This document shows positions 1 to 64,000 of a DNA stretch of 64,000 nt, in pieces. The notes beneath the pieces were generated by a model, which saw only the letters and a list, made by a program, of their open reading frames with translations, was not told the DNA's origin and did no database searches. Position numbers and translations under genes: made by a program. Positions within the stretch are counted from its first letter, which is position 1; the number at the start of each line of letters is the position of its first letter. Source of the DNA: Chiloscyllium plagiosum (taxonomy: Eukaryota); contig NC_057728.1 in the NCBI RefSeq assembly GCF_004010195.1, forward strand, positions 28,077,307-28,141,306. The letters are read 5' to 3'.

Positions 1-635
1 TGAAGGAGGCATATGGCGTACTGGCTTTTATTGGTAGAGGAATTGAGTTCTGGAGTACTGAGGTCATGTTGCAGTTGTATAAGACTCTGGTGCGGCCGCC
101 TCTGGAGTATTGTGTGCAGTTTTGGTCGCTATACTATAGGAAGGATGTGGAGGCACTGGAACTGGTGCAGAAGATGTTTACCAGGATGTTGCCTGGTATG
201 GTAGAAAGATCGTATGAGGAAAGGCTGAGGCACTTGGGGTTGTTTTCATTGGAGAAAAGAAGGTTTAGGGGTGACTTGATAGAGGTGTATAAGATGATTA
301 GGGGTTTAGATAGGGTCGACAGTGAGAATCTTTTTCCACGTATGGAGTGAGCTATTACAAGGGGGCATAGCTTTAAATTAAGGGGGGGTAGGTATAGGAC
401 ATATTTTAGGAGTAGATTCTTTACTCAGCGAGTCGTGAGTTCATGGAATGCCCTGCCAGTAGCAGTGGTGGACTCTCCCTCATTATGGGCATTTAAGCGG
501 GCATTGGATAGGCATATGGAGGATAGTGGGCTAGTGTAGGTTAGGTGGGCTTGGATCGGCGCAACATCGAGGGCCGAAGGGCCTGTATTGCGCTGTATTC
601 TTCTATGATCTATGTTCTATGTTCTATGTTCTATA
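1..635 (+). mobile_element. CR1-clade LINE (HER1-like), 3' end, relatively young
   Basis: ORF2 C-terminus LYKTLVRP.LEYCVQFWS...LGLFSLEKRR.RGDLIEVYKM, 3' UTR and (TTCTATG)n tail at ~600-632. Confidence 0.92.
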
Positions 636-1102
636 TAAATGATGAAAAGTAGTGAACCCAGCACCGATCCTTGTGGCACTCTACTGGTCACAGGCCTCCA
701 ATCTGAAAAACAACCCTCCACCACCACCCTCTGTCTTCTACCTTTGAGTCAATTCTGTATCCAATTGGTTAGTTCTCCCTGTATTCCATGAGATCTAACC
801 TTGCTAACCAGTCTCCCACAGGGTACCTTGTCGAACGCCTTACTGAAGTCCATATAGATCACGCCTACTGCTCTGCCCTCATCAATCCTCTTTGTTACTT
901 CAAAAATCTTAATCAATTTTGTGGGACATGATTTCCCATGCACAAAGCCATGCTGACTATCCCTAATCAGTCCTTGCCTTTCCAAATACATGTACACCCT
1001 GTCCCTCTGGATTCCCTCCAACAACTTGCCCACCACTGATGTCAGGCTCACCAGTCTATAGTTCCCTGGCTTGTCCTTACCACCTTTCTTAAGCAGTGGT
1101 AC
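636..1102 (-). mobile_element. CR1 LINE RT fragment
   Basis: KKGGKDKPGNYRLVSLTSVVGKLLE...SQHGF...YMDFSKAFDKVP; cut off at ~636 by the tail of the + strand CR1. Confidence 0.9.
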
Positions 1103-4100
1103 CTCTTCTGCAAAACAAACTAAAACTATCACAAAGACACGGAACAATCTTTCCACATTACAATTTGATAAATAATTAAACTTAACAAATTAGATTAACT
1201 TAAATTGAACTAAACCAACTTAACTTCAGTTAGATCAAATTAAATTAAATTAATTTACACCACATGACGCACCTCCACTGTCAGCTGGAGCATCAGTTAT
1301 TATTCCAGTATTTATTCAGGCTTCTTCTCCCCAACCCCCCCACCCCGGCTGCCAAATCCAGCCTTCATGGCTAATCAGTATGATTGACAAGGCCATGTCT
1401 GTAATTTCAAAAGGACCACCAGGTCTTAAAACAGTTCCATTTTCTGGTGCACCTCATTCGTAAGAAAGTCCAGGGATATGTGCTCCATCACTAATCTGCG
1501 CCACCCTGTGAGACCTGGGTTTTATTCTGAGATCCAGCTCATTAAAATATTCTTCCTTGCACAATACGTGAGAATGTTGAATAGTCTCTTCCTGTGTTCA
1601 TTTAGCGAAGGCAGATTCAGCCACCCAGAAGAAGGGATACTGGATCCACCTTGATTTCAATTCCCAGGATCCCCTCCAATTCATTTGCTATAGCACCCCA
1701 GTACCTATGGGTCCTGTGGCATGACCACAAGCAGTGTGTAAGAGTGCGATACTTGTTTTGCATTTAGGGTGCCCTGGAGATGCTCCTGTCTTAAATTTTG
1801 CTAATTGCTCTGGGACCATATAGGCCCTGTGGAGAATCTTTAGTTGCATGGCCTGCGCTTTATTGCAAATCGAGATCTTTTTCACATTCTCCCAGATATC
1901 CTCCCATATTGACAACAAGATTTTTGCTCCCAGTTCCTGATTCCAAACTCCATTAAGTCTTTCCATATCTTCCAAATTGCCCCCTCCCCATGGATGGTGT
2001 AGGGACTGACCAAGAGAATGCCCGCGCACCGAAGCACTCTTCTCTCCATATCAGACTTATAGCGTGGTCAGAGCGTGGTCCTTTTCTGTATGTAATCCCT
2101 AATCTGAGGATATTGGAAGAGGTCCCTACTGGGTAGCCCATATTTATCACTCAGCTGGTCAAAAGACATCAAGACCTTTCCTCAAATAGGTCTTCCAACC
2201 AGGAGACTTCCCTGGCCTCCCATCTTTTAAAGCGGGAATCCATTGATCCCGGCCTAAACCTTGGTGTTCCAACTTGGGGGGTGAATGGTGAGGTCTTACA
2301 TAGATTACACTCACTCTGCCTCATCATTCCCCTCGCTTTGACTGTGTTTATAACGATTGGGCTTTTACAATGTTCAGCAACAGATTTCATCCTGTCCTTA
2401 AACAAATTAAGGAGGGGATACTTTGCTTGGTACGCCTTAATGTCTAGCCATATCGACCTTGGATCTTTACACACCCAATCAGTCACATAAGACAATAAGG
2501 AGCTTATTTGAAATCATTTAAAGTCTGGGAGATCTACCCCTCCCATTCCCTGTGGGAGTTGCAACTTGGCAAATTTAATGAGAGGACACCTACAACACCA
2601 AATCAAGGATCCAAGCCAGACATTAAGCTTCCACAGTGCTTGTCTGGGCAACAACAACATGAGCATTCTTATGGGGTATAATAGGTAAAGAAGAACATTC
2701 ATTTGAAACAGAGCTATTTGACCTAATCATGGTATTGGTAACCCCTTCCAGCATTGAAGATCTTGTTTTATCTTCTTAAACAACTGCACAAAATTGGCTT
2801 TGTACAGTTGATGAAAAGCAGGGGTAATGAAAATACCCAAATACAGAAAACCTTTTTGTGACCACTGAAAGGAAATCGTGTTCCATCTTCCAGGTCAGGT
2901 ATTCCCACCAGGCCTCCCACAGGTATAGATTCCGACTTTGTAAAATTAATTTTATACCCCAAGAAAATGCCAAATAAATAAATCTTTTGTATTAGAGGGG
3001 TACAAACTTTGTCAGATTAGCCAAAAAAAGAACATCATCAGCAAGGATTGTGATTTTATGCTCTGCCATTCTTACCTCTGGGGCAATTATTTTAGTGTCC
3101 TTCTGAATAGCCTCCACCAACAGTTCGATTACTTAAGTGAATATCAGCAGCGAAAGAGGACACCCTTGTTGGCTGCCTCCCCATTGCTAAAGTAATCTGA
3201 TTTTATGCCATTTGTACAGACCGCTGCCACATGGTCGCTATACAGTATTGCCACCCATCTGGCGAAGGTCCCCTCCCCAAGGCCAGGAAGTTAAAAAGGT
3301 ATGGCCACTCCACCCGGTCAAACACTTTTTCCATGTCTAAGGAGACCACCAAACCCAGGATTGACCTCTGCTGGCATACCTGTACTATATTCAACACTCT
3401 CCTGATATGAATAGAAGAACTGTGACCCTTAATAAAGCCTGTCTGGTCCTCCTTTACGATAGAGAGCAGTACCTTCACCAATCTCAATGCTAGCGTTTTA
3501 GACAGGATCTTAAAGTTTACATCCAGCACCAAGATATGTCTGTATGAGGCACAGTCCTCAGGATCTTTCCTTCTCTTAAGAATAAGAGAGATATTGGCCT
3601 CCCGAAGAGAGGGCAGAAGGTAATCCTGGCTGTATGAGTGATTGTACATTCCCAATATGAGCTCAGCCAACATATTTATGAACTTCTATAGAACACACTC
3701 AGAAATCCATCTGGGCCTGGTGCTTTGCTACTTTGGAGCTGCCTTACTGCCTCTGTATTGCTAATATTGTTAAAAGTGCATTCGATGGGAGGCTTGCTCT
3801 CCAGTTATACCTGGGAGATCCAAGTTCTCAAAAAAGGATTCCATCCTTGCTAACCCATCCTCACAACTCTTCAACTGGTATAGCTCTGCATAAAATTTCC
3901 TAAATATTGCATTAAACCTTTTTAGATTCACGGGTGAGAATACCAGTATTCTCCCTAATGGACATAATGGATTGCGGGGCACTCTTATCCAGATGGCTAG
4001 TTCTCCCTTTATTCCATAAGATTTAACTTTGCTAATCAGTCTCCCATGGGGAACCTTGTCCAACGCCTTACTGAAGTCCATATAGATCACATCTACTGCT

Positions 4101-7100
4101 CTGCCCTCATCAATCTTCTTTGTTACTTCTTCAAAAAACTCAATCAAGTTTGTGAGACATGATTTCCCATGCACAAAGCCATGTTAACTATCCCCAATCA
4201 GTCCTTGCCTTTCCAAATACATGCACATCCTGTCCCTTAGGATTCCCTCCAACAACTTGCCCATCACTGAGGGCAGGCTCACCAGTCTATAGTTCCCTGG
4301 CTTGTCTTTACCGCCCTTCTTAAACACGTTTGCCAACCTCGAGTCTTCCAGCACTTCACCTGTGACTATCGATGATAAAAATGTCTCAGCAAGAGGCTCA
4401 GCAATCACTTCTCTAGCTTCCCACAGAGTTCTAAGGTACACCTGATCAGGTCCTGGGGATTTATCCACCTTTAACCGTTTCAAGACATCCAGCACTTACT
4501 CCTCTGTTATTTGGACATTTTGCAAGATGTCTCCATCTATTTCCCTACAGTCTATATCTTCCATATCCTTTTCCACAGTAAATACTGATGCAAAATATTC
4601 ATTTAGTATCTCCCCCATTTTCTGCGGCTCCACACAAAGGCCGCCTTGCTGAGGGGCCCTATTCTCTCCCTAGTTACCCTTTTGTCCTTAATATATTTGT
4701 AAAAAAACTTTGGATTCTCCTTAATTCTATTTGCCAACACTATCTCATGTCCCCTTTTTGCCCTCCTGATTTCCCTCTTAAGTATACTCCTACTTCCTTT
4801 ATACTCTTCTAAGGATTCACTCGATCTATCCTGTCTATATTTGACATATGCTCCCATCTTTTTCTTAACTAAACCCTCAATTTCTTTAGTCATCCAGCAT
4901 TCCCTATAACTACCAGCCTTTCCTTTCACCCTGACAGGAATATACTTTCTCTGGATTCTTGTTATCTCATTTCTGAAGGCTTCCCATTTTCCAGCCATCC
5001 CTTTACCTGCGAACATCTGCCTCCAATCAGCTTTCAAAAGTTCTTGCTTAATACCATCAAAATTGGCCTTTCTCCAATTTAGAACTTCAACTTTTAGACC
5101 TGGTCTATCCTTTTCTGTCACAAATATAATTATGGTCGCTGGCCCCAAAGTGCTCCCCCACTGACACCTCAGTCACCTGCCCTGCCTTCTTTCCCAAGAG
5201 TAGGTCAAGTTTTGCATCTTCTCTAGTAGGTACATCCACATCCTGAATCAGAAAATTGTCTTGTATGCACTTAAGAAATTCCTCTCCATCTAAACCTTTA
5301 ACACTATGGCAGTCCCAGTCGATGTTTGGAAAGTTAAAATCCCCTACCATAACCACCCTATTATTCTTACAGATAGCTGAGATCTCCTTACAAGTTTGTT
5401 TCTCAATTTCCCTCTGACTATTAGGGGGTCTATAATACAATCCCAATAGGGGCAGTAGACATTCAAGATGCCATACTCCTCCCCATGTATTAAGGCTTTG
5501 ATGATTACAAACCGCCCATATTCATCCTTAATTTGATCTATTACTTGGAATGGGAGGTTCCTCTGTATTAATATGGCCACCTCTGCTTTTTGAATTGAAA
5601 GGCAAAAATAATACCCTGCTAAACCCTCCCTGCTGTAATTTTAAATGTTCCTTATCATTCAAGTATGTTTCTTGTAGCAGAGCAATATCAACACTCTCCT
5701 TTCTGAGATTCGAGAGCACCTTCTTTCTTTTGACCGCGAATGACTCCCCTTTATGTTCCAGGTGCACTATCTAAAGAACAACTAGCCATAACCACCTAAA
5801 GTGGCCCGCAGCCCCCTGAGAAGAAGAAGCCTACTCATAGTGCGTCGAGTGGAGACAAAACAAGATTTATAAAATCTAAAAACTACCGCTACAGACACTA
5901 CCAAAACAAAACAAAACTAATCACTACTCTTAAATTAAACACAAAACAAATAGCTGGAGACGTTCTCCCTTGCCCATAGGAGGCACTCATCCTACTCCCT
6001 AATACCACCATGGCTCCTTCCGGCTAGAGCTGCGCCTCAAACCCAAGTAATACAGAAACAAAGAAAACCTATAATTTAAATACATGGAAATGAAAAGTAG
6101 GTGTCCAACCCATCCCCTCCATATGTCAACCCCACTTGTCTTTAATGAAAAAAATGACCACCCCACACTCAAAGAGAACAAAATGAATAACAGGAATTAA
6201 TAACAATGGCAAGAAAGGGAAAGATAGAGAGAAGAAATAGGGAACCCCCCCCCCAACCCCCACATTATCAGAACCATGCCAGGCATACAAAATTAACAAG
6301 TGAGAGAGCAAAGTTTTTTTGACCCAGTCAGTCTATTTTAAAGAGTCTAGGAATTCCCTTGACTTCTCTACTGAGTCAAAGTTATGAACAGACCCTCCAT
6401 GGCTGAAGTGCAATACTGCCGGATGCCTCACAGAGTATTGAATGTTCAGGTCTCTCAAACTCTTCCTGACTTCATCAAAGGATTTCCTTTTTCTAATTAC
6501 AGCCCCAGAAAAGTCTTGAGAAAACATAATTTTCGACCCCTTGTACACCAGGTCCTGTGAGTCTTTTTCCAGCATTTTGGAGGCTTCCATAATAATTTGC
6601 TTTTCCTTATAGCACTGGAGTCACGCTAGGGCCGGGTGGGGACGCTGATCCGACCCGGACCTGCGCATTGCCATCCAGTGGGCCTGTTCCACACACACCC
6701 GGCCCGACTCGAGTCCCAGTCCCAGAAGGTGCAGGAGCCAGTGCTCCAGGAGCTGACCAGATTCTCACCTTCTTCACGTTCCGGGAGCCCAATTATACAT
6801 AAGCTCTTTCTTTGACCTCGATTCTTGAGGTCGTCGACCTGGTCTAACAAGGCTCACATCTGGCTTTCCAGTATTTGGATCTGCTCCTCTGAGGTTTCTG
6901 CTGTGGTCTCCAATGCCGTGGTCCTCTGCTCAACCGCCTCCACGCGTTGATCAAGCTTTTGGATCTCCTGCCCATGCTTTTGTAGAGATAGGTTCCAGCA
7001 CTGACTTGATTATTCTCTCAGAGATTTAAGATTCCAAGACTAAGTTCTGCTGTTCCAGTGGGTTCAAAGGCGCTGCCGTGGGGGTCGGCTCTGTGGCCAT

Positions 7101-7360
7101 GAGCACGTCCGATACTATAGGCGAGAGTCCTACTTGCTGTGATTCTTGTGATCCTTTTCCTTTGGTCATCTTTTTCATCTTCTTCTTCCCAAAATGTTAA
7201 AATTAGTGTTCAAAGGTTCTTGAAGCTTTATTTTACTTTATTTTCATGATTTTTCTTATAAATGACTCATGAGGGCAGGGTGAAAGCACCACTTTTCTTG
7301 GAATATGGTGCAGAGATCAGCATAGCAGACCTATCAGATCACCAGCATTTTGGATCCTCA
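1103..7360 (-). mobile_element. Near full-length degenerate L1-clade LINE (5' UTR, ORF1, spacer, ORF2, part of 3' UTR)
   Basis: ORF1 remnants ~7175-6333 (DDLKNRGQRKSLCIIGLPE; YKGSKIMFSQDFS). ORF2 endonuclease (KRKKVLSNLRKESVDIALLQETYL; DEYGRFVII; ILNVYCP), RT (EANISLILK..KDPEDCASYR; DQTGFIKG; SLDMEKVFDRVEW; GYKINFTKSE), C-terminal QLKILHR and Cys/His knuckle; many stops and frameshifts. Confidence 0.9.
3986..5448 (-). mobile_element. Internal CR1 fragment (endonuclease to start of RT) embedded in the L1 ORF2
   Basis: GLYYRPPNS...VGDFNFPNIDW...LDLLLG...SDHN; KSPGPDQVY; KSCLTNLIEFFEEVT; ends at GIKGELAIWI with no CR1 3' tail. Confidence 0.9.
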
Positions 7361-7504
7361 GCCAACTCTGTTTTTATACTCTTGTGTACTCTAGTCTTTA
7401 TTTATTCCACCATTCATTATATCACAGACCTCCCTCTGAGTTCTTTGTATCACCCTCTCCTCTTTGAATTGCTTAAAATCTGTGACATTTCTAACTGTTC
7501 CCAG

Positions 7505-7608
7505 TTTGATTTTCTTCCCAGTTTGATGAAAGGTTTGATGTAAAATATTAACTTTGTTTCTCTCTCCACTGATGCTACTGAGTATTTTCAGCATTTTCTG
7601 ATTTTAAT
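7505..7608 (+). mobile_element. Degenerate Penelope-derived short element (family D) with decayed hammerhead motif
   Basis: cagtttgatgaaagg...aaaatattaactttgtttctctctccactgatgc...tgagtattttcagcattttctg; similar to copies at 11705, 21415, 22178 and 38515. Confidence 0.5.
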
Positions 7609-8479
7609 TATCACCTTTCCAGTACTTGGTTCAACATCTGAATTCAAATTGATATTCATTTAATGAATCTTGAAGAGGAATTGCTTATACTAGGTTTATA
7701 AAAATTGCAGTGGAATGCATTTCAATGCACAACACGTTGCTGCCGACCAATCTGCGCCCTATCTCATGCAGTATACACTGCTGTTCACTTTGAAACATAG
7801 CATACTTGTGATCCGTCCTGATGAATTTAAGATTAAAAACATTAGCAACATGAGAACTTTCTCGGTAATGTTCAAGTTCTGCACTATCAAGTTGCAGAGT
7901 GGGACAGTGCACATTAGCATCTTTAGTTCTTAAAAGGTCCATCAGCACTCAGTGTTGTTTGGAGGAGACAAAAATGAAATGGTAACTCCTTGTAAATTGC
8001 AAGATCAATGATTTGCTTTCTTTGAATATTCTTTGGTAGCCACAATGAATATGTGATTCTGACATGTTTAACAAGCCTGTGAAGAAGTGCCTCCTTGGGT
8101 TATGGATATATTTTCTATGACAAACTGCATTGTGTTTCTTAACAGGAGTTGGACTGGCTGCTGTCATCTTGTCTTTTTGGCTCAACACTTACTACATTGT
8201 GATTATAGCCTGGGCTATCTACTATCTCTTCAGCTCTTTCACATCAGTAAGTCTCAGTTCTTAGACATTACTGACAGATTCTGTCAGGCTCTCCTGTTCT
8301 TCTCTGTATCTTCAAATGGAGGAATACCTTTGGAATTCTTGGAGAAACAGCAGGAGTACAATTTAGTTTGCAGCTTCCAACTTGTTGCATTCCTGACACA
8401 GGCCACCAGAGCTAATATGAAGGTGGATTTCCATTCAGACCGGACGTTTCTCATCTCCCACTCTGGTTTTAAGAAGGCA

Positions 8480-9190
8480 GGAGAGTGAGAGAGAGAGAGA
8501 GAGAGTGGCGGGTGACAGGGTGGGGCTGGGGGGGCCTAGTGTGGGGAAGTGAGAGAGAGAGGGTGAGAGAGACACACACATCGTCACACGCACATTTCCC
8601 TATATTCCCATTCCCCCAAACACAGCCACACATGCACTCTCACACATACCCATTCAAATATGCTCACACCCACCAACAAACCTAACCAAGAACAGCCAGA
8701 CTTTCTCTTTCACAATCATTCACCCCTACCATATTTGCACACACATCCACATACTCATCCACACCCAACCACACACCAAACCGTCACCATATACCCGCCT
8801 GCTCACTACAGCCACCTTTTCCCTTGCACCTACTTATTCACTGTCACCCACTATCATCCACATGGATGGATCCATTGACCCATGGCCAACCTACATATCT
8901 ACACCCACCCATGCATCCATTCATTCTTACCCACCTGTGCACTTTCCTATTCATTTACAGCCACCCAGTATACATCAATCCCCTGATACACATCCACACA
9001 ACCATTTATACACTCACCCATTCAGCCACGTTCACGCAAACATTTACCCTTTCGCTCACAGCCACTCAAACAAGCACCCATTCACTCTCACCCAGACATT
9101 CACACCCATCCATTCACTTATGGCCACCCATATATCCAGCTATTTTCTGACACCCACATATCCACACCATTCACTCATTCACACTCAGGC
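8480..9190. repeat. Low-complexity (GA)n followed by CA/CCA-rich tract
   Basis: (GA)n at ~8487-8504 and ~600 bp of degenerate CAC/CCA repeats; its ORFs are just H/T/P-biased. Confidence 0.8.
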
Positions 9191-10743
9191 CCAGTAGTTT
9201 AGGTGATTGGTAATACTGAAGAGCTGCAGAGGATGGCTGTGAAGTGCCAACCAGTATTTTCCTCCTGTCTGGTCTAACACACAGCTCTCTCAAACTGTGC
9301 TGTAGCTGGAACCACTGCTGTTTGTGGCAATCCAGTTTGTCTTATAACCCCAGCAGCAGAGGCCCATTCTTATTGACCTCTCAAGCCTGGTAGTGTCCAG
9401 ATTCTAATTCCTTCCTCCGCTCCCTAGTGGGGGATTCTTGTTTCCCCTCCCCTTCCAAACAATGTCACGACTCACATTACTCAAACATATGTTTGATACA
9501 TAAAATATGTTAAAAAAAATTAAATCTCTGATATTACACATTCTGGAATAAAATTCAACTTGTCTCCATACATCATGTCCCACATTTAGCTGTTTCAAAA
9601 CAATTCAAATAACCTTGATACCTACAATATACATACCATGTTAGGCATAGAGCCAGAGAGCAAAATAAGTCTTGGTATTTCCATCTGTTGGAAAGTCCAT
9701 TGTAAATGGCTCTTTACTGTATCAAGCTAAGAACGTTTTTAACCGTGCATTTTTAGGGGATCTTTATTGTGTTTTTGAGGCATGCTCTTCAATTTTTGGG
9801 AAAAAAAACCCAATATATTTGATTTGAAAATATTTGATGTAATATGTGCAGGAAGCTTATTTTTAAATCTAGCTTGTCCTGTTCCTACAGTAAGTGCCAA
9901 GACCTATTATAATGAGGAAGGAGAGAGCTACACTGACATTTCATCCCATTTATTTAAATACTACAACTATTCAGCAAGGCCCAACTCAAGGGTATACCTG
10001 AGCCTGGACTTTCACTGAGATGTCCGTATAATCTAGAGGTGGGGTAAATCCTTCCTGAGTGGTCAAGGGAGATAGAAGTGATGGGATTGCAGACTACTGT
10101 TGAGAATACAGGATGCAATATTGTCAATAAGGTTTGATTTGTTATGAGTGGTTTTAGAATGATTCACTAAGAAGCTTTAAGATAAGCTGAATTACAAAAT
10201 ACTGAATACAGTTAGCAGTATAGATAATGAGTGCTCATGTGGAAATGGACAAAGATGGTCTGGGTAAAAGAATAAAGGTTTGAGAGAAAGCCCAAAGTAA
10301 CATCCTCAGTATGACAACTTCTGTCCATCTCCAGATATAGCCTACAGTGTTAGCCTAAGATGTAGTAAAAGAGGTTGGTGGACAAAGGCCGCTGCAGGCA
10401 TTAACTACTGTCCGATTCATGGAACTATTTTGATTTTGCCAAAAGTAATTTGGAGGAAATTTTTGTCTTATGGAATCTAACGTCCACTTTAGAGTGAGAA
10501 GATGCTGCTACAGCTGTTTGGTTGGCAGATGAGATGGAGTGATAAAATGATATTTTCAGTTAATATGAGGAAATTTATTTGTTGCTTCTGAATGATATTT
10601 TTGAGGTTGTCATAATTGATTACACTACTAAGGATGGAGCTTCAAAGTTACAAAGTTATTCCAAAGACAACCAAAAAACAACTCAATTTCATTTTGCTTC
10701 TTTAATGTACATTGATTGATGGATTTGTGTTTTTTTTCTACAG

Positions 10744-10853
10744 GAGCTTCCTTGGCAAAGCTGTGACAATGAATGGAACACAAAAGTATGTTTCTCTAAC
10801 TACTCTCTGCTTGATACCAGTAACATGACCAGTGCAGTGACAGAATTCTGGGA
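10744..10853 (+). CDS. slc6a1: SLC6A1/GAT-1-like GABA transporter, first coding exon visible in window (extracellular loop 2)
   Basis: ttttctacAG acceptor and GA|GTAAG donor; 110 nt; translates [36 protein letters not shown](E), matching GAT-1 EL2 (LPW..CDN.WNT..CFSNYS) with the disulfide Cys pair. Upstream exons not found in window. Confidence 0.93.
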
Positions 10854-11704
10854 GTAAGGGATGCTCATTCTGTTTGTTGAAATGGAGATATTTTTATCTT
10901 CTAGTAATCATTATTGATTAATAGTAATTGATTTTATCTATTCATAATAGCTGTTGATAAATCGTAAAAATGTGAAATGTATGGCTTATGAGATACATGC
11001 AACTGGATGTCACTTTCCTCCTTTGGTGAGTTTGAAGGAGGAGGAGGCACATAAAATCCACAAGGTGTCTTTCCTATTGTCTGGCCCAACCTTACTGAAG
11101 TTTCAGGAGTGGGGATGTGGTGGACATTCTGCCCATTTTTAGACCTATTCAGATCCTTAAATAGCTGCTTAAGGGCTTCATCCTCAGGTATCAGTCACTA
11201 TTTACGTAAGACTGTGCATGATTGCACAAAGCAGTCACAAAAGAGGAGGAACCATTTAATAGAAACCTGCTAAATGATCCTGGGCTGCAGTAGGCACTGC
11301 GTGATGGAGTACTCCTCTCCTTGAATCCCACAATAGTTATTCTAAATTTGTTGGCTAAACCTCATGATTGAAGTGAAATAGCTCAGCTATGTTAATGCTA
11401 ACTTTATACACACAGTTGTAGATCGTAGATACACACACACAATGGGAAAATGTGAGTGGACGTAAAAATTTTCTGTGAAAAAGAGAACGTGGTGCATATA
11501 GGCTTCTTTCATGCAGTGTGTTGGGTGCAACAGTTTAGCATTTGGGACCATTACCAGAAATGTGCCCCATTTAAGTTCTTCCTCTTCTTCCTCTTCCCCA
11601 CTCAACAATGAGTCACATTCTCAGTGCTAATCAATTACAAATACAAACCCGCCAGAATCCGGGTTAGGCTTGCAAGTTACAACATGCTTCTGATTTTTAA
11701 AAAG

Positions 11705-11850
11705 CAAAAGAACTGTGGATGTTGTAAATGAGATACAAAAACCGAAATTGGTGGAAAAGCTCAGCAAGGCTGACAGCTTTTGCGGAGAAAAACCAGAGTT
11801 GATGTTTTGGGTCGAGTGATCCGACCTCAGATCCTTCATCTGATTTTATC
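11705..11850 (-). mobile_element. Degenerate Penelope-derived short element (family D)
   Basis: aaaagaactgtggatgttgtaaatgagatacaaaaaccgaaattggtggaaaagctcagc...ccagagttgatgttttgggtcgagtgatcc...ttcatc. Confidence 0.55.
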
Positions 11851-12166
11851 TCTGCATCTTAACTGCCATCAGGAAATGAAAATTTTGTATTGTCTCTAAT
11901 TAAATCAACCTGGCCACTTTATTTTGCACTCTTGAGGGCTCCATAGAATCTCATCCAGCTAGGAACTATTTCAGAAATATTTCACCTTCGTTGTTCACCC
12001 AGCTAGAAATGGTGACAAATGAAAGGTCTTAATAATGGGAAGACTCATGGTGAATAATTTAATCCAATTGGATTGAAAATTGTAAACAGCCATTTGTAGA
12101 TGGAGATAAAGATTATCTATTGATGTGAGGTAGTGAATCACATTAAATATTTTGATATATTTTCAG

Positions 12167-12299
12167 ACGAAATGTGCACCAAATTACCAGTGGTTTAGAT
12201 GAACCAGGGAGCATTCGGTGGCCTCTGGCTGGAACACTGGCCCTCTCTTGGTTGTTGGTCTATTTCTCAATCTGGAAAGGAGTGGAGTGGACAGGAAAG
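12167..12299 (+). CDS. slc6a1: SLC6A1-like exon (end of EL2, TM4)
   Basis: tttcAG / AAG|GTATGT; 133 nt, phase matches previous exon; [44 protein letters not shown]. Confidence 0.95.
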
Positions 12300-12537
12300 G
12301 TATGTCCAAAAAGAATTCATGCCTTATTTACCCTTCAGAGAAAACAAAATAGATGTCATCACTGAATGAAGCTAAGTTCAGTGGATGGTTTGTTGTTCTT
12401 TGAAAAAAAACATTAGGCTGGATTTTCCAGATAGCGGCAATCTTGTGTAGATTGCCACTCTGGCCCTCCTTTCTGATGACATAAGGGAACTTCACGTTGT
12501 AAGAGGAGATTCCATTAAGATCTCCCTCAGTAATGGT

Positions 12538-13390
12538 TTTGATTTGAATTATTATTGTCACATGTACCGAGATACAGTGAAAAGTATTGTATTGCATGCT
12601 AACCAGACAGCTCACACCTTACACAAGTTCACTCTCAAGAAGTCCGACCTGACGTCTGCGGTGGTAACTGTGGTGCAGATGCATGCAAGGTTGTCGGCGT
12701 AGGTGACATCATTTCACTGACCTCCTTGAATGTATTTAGCTCATTGGGAAGGGATGCATTGTTGTCAATGAATCTATTCAACTTTGCTTTGTAATCAGTT
12801 ATATCGTGTAAACCTTGCCACAGTAAACGTGTGTTTGTGTGGTTAGTCTGGAACTCTCGTTTAGCCTGGTATTGTCTCTTGGCATCCCTGATGGCTTTGT
12901 GAAGATTGTACCTAGATCTCCTGTATAAGTCAGGGTCACCTGATGAACACCTCAGACCTGGACTTCAGTAGGGAGTAACTCTTTTGGTTCATCCATAGTT
13001 TGTAGTTGGGGAACACTTGGATTAACTTCTTTTGCACACAGTTGTCTACACTTTAACTGATGAAGTCTGCGTCAGTACTGAAATACTCATTTGAGTTGGC
13101 TGCTGAGTTGTTGAATATGGACGAGGACACCAACTCCAAGCAGTCATAGAGGAACTCGTCCATTACCTCAGACCAACACGATATGACTTTCTGTACCAGA
13201 TCCTCATGCTTCAGCTTCTGCTTGTAAGCGGGGAGAAGTAGCACAGCCCTAGTCTGATTTACCAAAATGCAGATGGGGAATAGAGTGGTAGGCATCATTG
13301 ATGGTTGTGTAGCAATGGTCCAGAGTGTTTAGGCTTCTGGTGGAATAGAAGACATTTTATTAGTACCTTGGTAGTACATTCTTGAACTAC
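12538..13390 (-). mobile_element. Rex1/Babar-clade LINE remnant with internal deletion
   Basis: LLLPAYKQKLK.ED.VQKV..CWS...DCLE...NEY...DFIS and downstream FPNYKLWMN, typical of Rex1 ORF; 3' end reads (-) cttttcactgtatctcggtacatgtgacaataat at ~12545-12585. Confidence 0.75.
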
Positions 13391-14369
13391 GGGGAGCTAT
13401 TCATCATTCCAACATTTCTTTCATAGCACATATCTGTCGACTAAAGGTAAACCATATCCCCTTTTCACAGCAGTCAGGTCTGACAACCGCCTTGACAGCT
13501 TCTGCCAAGCCTTAAGTACATAAGATGAGTGTGATGTTCAAATTTAGGGAGGGCAGGGTGTCAGATGGCTGGGAGGGATAGGATGCCATGTAAGTAAGGT
13601 GCCAGTTGGGAGAGATGCCAGTAGGGGGACAGGTAGGTTTTCAAGATAAGATGGCAGGTGGACAGTGAGTAGGGTGCCAGATGAGTTGGATGCAAGTTAG
13701 GCAAGCTATCTGATGCAGGTCAGTGGGATGCTAGCTGCTTAAGGAGTAAAGTTCCAGATCAGTACAATGCACAGTGACAAGTTAGCTGTTGCAGTGTTTT
13801 GGGCAGGTTGAGTAGGATGAAGAAATCTGGTCAAGGAGGGGTTTAGTGGAGTTGCAGAGAGGTGGGTTGATCCTGTGGGGAGCAGCGCAGGGGGGCCAGG
13901 TCAGGTCAGGTAAGAGAAGCTGTTAGGTCAAATCTGGTCAGGTCTGGTGGAGGGTGTCCTATTAGCTTGTGGTACATCTAGGTGGGGGAAAGAGGGTTTG
14001 ATTCCTGGAGTGGAGCTGAGTGTTGGATCAGATCCGGCTGGTGGAAGGGAGATTGAGTTTGGGGCATGTAAGCAGCCTGGAGGAGGTGCAGTTGGGAGTG
14101 TGCAATGTACATAAAGAGCCTGTTTAAAACTTACTTACGAGTTAACCTGTGTATTTAATAGCCTCACTTTTTCTGAGTAACTATTTTACTTAATTTCATT
14201 GAAACCATCTGAAATCTCTGATTTAAATGGAGACTTCTGGAGAGTTTCAGACTAAGAGGATTGCTCAGCAGTATCTTAATTTCCCAGATAATTCCTTCAG
14301 AGTCTGCAGCAATGGGGATTCCACAGGGCCCCCATCTGCAATTCCCATTGATGCTGGAATAACAACTGT

Positions 14370-15385
14370 CTTAGAAAATGAACATAGCAGAACAGGCCCT
14401 TTGGCCCTCGATGTTGCACTGACCTGTAAACTATTCTCAGCTTGTCCCCCTACACTATCCCATCATCATCCATGTGCTCATCCAAGGATTGTTTAAATCT
14501 CCATAATGTGGCTGAGTTAACTATACTGGCAGGTAGGGCATTTCACGCCCTTACCACTCTCTGAGTAAAGAACCTGCCTCTGACATCTGTCTTAAATCTA
14601 TCATCCTTCGATTTGTAGTTATGCCCCCTCGTACAAGCTGACATCATCATCCTAGGAAAAAACTTTCACTGTCTACCCAATCTAATCCTCTGATCATCTA
14701 GTATGTCTCTAACAAATCCCCTCTTAGCCTTCTTCTTTCCAATGAGAACAGACCTAAGTCTCTCAGCCTTTCCTCATAAGACCTTCCCTCCAGACCAGGC
14801 AACATCCTCATAAATCTCCTCTTCACCTTTTCCAATGCTTCCACATCCTTCCCGAAATATGGCAACCAGAACTGTACACAATATTCCAAGTGTGGCTGCA
14901 CTAGCGGTACGTATAATTGCAGCATAATATTGCTGCTCCGGAACTCATTCCCCCTACAAATGAAACCTAACACACCGTATGCCTTCTTAACAGCACTATC
15001 ACCCTGGGTGTCAACTTTCAGGGATCTATGTACATGGACTCCAAGATCCCTCTGCACACCCACACTACCACGAATCTTTACATTGACCCAGTACACTGCT
15101 TTCCTGTTATTCTCCCCAAGTGAATCACCTCACATTCAGCTGCATTGAACTCCATTTGCCACCTTTCAGCCCAATCCTGCAGTTTATCTAAGTCCCCTGC
15201 AACCTGCAATATTTTTCCCCAATGTCCACTACTCCACTAACTTTAGTGTCATCTGCAAATTTACTAATCCATCCACCTATGCCTGTGTTTAAGTCATTTA
15301 TAAAAATGACAAACAGTAGTGGTCCCAAAACAGATCCTTGTGCCATACCACTAGTAACCGGACTCCAGGCTGAATATTTTCCATA
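14370..15385 (-). mobile_element. CR1 LINE, 5'-truncated
   Basis: [17 protein letters not shown]...SKFADDTK; LEYCVQFW; LFSLERRRLRGDL; 3' UTR like the copy at 1-635. Confidence 0.9.
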
Positions 15386-15664
15386 GAAATATTGCCAGTA
15401 GAAAAGTTGGCCCACTGTTTTTGAATGCTTCTCCAATTTTTGTACAACTTTAATTGTAACAGTGACTGAGTGATAAATCTTTTAATACTGTATGATCCTG
15501 GAAGGTTTGTAACTGTTGATCAAAATGCAGGGGGTTACATTGGGTAGTAGTTCCCCCCAAAAATGGTGCAGGGATCACAATGTGTGAATAACTTACGTTT
15601 GTTGTTTGAAATGCAGAGCAGGCTCAATGGGCTGAATGGACTATTTTGTTCCTATTGTACTATT

Positions 15665-15997
15665 TGTAACAAGGTCAGCCAGGTGGACCTCAGAATATGA
15701 GTTCCCTGACTGGGGCTGTTTATCTGGTCCAATCAGGGAACCTTTGCTGACAGATATAAATATGAGTGTCACTCAGATGAACAGATGACTAGATAATTAT
15801 TTTGCCAGATGGTCTTATAATGGATGTATAGTTGTGCTCCATTGCTGATGGACAAATTGAGCCTAGCAAATATGATTCCTTGGTTGCTAAGGGGACTCTG
15901 AGAGCTGGCTCTGAGGAAACCGGACCAGTGTCAGTTATTGCACGTGTAATTGAAGGGTGACATGGTGACAAGGATACTGGCCTCTGAAGTTATTTCA
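15665..15997 (+). mobile_element. Probable solo LTR
   Basis: Begins TGTAAC and ends TTTCA; CCAAT (ggtccaatcagg) then TATAAA at ~15755; no convincing TSD found. Confidence 0.55.
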
Positions 15998-18085
15998 CCT
16001 ACATTATGATCCAACAGAGGAACTATGAACCAAAATGACCACGTTTACTGAATGTCATCCAATGATGGCATTATTAACAGAATTCTGTTTTCCATAACTT
16101 TTATTGCTATATAAATGCAAATATACACAAATTAAACATCAATTAATAGATTAAGATTGGTAGAAATTATAAATTAGACATGGAACAGTTGATAGGATAA
16201 ATACTATCTCTTGAGGTAAAAGCATTTTTGTCACTCTCTGTACAAATATGGCAATATGTGTAATCTCAGCCTTTCTAATTCTGCTTCTGAAACATACGAT
16301 GTCTCACTTATCTCAGTCAATGAAATTTTTTCCTTGAATCACCGACAATGATAGCTCCATTCCATCTGATTCCCAGGAGAGATTTGTCACTTTGATCACA
16401 CAATTGTGAAGAAACTCCTTAGTTGGGTTTATGAAGTTGTTGATGAGATGGATTCCCCAGTGTCTATTTATCTGACTCCATTAAGAGAACTCTTTATTTA
16501 TCTTCCCAATTACTACAAAACTGTAGCATAGCTATAAAAGCATCCATTTTACACTTTCTACTCTAAACCTACTTTCCACTTTTTGTCCTATTTAACTGTG
16601 TTACATATGAAGCTCCTTCTAGATGTTTTTTCTTCTCTCCCCTGCTATTATTTACAGTGGGAGCTCATTTGTCCACCGGCATCGTTGCTATTATACATTA
16701 CCTTCTTTCCTGTTGGTACTACTACTAGATCAAGGGTCGTCAGGTGACACAGACCAGTAATTTTTCTTAAGGAAATTATAACTGATTCCCATGCAAATGG
16801 TTAAAAGTCATTTCAGAACACTACTAAGACAAATAAGAGATACCACAAACATTTTAAATCAATTACTAATTTTCCTTACTGTACTATTTACAGATCATAG
16901 GTTTGCATATAATTTGCAATGTAATGGATTGATTTACACTTTGATTTAACATCCTGACATTTACTCAGCCTTTGAAGCACTCTTATAATATTCACTGGGT
17001 ACTGAACTATTGAGCCGTGAAGTCATACTTGAAAGTCTTGAATATACTCATGAATAAAAAAAATCAAGATTTCTCACTCTCCAAAGAAATTGGTCTCTCT
17101 TACCTTCGTATAACACTGTCAATCAAACACAGCCAATGAAGAACCGTTTAATATTGTCCAAATACACATGTAAGCATTGAAAATTTACTTCAAATAAGAT
17201 CCAGTTATTACAACATAAATGGCTGTAAAACAAATAAAGCAAGTAGTCCCCTTAGCAACTAGGGAATCATATTTGCTAGGCTCAGTTTGTCAGTCTGCAA
17301 TGCAGCACAACAGTACATTCATTATAAGACCTTCTGGCAAAACAACTATCTGGTCATCTGTTCATTTGAGTTCTATTATTAGTGATTTTTATTATTAATG
17401 ATTTTTCCAAGTTTATTTGGACAAGATTGATAGTTCCTTCAATGGAAATGTCGCTCACATTTTTAACATTTTTAGGATAACGTAAAGGAGCATTATCTTC
17501 ACAGAGCATGTTGAATGCCTGATATTTTAATAAAAATTCCAAATACTTGCAAAACATTAGATTGCTCATCAGAGTGGATACTGGGTGAGTGGATATAGTC
17601 AATGCAGGGAGTTATGGATCGTGGAAGTATCATGGGAAATATGGAGGATGAGGCATGTAGGGGTGAACACGGAACCTATGTTAGAGCATGGAAGAGGAAG
17701 AGGCATCTATGTTATTTGAAGGGGTAAGATATGAGGGGTAGAGGACACAATAACTATGAATTGAACTGGATAGATATCCAGTAAATTGAGAGAGGCCAGC
17801 TAACCCAGCAACCTCACCATTTTCCCACCTTTGTAGCTACCTGAGGGGTATCTCTGAACAAAGCGGCCCTGAGTGTAACCTCCACTCAACTTTTGGAATG
17901 AAAATTCTAAGTGATATGCTGACCTTTAAAAGTCAGGACCATGATGTCAAAAGATGGCTCAATTAACTGTTTCCAAACTGAAGATAAAAAAAACTGCTCC
18001 ATAGTCTCCGTTGCAACAGAAGTTCTGCCATATTTTACATTCATGAGTCTTATTCAGTCCTTTTTCCTGCTTTCTCCTGTTCCAG

Positions 18086-18220
18086 GTCGTCTATTTTTCT
18101 GCTACGTATCCTTATGTCATGCTGATAATTTTATTCTTCCGTGGAGTGACACTCCCAGGAGCTAAGGAAGGGATTTTGTTTTATATTACACCCAATTTCA
18201 ACAAGCTTTCAAACTCTCAA
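18086..18220 (+). CDS. slc6a1: SLC6A1-like exon (TM5, EL3)
   Basis: ttccAG / CAA|GTACGT; 135 nt; [45 protein letters not shown]. Confidence 0.95.
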
Positions 18221-18978
18221 GTACGTATAATGTGGATTTTCCATCTAACTATAGATATCTTTAATATGATAGATAGCTAGAGCAAAATTTAATAGTAGAG
18301 TAACCATTCATTGGATTTTCTGCTCAATTGCCCTTGGAATCAAATAAGAATGTTTAGATTCTTTTTCCTTCCTATGTTTATTTTATCAATTCCAGACTGG
18401 ACTCCAAAATTTAAGACTCCCTTAAATTCGGTAAAAGTTCAGCTGTGAATGAGTACTTTTTTTTAAAGGAGACTAAATTTGAAATTCACATATGGGCTAG
18501 TTTTGAAGTAAACTAATTACCTGTCTATTCCCCATTAAAGACTTCATGAACAGTTTAGATGGAAAGTGAAGCTTTCTCTACTTCTTTGTGATGATAGATT
18601 AAAATTTCCTTTGAATAACTAATGCAGTGAAACTATATAAATATTTTCTTGCTAAATGTGCTCACAATTATTTTGCTACATCTGACAGAGAAAGTAAATA
18701 TTTTCTTGAAATGTTGAGACTGTTATCTTCAAAGATAACCACTTTTGTTTTGAACCAATTGGAATGTGCATTGTGCAGAGCCAAAGTGGCTCAGAAAAGC
18801 CAAGTTTGGAATAAATTTTGTTGGTTTTGAATGAACAGAAGTTCTCCCTTAGGTACTACTTACTGCCACCCAGATCCCTCCCCTTCCCATTCCCCTCAGC
18901 AACCTTTCTGATTGCAACTCCAACTGCCCACTCCACTACCTTCAACATTAGTAGGTCTCAGTCACATTTGGAGCTTTA

Positions 18979-19762
18979 GAACATAGAACATAGAACATAG
19001 AAGAATACAGCGCAGTACAGGCCCTTTGGCCCTCGATGTTGCGCCGATCCAAGCCCACCTAACCTATACTAACCCACTATCCTCCATATACCTATCCAAT
19101 GCCCGCTTAAATGCCCATAAAGAGGGAGAGTCCACCACTGCTGCTCTCTAAACCTTCTTTTCTCTAGTGAAAACAGCCCCAGGTGCCTCAGTCTTTCCTC
19201 ATACGATTTTCCTTTCATACCAGGCAACATCCTGGTAAACCTCCTCTGCACCCGTTCCAGTGCCTCCACATCCTTCCTATAGTATGGCGACCAAAACTGC
19301 ACACAATATTCCAGATGCGGCCGCACCAGAGTCTTATACAACTGCAACATGACCTCAGTACTCCGGAACTCAATTCCTCTACCAATAAAAGCCAGTACGC
19401 CATATGCCTTCCTCACCGCAGTATTTACCTGGGTGGCAACTTTCAGAGATCTGTGTACATGGACACTAAGATCCCTCTGCTCATCCACACTACCAAGTAT
19501 CCGACCATTAGCCCAGTACCCCATCTTTTTGTTATTCTTCCCAAAGTGAATCACCTCACACTTAGCTACATTGAATTCCATTTGCCACCTTTCTGCCCAG
19601 CTCTGCAGCTTCTCTATATCCTGCTGTAACCTGCCACATCCTTCCTCACTGTCAACAACTCCTCCGACTTTCGTATCATCCGCAAACTTGCTCACCCAAC
19701 CTTCTAACCCCTCTTCCAGGTCATTTATAAAAATGACAAACAGCAATGGTCCCAAAACAGAG
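18979..19762 (-). mobile_element. CR1 LINE, young 5'-truncated copy with internal deletion
   Basis: 228-aa uninterrupted RT C-terminal ORF; (AGAACAT)n tail; close match to the reverse complement of 1-635; ~180 bp missing at ~19143. Confidence 0.93.
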
Positions 19763-19902
19763 CCTAAAAGTCACAGCCCGAATGACAATTGCCATCTTAG
19801 CCATATTAACACATTACCTTAAGTTATCTTCTTTGTAGACTTGTTTATGAATATATTTTGCTTTATGGAATTGTTTGAATCTAATCTCATCTATACACTT
19901 AA

Positions 19903-20040
<138 letters not shown>

Positions 20041-20743
20041 TAAAATATATACATTATTTTGATTAAGGATGAAATAAAGAACTGCGACCATTCCAGTAGG
20101 AATGCTTTCCAATTCACAACCTTTGATGTGACTGTGCCTCATGACATTATAATTTGATGGAGTTGGAACATCCTACCATATTGTTATGGAGTCCAGACAC
20201 AGCAAAATGGCCAGACAGACAGAAATTGGGCTTTCAATTTCTGCCAGGACAAAGTAAAAAGACTGATTGATCAGTCATTGTGATATTTGTAGCAGTTTAT
20301 TCTAAACTGCTTTTGGATTTGCACTGAAAACCAATTACTGCTATTGTTACAAACTTTACAGCACATTATTTACTCTGAGCCTGAGGAGATAAGTAATGCC
20401 TTCCCTTCAGATTAGAGGCTGACAGCCTTCATGGTAGAAATAATGATTCTGAGATCCCAGTGGCAAGCTATGAATACATACAAAGTGTATGCCAGAGACA
20501 AGGCTACAGCATTGTCATTCTGGTTTTCTGACAATTACTCCCTGTGACGGTAACTTCTCATGAGGAACGTGATTGTGAAATAACTTTTACATGATTGTAC
20601 TATAAATTTAAATTTGATAAATCGCTCCTTATATTTTTTTTAAAATACCCTATCATTTTGTTAAATAAATTTCCCTTCCCTATGTTAGTGAGAAAGTTGA
20701 TGAAAGTTTGATTTCTTTCCTAAAGCAGAACTTATTGGTAGAA

Positions 20744-20970
20744 AATTAAAAATCACACAACACCAGGTTATAGTCCAACAGGTTTAATTGGAAGCACTAG
20801 CTTTCGGAACGTAGCTCCTTCATCAGGCCCCTTCATCAACCACCTGATGAAGGAACGACGCTCCGAAAGCTAGTGTGCTTCCAAGTAAACCTGTTGGACT
20901 ATAACCTGGTGTTGTGTGATTTTTATCTTTGTACACCCCAGTACAACACCAGCATCTCCAATTCATGACT
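20744..20970. mobile_element. Palindromic Penelope-derived element (family A) with 13-bp TSD and a hammerhead motif on each strand
   Basis: TSD CTTATTGGTAGAA at 20731-20743 and 20971-20983; inverted arms 20748-20827 and 20843-20924. Confidence 0.85.
20841..20875 (+). ncRNA. Minimal type-I hammerhead ribozyme motif (putative)
   Basis: CAC-CTGATGA-A-GGAacgacgcTCC-GAAA-GCTA-GTG: core CUGAUGA/GAAA, stem II GGA/TCC, palindromic AGCT stem III, stem I CAC/GTG, predicted cleavage after CUA (20872). Confidence 0.65.
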
Positions 20971-21414
20971 CTTATTGGTAGAATGAGTGCAAAGAAAAAA
21001 ATTCCAAATACTCACCTTGAGATTGTTCTCTAGTTTGTGGTTATGTTCATGGAATGATGTGTACATGGAGTACAGTCCTCACTGTCAGTTAAGATACCAG
21101 TGTAAATACCAAGATTTTATATGTGTGCCATATAACTAAAACAAAATAATTGTTTTTACCTAGTTGTTTTAATCAGCCTTCTCCAGTGCTATCAAAGTGC
21201 TAGCATATATCTAGTTCAGTTTACAACTCAGACTGTGTTCACACACACAAAAAAAATTGAGGTAGAAGTGTTTATTTTCCATATCACAGAGTATTTGTAA
21301 AACACTGGTAATAATATATTTTACAGTTACTTCACACTTTCATAAGTCATCTTCCAGATAATTGAATGTATCTTTCAGAAGATTGGCTCAAGAACAGATG
21401 AGACGATGTATAAA

Positions 21415-21545
21415 AGCAAAGTGTTGTGGTTGCTGGAGACCTAGAACAGAACAGGAAGTACTGGTGAAACTCAGCAGGTCTGGAAGCATCAATAGAGAGT
21501 AAACATAGCAACGTTTCCAGATTGATGTGACTTAATCGAAACTCG
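21415..21545 (-). mobile_element. Degenerate Penelope-derived short element (family D)
   Basis: aaagtgttgtggttgctggagacctagaac...gtactggtgaaactcagcaggtctggaagcatc...gcaacgtttcc. Confidence 0.5.
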
Positions 21546-21785
21546 GAGCAGGTTTACTGCTTGTTAATTGGAGCACAGAACACTGTATGAGCCAGGGAGT
21601 TCAAAAGCAAATAAGGGAAAAGCAATGAAAGATAACAGCAAGTTATTAAGGTGAAAATATGCCAAGGTCATTTTCCAAATCTATGAATGTTTGACAATTG
21701 GCTTTCTCGAAATCACATCTTAAGCAAGGTGAAAGTATTCATTCAAGAGATATGAATCAGTCTATGTACCTGCTTTACCTTCCAG

Positions 21786-21910
21786 GGATTGCCTCATAGT
21801 GTGCAGTATAAACTCCTGCACGAGTATATTTGCCGGACTAGTAATTTTCTCAGTCATTGGATTTATGTCTCACATCACAAAGAAACCAATAAATGAGCTG
21901 GCTTCATCAG
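21786..21910 (+). CDS. slc6a1: SLC6A1-like exon (TM7, EL4a)
   Basis: ttccAG / G|GTAAGA; 125 nt; [41 protein letters not shown](G). Confidence 0.95.
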
Positions 21911-22177
21911 GTAAGATGAGAACCTTAGAATCTAAGATATTTGATGCTACATTATGTCTCCCTTTAATGTTTAAAGCAAGTAGATTTTTAGGCATTTTAT
22001 AAACAGCATCTTTTGATATGGGGTGTGCAATCAAATAGATTACAGAAAAGCATTTAATAGATCATGAAGTACTTCCAGCTGCTATTGCTGCACGTGCCTT
22101 TTTTCAAGATTTATTTAATTTTCAATCATGATTGTTGGTACCATGATATATGGTAAATGAACAGCTATGAGCACATC

Positions 22178-22382
22178 AAAATAAAATATTGCAGATGCTG
22201 AAAATCTGAAATAAAAACAGAAAGTGCTGGTGAAACTCAACAGGTCTGGCATCATTTATAGAGAGAGAAAAACAAAGCTAATGTTTCATGTCCTGGATTG
22301 ACTTCTTCAGAAGAAGAGACATATCAAACTTGAAACATTTGATGCTGCCAGACCTGCTGAGTTTCTATTCAGTTTTTATTTG
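22178..22382. mobile_element. Palindromic Penelope-derived element (family D), decayed
   Basis: Arms gaaactcaacaggtctggcatca and gatgctgccagacctgctgagtttc; centre cttcttcagaagaag...ttgaaacatt. Confidence 0.6.
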
Positions 22383-23017
22383 AGATAGAAACATACAAGC
22401 AGCCTGCGATCACTCAACATTACAGCACCAGCATATCCTATCAGGGAAAGGGAGAAAGCGGAGTTATACCTTTGGTTGCTAACAATTATCATTACATTCT
22501 TAAGATTTTATCATCACCATTAGGGCATTCTCCACTATTTAGAGCGATACTACCACAAGCCTAAGTGTGACAGACTAATGTCAGAGACAGTGTCCAGAAA
22601 TTGATATCCCAGACATGAATACCAAAGACTGGGCATCTAACAATTATTCTGAAACCATCACAATGTATCAACCAGTCCCTCCTTGATTGAATCAAACACT
22701 CACTGGGTCACTTTTCTGTCATTGGACCTGCATGATGCTGCTTCAAAAATCTAACCAGGACAACGGCTATTTAGTCACTCTACAGGTGCATGTAACCTGG
22801 TCCAGACAAGCAGAGTTTGGGAAAAGTCACTGGTCTGGGACTCAGGCATTTAGGGTTTTTGCTTCATTTTGTGACAAATGAATGGCCTTCCTGGAATTTA
22901 GAATCTTTATCACATTTTTTCATGGAATATATTACATTTAGTAATCATTCTTAATGTATTGATGCTTAAGAAAATCAGTTGATATGACTTTCTGATTCCA
23001 CTCCATTTATTATACAG

Positions 23018-23130
23018 GTCCTGGGCTGGCATTTCTTGCGTATCCAGAAGCTGTGACACAACTACATCCACCAGCACTATGGTCCATCCTCTTTTTCTCT
23101 ATGTTAATGATGCTTGGCCTTGATTCACAG
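23018..23130 (+). CDS. slc6a1: SLC6A1-like exon (EL4b, TM8)
   Basis: tacAG / CAG|GTTAGT; 113 nt; [37 protein letters not shown]. Confidence 0.95.
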
Positions 23131-23302
23131 GTTAGTATTGAAACATGAGAAAATTAAAATGATGATTCATGATATGATATCTGTGACATTGTCTCAAGCG
23201 CTAAAGGATCAAACCATAAGGAGTTGTATTAAATGAATTAATAAATAAAACAATTCCTCCCCTCCTTTCCTGACCTGGTTGGTTGGTGAATTGAATTTAT
23301 TG

Positions 23303-23490
23303 ATGTGTACAAAGTTAAAAATCACACAAACCAGATTATAGTCCAACAGATTTATTTGTAAGTACAAGCTTTTGGAGTGCTGCTCCTTTGTCAGGGAGTT
23401 AGTGGGGCAGGATCATAGGACATAAAATTTATCGTAAAAGATCAAAGTGTCATACAACTAATCCGATGTATTGAACAAACCTAGGTGGCC
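23303..23490 (-). mobile_element. Penelope terminal fragment (family A), decayed hammerhead
   Basis: gtacaaagttaaaaatcacacaaaccagattatagtccaacag...gcttttggagtgctgctcctttgtcagg is homologous to 20748-20827, with extra internal sequence beyond the motif. Confidence 0.7.
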
Positions 23491-23543
23491 ACTGCTGGAA
23501 CTACAGACCGTTCTTAAGTTGAAAAAGTGATTCCGCTGGGACT

Positions 23544-26270
23544 TAGAACATAGAACAGTACAGCACAGTACAAGCCCTTCGGCCCACGATGTTCTGTCAA
23601 GCATTTATCTTAATCTAAGGTCAACCTACACAGCCCTCAATTTACTGCTACCCATGTGCTTGTTCAGCAGTCACTTAAGTGTACGTAATGTCTCTGACTC
23701 CGCTACCACCACAGGCAGTGTATTCCATGCACCCACCACTCTCTGCATAAAGAATCTACCTCTGACATCTCCCAATACCTTCCTCCAATCACCTTAAAAT
23801 TATTACCTCTCTTGACAGCCATTTCTGCCCTGGGGAAATGTTTCTGGCTATCTACTCTAGCTATGCCTCTCATTACCTTGTACAAGTCACCTCTCTTCCT
23901 CCTCTGTCCAGTGTGAAAAGGCCTAGCTCACTCAACCTCTCTTCATAAGACAAGCCCTCTAATCCAGGCAGCATCCTGGTAAGTCTACTCTCTAAAGCAT
24001 CTACATCCTTGCTATAATGAGGTAACCAGAACTGGAGACAATATTCCAAGTGTGATCGAACCAGGGTTTTATAGAGCTGCAGCAAAACCTCGTGGCTCTT
24101 AAACTCAATCCCCCTGTTAATGAAAGCCAAAGTACCATATGCCTTCTTAACAACTCTACCAACTTGAGTCGCAGCTTTGAAGGTCTATGTACATGGACCC
24201 CAAGATCCCGCTGTTCCTTCACACTGCCAAGAATCCTGTCTTTATCCCTGTATTCAGCATTCAAATTCGACCTTCCAAAATTAATCACTTCAAATTTATC
24301 AAGGTTGAACTCCACCTGCCACTTCTCAGCCCAGCTCTGCATCCTGTCAGTGTCTTGTTGTAGCCTGCAACAGCTCTCGACACTATCTACAACACCGCCG
24401 ATCTTTGTGTCATCAGCAAATTTACTAAACCACCCTTCTACTTCTTCATCCGAGTAATTTATAAAAACTACAAAGAGCAGAGATCCAAGAACAGACCCCT
24501 GCGAGACACCACTGGTCACCAATCTCCAGGTGGAATCATTTCCATCCACTACCACTCGCTGTCTTCTTTCGGCCAGCCAATTCTGTATCCAGTCATCCAA
24601 ATTTCCCTGTATCCTATACCTCCTAACCTTCTGAATGAGCCCACCATGGGGAACTTCATCAAATGCCTTACTGAAATCCATATTCACTACATCCACTGCA
24701 AGACCTTCGTCAACTTATCTCTTCACATCCTCAAACAACTCAATAAGGCTTGTGAGGCATGAACTGCTCCTCACAAAGCCATGTTGACTATCGATAATCA
24801 AATCATGTTTTTCCAAATAGTCATAAATCCTATCTCTCAGAGTTCTTTCCAGTACCTTGCTTACCACAGATGTATGGCTGACCAGTCTGTAATTCCCAGG
24901 GATTTCCCTATTCCCTGTCTTGAACAGAGGAACAACATTCATTTCCCTCCAATCAGCTGGTATTACTGTGGAGAATGAGGATACAAAGATCATCACCAGA
25001 GGAGCAGCAATCTCACTCCTTGCTTCCTGGAGTAACCTTGAAAATATCTGGTCTGGCCCTAGGGACTTATCTATTTTGATGCTTCCCAGAATTTCCAGCA
25101 CATCCACTTCCTTAATATTAATCTATTCAAACCTATTAACTGGTCCACAGTGTTTTCACTATCAATAAGGTCCCTCTTTCTAGTGAACATTGAAGCAAAA
25201 AACTCAGTTAAGGCTTCCCCACCTCTTCAGACTCGAGGCACAATTTCCCTCCACTATCCCTGATTGGCCCTATCCTCTCTCTGATCATTCTCTTATTCCT
25301 TGCGTAAGAATGCCTTTGGGTTTTCCCTAATCCTTCCTGCCAAGGCTTTTTTGTGCCCCTTCTGAGCTCTCCTCTGTCCATTTTTGAGTTCTTTCTTAGT
25401 CCCCTGTAATCCTTTAACATTGTGCCAGATCCTTGCTTCCTCAACCTTAAGTAAGCTTCCTTCTTCCTTTTGATGAGAAGCTCCTCTTCTCTTGTCATCC
25501 AAGCCTCCTTCACCTTATCATTTCTTGCCTATCTCAGTAGGACAAAGTTATCCAAAACTCTCAACAATAGCCTCCATATTTCTGTTGTGCATTTTCTGTA
25601 GAACTATTGTTCCCAATTTATACTCCACAGCTCCTGTCTAATAGCAGTATAATTTCCCCTTCCCCAATTAAATATCTTCCTGTATTGTCTGTTCCTATCC
25701 CTCTCCATGATTATGGAAAAGGTGAGGCAATTGTGGTCACTGTCACTGAAATGCTCTCCCACCGAGAGATCTGACATCTAGCCTGGCTCGTTGCTGAGCA
25801 CCAAATGCAATATGGCCTCCCCCCCCCAGTCGGCCTATTTACATATTGAGTCAGGAATCCCTCCTGGACACACCTGACAAAATTGGCTCCATCCAGGCTA
25901 TCTGCACTAAGGAGTTTCCAATCAATTTGGGGAAGTTGAAGTCACCCATAACGACAACTCTGTTACATCTGCACTTTCCAAGATCTGCTGTCCAATCTAT
26001 TCTTCCATCTCTCTGCTGCTGTTGGGGGGTCTATAGAAAACACCAAATAAACTGACAACTCCTTTCCTGTTACTGATTCCATACCGACTCAGTAGACAAA
26101 CCCTCATTAAAAACCTTCTTTTCCTCAGCTGTGATGCACTCTCTGATTAACAATGCTGTTTCCCCCTCCTCTTTGACACCCCCTCCCTGTTCTTTTTAAA
26201 AGATCTAAACACTGGACTATCCAGCAACCATTCCTGCACCTGTGAAATCTATGTCTCCGTTATGGCCACA
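23544..26270 (-). mobile_element. CR1 LINE, ~2.7 kb, most of ORF2 (endonuclease and RT), frameshifted
   Basis: KSLGPDQIF, PGNYRLVS, SQHGF, MDFSKAFD, QGSVLG, KFADDTK, LEYCLQFW; tail agaacatagaac at ~23545. Confidence 0.92.
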
Positions 26271-27417
26271 ACTTTATGGTAAATCTAGGATTTTGGGTGA
26301 ACGTGGATGGTAGACCTCAGGGAAAGGAGATGGGATGGATGGGCTTGAGAGGCTAATGTAAAAGGTCAACAGGGTGAATGATCATGATATTGGGTGTTGC
26401 TTCTGATGGACAGAAAGGAAACATACCCTCAAAGTAGATACCTTCACAGTTCACCACTTAAGGACCTCAGTAGGGTTCAGGGTGACTGGGGATCTTAGCG
26501 CCTCCACAATCCATTGTGTTTTCAGAGGCAGGTCGAAGATGGGTGGGAAAATGGGAGGAAGGCCTCCTTTTATTTTCTGAACCTCCTACCTTCAAATATG
26601 CTGGCATATGACCATAATATCTAGCTCCATATACTCTGCATTACCAAGAATACATACTTCTTTCTCTATTTCTGCCTGTGGATCAGTTCATCTGCTGTTG
26701 AAAATCTTATCCATGCCTTGGTATTCATACACTTAACTGAACTCTTTAAACTCAAACTCAGGCCCAGTGATGCCTCATATTTGCATATTTGTACATGGCT
26801 ATGGATGGATTTATGAAAAATGTTAAAACTGAGTGTAGTTCCTGCCCCTTAAAAGGTTTTAACTGACACACACACCTACCCACCTACCTGCATATCTACC
26901 TATATGTATACCTACCTACATGCATACTTACCTACATACGACCAGCTACAACCCTTTGGTACATCTCCGAGCAGAAAACACATCATCACAACATTTCTGC
27001 TGTGAGTGCCCAGAATTAAGTTCTTGCACAAAACATAAAAACAAGCTGATGTAGTTAGCTGCTCGCAGTGCTTACTGTACTTAATTCTTGCACTTGCTGG
27101 TTCTCCTCTGTCCATTGCAGTTTTATAATGTAACACCCTTTGAACAGAAAGCTCAAGTGAACTATGCAACTTCAACTTTAACTAACACAAACAGCCGTAC
27201 ACAAACTTAGTTGACCAAACAAAACCAATGCATTGACTTTGCATTAGTTGTATCCAATAAGTACTTATCAAAATTAAATACAACACTCTCAAAAGAACTA
27301 ACTGCTAATCTTACAATGCAGTCATGACATTGGTTTAACTTCCCCTAAGTCCATTGTGTTCATGCTCTCTTTATTTCTCACTCCATTTATATTCTAAATT
27401 TGATTACTTCCTTTCAG

Positions 27418-27549
27418 TTTTGCACAGTTGAAGGCTTCATCACTGCCCTCATGGATGAATACCCTCATAGACTGAGAACCCACAAAAAGCTGTTCATTGC
27501 AGTGGTGTGCATCCTTTCATACGTCATTGGCTTATGTAACATTACTCAG
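27418..27549 (+). CDS. slc6a1: SLC6A1-like exon (end of TM8, TM9)
   Basis: tttcAG / CAG|GTATCT; 132 nt; [44 protein letters not shown]. Confidence 0.95.
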
Positions 27550-30449
27550 GTATCTTACGAATAAAATCCTTAAATTTATGTATTTGTACTGTAGACAGAT
27601 TTTATGTTAACTTATCAGGATACTTATCAGGATTGTCCTATAATTCATGATTGCTTTGACAAAGTGAGTACATTGTTCAGTTCTCTTTTTAGGAGTTCAT
27701 TTTGTGCTTGTCAAGGTGAAGCATGTGGAAAATGTAATATTCTCTTTGCATGTTTTGAACCATATGTCAGCATGGTCAATTGTAACATGGCTCAAATGCA
27801 AAGTAAAATAAGTTGCATCACATGTATTAATTGAGCTTTCTGTAATTTAATATTCTTATCTGACCATATCAGCTGCCCTTTGAGTACGCTCATTGCCAAT
27901 ATTGGCCTGTAAATGTTGAATTATCAATAGTTTTGCACAGTAGAAAAAATTTTTTTGAGCATATTCAATTCATTTCACCAGTGACCCAACAACCAGCAAA
28001 GACCAGTAATTTCTTTATAAAGATTTGAGGTAGTTTCAAAACTATAATCTGTAACACAACCAAGTTTTCTCGAATCTCTGATTCTATTTTATATGAAGTA
28101 ACTAATACATCCACAAATTCCCAATAAGCACAATTTATTTTCTTTTTTTCAGTTCCGTACATAAAGTATTTCCTATAATGATAAACTCTGGCAAGATATT
28201 AGACAAGGCATTCATGAGAGCAGGTCACTTTCAATACCAGAAATAAACTACTGAGGAAAAAGATATAAAAGACAGAGGGTTGTTCCTCTTCTAGTTGGTC
28301 TCAGTGTCACACACCATGCACTGGGCAGTTTTCTCCCAAGTTTCTACAACTACATTGTGAAAAGTTTGTTTAGAAATTTTAACATTGTAGCCTGACAAAG
28401 ACTTTCAGTTTGATTTTCACCCCTACCTGTAAGGAAGTGATTAACAGATAGTTTTGGTTTAGGAAAGTGATTAAGAGATATAGTGCTTAGCTACAATGAA
28501 ATTGTTGAAGTCATCTTCCAATGTAGAGATGAGCACAAATATTTCACAATCAATCAATGTGTTGTTCTGGTAAAACGTCTACACTTCAGCACTGGAAAAA
28601 AACAGATTGCTGAATTTACGACGGTGTAAGACACATATGTGGAGTACACAGTCATTCTCGGGAAGATAGGGTCAGTGACTTAGCATATCTGCCCTTGGCA
28701 ATCCATATACTTAAGTTGCTGTTGGTCTTGGCTGGTTTGCAAAATATGGCTTTTCTTGCAGCTGCTGTGTGAAGTAGATTGGTGGCTTACTAAACCTGAC
28801 AGATACGAGACCACAGGGTCACTGACCCATGGGCATTTACTGAGCCAATGGGCATTCAGCCTAGAGACTGGGTTGAGACTTTTGGAATCATAAGAAAATA
28901 CTGTGATGTATTAATATTATTAAATAAGAAACCAATAGAAACTTAGATTTGCTGCTACGAAGAAGAAATTGTTACAACCACCCAGGAGAAGAATAGCAGA
29001 AGAAAGAGCACAGAAGATTCTCTACCTCAAAAAAAAATCAGGACCAGGTCAGGGAGACCATTAAGACTAAACCTGTGAAGTCTGAGACTTTGGAGAGAGA
29101 TGTATCAAAGGTAAATATAGAACCGAAGACTTAAGGAGAGATTGGGAAATGGAATTAACATCAGAATCACGAAAGATGAAGTAACGATCATGTCAAAGTC
29201 AAATGAGTAGTTGATATTGCATAGTACAGATTTTCTAACTTCACAAGAAGAGAACACTTCTAAAGATCTAACTGTAAATAATGAATTATTGCAAAGAAGA
29301 AGACCATTGACTCCAGCAGCCCACATCTGGGAGACAAAACAATCCCACACCCAAACAATACAAGCAAACATGGACCACAGCTAGAGTACTGTGAGCACCT
29401 CAGGGCACCACACCATAAGAAGAATACATTGATCTTGAAAGGTCTAGTTTTATTATAATGATACCTAATCACCAAACTTTTTTTTGCATCGAGATTTCTC
29501 TGGACTAGTCCTATCAGGATATCAGAATGAAATTCTCTCTACTGTATATGTATCCTAAATGTATCTCTTGAATCAGTATGGAACTGTGTTTTCTTGTTCT
29601 CCACTCTCATAGACCACACTGCTAGTCCATGGCGCTCACGTCTTATTCCCCATCTTGGACATTTCACTTGTTTTTATATTTTCCTGTAGTCCTGCCTGCA
29701 TGTCCTATTGTCATGATTACTCTCTAGACATCTGACTGCAGGTAGGTAAAATACTTGTGACCCTACTTTCGGCGAAAGATCCTCACGAGATTACTTATTC
29801 ACATTCTTCACTATCAGCACATGTATTGGTATGTATTTCTTAAGTTCTAACGTCCTATCGCTCTGGTCCAAACTTTAGAACTCATGAGTGTCCGAAGTGT
29901 ATAGTGCTTCATTGTCAACACCTTCTCCCATGCTCTCAGAGTTTAATTGTCCCCCCTACTCATGAGCAATGTACCTTTACAGTCTGATTGCTGTTATATA
30001 ATGGATGTTTTCCCATCACATTCACTAACTTTTCTTGGCCCTTTCCTCACCCTGTATTCTTCTCTCATACAGTTAGCCATGTTACCTGGTCTGAAATTTC
30101 CCTCTTACTGCTTCAACTTTAAAAAATACTTTTCTCACAGTGTGAGATTCATTTAGTTAGATAAAAAATAATTGAGTTGATCATTGTTCATTCTAATGCT
30201 GAAAGATTGTCAAGCAGTACTGAAGGCAATTTTGACATATGACCATTTCCTAATTAGTATTGGATATACCTCTCCAGAAATCTGTAAAGGATACTTTTTG
30301 CATGTACTGCATGTGTAAGTAAAGTTTGTAAATTAAGTTTAGCTGATCTGGCAATATTTTGTGCACCACACATCAATTTTTGCATCCTTTCTTTTGCGCA
30401 AGCCAGTGCTGAATAGACATTGTGCGGCAGTAGGCATTACAATAATATT

Positions 30450-30591
30450 CCTGAATAAGGGCTTCCTGAAGAAGGGCTTATGCCCGAAACGTCAATTCTC
30501 CTGTTCCCTGGATGCTGCCTGACCTGCTGCGCTTTTCCAGCAACACATTTCCAGCTCTGATCTCCAGCATCTGCAGACCTCACTTTCTCCC
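30450..30591 (+). mobile_element. Penelope-derived short element (family B) with 15-bp TSD, inserted in the Copia integrase
   Basis: TSD CATTACAATAATATT at 30435-30449 and 30592-30606; same family as 41204, 43324 and 58574. Confidence 0.85.
30463..30497 (+). ncRNA. Minimal type-I hammerhead ribozyme motif (putative)
   Basis: CTGAAGA-A-GGGC ttat GCCC-GAAA-CGTC: perfect 4-bp stem II, palindromic ACGT stem III, GUC triplet ending at 30493; stem I is weak in this copy. Confidence 0.65.
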
Positions 30592-32395
30592 CATTACAAT
30601 AATATTTAACTTCTCAAACATGATCTGAAGTTTGTCATTTACAAAATTACCCCGGTTGTCATATCTATATAAAGTAATAGTTAGACGTCCCACTTTTTGC
30701 TCCATGTGCTCTTCAGATCCAGAACTACTAATTCATTAAATTCCTGAGTTCAGGAACACTTAAAACTGGGTGTGATGATGCTTATAAAGCTAATACATTG
30801 CAATGTGATCTGATCTAAAGGGATTCATATTCTTCATTCATACCTCTGGCAGCTTTTAACATTAGCTTTGTTTTTGTGAGGATGGATGAGCAAATTGTTT
30901 GCGCAATTTCCATATAATCTTTTTAGCTGCACTGGTCAATAACACTTTTTGGAACTCTTGATGAGAAACTCCAGATTTTATCAATAGAATACAATAATGT
31001 CCAGATCTTGTGAATTCCAAGTTTACTTTTTTTACAATTACAAATGCTTTATTGTTCTCCATGCCAAATGCATTTTAATTTTGTTTCATTGAAGTCTTAC
31101 TCAGCAATAATGGCAGTGCTTACAAAATGTTCTAGCCATACAATTTCACAAGCAATAACAAATTGCGAAACTGATAACAAATTATTTCTGAGTTGAATCC
31201 AGGCAGTGCTTTCATATTCCTTGGCTCTGTTTTACTTTGTTTTGTTCAGGGTTTTCAGTTCAGCCAATTGATGCCACACCCTGTTGGGGTACACCCACTG
31301 CCTGCTACAAAGCAATTGAATGAATCAGCACTTGAGAAACTCATGCGCTGACTTATGTCTTCAATCATTAACAGAATCTTTTCTTGTTATTCAGTCTGAT
31401 CATATTCACCCATCTGTTTCATGAGTTGCTTCAAAAACTTGACTTCAAATAGTGATCCGTGGACAATTCCTGACATTGTGATATTTAGATTCACACTGGA
31501 AACGTGTACTAACTATTCCCCATAGACTTCTGGAAATCATTTATTGTCTGATATTTTCTCTTAATTCAGAAATTCAAGGAACAACTCCCTTCAAAAGGAA
31601 CAAAGGAGGGGATTAAGTCAAAGTGTTGTTGGAGGGAGCATTCCCATCACGTGTGGCACCGACTTGTCTCTAAAAGCTTTGATATATGAGATCAGATCTT
31701 TTTTCCAACAACGTAACTAATCACTCAGTGAATGAATTACAGACACTGCCCAGCAATGGTATAAACTCAGTTCTTTTTAAGAAGCTCAAGAATAAGTTAT
31801 CTAATCACCCAATTAATCAATTACAAACACTCCCGAGGAGCAGTGTAACAACAACAGAAAGTCAAGAAGATAACTGAGCTCTTTTTTTTAAGTTAAATAA
31901 ACCGCCAATTTAACTAAACTCCCAATAAACAAATTACATCACTGCCCTGTAGAGGCAAAATTATGACTTTTCATTGTTTGACCAGCAAACAAATTTGTGC
32001 CATGGGCAGTGTGATAATTGAATCACAGCCATAAGACCACCAGGGATGGTAAGAGAGACACATGATTCTAAAATTAAGGAAATGTTAGATAGGCTACAAA
32101 ATCACTTTGCAATTATTTTAATCAACCTATTTGGGCACACTATAACACATTGTGGAAAAAATAATGCACCACGACCCCTGCAGTGCCGAACTCCCTCTAA
32201 AGGCTTCACCCATATGAATTAAATTCTTTCTTTTATTTCAAGAACCTATCACCAAATCATCCAATTACCATATGCTACTCCCCCCAGCACCCCAATCCTG
32301 CTTATGACTTAGATATTTTCTATTCAACCTGTATTACCCCCCTCGAGAACAGATGGGACTTGAGCCTAAGCCTCCTAGCTTGGAGGTGGGAAAGC

Positions 32396-32684
32396 GGGCA
32401 GCATGGTGGTACAGTGGGCTAGCACTGCTGCTTCACAGGGCCAGAGACCTGGGTTCAATTCCTGCCTCAGGCAACTGCCTGTGTAGAGTTTGCACATTCT
32501 CCCCGTGTCTGCGTGGGTTTCCTCCCACAGTCCAAAAATGTGCAGGTTAGGTGAATTGGCCATGCTAAATTTCCCACAGTATTAGGTGTAGGGGAATGGG
32601 TCTGGGTGGGTTGCTCTTCGGAGGGTCAGTGTGGACTTGTTGGGCTGAAGGGCCTGTTTCCACACTGTAAGTAATCTAATCTAA
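32396..32684 (+). mobile_element. HE1-type V-SINE (tRNA-derived), nearly full length
   Basis: A-box-like TGGTACAGTGG, B box GGTTCAATTCC, V domain gtttgcacattctccccgtgtctgcgtgggtttcctcc, 3' tail shared with CR1 (gaagggcctgtttccacactg), (TAATC)n end. Confidence 0.9.
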
Positions 32685-33329
32685 ACTACCATTGTACAAG
32701 AACCCCAGAGTGTTTATGATTTTTTTTTCCTTTTTCATATATCTGGAAGTGTTCTTAAAGCTGTGTTTTATTTCCTATCTCCAAATTCCCTGTGGTATTT
32801 TTTCATCTACTAGCCACAATCACTAAATTGCCTGTGTTCTCCAGCTGATTAATTTACATGCAAAGCCCTTTAAGGGCAGTACAGATCATTAACAGTAATG
32901 GGGCATTAGGGAATTTGGAAAGGGTTAACCCAAAAAAGGAGTTGGAGTTTATGACTTTTTAAAGATTTCTTCTTTTCTCTTTTTATATCCGGGAATACTA
33001 TCACACACAACCAAACATTTTTCCCACTACCGAATCACTTGTAGTAGGTTTGATTTGATGTTTTTCAATGTCCAGAAGTGCTCTTAGACATAACTGAGCA
33101 TTTCTTGCATCACAAAATCACCCATGCTATTTTTTTCTGCCTTGTAACCACCTCCAGTAAATCATCATGTTTTCTAATTAATTAATTTGTGTGCATAGCT
33201 TTTGAGGACAATTCAAACCATCAAAGGTACGGGGAGTTAGGGAGAGATGGAAAGGGCTAAATCAAAATGGAGTTGGAAGGGGCATGCTTATTACCTGAAT
33301 ACAAAGTTAAATGAGTATTGCCTGTTCTC

Positions 33330-34610
33330 AATCAACTTTGGAGCTCATCTATTTGGTCATTAAAGAGACATGCATCTTGACAACTGAAGTTCAATTTGGG
33401 TTCTGCCAGGAAAACTTTGTTCTTGAGCTCATGACAAGTTTGATTCAAAAAAAGGACAAAACAACTAAACTCCAAAAGTGAGCTGAGAGTGATCGTCCTG
33501 GGTGTGGCATCAAGGACCCCTAGCAAAACTGGAATCAGTGGAATTCAGGAGAAATTAATCCACTAGTTGAAATCATACCTGACACAGAGGATGATGGTGG
33601 TAGGTATTCGTGGCCAGTCATCTCAGCACCAAGACATCTCTCCAGAAGTTCTGCAAGGCAGTGTCCGAGGCCCAGTCATCATTGGCTGCTTCATCAATGA
33701 CCTTCCCTTCATCATAAGGTCAGAAGTAGAGATGTTTGCTAATGATTGCACAATTTTTAGCACCATTTGCTACTCTTCAGTTACTGATGCAGTCCAAGCA
33801 CAAATGCAGCAAGACCAGGCAACAAACCAGCTTAGTGAGAAGTGCAAGTGACATTTACACCTCAAAAATGCCAAGCAATGACAGTGTTCAACCAGCAAGA
33901 AACTAACTATCCCTGCTTGATATTCGATGGCATTGCCATTGCTGAATCTCCCACTATCTCCCTTTACAGAGGGAGCTACCATTAACCAGAAACTGAACTG
34001 GACCAAATGTTCAAATACTTTGGGCCCAAGAGCAAGTCAGAGGCTAGGAATGTTACAGTGAGTGACTCATCTCCTAACTCAACAGAAGCCTGTCCACTAT
34101 CTAAAGGTACAAGTCAAGAGTGTGATGGAATACACCCCCCCACTAATCTGGATGAATGCAGCTCCATTAACACTCAAGATACTTGACATCATCCAGGACA
34201 AAGCAGTCCATTTATTGGCAGCAATTCACAAATATTCACTGTCTCCATCCCATGGTACTGCAGCTACAGTGTGCACCATCTACAAGATGCACTGCGGAAA
34301 TTCACAAGGATCCTCAGACAGCACCTTCCAAACCCATGACCACTTCCATCTAGAATGATAAAATCAGCAGATACATGGGAGCACTTACACCTGCAAATTC
34401 CCCTCCAGACCACTCACTATCCTGACTTGGAAATATGTTGCTGTTCTTTCAGTGCTGCTGAATCAAAATGCTGGAATTTCACCATCCCTCACCAGTAGCA
34501 TTGCGGCTGTACCTTCACTAAATGGACTACAGCAGTTAAAGAAGGCACCTTCTCATGGGCAATAAATGGGGGTCAATAAATGATGTCATAGCTAGCTATG
34601 CCCAGATTCA
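33330..34610 (+). mobile_element. Old CR1-group LINE of a second family, 3' portion
   Basis: SYLTQRMMVVGIRGQSS...LQGSV.GP....FINDLP...MFANDCTIF; KVQVKSVMEY; homologous to 37200-38930. Confidence 0.8.
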
Positions 34611-34624
34611 GTAACAATATAAAA

Positions 34625-35340
34625 TGTGGACATGTTTACCTATGATGAAGGGTTGAAGAGGCAAGGCTTTTATCCCCTGGAGATGAGAAGAAGAAGAGAT
34701 AAAGATTAGATTAGATTAGATTAGATTCTCTACAGTGTGGAAACAGGCCTTTCAGCCCAACAAGTCCACACCGCCCCTCTGAAGAGAAACCCATCCAAAC
34801 CCATTCCCCTATCCTATATTTACCCCTGACTAACACTGTGGGCAATTTAGCATGGCCAATTCACCTGACCTGCATATCTTTGGATTGTGGGAGGAAACCA
34901 GAGCATCCGGAGGAAACCCATGCAGACACAGGGAGAATGTGCAAACTCCACACAGATAGGAGGGAATAAAGTTAATTGAAACATATAAGATACTGTGGGA
35001 TTTTGATCAGGTGCATGTTGAAAGCATGTTTCCAGTTGTGGAACAATCTAAAATTAGGGGTCACTGCTTTTAAGGTTTCACCTATTTCAGACAGAGATAA
35101 GAATTTTATTTTCTCAAAGTAGGCTGTGAGTCTTTGGAACTCTCCTCCTCAAAAAGTGGGAGAAGCAGATGTTTTAAATCTTTTCAAAGCAGAAGAGGAT
35201 AGATTCTTGATAAACAAAGGGTTGAAAAGTTGTTGGGGTAGGCAGGAATGTGGAGTGATCCAATCAAGCCTTGATCTTATTGAATGGTGGAGCAGGCTGA
35301 AGGGCCATCTGGCCTACTCCTGCTCTGATTTTGTATATTT
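34625..35340 (+). mobile_element. Old CR1 3' fragment interrupted by a SINE
   Basis: tatgatgaagggttgaagagg..., SLWNSPPQK, 3' UTR ggcctactcctgctc. Confidence 0.7.
34704..34958 (-). mobile_element. HE1-type V-SINE, 5'-truncated
   Basis: (GATTA)n tail; reverse complement of the V domain (ggaggaaacccatgcagacacagggagaatgtgcaaactcc). Confidence 0.88.
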
Positions 35341-35492
35341 GTGTGTCTGTTCATGTGTTGGCATTGTGGGATAGCTACAGTTGACCTATATTCTGAAATG
35401 TTTTACAGATAATGTGCTGAGAAGATATTTTTAAATTGAATTTGTAATTCATATTTCAACTTTGCATCTCTAAATTTTCTTTCTCAACACAG

Positions 35493-35595
35493 GGTGGTCT
35501 CTACATGTTCAAGTTGTTTGACTATTATTCTGCCAGTGGCATGACTCTCCTCTTTCTGGTATTCTTTGAGACTATCTCAATATCGTGGTTTTATG
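35493..35595 (+). CDS. slc6a1: SLC6A1-like exon (TM10)
   Basis: acacAG / G|GTTAGT; 103 nt; [34 protein letters not shown](G). Confidence 0.95.
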
Positions 35596-37204
35596 GTTAG
35601 TGACTGTTTTAAATAAAATCCTATGTTAGTTTTATTAGGAAACATTGTGACTCATGTTAATGTAAAATTGCAGTCAGATATGGGAGGAGAGAACAGCTTA
35701 ATAGTAAACCTAGATATATATTTCAGGTTAAATGGCTCTCTACAGACTCTCCTGCTATGGAGCAACAAACTATTATGATTATTACTAAAAATCTAGATAT
35801 AAATAGATATCATGAAGTAATTTCATCTTTTAACCTCATGCCAAAAGGCTCATGGAATGACAGGACATGCTTTTTAATTCTTCACAGGACCTCATGGTGT
35901 AATGAAGGGGAAGTGCTCAACAGAATGCTCTTCTCTAAAGCTATAGTCATTTTTAGTCTGCTGTTGGGTGCTGCCTGGTGATGCTTACAGCCTAATATTA
36001 CCTGACACTCGGGAGAAAGCATCTTGCTTGCTGGCCCAGAATCAGGAAACACCTAGGAGTGGAAATCAATCTTCAGCATTTTCCCCTCTGAATCTCTAAT
36101 TCATGTTTGCTTTCTTGTCAATAATCTTGTTAACTTTGCATCACAACGATACATCTTGCCTAAATCATATAGCAATGTTTGTGGGGTAAAGTTAAGCTGG
36201 CTAAGTGTTTCATTTGGTTTGATTCGAAGACCCTTTTGTTCACACAGCAGAAACTTAGAGGAAGGCATAGGTCTACTGTGAGGAAAAAAAGACAACTCAG
36301 CAAGATTTCCTCCACTTCCTGTCACTGGGATTAACTGTCCTTGTAATAAGTTACAGTTGTGACAACTGATCCACAATGATCTGAGATTTCTGGAGTTCTG
36401 TTTAGATTACTTTCTGCTCATCAGTTGTAAAATTGTTGCCTTATTTTGTTACAAGGCAACTTTCAAACATTCTCTCCTGTGAGGTTCTTTATAATGTATG
36501 TATAATCATTATTAATTCTGAATGAGAATGCATATTAATTTGGTGTCTTTCTGCAATGTCCAGAACTTAACATGGCCATTAAAGGTGACATTGTAAGGTT
36601 TACACTGGGTATCCCATTTTAGGTGTGCCAGTGGTGAAGACACTTAACGTAATTTACATTCCTAGTCATTGTCCAACCAATGTACTCTTGGATGAGTGCC
36701 ACTAATGACAGTCCATTATTCACCTAGCTAAAGTTATTTTCAATCATTTATTTTTTACTTTTTGCAGCAGTAGTATCACAACTTCTATATGAGTTTCCAA
36801 AATATTTGCTCACCCAATTAAGTGTAATACTCTTTTAATAACTAGACATTCTTGAGCATGCTAAGCCAAACTAATAATGTTTTCACAGCAACACCCAAAA
36901 TTGTTTTATCAAAAAACAAAGGACTGTAAGTATTGTTAGTTAGGAAGGAGTCTCTATGCTCATTCCATATGCAGTATATTTTGGGATATAATCTAAAAGC
37001 CAAAGAAGAGGTAAATTGTAATCTTCACAGTTTACACTACAACCTGTAGTTCTGTGATCACAAGGCAGTACAGTTATGCATAATACAATCAGGTTATTCT
37101 TTGGAAGCTCAGTTGGAAATGATCCCTGAAGAAATTCTTTTACCAGTCAATGTGAAACATTTTTTTTGCCTAAATCAGATTTCAAATCAAAGAAAATGTG
37201 TAAA

Positions 37205-38930
37205 ACAACAACAGCCAGAAGTACTGAGTAAGTGATTGATTTTGGTTTTCTCCAGAGACCCATGTCAGATACCAGTCTTTATCCAGTTCGATTCACTCCA
37301 CATGATATCAAGAAATGTCTGAATTCACTGGATACCACTTTGTCCATGGGCTTAAAACATTCCAATGATAACATTGAATACATGTGCCCCAGAACTGGTC
37401 AAGCCCTAAACCAACCTAGTCTAACTGCAGCTATAACATTGGCATCTATCCGGCAATGTGAAAAATTGCCCAGCCATGTACTGTGCACAAAAAGCAGGAC
37501 AAGTCTAATCTAGTTTATTCTTAATCCTCAGCAATGTGATGAAAAGAGTGATTGACCGTGCTATAAAGTGGCATTTGCAAAGTAATAACCTGCTCACTGA
37601 TGTTCAATTTTGGTTCTGCCAGGAACACTCAACTCAAGATCCCATTTTAGACTTGGTCCAAATGTGCACATAAAATGCTCAACTTCAGAAGTGAACTGAA
37701 ATCTGACTATCCTCCACATCAACATAGCATTTGATGGAGTATGATATGAAGCAGGCCTAGAAAAACTGGAGTCCATGGTAATCAGGGATAATGCTCCCTG
37801 GATAGAATAATTCTGAGCACAAAGGAAGATGGTTGTGGTTGTTAACGGCCAATCATCTCAGCTGCAGGACATCATTTTATGGGTCCCTGAGGTAGAGTTG
37901 CAGACCCAACCATCTTCAGCTGCTTTATCACTGACATTACTTCCATCAAAAGGTCAGTGGTGGGGATGTTTGCTGATGATTGCACTATGTTCAGCACCTC
38001 AGATATTGACACACATCCATATGCTATAGGGCTTAGACACTATTAACGCTTGGGCTGATAGGTGGCATCACAAAAGTACCAGGCAATGTTCATCTCAAAC
38101 AAGAGTGAATCTAACCATCACCATACTGTACTTCCATCACTGATTCCCCAACTACCCTAGAGGTTACCATTCTTCAGAAACTGAATTGGAATCACCATAT
38201 AAATACTTTGACCATGAGAGCAAATCAGAGGCTAGGAATTTGATGAGTAAATAACTCACCTCCCATTTCTGTAAAGCTTGTCCACCATCACCTCACTTGC
38301 CTGAATGAGTGCAGCTTCCATAACATTCAAGAAGCTTGCCATTAACAAGGACAAGGCAGCCTACTTGATTGGTAACCCAATCACAATCTTCAAGATTCAC
38401 TTTCTTCACTTTTGATGCATGGTTGCAATAGTATGTACCATCTACAAGATGCACTGTAGGAATTCGCAAGACCACTTTGACAACACTTTCCAAATCTGCA
38501 ACCTCTATCATAAATAGAAACAAAATACTGTGGATACTGGAATTCTGGGAATTGTGAAATAAGAACCAAATATTGAAGAAACTCAGCAGTGTGGTAGCAT
38601 CTGTGAAGAGAGAAACAGAATTAACACTTTGAGTTCAGTATGATTCTTTTCAAGAACCTTTATTACCTTGTATGACAAGGGCAGCAAATACACAGGTATA
38701 AACACTTTCAAGTTCCCTTTCAAACACATCCCATCTGGACTTTGAAATGTATCACTGTTCCTTCAATGTCACCACTTCAAAATTCTGGAGTTCCTTCTGA
38801 ACACTACCTTGGATTTTTTTACCCAAAAACTGCAGCAGTTCAAGAAGACAGCTAATCACTGCCTTCTCCAAAGCAATTAGAGATAGACAATAAATATTAG
38901 TTTAGCCAGTGATACCTGCAACCCATGAAT
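37205..38930 (+). mobile_element. Old CR1-group LINE, same family as 33330-34610
   Basis: VRFTPHDIKKCL, MVVVVNGQSSQLQDI, atgtttgctgatgattgcac, accatctacaagatgcactg shared with the earlier copy. Confidence 0.75.
38515..38656 (-). mobile_element. Degenerate Penelope-derived short element (family D) nested in the LINE
   Basis: aaacaaaatactgtggatactggaatt...gaagaaactcagcag...gcatctgtgaagagagaaacagaattaacac. Confidence 0.55.
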
Positions 38931-39383
38931 GATTTTTTAAAAAATCCATTTGCTTTGTTTGAGACCTTGAATGTAATAAGAGTTCCCAAAGTTCTTCATA
39001 GGCATTAGGGAACCATATTGCATACTAAGTCATATAAGAAAACAGCAGATCAAAAGCTTGATCAAAGTGGTACATTTTAGGAGGAAGAAAATAAGGAAAA
39101 GAGGAACAGGTATTAAGGGAAGAATTCCAAAGCTTCGGAGGTAGGAAGTTGAAAGCATCATCACCAGTAGTGGGGCCATTAAAATCAAGTATGGTTAATA
39201 GGTCATAATTGCAGAATGCAGAGATGGTTGCTTGTAGGGCTGAAGAAGATTGTTGAGATAGGATAGGATGGAGTAAGGTTTGGAAATATCTTGAAAATGA
39301 AAATGAGAATTCTGAAATGGGATTGAAATTTTCTGGAAAGATTGATGTCCAAGGGCTATAATTTTTTATATTGTTTTTCACAG

Positions 39384-39484
39384 GAGTTAACAAGTTCTAT
39401 AAAAACATTGAGGAAATGATTGGGTACAAGCCATGCATATGGTGGAAGCTTTGTTGGGTATATTTTACTCCTATTGTAGTTATG
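39384..39484 (+). CDS. slc6a1: SLC6A1-like exon (IL5, TM11)
   Basis: tcacAG / ATG|GTAAGA; 101 nt; [33 protein letters not shown]. Confidence 0.95.
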
Positions 39485-41203
39485 GTAAGACTTTTTTTAT
39501 TTCTTTAAACTGTAGCTTTATCTTTTAATAAAAAATTCTTTCTGAATCTAATTTCATTTTTCCCTCTCTGTCTTTTCCCATTTCTCTCAAGTTTACTAAT
39601 CTCTTTTCTTTAAATTACTTGTTTCGTATTAATTGTTTTATTTTCAACATTTCCTCCTGGATAATTAACATGTGCATTTCTCAAGTTCCTGATTCCTTCT
39701 GTGTGAACCAATGCAATTTTCTGGCTGTCATTTCAATTTTCATGTAAGAAGCAATGCATATGTATCTATCTCAGATATCATATTATCCATACCACAAAAC
39801 CTGATTTTTTTCTCCCGCATGTGGAGCATATTAGTCCTCATCATAAAGCATTGAAGTGATTTAGATAACCTCTAACCAGCTCCGTATGCATAGCACATCT
39901 CCTTTTTCAACAGAAAGATTCTCACTTAACCCATAGTATGTCTTGTTTTAGCTGATATCAACGTGTGTATTCACAGATTTTTAATGTATTGGCCCCAGAC
40001 TTGACAGGGGAAAGGTATTCCCATCCCAGTAATTATTTAGTGCCCTCTACTGGCAAATGCACAGAGAAGAAAAACTGAGATCTGTCTGTAATAAATGGTT
40101 CAAATTTTCTTTGATAACCTCACACATGAATAATGGTTCATTTGATGAGCTCCAGAATTTTCTTATTGAACTGTGCCCCACATTATTGGTGAAACAAATT
40201 TAACATGAGCTGCTGATATACTTAGTAATCTCTTTATATAAAAAAAATTGTTATTGGAAGAACCTTATCCTTTTCTGGCTAGAACATTCAAGCAGATTGT
40301 CCAATTCTCAGCACTTCATTATGAGATTCAAAATGAAGAAAATATTGGTGCAATAACCATAGTCTGCCTACAGATGGTCTGAACATATTTAGTAGACGTT
40401 ATCAAATTTCTTGTAAAATTAAATGACAGGACATTTGTTCCATTAAATTTTCACAGTGTCTTGGAACCTTTGATTGACTTTGTAATAACTTTTAGTGCAC
40501 TTGTAACCTTGCAACTAATTTAGACTAATGGACTTGTTAAAAACTTCTAAGGGCAGAAACTTCCAGGCCCCTAAGTGGGCAATGGCCAATCTCAGGGAAT
40601 GCTTCCTAGAGCAGCAACAACCTGAATCCTTAATCCATGAGGTTTAACATTGGACACCCACCAGCCTCACCACATTATCATGACATACTTCTGATTCACT
40701 TATAGTTTATCACTTCACTTAAATTTGGAGCATGCCAATATCCCTTCTATTGTAGTGCTGCTGCAAGACCACTTTGTGTGCAGGGATGGACAGCCATCTC
40801 ATGCATCAGAACAGGGTGCACCTCAGGGCTCTTTGTTTGCTCTCTTAATGCTCACTCACTTTTTATTTTCTTGGATGCTCACTGCATCTCTGCTTTGGCT
40901 TGTCCTTTTGTTACATTGCTACCTCATTCAGAACTCACAGCTTTACAGTACTTTGTCATGCCTTCTAGTGCAGAAACAAAGCCATGCAGTTTGTCATTGC
41001 TATCAGAAGTGATCAGCCATGGGGGCAAGAATGTTGCTTTATGTCATTGTGCTACATCAATGACACGGCAACAGCATGTACTTCACACATCTGGCTAGGT
41101 CTTAAAGACAAGGGGAGCAGTCCTCAGTCAAATCAAGGGGTTTGCTTGGCACAGTCAGTCAAGGACAATGCTCAATTTCAGTCCAGAGACTTAACTTGGA
41201 CAT

Positions 41204-41327
41204 CATGGTTGAGAGTGTGATGCTGGAAAAGTACAGCAGGCTAGGAAGCATCCAGGGAGCAGGAGAATCAACGTTTCGGGCATAAGCTCTTCATCTCATC
41301 TCTGATCTCTCACATAATTTTCTCCTG
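41204..41327 (-). mobile_element. Family B short element with 14-bp TSD, hammerhead core damaged
   Basis: TSD CTTAACTTGGACAT at 41190-41203 and 41328-41341; - strand reads agatga-agagcttatgccc-gaaacgtt-gattctcc. Confidence 0.8.
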
Positions 41328-43278
41328 CTTAACTTGGACATGGTCAGTTAGCAGCTTGGAGCAGTCAGAGTGAAAAATGACTCTGGCAAGTGGGTCATAG
41401 TCTGTCCTGCAAGTCTGGTGTCACCAGTCAGAAGTTTAGCAGTAAGTCAGTCAGGGAACTGCAAGAGATCAGTCATGGATATAGTCACTCATCAGCCTGG
41501 GCTGGTCTTCTAAATGGATCAAGGGAGTTAAACTATGGTCAGTCCTGGTGGTCAGTTCACTAAAGTTAAGTTGGGTTCTCAGAGGCCTATTTTAGTGGGC
41601 AAGTTGAGAAAGTCTGTTGTGGGGATTGGAGGTAGCATGCTGGGGGATGCAATAATTGTGAGGGATTAGGAAGCCAAAATATAAGGGCAGGAAATGATAG
41701 TACATTGGAAGATTTGGGTTACTGCAAAAACAAAAGGGTTATTGATGGCCACCATTATCCTTTCTTTAAAAGGGAGATAGTGCATCATGATGGTTGGCAT
41801 GGCTGAGTTGTCAGTCTAGAGCTCAGGGGTAAGGTTAGGAGGCGAAGACTTAAATGAAAGTGTTGGGTAAGAATGTGTGGAATATCAGAACTGTTGGCGT
41901 TGACAGGGAGTGCAAGGACAAAAGAAACATGAAGGTATGGAGGGCCCCTAGGTTACCAGGCAGAGCCTGCCACTCACTCTGTGAAGCGGGACCTGTTTTC
42001 CCTCCCACTTTCATCCAAATTGATGATACACAGTGGAATTGAAAAATGGCTGCCACCTCACCTGGATTGAGCAGACTAAGTGTTTTCTTCTGTAGGAGGA
42101 TGTAGGTTCTACTGTGAGATGTGAGGCCGTCAAAGGGCAATTGCATTAATCAATCACTTATACAGCACAGGTTGAATACATTTTTAGTCATAGAATTCCG
42201 TATACAAAACACCTGCATGGTAAACTATGCAGAATACAAATTCTGGCCCCATGTAATCTTGACAATTACATTTGTCAATAGAAATTGATCATATTCATCT
42301 CTGTAAAGCAGAATTAGTCACAGGCAATTTTAAAAATATTACCTGTGAACCACAATTCACAAAGGCTATCCAACATCTCAAAGGCTGCACAAGGGCACAG
42401 CCTGATTTCCTGTCACTTCACCTGCAAGTATTTGACAACATGCTCTTATATGTCATGCTACCTTTTTGGGTGATGTGGGGGATGGGGTACAATGGAACAA
42501 TGATATCAAAGGCCCGAATACAGACATCCCCAACCCCCATATCGAGGACTATGCTGAACTGTCATTTGTGTGTGACACAAATGATGACAGTTCACTTTAT
42601 GAAGAAGCTGTTTTGTTTCTGAGATTGAAAGGGTCACTCAGAGCATCCCCTGTGGATCAATTTAAAGCAGGGCTTATCATCACTGTGGCTACAATGCCAC
42701 CAAGGCACAGAAGATTTGAGGAGGAACAAATATGCCACTAACCTCAGACCAGGTGCAACCTCGAGCTGCTTCCAAATAGCTTCCTTAAGAAAGAGTTGCA
42801 GATGAGTGCCCTCTCCAGATATGGAGGTATAGAAGGACCAGAATCCATCATTCTAAAGGCAATTTCCTCCAGTTGACGAGACACATTACTGTGCAGACTG
42901 AGGATATCATGGAACACTGTCACAGAACTGAAGTAGAAATTGTGGACTGAATGGATGGGCTGCCATCCTGTCCCAGTGGCTATCAAGGTGACAGCTGCCC
43001 TACATTTTTATGCAACTGGGACCCAATGCAGAATCTATTTATTCTCAACCCAGAAAAATATCAAAACTGTTGGTGAAAAAATTTGTGCCAGATAACAATG
43101 CTTCATTTCATTTCCTGTAATAAGGTCAGAGCTGCAGCCTAAGCTGTAGGCTTTGTCAATTTAGCTGACTTCCCTCAGGTGCAGGATATAATGAATTGTG
43201 TACATGTATCATTGAGAGTGCTATATCATAACAGACTTCATCAATAGAAAAGACTTCTATTCAGTAAATGCACAAGTC

Positions 43279-43782
43279 ATTAGACCATACGAAATAGAAA
43301 CAGGAATAGGCAATTTGGCTCCTAGTCAAGAGTGTGGTGCTGGAAAAGCACAGCAGGTCAGGTAGCATCCCAGGAGAAGAGAATCAACTGATGAAGCCCT
43401 GATAAAGGGCTTATGCCTGAAATGTCGATTCTCCTGCTCCTCGGATGCTGCCTGACCTGCTGTGCTTTTGCAGCATCACACTCCCGACTCTGATCTCCAG
43501 CATCTGCAGTCTTCACTTTCTCCCAATTTGGCTCCTCGAGTCTGCTCCAGCATATTTTTCCACATTATACTCTGTTTGCCAACTTTTCGCCAACTTTCTT
43601 AACCTATCAATATCTCAATGTAAAAACTGTTTGCTACCCTCTTGCAACTTGCTTTTCCACCTATTTTTGTGGCATCTGCAAATTTGGCTACAGAACATTA
43701 GCTTACTTATTCCAAGTCATTGATATATGTTGTAAACAGTTGCAATCCCAGCACTGATCCCTGTGGGTCATCTATAATCACT
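43279..43782 (-). mobile_element. Old, internally deleted CR1 inserted in the Harbinger transposase
   Basis: Tail tagaccatacgaaatagaaacaggaatagg; reverse complement of PQGSVLG and KFADATK at ~43665-43765. Confidence 0.7.
43324..43523. mobile_element. Palindromic family B element with 13-bp TSD and hammerhead motif
   Basis: TSD CAATTTGGCTCCT at 43311-43323 and 43524-43536; arms tgctggaaaagcacagcaggtcagg and cctgacctgctgtgcttttgcagca; centre ctgatgaagccctgataaagggcttatgcctgaaatgtcgattctc. Confidence 0.85.
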
Positions 43783-43907
43783 GGTACTGCATCTGAGAGG
43801 CCTGTGCCAAATATCCTGAAAATTGCCTTAATACTTATATCCTTGATAGCTTTCATGTTCCCTTTTCATTTCAAGAGCTGGATGTTGGCAAGAATAGTTA
43901 CTCAGAG

Positions 43908-45131
43908 ACTCCATGGGAGACTGATTAGCAAGGTTAGATCTCACGGAATACAGGGGGAACTAGCCATTTGGATACAGAACTGGCTCAAAGGTAGAAGACA
44001 GAGGGTGGTGGTGGAGGGCTATTTTTGGACTGGAGGCCTGTGACCAGTGGAGTGCCACAAGGATCGGTGCTGGGTCCTCTACTTTTTCTCATTTACATAA
44101 ATGATTTGGATGTGAGCATAAGAGGTACAGTTAGTAAGTTTGCAGATGACACCAAAATTGGAGGTGTAGGGGACAGCGAAAAGTGTTACCTCAGATGACA
44201 ACAGGATCTTGACCAGATGGGCCAATGGGCTGAGAAATGGCAGATGGAGTTGAATTTGAATTGGCCATGCTAAATTGCTCGTAGTGTTAGGTAAGGGGTA
44301 AATGTAGGGGTATGGGTGGGTTGCGCTTCAGCGGGTCGGTGTGGACTTGTTGGGCCGAAGGGCCTGTTTCCACACTGTAATGTAATCTAAAAAATCTAAT
44401 CTAATCTAGCGAGTGTTGCTGAACAAAGAGACCTTGGAATGTAGGTTCATATCTCCTTGAAAATGGAGTCGCAGGTAGATAGGATAGTGAAGAAGGTGTT
44501 TGGTATGTTTTCCTTTATTGGTCAGAGTATTGAGTACAGGAGTTGGGAGGTCACGTGTGGCTGTACAGGAGATTGGTTAGGTCACTGTTGGAACATTGTG
44601 TGCAGTTCTGGTCTCCTTCTTATCGGAAATATGTTGTGAAATTGAAAGGGTTCAAAAAAAATTTCCAAGGATGTTGCCAGGGTTGGAGGATTTGAGCTGT
44701 AGCGAGAGGCTGAACAGGCTGGGGCTTTTTTCCCTGGACCGTCGGAGGCTGAGGGGTGACCTTATAGAGGTTTACAAAATCATGAGGGGTATGGATAGGA
44801 TAAATAGACAAAGTCTTTTCCCTGAGGTCAGGGAGTCCAGAACTAGAGGTCATTGGTTTAGGGTGAGAGGGGAAAGATATAAAAGAGACCTAAGGGGCAA
44901 CCTTTTCACACAGAGGATGTTACGTATATGGAATGAACTGCCAGAGGAAGTGGTGGAGGCTGGTTCAATTGCAACATTTAAGAGGCATTTGGATGGGTAT
45001 ATGAATAGGTAGGGTTTGGAGGGATATGTGCTGGGTGCTGGCAGATAGGACTAGATTGGGTTGAATATCTGGTTGGCATGGACGGGTTGGACTGAAGTGT
45101 CTGTTTCCATGCTGTATATCTCTATGACTCT
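43908..45131 (+). mobile_element. CR1 LINE, 5'-truncated, inserted in the Harbinger transposase
   Basis: HGRLISKVRSHGIQGELAIWIQNWL, FADDTK, LFSLDRRRLRGDLIEVYKIMRG, tail ctctatgactct. Confidence 0.92.
44257..44408 (+). mobile_element. 3' half of an HE1-type SINE inserted in CR1
   Basis: tgaattggccatgctaaattg...gggccgaagggcctgtttccacactg followed by (TAATC)n. Confidence 0.85.
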
Positions 45132-45869
45132 AGTCTACCCGGTGCAACATGACTGATGACTGTTACAGAAGACTTTTAATGAGGTTGTGTATAGATCAAA
45201 TTCAGCCTATTCTTCCACCAGAGCCAACATAGAGCAGGCGGTAAGCCTGCTAAAGATTAAGTTCTGATGCTGGATTACTGGGGCATCTTGTATCTTTAAG
45301 ATATAGTGTGCTGCATAATCGTAGCATGCTATGATCTGCACAGCTCCAGTGAAGAGGTGGTGTGCTGAATGCTGAAGAGCTGGAAGATCAGCAGTCTTCT
45401 AAAGAAGAAGATAAGAACTTTGAGTTGGAGGAACATAATCTGCAGCATGATCGAGCTGTATAGAATCATGTATAGAACAAACCAGATAGGACTTGATTGG
45501 TAACTGCTTCCAATAGATTTGATCAGGGTACAGTGAAAATTCCTTAGTTAAAAAATTGTTGTTGTGTTCAAAAGGCAAGCAGTCCCTTTATGTTCCTAAA
45601 AGAAAACGTGCCTTTTGTTCATCACTTTGGTTGTTGTTCAATAAAAGTTAATATTTTCACCTGTTTGAAGGCTTTCTCACATGTGATGATCTGTCAGTGA
45701 CATGATGTTATGCTACACTGCGTATTCAGGGAAGTGTAGGACGCCTTTAAACAGAGTTCTAACTTGGGATGGTGTTCAGGATGGGTAGCCCCTGTAGCAT
45801 CATTCTTGAAGCTGCAGTTACAATATAATGAAAGTCAGTCAGACCGGTGAAAGTATGAAGAGGCAATAT

Positions 45870-46020
45870 ATTTATGATCGTGAACTTCTATTTGCATTGA
45901 TGCTTTTCCTTTTCACTTCCCTCCCACTGTTGACCTTATGCACAGCCAGGCTTTTAATGAAGTGCCAGTGGTACAAGTCTCAGGAGACCCCAGCAGCAGT
46001 GAGTACATGATGCCATAGAA
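45870..46020 (-). pseudogene. Myb/SANT-like second ORF of the Harbinger element, remnant
   Basis: Frameshifted KAWL..VNSGREVKR..QCK*KF, resembling the trihelix motif W...VN....R...QC.KKF; convergent with the transposase. Confidence 0.5.
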
Positions 46021-46394
46021 TCATGGTACATGCATAATGAGGTGACTACCAAAACGTTGTGTGAGATACCATCCTGGAACTCACAAACAGAAACCCTCCA
46101 TCAAACTCCAAAAAAATTGACACTTAGTCAATTTTTGATAAAATTCAGCCCTCAAGTCACTTATGGTCAGTGCTTCATACAAAAATCCATTGTTGCAATA
46201 CTTTCACTCTACTTGTGCACACACCAAATAAAGAATATTGCTCAGACATTCCTAAAGATCTTGCACATCCCAGTGCATGTTGTTCTCACAACACAAGTAC
46301 CAATCCGGGGTCTTACTTTAAAAAAATTTAACAACATAAAAGCTATTTACCCTAAAATGTCTGTGAACTGCAGTGTACATATAATAGAGCTTTA

Positions 46395-47140
46395 AGATGA
46401 TAAGAAATAGGAACAGGAGTAGGCTGTTCAGCCCCTTAAGTCTGCTGTGCCAATCAATAAGATAATGGCTGATCCAACATGCCTCATGTCCACTTGATTT
46501 CCCGACTGATCAAAAACCTATTTACCTCAGCCTTAAATATATAAAAGAACTCTGTCCCCACAGCTCTCTGTGGTAAGGAATTCCAAATACTCAGAGCCAC
46601 TGTGAGAAGAAATTCCTCCTCATTTTGGTCTTAAATTGGCAACCCTTTATTTTGAAACTATGGCCTCTGGTTCCAGACTCTGCCATGAGGGGTAACATCA
46701 TCTCAATGCTTACTCTGTCAAGCCTCTTCAGAATCCGATATGTGCCAATGAGATTGTCTCTCATTCTTCTAAACTCCAGTGAGTAGAGTCCCAATTTGTT
46801 TAACCAGCACCTTATACAGTTGCAGTAAGACTTCCTTACACTTATACAAAACACCCCTTGAAGTAAGATGCAACATTCCACTAGTCTTCCTGATTACCTG
46901 CTCTGTGTGCTAGCTTTCTGTGTTTTATGTACACGTACTCCCACAAGTCCATTTGTTTTGTGGCTTTGTGCAGTTTTTCTCCATTTAAATTGTTCTCTCT
47001 TCCAAAATGACAACTTCACATTTTCCTACATTATACTCCATTTGCTAGCTTTTTGCCCACTTAATTAACCTATCAATATCTCTCTGTAAACTGTTTGCAT
47101 TGGTGTCATCTACAAATATGGCTACAGTACAGTCACTTCT
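46395..47140 (-). mobile_element. Old CR1 3' fragment with deletions
   Basis: LGLYSLEFRRMRDNLIGTYRIL...TRGHSFKIKG...MRRNFFSQ. Confidence 0.8.
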
Positions 47141-47224
47141 GTAGTGGTAATGCATATATCCAATCACAGCCTGTACATCATACTGTTGTCTTAATGTTAT
47201 CTACTCTGAATCATTTGTTAAAGT

Positions 47225-47692
47225 AAAGAAAGAATGTTCATACAGGGCTTCATCATGACCTCAAAGTCTCAGCATGTTTCATAACTAATTATGTATTTTT
47301 CAAATATATTATCATGCAGAAAATTGCTTGAGCATGGCCTCAGAAATAGCAATGATAAAAATAAGATCCATCTTAATTGTGTTTGATTTAGTGTAAATGT
47401 TGACAAAAAACACTGGAAGATTGACCCTGTCCTTCTTTGATTATTTGGTCGGATCTTTCCCTTCATGCTACATAACAAATCCAGCCTTCATGTAGAGTTT
47501 TGTCAGAAAGATAGTATGTCCGGTGTTGGACTGCCAGTAAAGTTCCTTCTAACCTGCATATTCCTTGCAGAAGTAGAAAAAATTAGAGGGAAGGCTGACT
47601 GTCAGTCAAAATTATATGCTCAGGAATGAAGGTTGAATCTATGATCCGTGAGTAGAGAGATCAGAAGGCTGTCACTAAACCAAGGATTACAC
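47225..47692 (-). mobile_element. Ancient tRNA-derived SINE, possibly Deu-domain (SacSINE1-like)
   Basis: Degenerate resemblance from memory to DeuSINE body (acactggaag...ccctgtccttctttg...ggatcttt...gaaaga) and tRNA head (gttgaatc...cactaaacca). Confidence 0.4.
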
Positions 47693-47792
47693 TATTTCAT
47701 TCAGTTGTCCCTCCAATGTAATATTTGGGTCTTGGGATGAAGATGATGTAATACTCTTAACTCCTAATATTGTTTTTGTGCATTCATTTTAG

Positions 47793-47960
47793 GGAGTATT
47801 TCTCTTCAGTGCTGTTGAAATGACACCACTGACACTTGGGAATTATGTCTACCCCAAGTGGGGACAAGGGATTGGCTGGTTCATGGCACTCTCCTCCATG
47901 GTATTTATCCCAGGATACATTGCCTACCTGTTTTGCATCACAAAAGGAACCTTCATACAG
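47793..47960 (+). CDS. slc6a1: SLC6A1-like exon (EL6, TM12)
   Basis: ttttAG / CAG|GTATGA; 168 nt; [56 protein letters not shown]. Confidence 0.95.
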
Positions 47961-48134
47961 GTATGAAATAAAAATCTGCAGTTCAGACTCTGAACATTGG
48001 ACTTTGCTTACTTTGCTTTGCTTCTCTCTTTATTACAGTAAGCTCAATTAATTCAATCAATTTGAGACCTGTATAAGAATCCTGATAAGTGGTGATGACC
48101 CATAGCTGTTGAAGGGATATGAGGGGATAACTAT

Positions 48135-48267
48135 ACACAACCATCTGATGAAGGAGCAGCGCTCTGAAAGTTAGTGCTTCCAACTAAACGTGTTGGACTA
48201 TAACCTGGTGTTGTAGGATTTTTAACTTTGTACATCCCAGTCCAACACTGGCACCTCCAAATCATAT
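48135..48267 (+). mobile_element. Family A Penelope-derived element, single arm, with hammerhead motif
   Basis: cat-CTGATGA-A-GGAGcagcgCTCT-GAAA-GTTA-gtg then tgttggactataacctggtgttg...ctccaaatcat, homologous to 20841-20968. Confidence 0.8.
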
Positions 48268-49622
48268 ATTATTCCTATCAGTTAATTATTTAGTTCTAGC
48301 TATCAATCCAGTTGTTTCTTTGTGTTTTTATATTAGTGTATAAATGATTGGAAGCTATGAGCCAATAACTTTCTGGACTGCAAATCATTTTTAACAGTAA
48401 ATAAAACAATGCTCCAAAAAGACATTCACTACACAAAAGAACTTATCTGTTCTTATTACATTCAGCGATGTATGTCAGTGTTTTGGCAATTTTAGTATTT
48501 TGTTAAAATGCTGAAACATATTTACATTTCTTTGCATGCTGGCCTCAGTATAATGCCAGTTTCTATGCAAAGCCTTAAGGAATTCATTAATGTTTATGTA
48601 GGCTCACTCTTTTACCTTGCATCTTTATTTGGAATGGAAACAATGGAAGTTCTGTGAGTAAAGAAGTTCTTAGTTCTGTCTGGCTTTTTTTGTAAAGTTT
48701 ACAGTTCATTACTGTCATAGTTTTTATTCTGATGCTTTATTAATATTTATTTTCTGAAAGAAAATCAGGAGACTTATTTGAACTCCTTAAGGTTAATTTT
48801 GTTCTAAAAGCATATCAAATACAATATTTCAATATACCAGCAAGACTTGCATATCTGACTGTCTTGGCACATCTACACACCAATGACTGTGGACAATTAT
48901 CTCCGGACATCAGAGCAGAATCTTCCCCTCTGCATATAGGACACCGGCAGCCATGAAGTCTGTACTAGTTTCCAGCCAAGTCACCATTACCCTTAACAGT
49001 TATAGTTTCAGCTTGTACCCAGTTGGTTTGAAACATTAGTGAATAAATTGCCCTAACATGTAACAATCAGGCAATTTCTGCATTGGTTAGTATGATGCTA
49101 TCACATCACTCAATCTCAAGTCTATCCTTGTGTTAAAGAGGTACAACAGCAGAGCCATCATGAAAGATGGGTATTGCAATATTTTCAAATGTGCACACCA
49201 CCTTCACATTGTTTCCTATTGGATAAAGGGTATGTATTTTAAACAGTTAGAGTTTCACCTTATGTCCGGACTTGATGTGGGCTGACTCTTTATTGAGAGG
49301 ATTTGTCTGACCTGAAGAGGAAGTGTCACTTCCCATTAAAATCTCAAAAGTAATGTCTGTAATTGTTAAAACCAAAGTTTATTTAATATATTTAATCAGT
49401 TTTGTATCAATTTATGTGAGAATAATACATCCTAATGATTTTGCTTTTATGAACATTGAGGATTAAGAATTGGCTTCATTACAACTGTTAATGAAAAACT
49501 TACTTGCTTTCAGAGTTTACAAGATTCTCTGGTTTAATGTGTTTCTTCTTTTCAAACAGTGTGTATTGATAAATTTTTATCTTTGACTTTTTTAACATCT
49601 TGTCTTTCTCTTGTTACTCTAG

Positions 49623-49727
49623 CGTTTGCAAACAATGACACAGCCCAGGCAAGGGGTCATATTTCACAACAATGGGCTAAAATCCAACTCGTCTCCAAAC
49701 AGTGGCTATGCTGAGGCTACCGTTTAG
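49623..49727 (+). CDS. slc6a1: SLC6A1-like terminal coding exon (C-terminal tail and stop)
   Basis: Long polypyrimidine tract then AG; 105 nt; RLQTMTQPRQGVIFHNNGLKSNSSPNSGYAEATV*; the start resembles GAT-1 RIQVMVQP. Confidence 0.88.
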   Translation, partial: RLQTMTQPRQGVIFHNNGLKSNSSPNSGYAEATV

Positions 49728-50389
49728 TTCTCTATATGTATAAAGGCAAAGCCTTTTTATAAACCCTTTTGGCTTGTTGCACAGTAATCCAGAAGTGTAA
49801 ATGGATGAAAAAATAGATTAGAGTTTATCTGTCTGAAACAGCTTCTTTTCAAGTTATGAAAGATATATTATCTATTTGATAAGTACTGTAAGATTAAACA
49901 CTAACATCACCTTTCACACAGTGTAATGTTGTCATGAAAGCCTTCCTCTTTCCTATTATTATCACGAATCTGCTCAACATTGTGAGATTCTGTATTCATC
50001 TCTCTCAGAAATGATTATAACGACCAAAGGATTTGAGGACGTTAGGAAATACCATTGTTTTGCCATAACTATCTTGTGATTTTCTAACTGATGTGTCTTT
50101 GCAGTAGCTTCTATTAACATTAGTTGGAGTTAACTGTTAACAGATTATTTGTGCCCATTTTAAGATCTAGAATTGTGTATCTCATCAGTAGCTCTTTATA
50201 TGGTGGGTCCAAATCCTCAATGTAATGTGTTGCCTGGTGCACTATTTTGAAGTTTACTTGATAAAACAAAATGCTGAAAACAATTATTCAGAAAATTTGC
50301 TTCTCTACTGACATACATGGCTGTTCCCTGTCATATGTTTTTGGCATAAACAGTTAGACTTTTATGTTATCACTTGTGCAAGGAAGTGT

Positions 50390-53300
50390 TAGCACACAGA
50401 TACAGATTGGATCCTGAATATTGAAGGATATATAGCATTTAGGAGGGACAGGGAACTGGGAAAAGGTGGAGACATGACTATTCATTCATGATACAATTAG
50501 CATTATCAGGAAGGATAACTTAAATTCAGGAAATCAGGATTTGGATTGAGATGAGAAATGAAAACGGCAAGAAGTGACAGGCTTACTGCCACTGCCCTAC
50601 CCCACAAATAACCCCAACAGTAACCAAATGCTAAGATGTAATATAAAAGAAGAAATGATTAGAGCTTGTTAGAAAGGATATACAAGAATATTGAATGCAG
50701 CCAGAGTGGAAATTATTTTTTATTTTTCCCTGGATTGAAGTAGTGCCAGAGAGTTGAAAAAGGCAAACATTCTGCCTTTGTTTAAAAACGTATATAAAAT
50801 TGGCTCAGCAATCACAGACCAAGCAGTTTAATGTTAGTGTGGGGAAACTTCTATAAACTGTTACTTGGAATTGAATTAATAGTCACAGAAAAATGTAGAT
50901 TAATTTGGAAGAGTCAGAATGGATTTGTTAAGGGAAATTCCTGTTTAACTATTTTGCTTGATGTTTTGTTATGGCATATTTGGGTTTCTAAAAGGGTGTT
51001 AAATACAGTCCCACTCAACAGAGAAAAGTTGATAGAAAAGTTATAGTTGATAGAATAAAAGGAACAGTAGCAATGTGGATACAAAATTGACTTTGGGTTA
51101 GAAAACAGAGATTAATGGTCAATGGGTATTTTTCGGTCTGGAAGAAGGTTTTTAGTACTGTTCCCCAGGGCTAGGTATTAGTACCCTTGCTTTTCCTGAA
51201 ATATCTAAATGACCAGACCTAGGGGACAATTTTAAAATTTGCAGATCTCAGAAACTTTGGAGAATTGGAAACTGTGAGGAGGACATAGACTTCTTGTCCA
51301 TATGTGGGTGGACAGGTTACAGATGTGTTTCAATGCAGCAATGTGTGAGGTGATATACTTTGGTACAATGAGCATGGGAAGACATTGTAAAGTAAAGGGT
51401 ACTATTCTAAAGGGTGTATAGGAACAGAGAACCTCGGTGTATAAGCACATAAATCCTTAAAGGTGACAGCCTACAAAGAGAGATCTGTTAATAATAGTGC
51501 ACTTTGCTTCATAAATAGGGACTTAAAGTTTAAAAAGCAGGCAAATTATGATGATCTTATCCAAGACACTATTTAAACGTCAGCTGGAGTATTGCTCAGA
51601 TCTGATGCCATGCTGTAGAAAGGATGTGAATACATTGGAAAGTGTATACAATAAATGGTTCCAGGGATGAGAGAATTTATTTATAAAGAAAAATTGGAGA
51701 AGTTTGTACTGTTTTCCTTGGAGAGAATAAGGCTAAGAGGAGTTTAAAGAGAAATGTAAAAAATCATGATGTCTGAGTAGACAGGGAGAAACGATTCCTA
51801 TTCAGAAATGGGTCAAGAAACAGAAGGCACAGTTTTAAAGTATTCTATAATAGAAGCTAATGCGTGGTGAGAAACGTTTTTTTGAACAGCATGTAGTTAG
51901 GGTTTGGAATGCATTACCTGGAGGTTTGTTGGAGGGAGGTTCAACAGAGGCATTCATGAGGGCAGTGGGTGATTATTTAAATAAAAACAAGTTTTGGGAG
52001 AAAGGTAGGAGAATGGAATTAAGTTATAATGCTCAGATAGCCAGTACAGGCACAATGGGCTGAATAGCCTCATTTTGAACTGTGAATCTTCTATGAAAGG
52101 TACTGCAATAATCATGGGGAATTATAAACCAGATGTAGACTTGAAAAGTCAGAGAGACAAAGGTGGTGTGGGTAAAGAGCTTGTGCAAATGTTTTTAGGA
52201 TAGTTTCTTAGAATAGCACATTCTGGACCCAACCATATGCAATCAGATAGGATGTTTATTAATTAACCTAAGGGGATATTTCAGATTCGTTATATTCCAA
52301 TATGAAAGAACAATACCAAGAGGAACACCTACTATCCATAGTTCATGAAGAAATTGTTGTCTTCATTGGTCAGAGCATTGACTATAGCAGTTGGGACATC
52401 ATTTTACCGCTGTACATCACATTATCACTGGTAATGCCACATTTGGGGGACTGTATAAAATTCTGGTCGCCCTGCTATTAGAAAGATGCTAATAAACTAG
52501 AAAGGGTGCAAAAAGATTTACAAAGATGTTACCAAGACTGGAGGGTTTAAGTTATAAGAGGCTGAGATGTTTTTCCCTGGAGCAATGGAGGCTGAGGGGT
52601 GACCTTTTAGAGGTTTATAAAATTATGATGGGCATAGATAAGGTGAATAGGTGATAAGGTCTTTTCCCCAGGGTAAGGGAATCAAAAACTAGAGGGTGAG
52701 AGGGAGATATTTAAAAGTGACTGAGGAGTAACGTTTTCACATAGATGGTGGTGCGTATATGGGACAAACTGTCAGAGGAAGTGATAGAGACAACATTTAG
52801 ACAGACACATGGATAGGAAAAGTTTAAAGGAATATGGGCAAATGGGACTAGTTCAGTTTAGGAATCCTGGTCGGCATGGACAGGTTGGGCTGGAGGGCCT
52901 GTTTCTGTGCTGTATAACTATATGACTCTGTAGTATAAAACTTAAAGAAAAGGCATATAATTTCAAAGATGGATGGCAGGTTGGAAGATTGGATTGGACA
53001 GAAATATAACAGACAACAAAGATTAAGACAGAAGTGACTAAAATGCTAATAATGTAGTCAAATAAAGTTAGCCATAAATGTGAAAAGCAGATAGTGACAG
53101 ATTTTAGAAATATATAAAAAAGGAAAGAGTGAGTATGGGCCTACAGAAAGTAATTCTAGAGAATTAATAATGGAGTATAAGGGGATAAGTGATGAATTGG
53201 ACAGTATTTTGCCCCAGTTAGTCATTGTAACAAATATACAAACATCCAATAAATAGCTGTACATCAGAAAATGGAAAGGAGAGACAAACTCAAGAAAATT

Positions 53301-55085
53301 ACAATAATCAAGGAAGTGATATTAAAACATCAGAGTTGCAACCTGATGAACTTCATCCAATGTCTTAAAAGAAGGGTCTAGTGAGATAGATAAGTGATGG
53401 TTTTCCTTTTCGAAAAGTCCATGATTTGATCAAGGTTCACTTACATTGAAAAATAATAAATTTAATTCCTTCATTCAAAAATGGAGGGAGACTAACAGCA
53501 GGAAACTACAAGCCAGTTAGTTTAATATCTGCCACAGGAAAAACTTAGAAGGCTTTATTAAAAAATTAAGGAAAGGCACTTGGCAAATTCAGGATAATGA
53601 GGTACAGTAAACATAGTTTTGTGAAAGGGAAATCACAGTTAACTATTTTTGTTTTGGCATTTTTTGAGGAAGTAGCAGGTGCTGTGGATAAAAGGAAGCT
53701 GGTAAATTACTATCCTTAAATTTTAATAAGGCATTTGTAAAGTGCCACATCATTGAAGAAAATAAAACCCCTTGGAGTAGAGATTAATATGTTGGCATTA
53801 ATAGAAGAGATTGGCTAATTATTAGGAAACAGAGAGTAGGTATGAGTGGGTCATTTTCTGGTTGACAACATATAATGAGTCAAGTGACATGGGGAACTTG
53901 AACTGTTCATAATATATATGAATGACTTGGATGAAGGGACCAAAGGTACAGCTGCTAAATTTGTTGTTGATGCAAAGATAGGTAGTGAACTGTGGTTGTG
54001 GGTATGTTTACTAAGACAGGAAGTTGATTTGCAGACATTTTGTCCCCTGTCAAGTTGACATCTTCAGTGCTTTGAAGCCTCCTGTGAAGCCGGGAGTGCT
54101 TAGGTGGTTGGCACAGGATTCCCATTTCCTTGCTCGTTTTAGAGTGTCTCACCCTAGGTGTTCAAGGTTTGAGTAAAAATTTGTGACTTGGCTGCTGGTT
54201 GCCATAGTTGTGGGTATGTCCACTGAACTGGGAAGTTGATTTGCAAATATTTTGTCCAGTCTAAGTGACATCTTTAATTCTTTGAAGCCTCCTGTGAAGG
54301 TAGGTAGGAAAGTTTGTTGTGAAGGGAACACGAGAACGCTACAAACAATATGGATAGGATTCATGAGCAGGTATCTGAAAAATAGAATTTAATGAGGGAA
54401 AATATGAAAATGTCCATTTTGGCAGGAAGAATAAAAATAATGTATTCTCTGAATGGCGAGAGATTGGAGATCTCTATGGTCTAGAGTGATCTGTATGTTC
54501 ATGCGAAAGCTTAATATGTAACTACACAAAGTAATTAGAAAAGCTAATAGAATGCTGTTGTGAGGGTAACTGAATATTCCAGTGAGGTGGTTACGCTTTA
54601 GTATAATAAGGAATACCATGTAAAGTAATGGACATTATTTATAGAGGAACATATAAAAATTGGAAACAGTTCAGAAGTGGTTTACTAAACTACAATCTGA
54701 AATGGACAGGTTGCACCATGAGACTGAATGGACTAGACTCATAACTGTTGATATTTAAACTTTATTGAATTTGTTGACTTTATTGAATTACATAAGATCC
54801 TGATGGGTCTTAACAAGGTAAATATAGAAAGGATGGTGCTTCTTGTCAGAAAATCTAGAACTGAGAGTCACCCATTTAAGACAGATTTAAGATCAAATAT
54901 CTTCTCACAGTGCCATCAGCTTTACAAACTCTCTTCTTCAAAGGCTGGTGGAAGCAGAGTTGTTGATAAGCAAGAGAGTGAAAAGACGGGGATGCGAAGT
55001 AATCAAATCAGCCAAGATATTATTGAATAACAGAGCAGGCTCGAGAGGCCAAACACCCTGTTCCTGCTTCTAATTAGTGCGTCTG
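50390..55085 (+). mobile_element. Mosaic of nested old CR1 fragments downstream of the gene
   Basis: SQNGFVKGNSCLT, VVRVWNALP, several 3' UTR ends (~52080, ~52930, ~55075); heavily decayed. Confidence 0.75.
53986..54296 (-). mobile_element. Tandem two-hammerhead element (family C), period 212 nt, inserted in CR1
   Basis: Direct repeats starting 53995 and 54207; imperfect TSD AAGATAGGTAG (53975-53985) / AAGGTAGGTAG (54297-54307); - strand GCA-CTGAAGA-tgtcaacttgacagggga-CAAAA-TGTC-TGC. Confidence 0.7.
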
Positions 55086-55971
55086 TTTGCAGGTTGTGTG
55101 TAACATAAATAAATGCATGAAATCAATATATAACATTAAATCAGACCAATTGTTATTTGTTCTACCATACCCAGGAATCTGGGACAGAGTCAGAAAAACT
55201 GCAAATGCTGCATGTAAAATAAAAATAATGTTAGAAATACACAGTAGCTCACTTAGCACCTATTTTGACAGACCTTTGCTTATTGCTGGTAGTGAATTTC
55301 TATTGGTCAACTTAGGTCAACAATGAACGCTGTCCTGCCACTAAGTCTACTAAACCCAGTCTCGCTGGTAATTTATCTCACTTGCTGCAGTGTAATGATA
55401 ACAAAAGGAAAGAATTTGTTGTGAAATGTTTTTGATTTTCTGATGATGTTCATAGCACTAAATAATAGTTTATTTTCTCTTAGTTCTACATCTGTGAGTA
55501 ATAATCATTCTGTGTAGGGTACTGCATGAGACTTAATGATCAATCCATATAACTTGCTGTATAATGGCCAATAGCTCTCTCATTGTAGTTGAATGCATGA
55601 AAGTTTCATGCCTCCTTATGTGGTTTGATATTATAGTAGTTTAGGCTGCGATCAGCTTTGGCTTATTCATCTTTGTAATTGAATATATATGTGTAAAGGG
55701 AAAGAAAATAAATACATCATTAACATGGCAGTCTGAGATCAGTGTGTTTTTAACTCTGCAAGCCTTTGGAACTGAACTTTAAGGCAAAACATAGCAGTAA
55801 ATCGTGAAAAGAAATTCCTTTATCACATAAATATTTACAATTAAGAGATCATGTGAATCAAAATACATTTAAAAAGGCAAAATGGAACAGGGAACTTCTC
55901 ATTACATAAATAGCAAACAGGGAAATTTGGTGATGAAAATAGCAGATAGTTGGACAAAGTAAATCATAAAA

Positions 55972-56305
55972 TCATGCCATGGTAACAGGCCATTGGCCCA
56001 ACAAGTCCACAACAACTGTCCAAAGAGTATCCCACCCAGACCTATTCCCCGACCCCTAATAATCTACATTTCCCTGACTAATGCACCCAATCTACATATC
56101 CCTAGTCACATTGGGCAATTTAGCATGGCCAATTCACCCAACCTGCACATCTTTGGATTGTGGGTGGAAACTGGAGCACCCAGAGGAAACCAACTCAGAC
56201 ACTGGGAGAATGTGCAAACTCCAACCAGACAGTCGCCCGAGGCTGGAATCGAATGCAGATCCCTGGTGTTGTGACGCAGCAGTGCTAGCCAATGTGCCAC
56301 TGTGC
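55972..56305 (-). mobile_element. HE1-type V-SINE
   Basis: - strand head tggcacattggctagcactgctgcgtcac...ttcgattcc, V domain and CR1-like tail. Confidence 0.88.
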
Positions 56306-56734
56306 CAATCTAAAAAATGAGAGTGTCAGTTTGGAAGAAATAACTTTTTCATACACAAGAAAGGATATTCTAGTAACAATCAGGAAACAGAAAAACTTGC
56401 TTGGAAACAATATAAAATGACTAATGAATTTAGCCTTAAGCTTATAACCAGAGAATAGATAGGCTGTTACATGACAGGGATGTTAACAAGAAGTTTGTGG
56501 AGTTTTGTTTGACTCACTTTAGCTGTCAGGGAGAAATGTGTTAGAACTTGGATAAATGGATAAAGTCTGGGATAAGGCAAACTGCACATCCAATGGGAGT
56601 GGTAGGCTTAATGAGTTGGATGCTTTAACTTGTTCCATTTTCTATTGCCTCCACGTGTTTTGTAAGCCTTATAAGATCCCACATTTCTTGTTTGATATGT
56701 GCTGAATTGACAACTTGGCCGCGACATCAGCAGA

Positions 56735-57238
56735 GGATTAGATTTTATTGTCACATGTACCCAACTTTAGGAGTACAGGAATACAGTGTCACCACTCTCC
56801 AGCGCCATCTTAGAATACAATAGTGAGAATTAAAAACAAGAGCCAAAATTAACAAAACAGAAACAAAGTAAAAGAAAAAATCCAAATCACCATTGTCAAT
56901 ACCTGCTGCTATGAATGTTGAGTCAGGATCACCAATGCCACCCTTTGAACTAATGCTGACATCAGAGCCATTAGCGATGGTGATGCTGCCGTCTTAAGTG
57001 CTGCGCTTGGCCCACCACATTGAAGTCACCACACATTCTGCTGCCATCTCTTGCCGCTGGGACCACACTTGCTGCCGTCACTGATGATGCCAGTTCCACC
57101 ACAGCCGAGGTCCCCCAAGTGCATAGGTAAGAGAGAACTGTAGAGGAAAGAAAGACAAGAAAGAGGAAGAGAAATAAATGGAAAAAAGCAATGGATGATC
57201 AGCAGCCCGAATGATCCTACTCCAGTACTATCTTGGAT
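56735..57238 (-). mobile_element. ~500 bp non-coding element ending in a Rex1-like 3' tail
   Basis: - strand ends cactgtattcc...ggtacatgtgacaataaaatctaatc, matching the 3' end of the Rex1 remnant at 12545-12585; internal AAGATGGCG. Confidence 0.5.
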
Positions 57239-57394
57239 GGTCTATTTTAATTATTGTCAGGATTGTTGAACTGGGAATGGAAAATATGGCAACGCTCCTG
57301 CTATCAATGCAGTGATCCACTGGGGGTTGGGGTCACGATTGACTGTACACATGGCTTTACGGAAGTTGCAAATAAATAGTGGCATAGTGGCAGG

Positions 57395-58048
57395 GATAAT
57401 CCATGTAATTATTGACCGGTGAGCCTAACGCCAGTGGTAGGGAAGCTGCTGGAGAAGATACTGAGTTATAGGATCTATTCCCATTTGGAGGAAAATGGGC
57501 TTATCAGTGATAGGCAACATGGTTTTATGCAGGGAAGGTCATGTCTTACAATCTGAATAGAATTCTTTGAGGAAGTGACAAAGTTGATTGATGAGGGAAG
57601 GGCTGTAGATGTCATATACATGGACTTCAGTAAGGCATTCGGTATGGTAGGCTGATGGAGAAGGTGAAGTCGGGTGGAATCCAGGGTAAGTGGCTGGGCA
57701 ACAGGAGACAGAGAGTAGTAGTGTAAGGGAGTTTCTCAAAATGGAGACCTGTGACCAGTGGTGTTCCACAGGGATCCGTGTGGGGGCCACTGATGTTTGT
57801 GATATACATACATGATCTGGAGAAAGGTATAGGTGGTCTGATTAGCAAGTTGCAGATGACACTAAAATTGGTAGAGTAGCAGGTAGTAAAGGGGACTGTC
57901 AGAGAATACAATGGAATATAGATAGATTGGAGAGTTGGGCAGAGAAATGGCAGATGGCATTTTGGAAGATCCAATTCAAGAGCAAACTATACAGTAAATG
58001 GAAAAGCACTGGGAAAAATTGATGTAAAGAGAGATCTGGATGTTCAGA
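57395..58048 (+). mobile_element. CR1 RT internal fragment
   Basis: VSLTPVVGKLLEKIL, QHGF, YMDFSKAF, PQGSV; no 3' tail. Confidence 0.85.
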
Positions 58049-58089
58049 TTGAAGCTCAGACATTAACCATCAGATATAGCACTATGATT

Positions 58090-59378
58090 GGATTTGTGAA
58101 TGTTTTCAGAGTTGGGTACCTTTTCTACCCTGGAAAAGGCGAATTTCCATCTCTGTGCACAGCCATTGCAAGGATATTGTTGAATTCTTCCATGCTCATT
58201 GACAGTGAAAGGTAACATTCTGCTAGGTTCACAAATGTACCAAATATTTTGTTGTGCCTATCCATCTGACTTGTTCTGATCATATTGCGCAACCCTTCTC
58301 CCCTGCTGCAATCTGCTTTTCTGTTACTGTTTTTATGTTAGCCTGTACAACACCTGCAGAGCCTCTCTGAGTTGGTAGTTGTAAATGCAAGATTGAGTTT
58401 CAGTGTTTCCTCATCATCAGATTCCTCTTCCTCTGCTGGCTATTCCCTCTTGATACTACCAGCTGGCCAGGTGCCAATTCTTGGAGATCTGGAAGGAGAA
58501 AGACAACAAGGTTAGGTTGTGAGGGGAGTGGGATGCATGAAAGATGACTAGGAAAGTGAATACAATTTTCCTTCAAGATTAGAGTGGTGCTGGCAAAGCA
58601 CAGCAGGACACATTTCAGGTAAAGGCCGAATTTCTGATGAAGGGTTTTTTGCCTGAAACATCGATTTTCCTGCTCCTTGGATGCTGCATGACTAGCTGTG
58701 CTTTTCCAGTCCTACTCTAACCTTCAGCATCTGCAGTACTCACTTTCACCTTTCCAATTTTCCTTGTTGGTTTCCACTTCAGGACTGGCTAGCCATGTTG
58801 ACTTCAATCATAGCTGAGCATCATCTCCTGGTGAGGATGAACATAGTCCTACTGGAAGGTAGTAATCTTCACTTATGTACCGCATTGTCCTGAAAGAGAG
58901 GGGAAGTGTATCATTGAGGATGGTGCAATGAATTTTGCTCATGTGATTGCCATAGTAGTAAAAACTGTATGTGAGTCGGAAGTTACATCATTGCTTGCTT
59001 ATTGATGGTTCTTGTCTCAACCATGCAGATAATATTGCAGCCATCTAAAGTCAGTGTTTTCCATTTTTAAAACCATTTTTCTCCATGAAAAAGTCCCAGG
59101 TATTTGAAATATGATAATTGAAGTTAAAAGTGATAGTCCATTTTAACACTATCATAACACCTTGACTAATTATGTGATATAAATTAACTCCTTTTAACAC
59201 TGCATCCAGGACCTCAGGGCTACCCTTTGCTGTTAATGACCATTGCTTTCTCAGAAGTTGACTGGAGGGTCTCCTAACCTCCTGTCAATTAAGGACCTCT
59301 CTCCTCATGTCCACCTCTTATATGAGGACCTTCCAGTGCATTTTCAGAGATCTTTGGAGCATTCTCTCTGTCATGTTA
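58090..59378 (-). pseudogene. Harbinger-type Myb/SANT ORF remnant
   Basis: - strand from 59375: DRENAPKISENALE..EVDMRREVL..EVRRPSSQLLRKQW..NSKG...SWMQC*K, a trihelix motif; the downstream extent is approximate. Confidence 0.6.
58574..58754. mobile_element. Palindromic family B element with 11-bp TSD and decayed hammerhead
   Basis: TSD CAATTTTCCTT at 58563-58573 and 58755-58765; CTGATGA-A-GGGTtttttGCCT-GAAACATC at 58634-58662. Confidence 0.8.
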
Positions 59379-59899
59379 TTCCATTTCTGGCTCTTACAAA
59401 ATGAAGTCTAGATCTGCTCCAGACAATGTCCTCTTCCTCTTTAAGAGGTGAAGGCCTTACTTTAAACACACAAGCTAGTGGAAATACTTGCCAGTGCCTT
59501 TGGATTTTGTGCCTATACTTCAATGTGCAGCCATCAACAATACACTTAGCACCGGCTGTAATCATATGAAGGGATGGCAGGACAATGTTTTGCACACTGT
59601 CTACAGCAGAACAACTCGACTCAGGTTAATTACCAATTACAATTTCCAAATCAGTTAATTTCACACCTCATTCAACGTTTCCTCTGAGGTATTTTTATGG
59701 AGCCAAATAATAGCACTCTAGCATTAAATGAACACATAGCATCTTTCTCCCTGGAGAAGAAGATGTTGTCAATGCAACAGTAAAGGAAGAAATAGTGGTG
59801 ATATTAGAACCATATTGGTTTGGATAAAAATAGACAAAAATGATGCACTTAAAACGTTGGCAGTGCACAAAGTAAAAATGTCTGAACCACTCCAGTTAG

Positions 59900-62100
59900 T
59901 GATTCCTCAATAAGCTTGACCAGGTTGTACAGCTCATTCTTGTTGTCAGGAGATGGCTCAGTTGTCAAACGATATTGATTTCTCATATCCACAGGCTCTC
60001 AATTGAGGCTCGGATTGGAAAATATTTCCACCACCAGTTGCAGGTTTTCTTCTCGTTGGCAGTATGAAACAATTCTCTTTTGTCAAGCTAGTTAATAGAT
60101 CGTTTCTTCTTTTTGTGTTCCACCATGACTGTAGGAAACCCAATGAAAATTCTATCAGTTTCTCCTTTTCCAGTTGTACAAGAATTTTTTTCTGGAACCA
60201 GTTGTTCTTTGACTGGCTTCTTTCTGAATAGGCTTGATATAACTTTATTTCTCTTGATCTGTTCACTTTCTTGAGGAATTCGTGGAAAACTTTGTGCGAC
60301 CTCATGAATGTTGAGATTGAAATATGGAGGCTCAATATTAAGAAGCGCTGATGATAAATTACATATACGTTTTCAACTCCCTTACATTGTTAATGTTGCA
60401 AGGCTATTTGTAGCAAATCCTTGAGCCTGAGGTTATGATACTGGGATCTTGTAGTTTCACCTCTGCAACTTATAACCTCTTCATTCATGGTATTTGACTT
60501 GATAAGACTGTGACAGTCATCTGTATATCCAGTGTTATAGACCAGACCAGACCCCTCAAAATATTTCAAGAAAGTAGCCCAGACTCTAACTTTGCTACTT
60601 GTTTTAAGCAGGTGTGGAGTGGATATACCAAGAGAGATGCTGCTGGTCAAACCAACTGGTTTTGTTGCTGGTTTAAACAAAACAGAATATTTACAAGATT
60701 ACCGAATGAAACACAATCAAAAGAGAACAGAATACAGATTAACTTAACCTATCTGAAAACCCAACAAATTATCCCAACTTAATGATGCTGTTCCAAATAC
60801 TTGCAACAATCCCCATAAATACTCCTTGACACAAAAGGTAAAATCATACACAGGGTCTTACAGAAGAGATGTCAGAGAGAGGGGACCAGCCTGGACCTGT
60901 TTCTTTGGGTGCAGCAGCTTCAGCAGACTACTGCTAAAATCAAACCAAACCAGAGAAAAGCTGAGCTGGGAGAAATGGCCACTCCCCTTTCATTGTACAA
61001 GTGTTTTTCTTCAAAACTTGAAAGCATTTTTCCTGAGGCAGTATCTGTTACCTATAATCAAACTGGTCCTAAAAGCCTTCAACTTTGACTTTTCAGAGTC
61101 TATGTCTTGTACGTCCTCTCTGAAAGAAAACCGAGGACACCATAATCTATTAAAGGAGCAGCTTTGTTACACAAACATAAAACTAAATGTATAGGCACTG
61201 ACATAAACGCATTCTATCAAGATCAAATCAATTTGGATCACAAATTTCTGCTTAAACTGCATTGAATAACTTTTCTAATGCTGGTGATTCCATCAAATTA
61301 ATGTCTTTGGACGAATAGCCATTTGGCATTCTGCAGCATGAAACTATACATAATTAATGTACATCTTCTGGAAATGACTTATAGTTTCTTTTATAACTGG
61401 GCTTTGCTCGTGGATATGAAGGTTCCTTTTTCCACAGCATTTGTACTGGCTGTTAGTTTCTGCATTCTGACCCACTTGTGGTGTTGGCTTGTCACGTAGT
61501 CTTTAGGCATTTTAGACCTTATTACCAAATGGATTCTGTTGATCTCCTGTGATAAGATGGGCAAATCCTCTCCGTGATTTTCCTATGAGCCTTCCTGGTT
61601 TCTGCTTCCAGCATGACTTAAACAGTTTACTCCAAAGTCAAATTACTTTGAGTTATAATAAATATACCAAAGACTCATCAATAATTCCAGCAATTTCTGC
61701 CTCTTATTAACTCGGATTTCAGCACTTCATAGCCACACTTTTCCACTGATTATTAACAGAAATGTATATAGGGATCCCTCTGGATTCTGAACTCTTCTGT
61801 TAAAACTTGCCATTTTAAGAATTTATTTATTCTGAAATTAAAAGAATAGCCAAAACTTGTATAAATTCTTGAGAAATATCTCTGACTTGTTATACGCTTT
61901 GGCAATTTAACCATCAGCTGTAGGTTCTATTGAATACAATTTGTACTTACTTGTACAACTTATGATTTAGAATTTAAGCTTGAGACATTTCTATACCTTA
62001 GTAATTGTTTACTAGTGGGTTTTCCCTTGTTTTTGCAGGGAACATGGAGGTTTTCTACAGGCAGACAAAATGGAGGTTTCTTCTCCTCTCAATGGCAAAA
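59900..62100 (-). mobile_element. Ty3/Gypsy gag-pol remnant, heavily decayed
   Basis: ASFNRRVQNPEGS...EKCGYEVLKSELIRGR..GIIDESL...NLTLE (gag); CCGKRNLH..SP knuckle; RT start PTVMVEHK...FILPT...GGNIF. Confidence 0.65.
60534..61170. mobile_element. Probable solo LTR nested in the Gypsy remnant
   Basis: TGTTAT...GTTACA termini (TG..CA); interrupts the decayed pol-like sequence; TSD not evident. Confidence 0.55.
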
Positions 62101-63174
62101 TGACTGATTTCCTGCCTTTCATATCCTAATACACAATAATTTTCCATGATTTACCCAATAAAATCAAATGTATTCTTTGTTAGAAGCATGCTTTAAATTG
62201 TGGATTCTTTGGTTTTGTCTCAGCCTCAATGGTCTTGTAACTTTTATTTGACTCTGTCTACTTTGGTTTTTCATTGTCCCATTTGTTACCTTGATTCAAC
62301 CTGATGGAATCTGTAAATCCCAGGTGTGACTAGTCTTTGAGCAAAGGAAGAGGAATACCACCATTCCTCATTCTTTGATCAGGTCTAAGGACCTATTTGG
62401 TCTGAAAATGATGTTGTTTCTTTCATGATGAGCAATGAAGTTCAAATTTCATTAGCTAGTTAGTTTCCAAGACTATGAGGAGACTAATGAATGAAGGTCT
62501 GCTTTCCAGGAGATCTTAAGGTATTCTGCTTTATCCTCACTCAAACCAATCTCACATCATCAGATTGGTTAGAGTTTAATGCAATCTCCCAACATTAACT
62601 CCTAAACAACAGACTTCTCTATTTTTATACTCCACCCCTTTGCAGGAAAGGCCAGTCTTCCATCCACCTGCATGGTGATTAATCTGAGTTATGATTAAGA
62701 TGTATTTCATCTGGAGCCCTCTGTATTACACTATGCTGCAATTTCTCTCTATTTAAGTCATGTCCTGATTTTTTAACCCCCTTGCCAAAGTGGACAATAT
62801 CACATTTCCTTGCATTTGATCCAGATATTCTGATCACTGTTGAAATAAATTCCACGAATAGCAATCCTTTCTAAAATTACACACTCATCTGCCTGCAATT
62901 TTTCTGGCCAACTCAGGCCTGTCCTAAATATTTCTGTTGAAGAAAATCAGAAAAAAAATCCACTCGGCGCAGCAGTAACCTTGTAGGCCAAGACATGCTC
63001 CTTCATTACATCACTTGCTGCCATATTTCATAGTTAAAGGTCTCAACGCCCTTTCTTGATTTATATTCTGCCCTACAGTGTAGCTAATGTTAGTATTCTA
63101 TAAATTGTTTCCATTTGTAATTTCCTTTTTTGCTATTTCTTAACTCCATCCAAAACCCAGTTCTACATTATGAA

Positions 63175-63510
63175 TGCTTTTGATCATGTACGTAAGGAGA
63201 AACTGTTTCCAGTGGTAGTAGAGTTGTAACTAGTGAACACTGATGTAAAGTGGTTGCTAAAAGAAGCAGCGGTAACATGAGGATATACGGTTTCAGACAA
63301 CGAATTACTGTTCTTTGGAAAGCAGTGCCTGAAAGGTTGGGAGAAATAGGTTCACTAGTACATTCAAACTAGCTGCATAAATGAAGGGGGCATTAAGTAA
63401 AGCCAAAGAATTGAAAAGGAATGAGATTAATTGGATAAACTGTGCCAAAGAGATGGCATTGGGGACAGGTAAGATGGGCCAAGTGGCCTTCTATTTTGTA
63501 GCATTCCATG
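63175..63510 (+). mobile_element. Old CR1 3' end
   Basis: ggagaaactgtttccagtgg...gcagtgcctgaaaggttgg...gatgggccaagtggccttct. Confidence 0.6.
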
Positions 63511-64000
63511 GTTCAATGAAGTAGTAGCTTTTGTATGCATGCTGTAATAAGTGTAATAAGTTGGTGTTAGAAGTTGAATGTTGCTGCTGTGAGTAATCAA
63601 CTGGCACATTAGAGAAAGGATCCACATAGAAAATGTGTAATGTATATCAAAAGACCCCTTCTGTATAGCCTGCACACATGATATATATGCGTGTGTGTAT
63701 GTGTATTTCTGTCTGTCTGTTGGCCTTTATGTAAATTGTTTCCTCATAATTCCAGTCTTGATTCTTCGAAATGCCTTTTCAGTAAACGAGAGATCTACAA
63801 TGTATTGAATGTTCTATTCATAGGATGATTAAATTTAAATTTGATTTCATTTAAGGGTGTACTGCTGCAATAATTGATATTGTTTCATCTTTTTGTAGTG
63901 AGGTTAAACATCATATTGCAAATGCTCCTAAAAAAGTCTTCAAGGTATCTGTTCCTTCAAAGTCAGTGTGGTCTCGTCTGGCTGAGAATATCCACCTCTA

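Follow-up and report, generated by a model that had tools for sequence, protein, structure and literature searches.

A dead Penelope/Poseidon-type fragment with a short, likely twice-copied pseudo-LTR tandem in the Chiloscyllium plagiosum genome

The locus lies in a 64,000-nucleotide stretch of the Chiloscyllium plagiosum genome, referred to here as the window. An insert of 314 bp (53986-54299, minus strand) splits a LINE that we take to be a CR1, a name based on the initial annotation and on motifs rather than on a repeat-library call. The left part of this host element is a decayed reverse transcriptase (RT) region (53342-53985, plus strand) to which CR1 homologues align as far as 53985. The right part (54308-54602, plus strand) is defined by alignment with the same homologues. 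An insert of about 310 bp had been proposed from the window alone, and comparison with nine homologous loci confirms it. In five of them (L114, L115, L116, L119 and L122) the LINE is continuous across the site, passing from window position 53985 to 54306; the other four have no match to both flanks at the site. The unbroken homologues identify the 314-bp piece as an insertion. Sequence and empty sites together define a target-site duplication of 8 bp, with copies at 53978-53985 and 54300-54307 (plus strand) that agree at seven of eight positions. The duplication had been given as 10 of 11 bp. It is real, but shorter: 54297-54299 (plus strand) are element bases, corresponding to family positions -28 to -26, and form a 3-bp microhomology between the element 5' end and the target. 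Four bases at the other end (53986-53989, minus strand) separate the element 3' end from the duplication in the alignment and are either diverged or untemplated.

The insert is built from two equivalent pseudo-LTR segments of a Penelope element, read on the minus strand and numbered with the start codon ATG as +1. Repeat 2 (54207-54299) starts at -28. It is followed by a 'spacer' (54095-54206), which is the first part of the Penelope open reading frame (ORF), as judged from its translation and its 78% DNA identity to L034, a subfamily A copy. A junction at 54090-54094 then joins the ORF start (about +175 to +180) to position -28 of the next segment, repeat 1 (53990-54089), which runs to about +66/+70 and so ends at the shorter (about +68) of the two 3'-end clusters of the family. 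Spacer and repeat 2 together represent about 60 codons of the Penelope ORF, with one stop. The direct repeats of about 95 nt described earlier are confirmed, with 81% identity over that length by BLAST. Their alignment falls into two blocks, 53995-54045 against 54207-54257 (82%, spacing 212) and 54037-54089 against 54247-54299 (79%, spacing 210), and the 212-nt spacing is exact for the cleavage sites (54246 - 54034 = 212). A single contig of a related organism covers the whole of 53600-54700 with 33 differences in 1,101 bases, so the repeat layout is not an assembly artefact. Two further related organisms carry the stretch in pieces, and orthologous copies are thus present in three other organisms. 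Among the runs found to contain the stretch, none is recorded as RNA.

The repeat is the pseudo-LTR of a Penelope/Poseidon-type retrotransposon, in keeping with the link to Penelope pseudo-LTRs suggested at the outset. A search of the same genome with the repeat gave 3,237 first-look candidates, 40 of which were scored. In many copies, the sequence upstream of the repeat is the coding end of an endonuclease-like domain, and that downstream of it is an ORF leading to an RT. A full unit is found at L031:2198-5254, where the partial tandem is complete, with a period of 2,488 bp and a terminal repeat of 569 bp. Together with inverted partners and the two 3'-end clusters, it exhibits the partial-tandem and inverted pseudo-LTR layout. 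The single ORF of the family has an RT domain (Pfam RVT_1, E=1.9e-11 for the L036 ORF and 7e-10 for L029), and the translated window spacer aligns with the N-terminal end of the ORFs in L029 and L036. The C-terminal domain shares 46% identity with the corresponding end of an RT homologue of 824 aa. An endonuclease-like motif with CxxC and two histidines is visible there, and GIY-YIG scores (Pfam E=0.035-0.32) fall below the curated cut-off, with homologue P0033 reaching 22.3 of 22.6 bits. The L031 ORF piece 4206-4856, read by eye, contains no CxxC-type Zn-finger linker before the endonuclease; the Penelope/Poseidon clade is described in the available text of Craig et al. 2021 (PMC8557442) as having no such linker between RT and endonuclease (EN). 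This is likely an EN+ Penelope-like element, and by domain order and motifs it fits the Penelope/Poseidon clade. The ORFs overlap the ribozyme. The stop of the upstream ORF falls within the stem II loop of the hammerhead, and the following ORF opens at an ATG formed by A9, an extra U and G10.1 of the hammerhead core.

In protein searches, the closest matches to L036:1675-3321 are shark (Chiloscyllium) sequences, 89-93% identical. Flatworm RTs follow, with up to 50% identity over the whole query, and no other vertebrate group appears among the top 120 matches listed. The best full-length relatives outside sharks come from parasitic flatworms (Dicrocoelium 50%, tapeworms 37-47%). Going by these sequence matches, horizontal transfer is possible.

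Two sites account for most 3' ends of the family. Among 30 unbiased young hits of subfamily B (27 distinct loci), eight end at +63 to +71 and 22 at +97 to +116. Subfamily A has the same two clusters, with 11 and 18 of 30 copies. The usual forms in both samples are 5'-truncated single tails and head-to-head inversions. In inverted pairs (L087, L104, L109 and L093), the two members usually end at different 3' sites, one at about +68 and the other at about +107, and their 5' ends are often similar. Such head-to-head pairs look as if one RNA had been copied from both target nicks.

Each repeat in the insert carries a minimal type I hammerhead. Hammerhead 1 (54031-54070, minus strand) has the sequence originally claimed for it, with C3 at 54067, C17 at 54034, a change of G12 to A at 54041 and a change of C15.2 to U at 54037. 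Both changes do fall on CpG sites of the subfamily majority. The ORF start codon, whose use as an ORF start is seen in natural copies, lies within this core at 54061-54059 (minus strand). The intact ancestral core predicted by reverting the two changes is borne out at family level: the majority sequence is CGAAACGTC, and 4,800 exact intact cores occur in the genome. Hammerhead 2 (54243-54280, minus strand) is more decayed, as had been noted, with six core positions altered (C3, G5, G12, C15.2, G16.2 and C17) and a loss of 2 nt in stem II. The hammerhead assignment rests on family comparison, because an Rfam scan of 52000-56000 (E<=10) returned no hammerhead family. Folding of the insert (z -1.5) likewise gave no hammerhead fold. 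G12 is the catalytic general base of the hammerhead. With G12 changed in both cores, neither hammerhead can cleave, and by this comparison both are dead.

The window copy is a member of the older subfamily A, for which a 23-mer gives 331 exact hits. Of 30 subfamily A copies, 23 cover the core; among these, G12 survives in 16 and C15.2 in 15, and the other seven do not enter the per-position counts. None of the 30 has a wholly intact core. Repeat 1 departs from the majority at 7 of 88 non-CpG and 6 of 8 CpG positions; for repeat 2 the counts are 9 of 86 and 5 of 8. Five changes are common to both repeats, among them G12 to A and C15.2 to U. Four of the five are at CpG sites, and the shared changes do no more than hint that the template may have been inactive before insertion. 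In the related organisms repeat 2 retains G5 and C17, so decay went on separately in the C. plagiosum lineage.

The initial annotation took the locus as the record of a self-cleaving, possibly circular RNA monomer of about 212 nt, a retrozyme from which the insert would have been copied about 1.45 times round. The ancestral core was indeed intact, retrozymes are derived from Penelope pseudo-LTRs in the available text of a recent preprint (Li, Clavereau, Pollet, bioRxiv 10.64898/2026.07.22.740005), and in the C. plagiosum genome a fixed double-hammerhead unit is able to spread, as seen in a sister subfamily described below. Against such a monomer, the window junction occurs once among 16 junction-pattern hits (three of which are not this element), and there is neither an array nor a peak at 212 nt. 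The 22 direct hammerhead pairs spaced 185-245 nt apart range in period between 188 and 239, the window locus being the sole one at 212; 30 further pairs at 125-184 nt and 20 at 306-365 nt are equally scattered. The refutation proposed with the original reading, that other copies never have the tandem layout, is largely borne out: among exact pattern hits in the C. plagiosum genome there is no other copy of the 212-nt arrangement. Other short tandems do exist, each with its own junction, and none of the 30 subfamily A copies has the layout of the window locus. Regular arrays of three or more units are absent from the 92 pair loci mapped; at one locus (L070/L162) three cores occur, irregularly spaced by 144 and 225. 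A circle, moreover, would not end copying exactly at its own internal junction, as the two starts at -28 would require, and the five shared changes suggest, though they do no more than suggest, a template that may already have been dead. No repeated monomer with a family consensus was found, dispersed or arrayed. In place of complete consecutive hammerhead units there are 1.45 units with both cores mutated at G12, and the unit is not non-coding, consisting of the pseudo-LTR plus the first 60 or so codons of the element. A fixed 212-nt family was accordingly rejected, and copying from a retrozyme circle or monomer is very improbable. The only junction repeated among the 16 pattern hits is that of L045 and L046 (G000:C6:12413175 and 12428422), identical tandems 15 kb apart that probably reflect local duplication.

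The reading that we consider well supported is that the insert is a dead Penelope/Poseidon fragment, likely produced in one target-primed event in which a short piece of RNA was likely copied twice. The endonuclease of the element would have nicked the CR1. Reverse transcription would then have started internally at about +68 and run to the RNA 5' end at -28, after which the RT would have jumped to about +178 and run to -28 again. The end would have been joined through the 3 bp of microhomology. The 212-nt period would thus correspond to the length of the copied RNA piece and not to a ribozyme-released monomer. The copy has been decaying neutrally from a time before its lineage separated from those of at least three related organisms.

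Support for copying twice comes from the junctions of other short tandems. Hammerhead pairs with periods of 125-365 nt number 127, of which 92 were fetched. Exclusion of 19 pairs of the sister subfamily and seven containing N left 66, of which 32 had over 15 nt of other sequence separating the segments and 34 were contiguous joins. Where the upstream segment extends past +125, both segments start within 12 nt of each other in 11 of 17 tandems (shuffle mean 3.7, p=0.0003). Tandems with a shorter upstream segment show matched starts in one of 17. Across loci the 5' coordinate of the junction correlates with the 3' one (Spearman 0.73), the two adding up to about 150, and the junction-sum test without the window gives p=0.00015 (n=16). 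The window junction was entered as +184 in the correlation and sum tests, about +178 being closer. The 17-tandem set is small and partly non-independent, as L189/L190 are one locus, L070/L162 are one locus, and the window is itself one of the 17. The pattern of matched 5' ends and a sum of about 150 is seen across L061-L082 and L153-L222. In the junction statistics, this diagonal suggests as its simplest reading that one RNA fragment was copied twice.

The position of the matched start differs between loci, from about -5 to -110. This spread bears on the idea that -28 is a transcription start and that the insert comprises two copies of a short leader RNA. Many copies recovered with the window query do start near -28 to -35, though the query favours them. 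Unbiased 5' ends are scattered, from -26 to -582 in subfamily B, where two of 30 lie within -25 to -35, and none of 30 subfamily A ends falls in that interval. A fixed 5' end at -28 is unsupported by these ends, and an origin from a leader RNA is scarcely credible.

An internal deletion of a longer tandem would yield the identical insert sequence. In such an event about 2.28 kb would have been lost from a full pseudoLTR-ORF-pseudoLTR template, through a polymerase skip or a later DNA deletion. Shortened units exist in the genome (L037, with a period of 1,132, and L040 and L043, at about 2.2-2.3 kb), microhomology deletions are reported for Penelope in the text available of Arkhipova et al. 2013 (PMC3846280), and many tandem junctions have overlaps of 1-8 nt. 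Internal loss leaves unexplained, however, why the deletion end should equal the 5' truncation point (-28 twice in the window, with matched starts in 11 of 17 loci) and why the junction coordinates should be correlated. We regard it as unlikely.

If one RNA fragment was copied twice, a long stem pairing its two arms, proposed to join -31 to -19 with +151 to +173, would explain the junction diagonal. A stem of this kind appears in single-copy folds of L031, L032 and L036, and not in those of L033 or L004. The fold energy of these regions is no better than that of shuffles (z +0.61 and -0.62), and a consensus fold picks other helices with no gain in covariation. Two-sided changes occur at 9 of 50 pairs of the RNA rod, as against 4.6 in shuffles (3 of 500), in a rod derived from these same sequences and with many of the changes due to CpG decay. 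As a tentative proposal, the short tandems could record an intermediate in which a pseudoLTR-ORF RNA domain with its centre near +75 is cut on both arms, its ends are held adjacent, and the RT copies it end to end more than once; a unit such as the 302-nt one, once formed, could then spread. If true, this would be a ribozyme-independent route from Penelope tails to double-hammerhead, retrozyme-like units.

The sister subfamily has a fixed unit of 302 nt. Among pairs at 246-305 nt, 37 of 55 share one junction and this period. The subfamily is young and dispersed (L173, L177, L181-L185, L188, L191-L197 and L199-L202; for example, G000:C2:62678953-62679269). The 19 copies fetched have unique flanks, and most have normal 3' ends at about +68 or +107. 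In their unit, one tail runs to +68 and another begins at -163, with 71 nt of foreign spacer separating the two; the spacer is 100% identical in all 19 loci. The spacer motif is present at 65 places, none of them 302 nt from another. The nearest two on one strand are 1.1 kb apart, and there are no trimers. Upstream segments extend back to -427, into the ORF, with one spacer per locus; the copies therefore have the look of 3' transduction, not of rolling-circle copying. A single source locus is the likely origin, the double unit having presumably formed there when transcription read through two adjacent tails. Most fetched copies retain an intact downstream core, which has a GUU triplet, whereas the upstream core is often altered at A9 or truncated away. 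Assembly gaps lie directly next to several copies. Given these gaps and the identical spacer, assembly collapse within the subfamily is possible.

The source element closely resembles described systems. The Poseidon element PAc of Anolis carolinensis, as presented in the available text of Frangieh et al. 2024 (PMC11167929), likewise begins its ORF at the start of stem II, encodes an RT followed by a C-terminal GIY-YIG domain, for which the shark element has a candidate, forms partial tandems and has two internal sites of RT start (3' ends), separated by 30-40 nt within an AC-rich stretch. The sites differ in position, at about +68 and +107 in the shark-type family and mainly at +111-118 in PAc, and the window copy differs from PAc as a dead remnant of 314 bp whose two hammerheads both carry mutations. 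The minimal hammerheads of metazoan Penelope elements (Cervera and De la Pena 2014, PMC4209133, in the text available) have the same type I core with an extra base between A9 and G10.1, a palindromic 15.2-16.2, a long stem II, a short stem I and thousands of mostly single copies. There is no difference of kind from the shark elements, although sharks are not named in that text. Such motifs are reported there to cleave weakly and, in vitro, only as dimers.

Vertebrate non-LTR retrozymes (bioRxiv 10.64898/2026.07.22.740005; Cervera and de la Pena 2020, PMC7229834; both in the text available) share with the insert two direct type I hammerheads and an origin from Penelope pseudo-LTRs. Their hammerheads are about 200-300 nt apart and are also reported in one cartilaginous fish. 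The window locus, by contrast, has 1.45 units, lacks both a complete hammerhead and an array, and has a junction found nowhere else among the pattern hits. It fails the definition given in the available text of the preprint, namely two consecutive complete hammerhead units. The cartilaginous-fish retrozyme families of that preprint may include relatives. Partial-tandem and inverted Penelope insertions in the accessible text of PMC8557442 and PMC3846280 resemble the present copies in 5' truncation, partial tandems, inverted partners, an optional 30-40 bp tail, target duplications of 8-10 bp and microhomology at 5' joins. Matched 5' ends and the junction diagonal, in contrast, are not found in those descriptions, nor in the available portions of the wider Penelope literature surveyed; they may nonetheless have been published elsewhere.

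The window locus behaves like any truncated Penelope insertion and is an ordinary fossil. In itself it is minor, a lifeless remnant of a sort known since 2014 and one of thousands of Penelope pseudo-LTR copies. Of potentially greater interest is the junction pattern across the family, since partial-tandem formation and the origin of retrozymes are both stated to be open questions in the available text of PMC11167929 and bioRxiv 10.64898/2026.07.22.740005. The matched 5' ends and the rule that the two junction coordinates sum to about 150 are testable in the existing in vitro Poseidon system. The 302-nt subfamily is a more promising candidate retrozyme precursor than the window locus, and more suitable for cleavage or circular-RNA tests. 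Hammerhead-like cores of other families also occur in the window. At 20800-20890, hammerhead-like cores of a different family overlap on both strands, with starts at 20844 (plus strand) and at 20839 and 20826 (minus strand). An apparently intact minimal hammerhead core, again of a different family, lies at 30466-30500 (plus strand).
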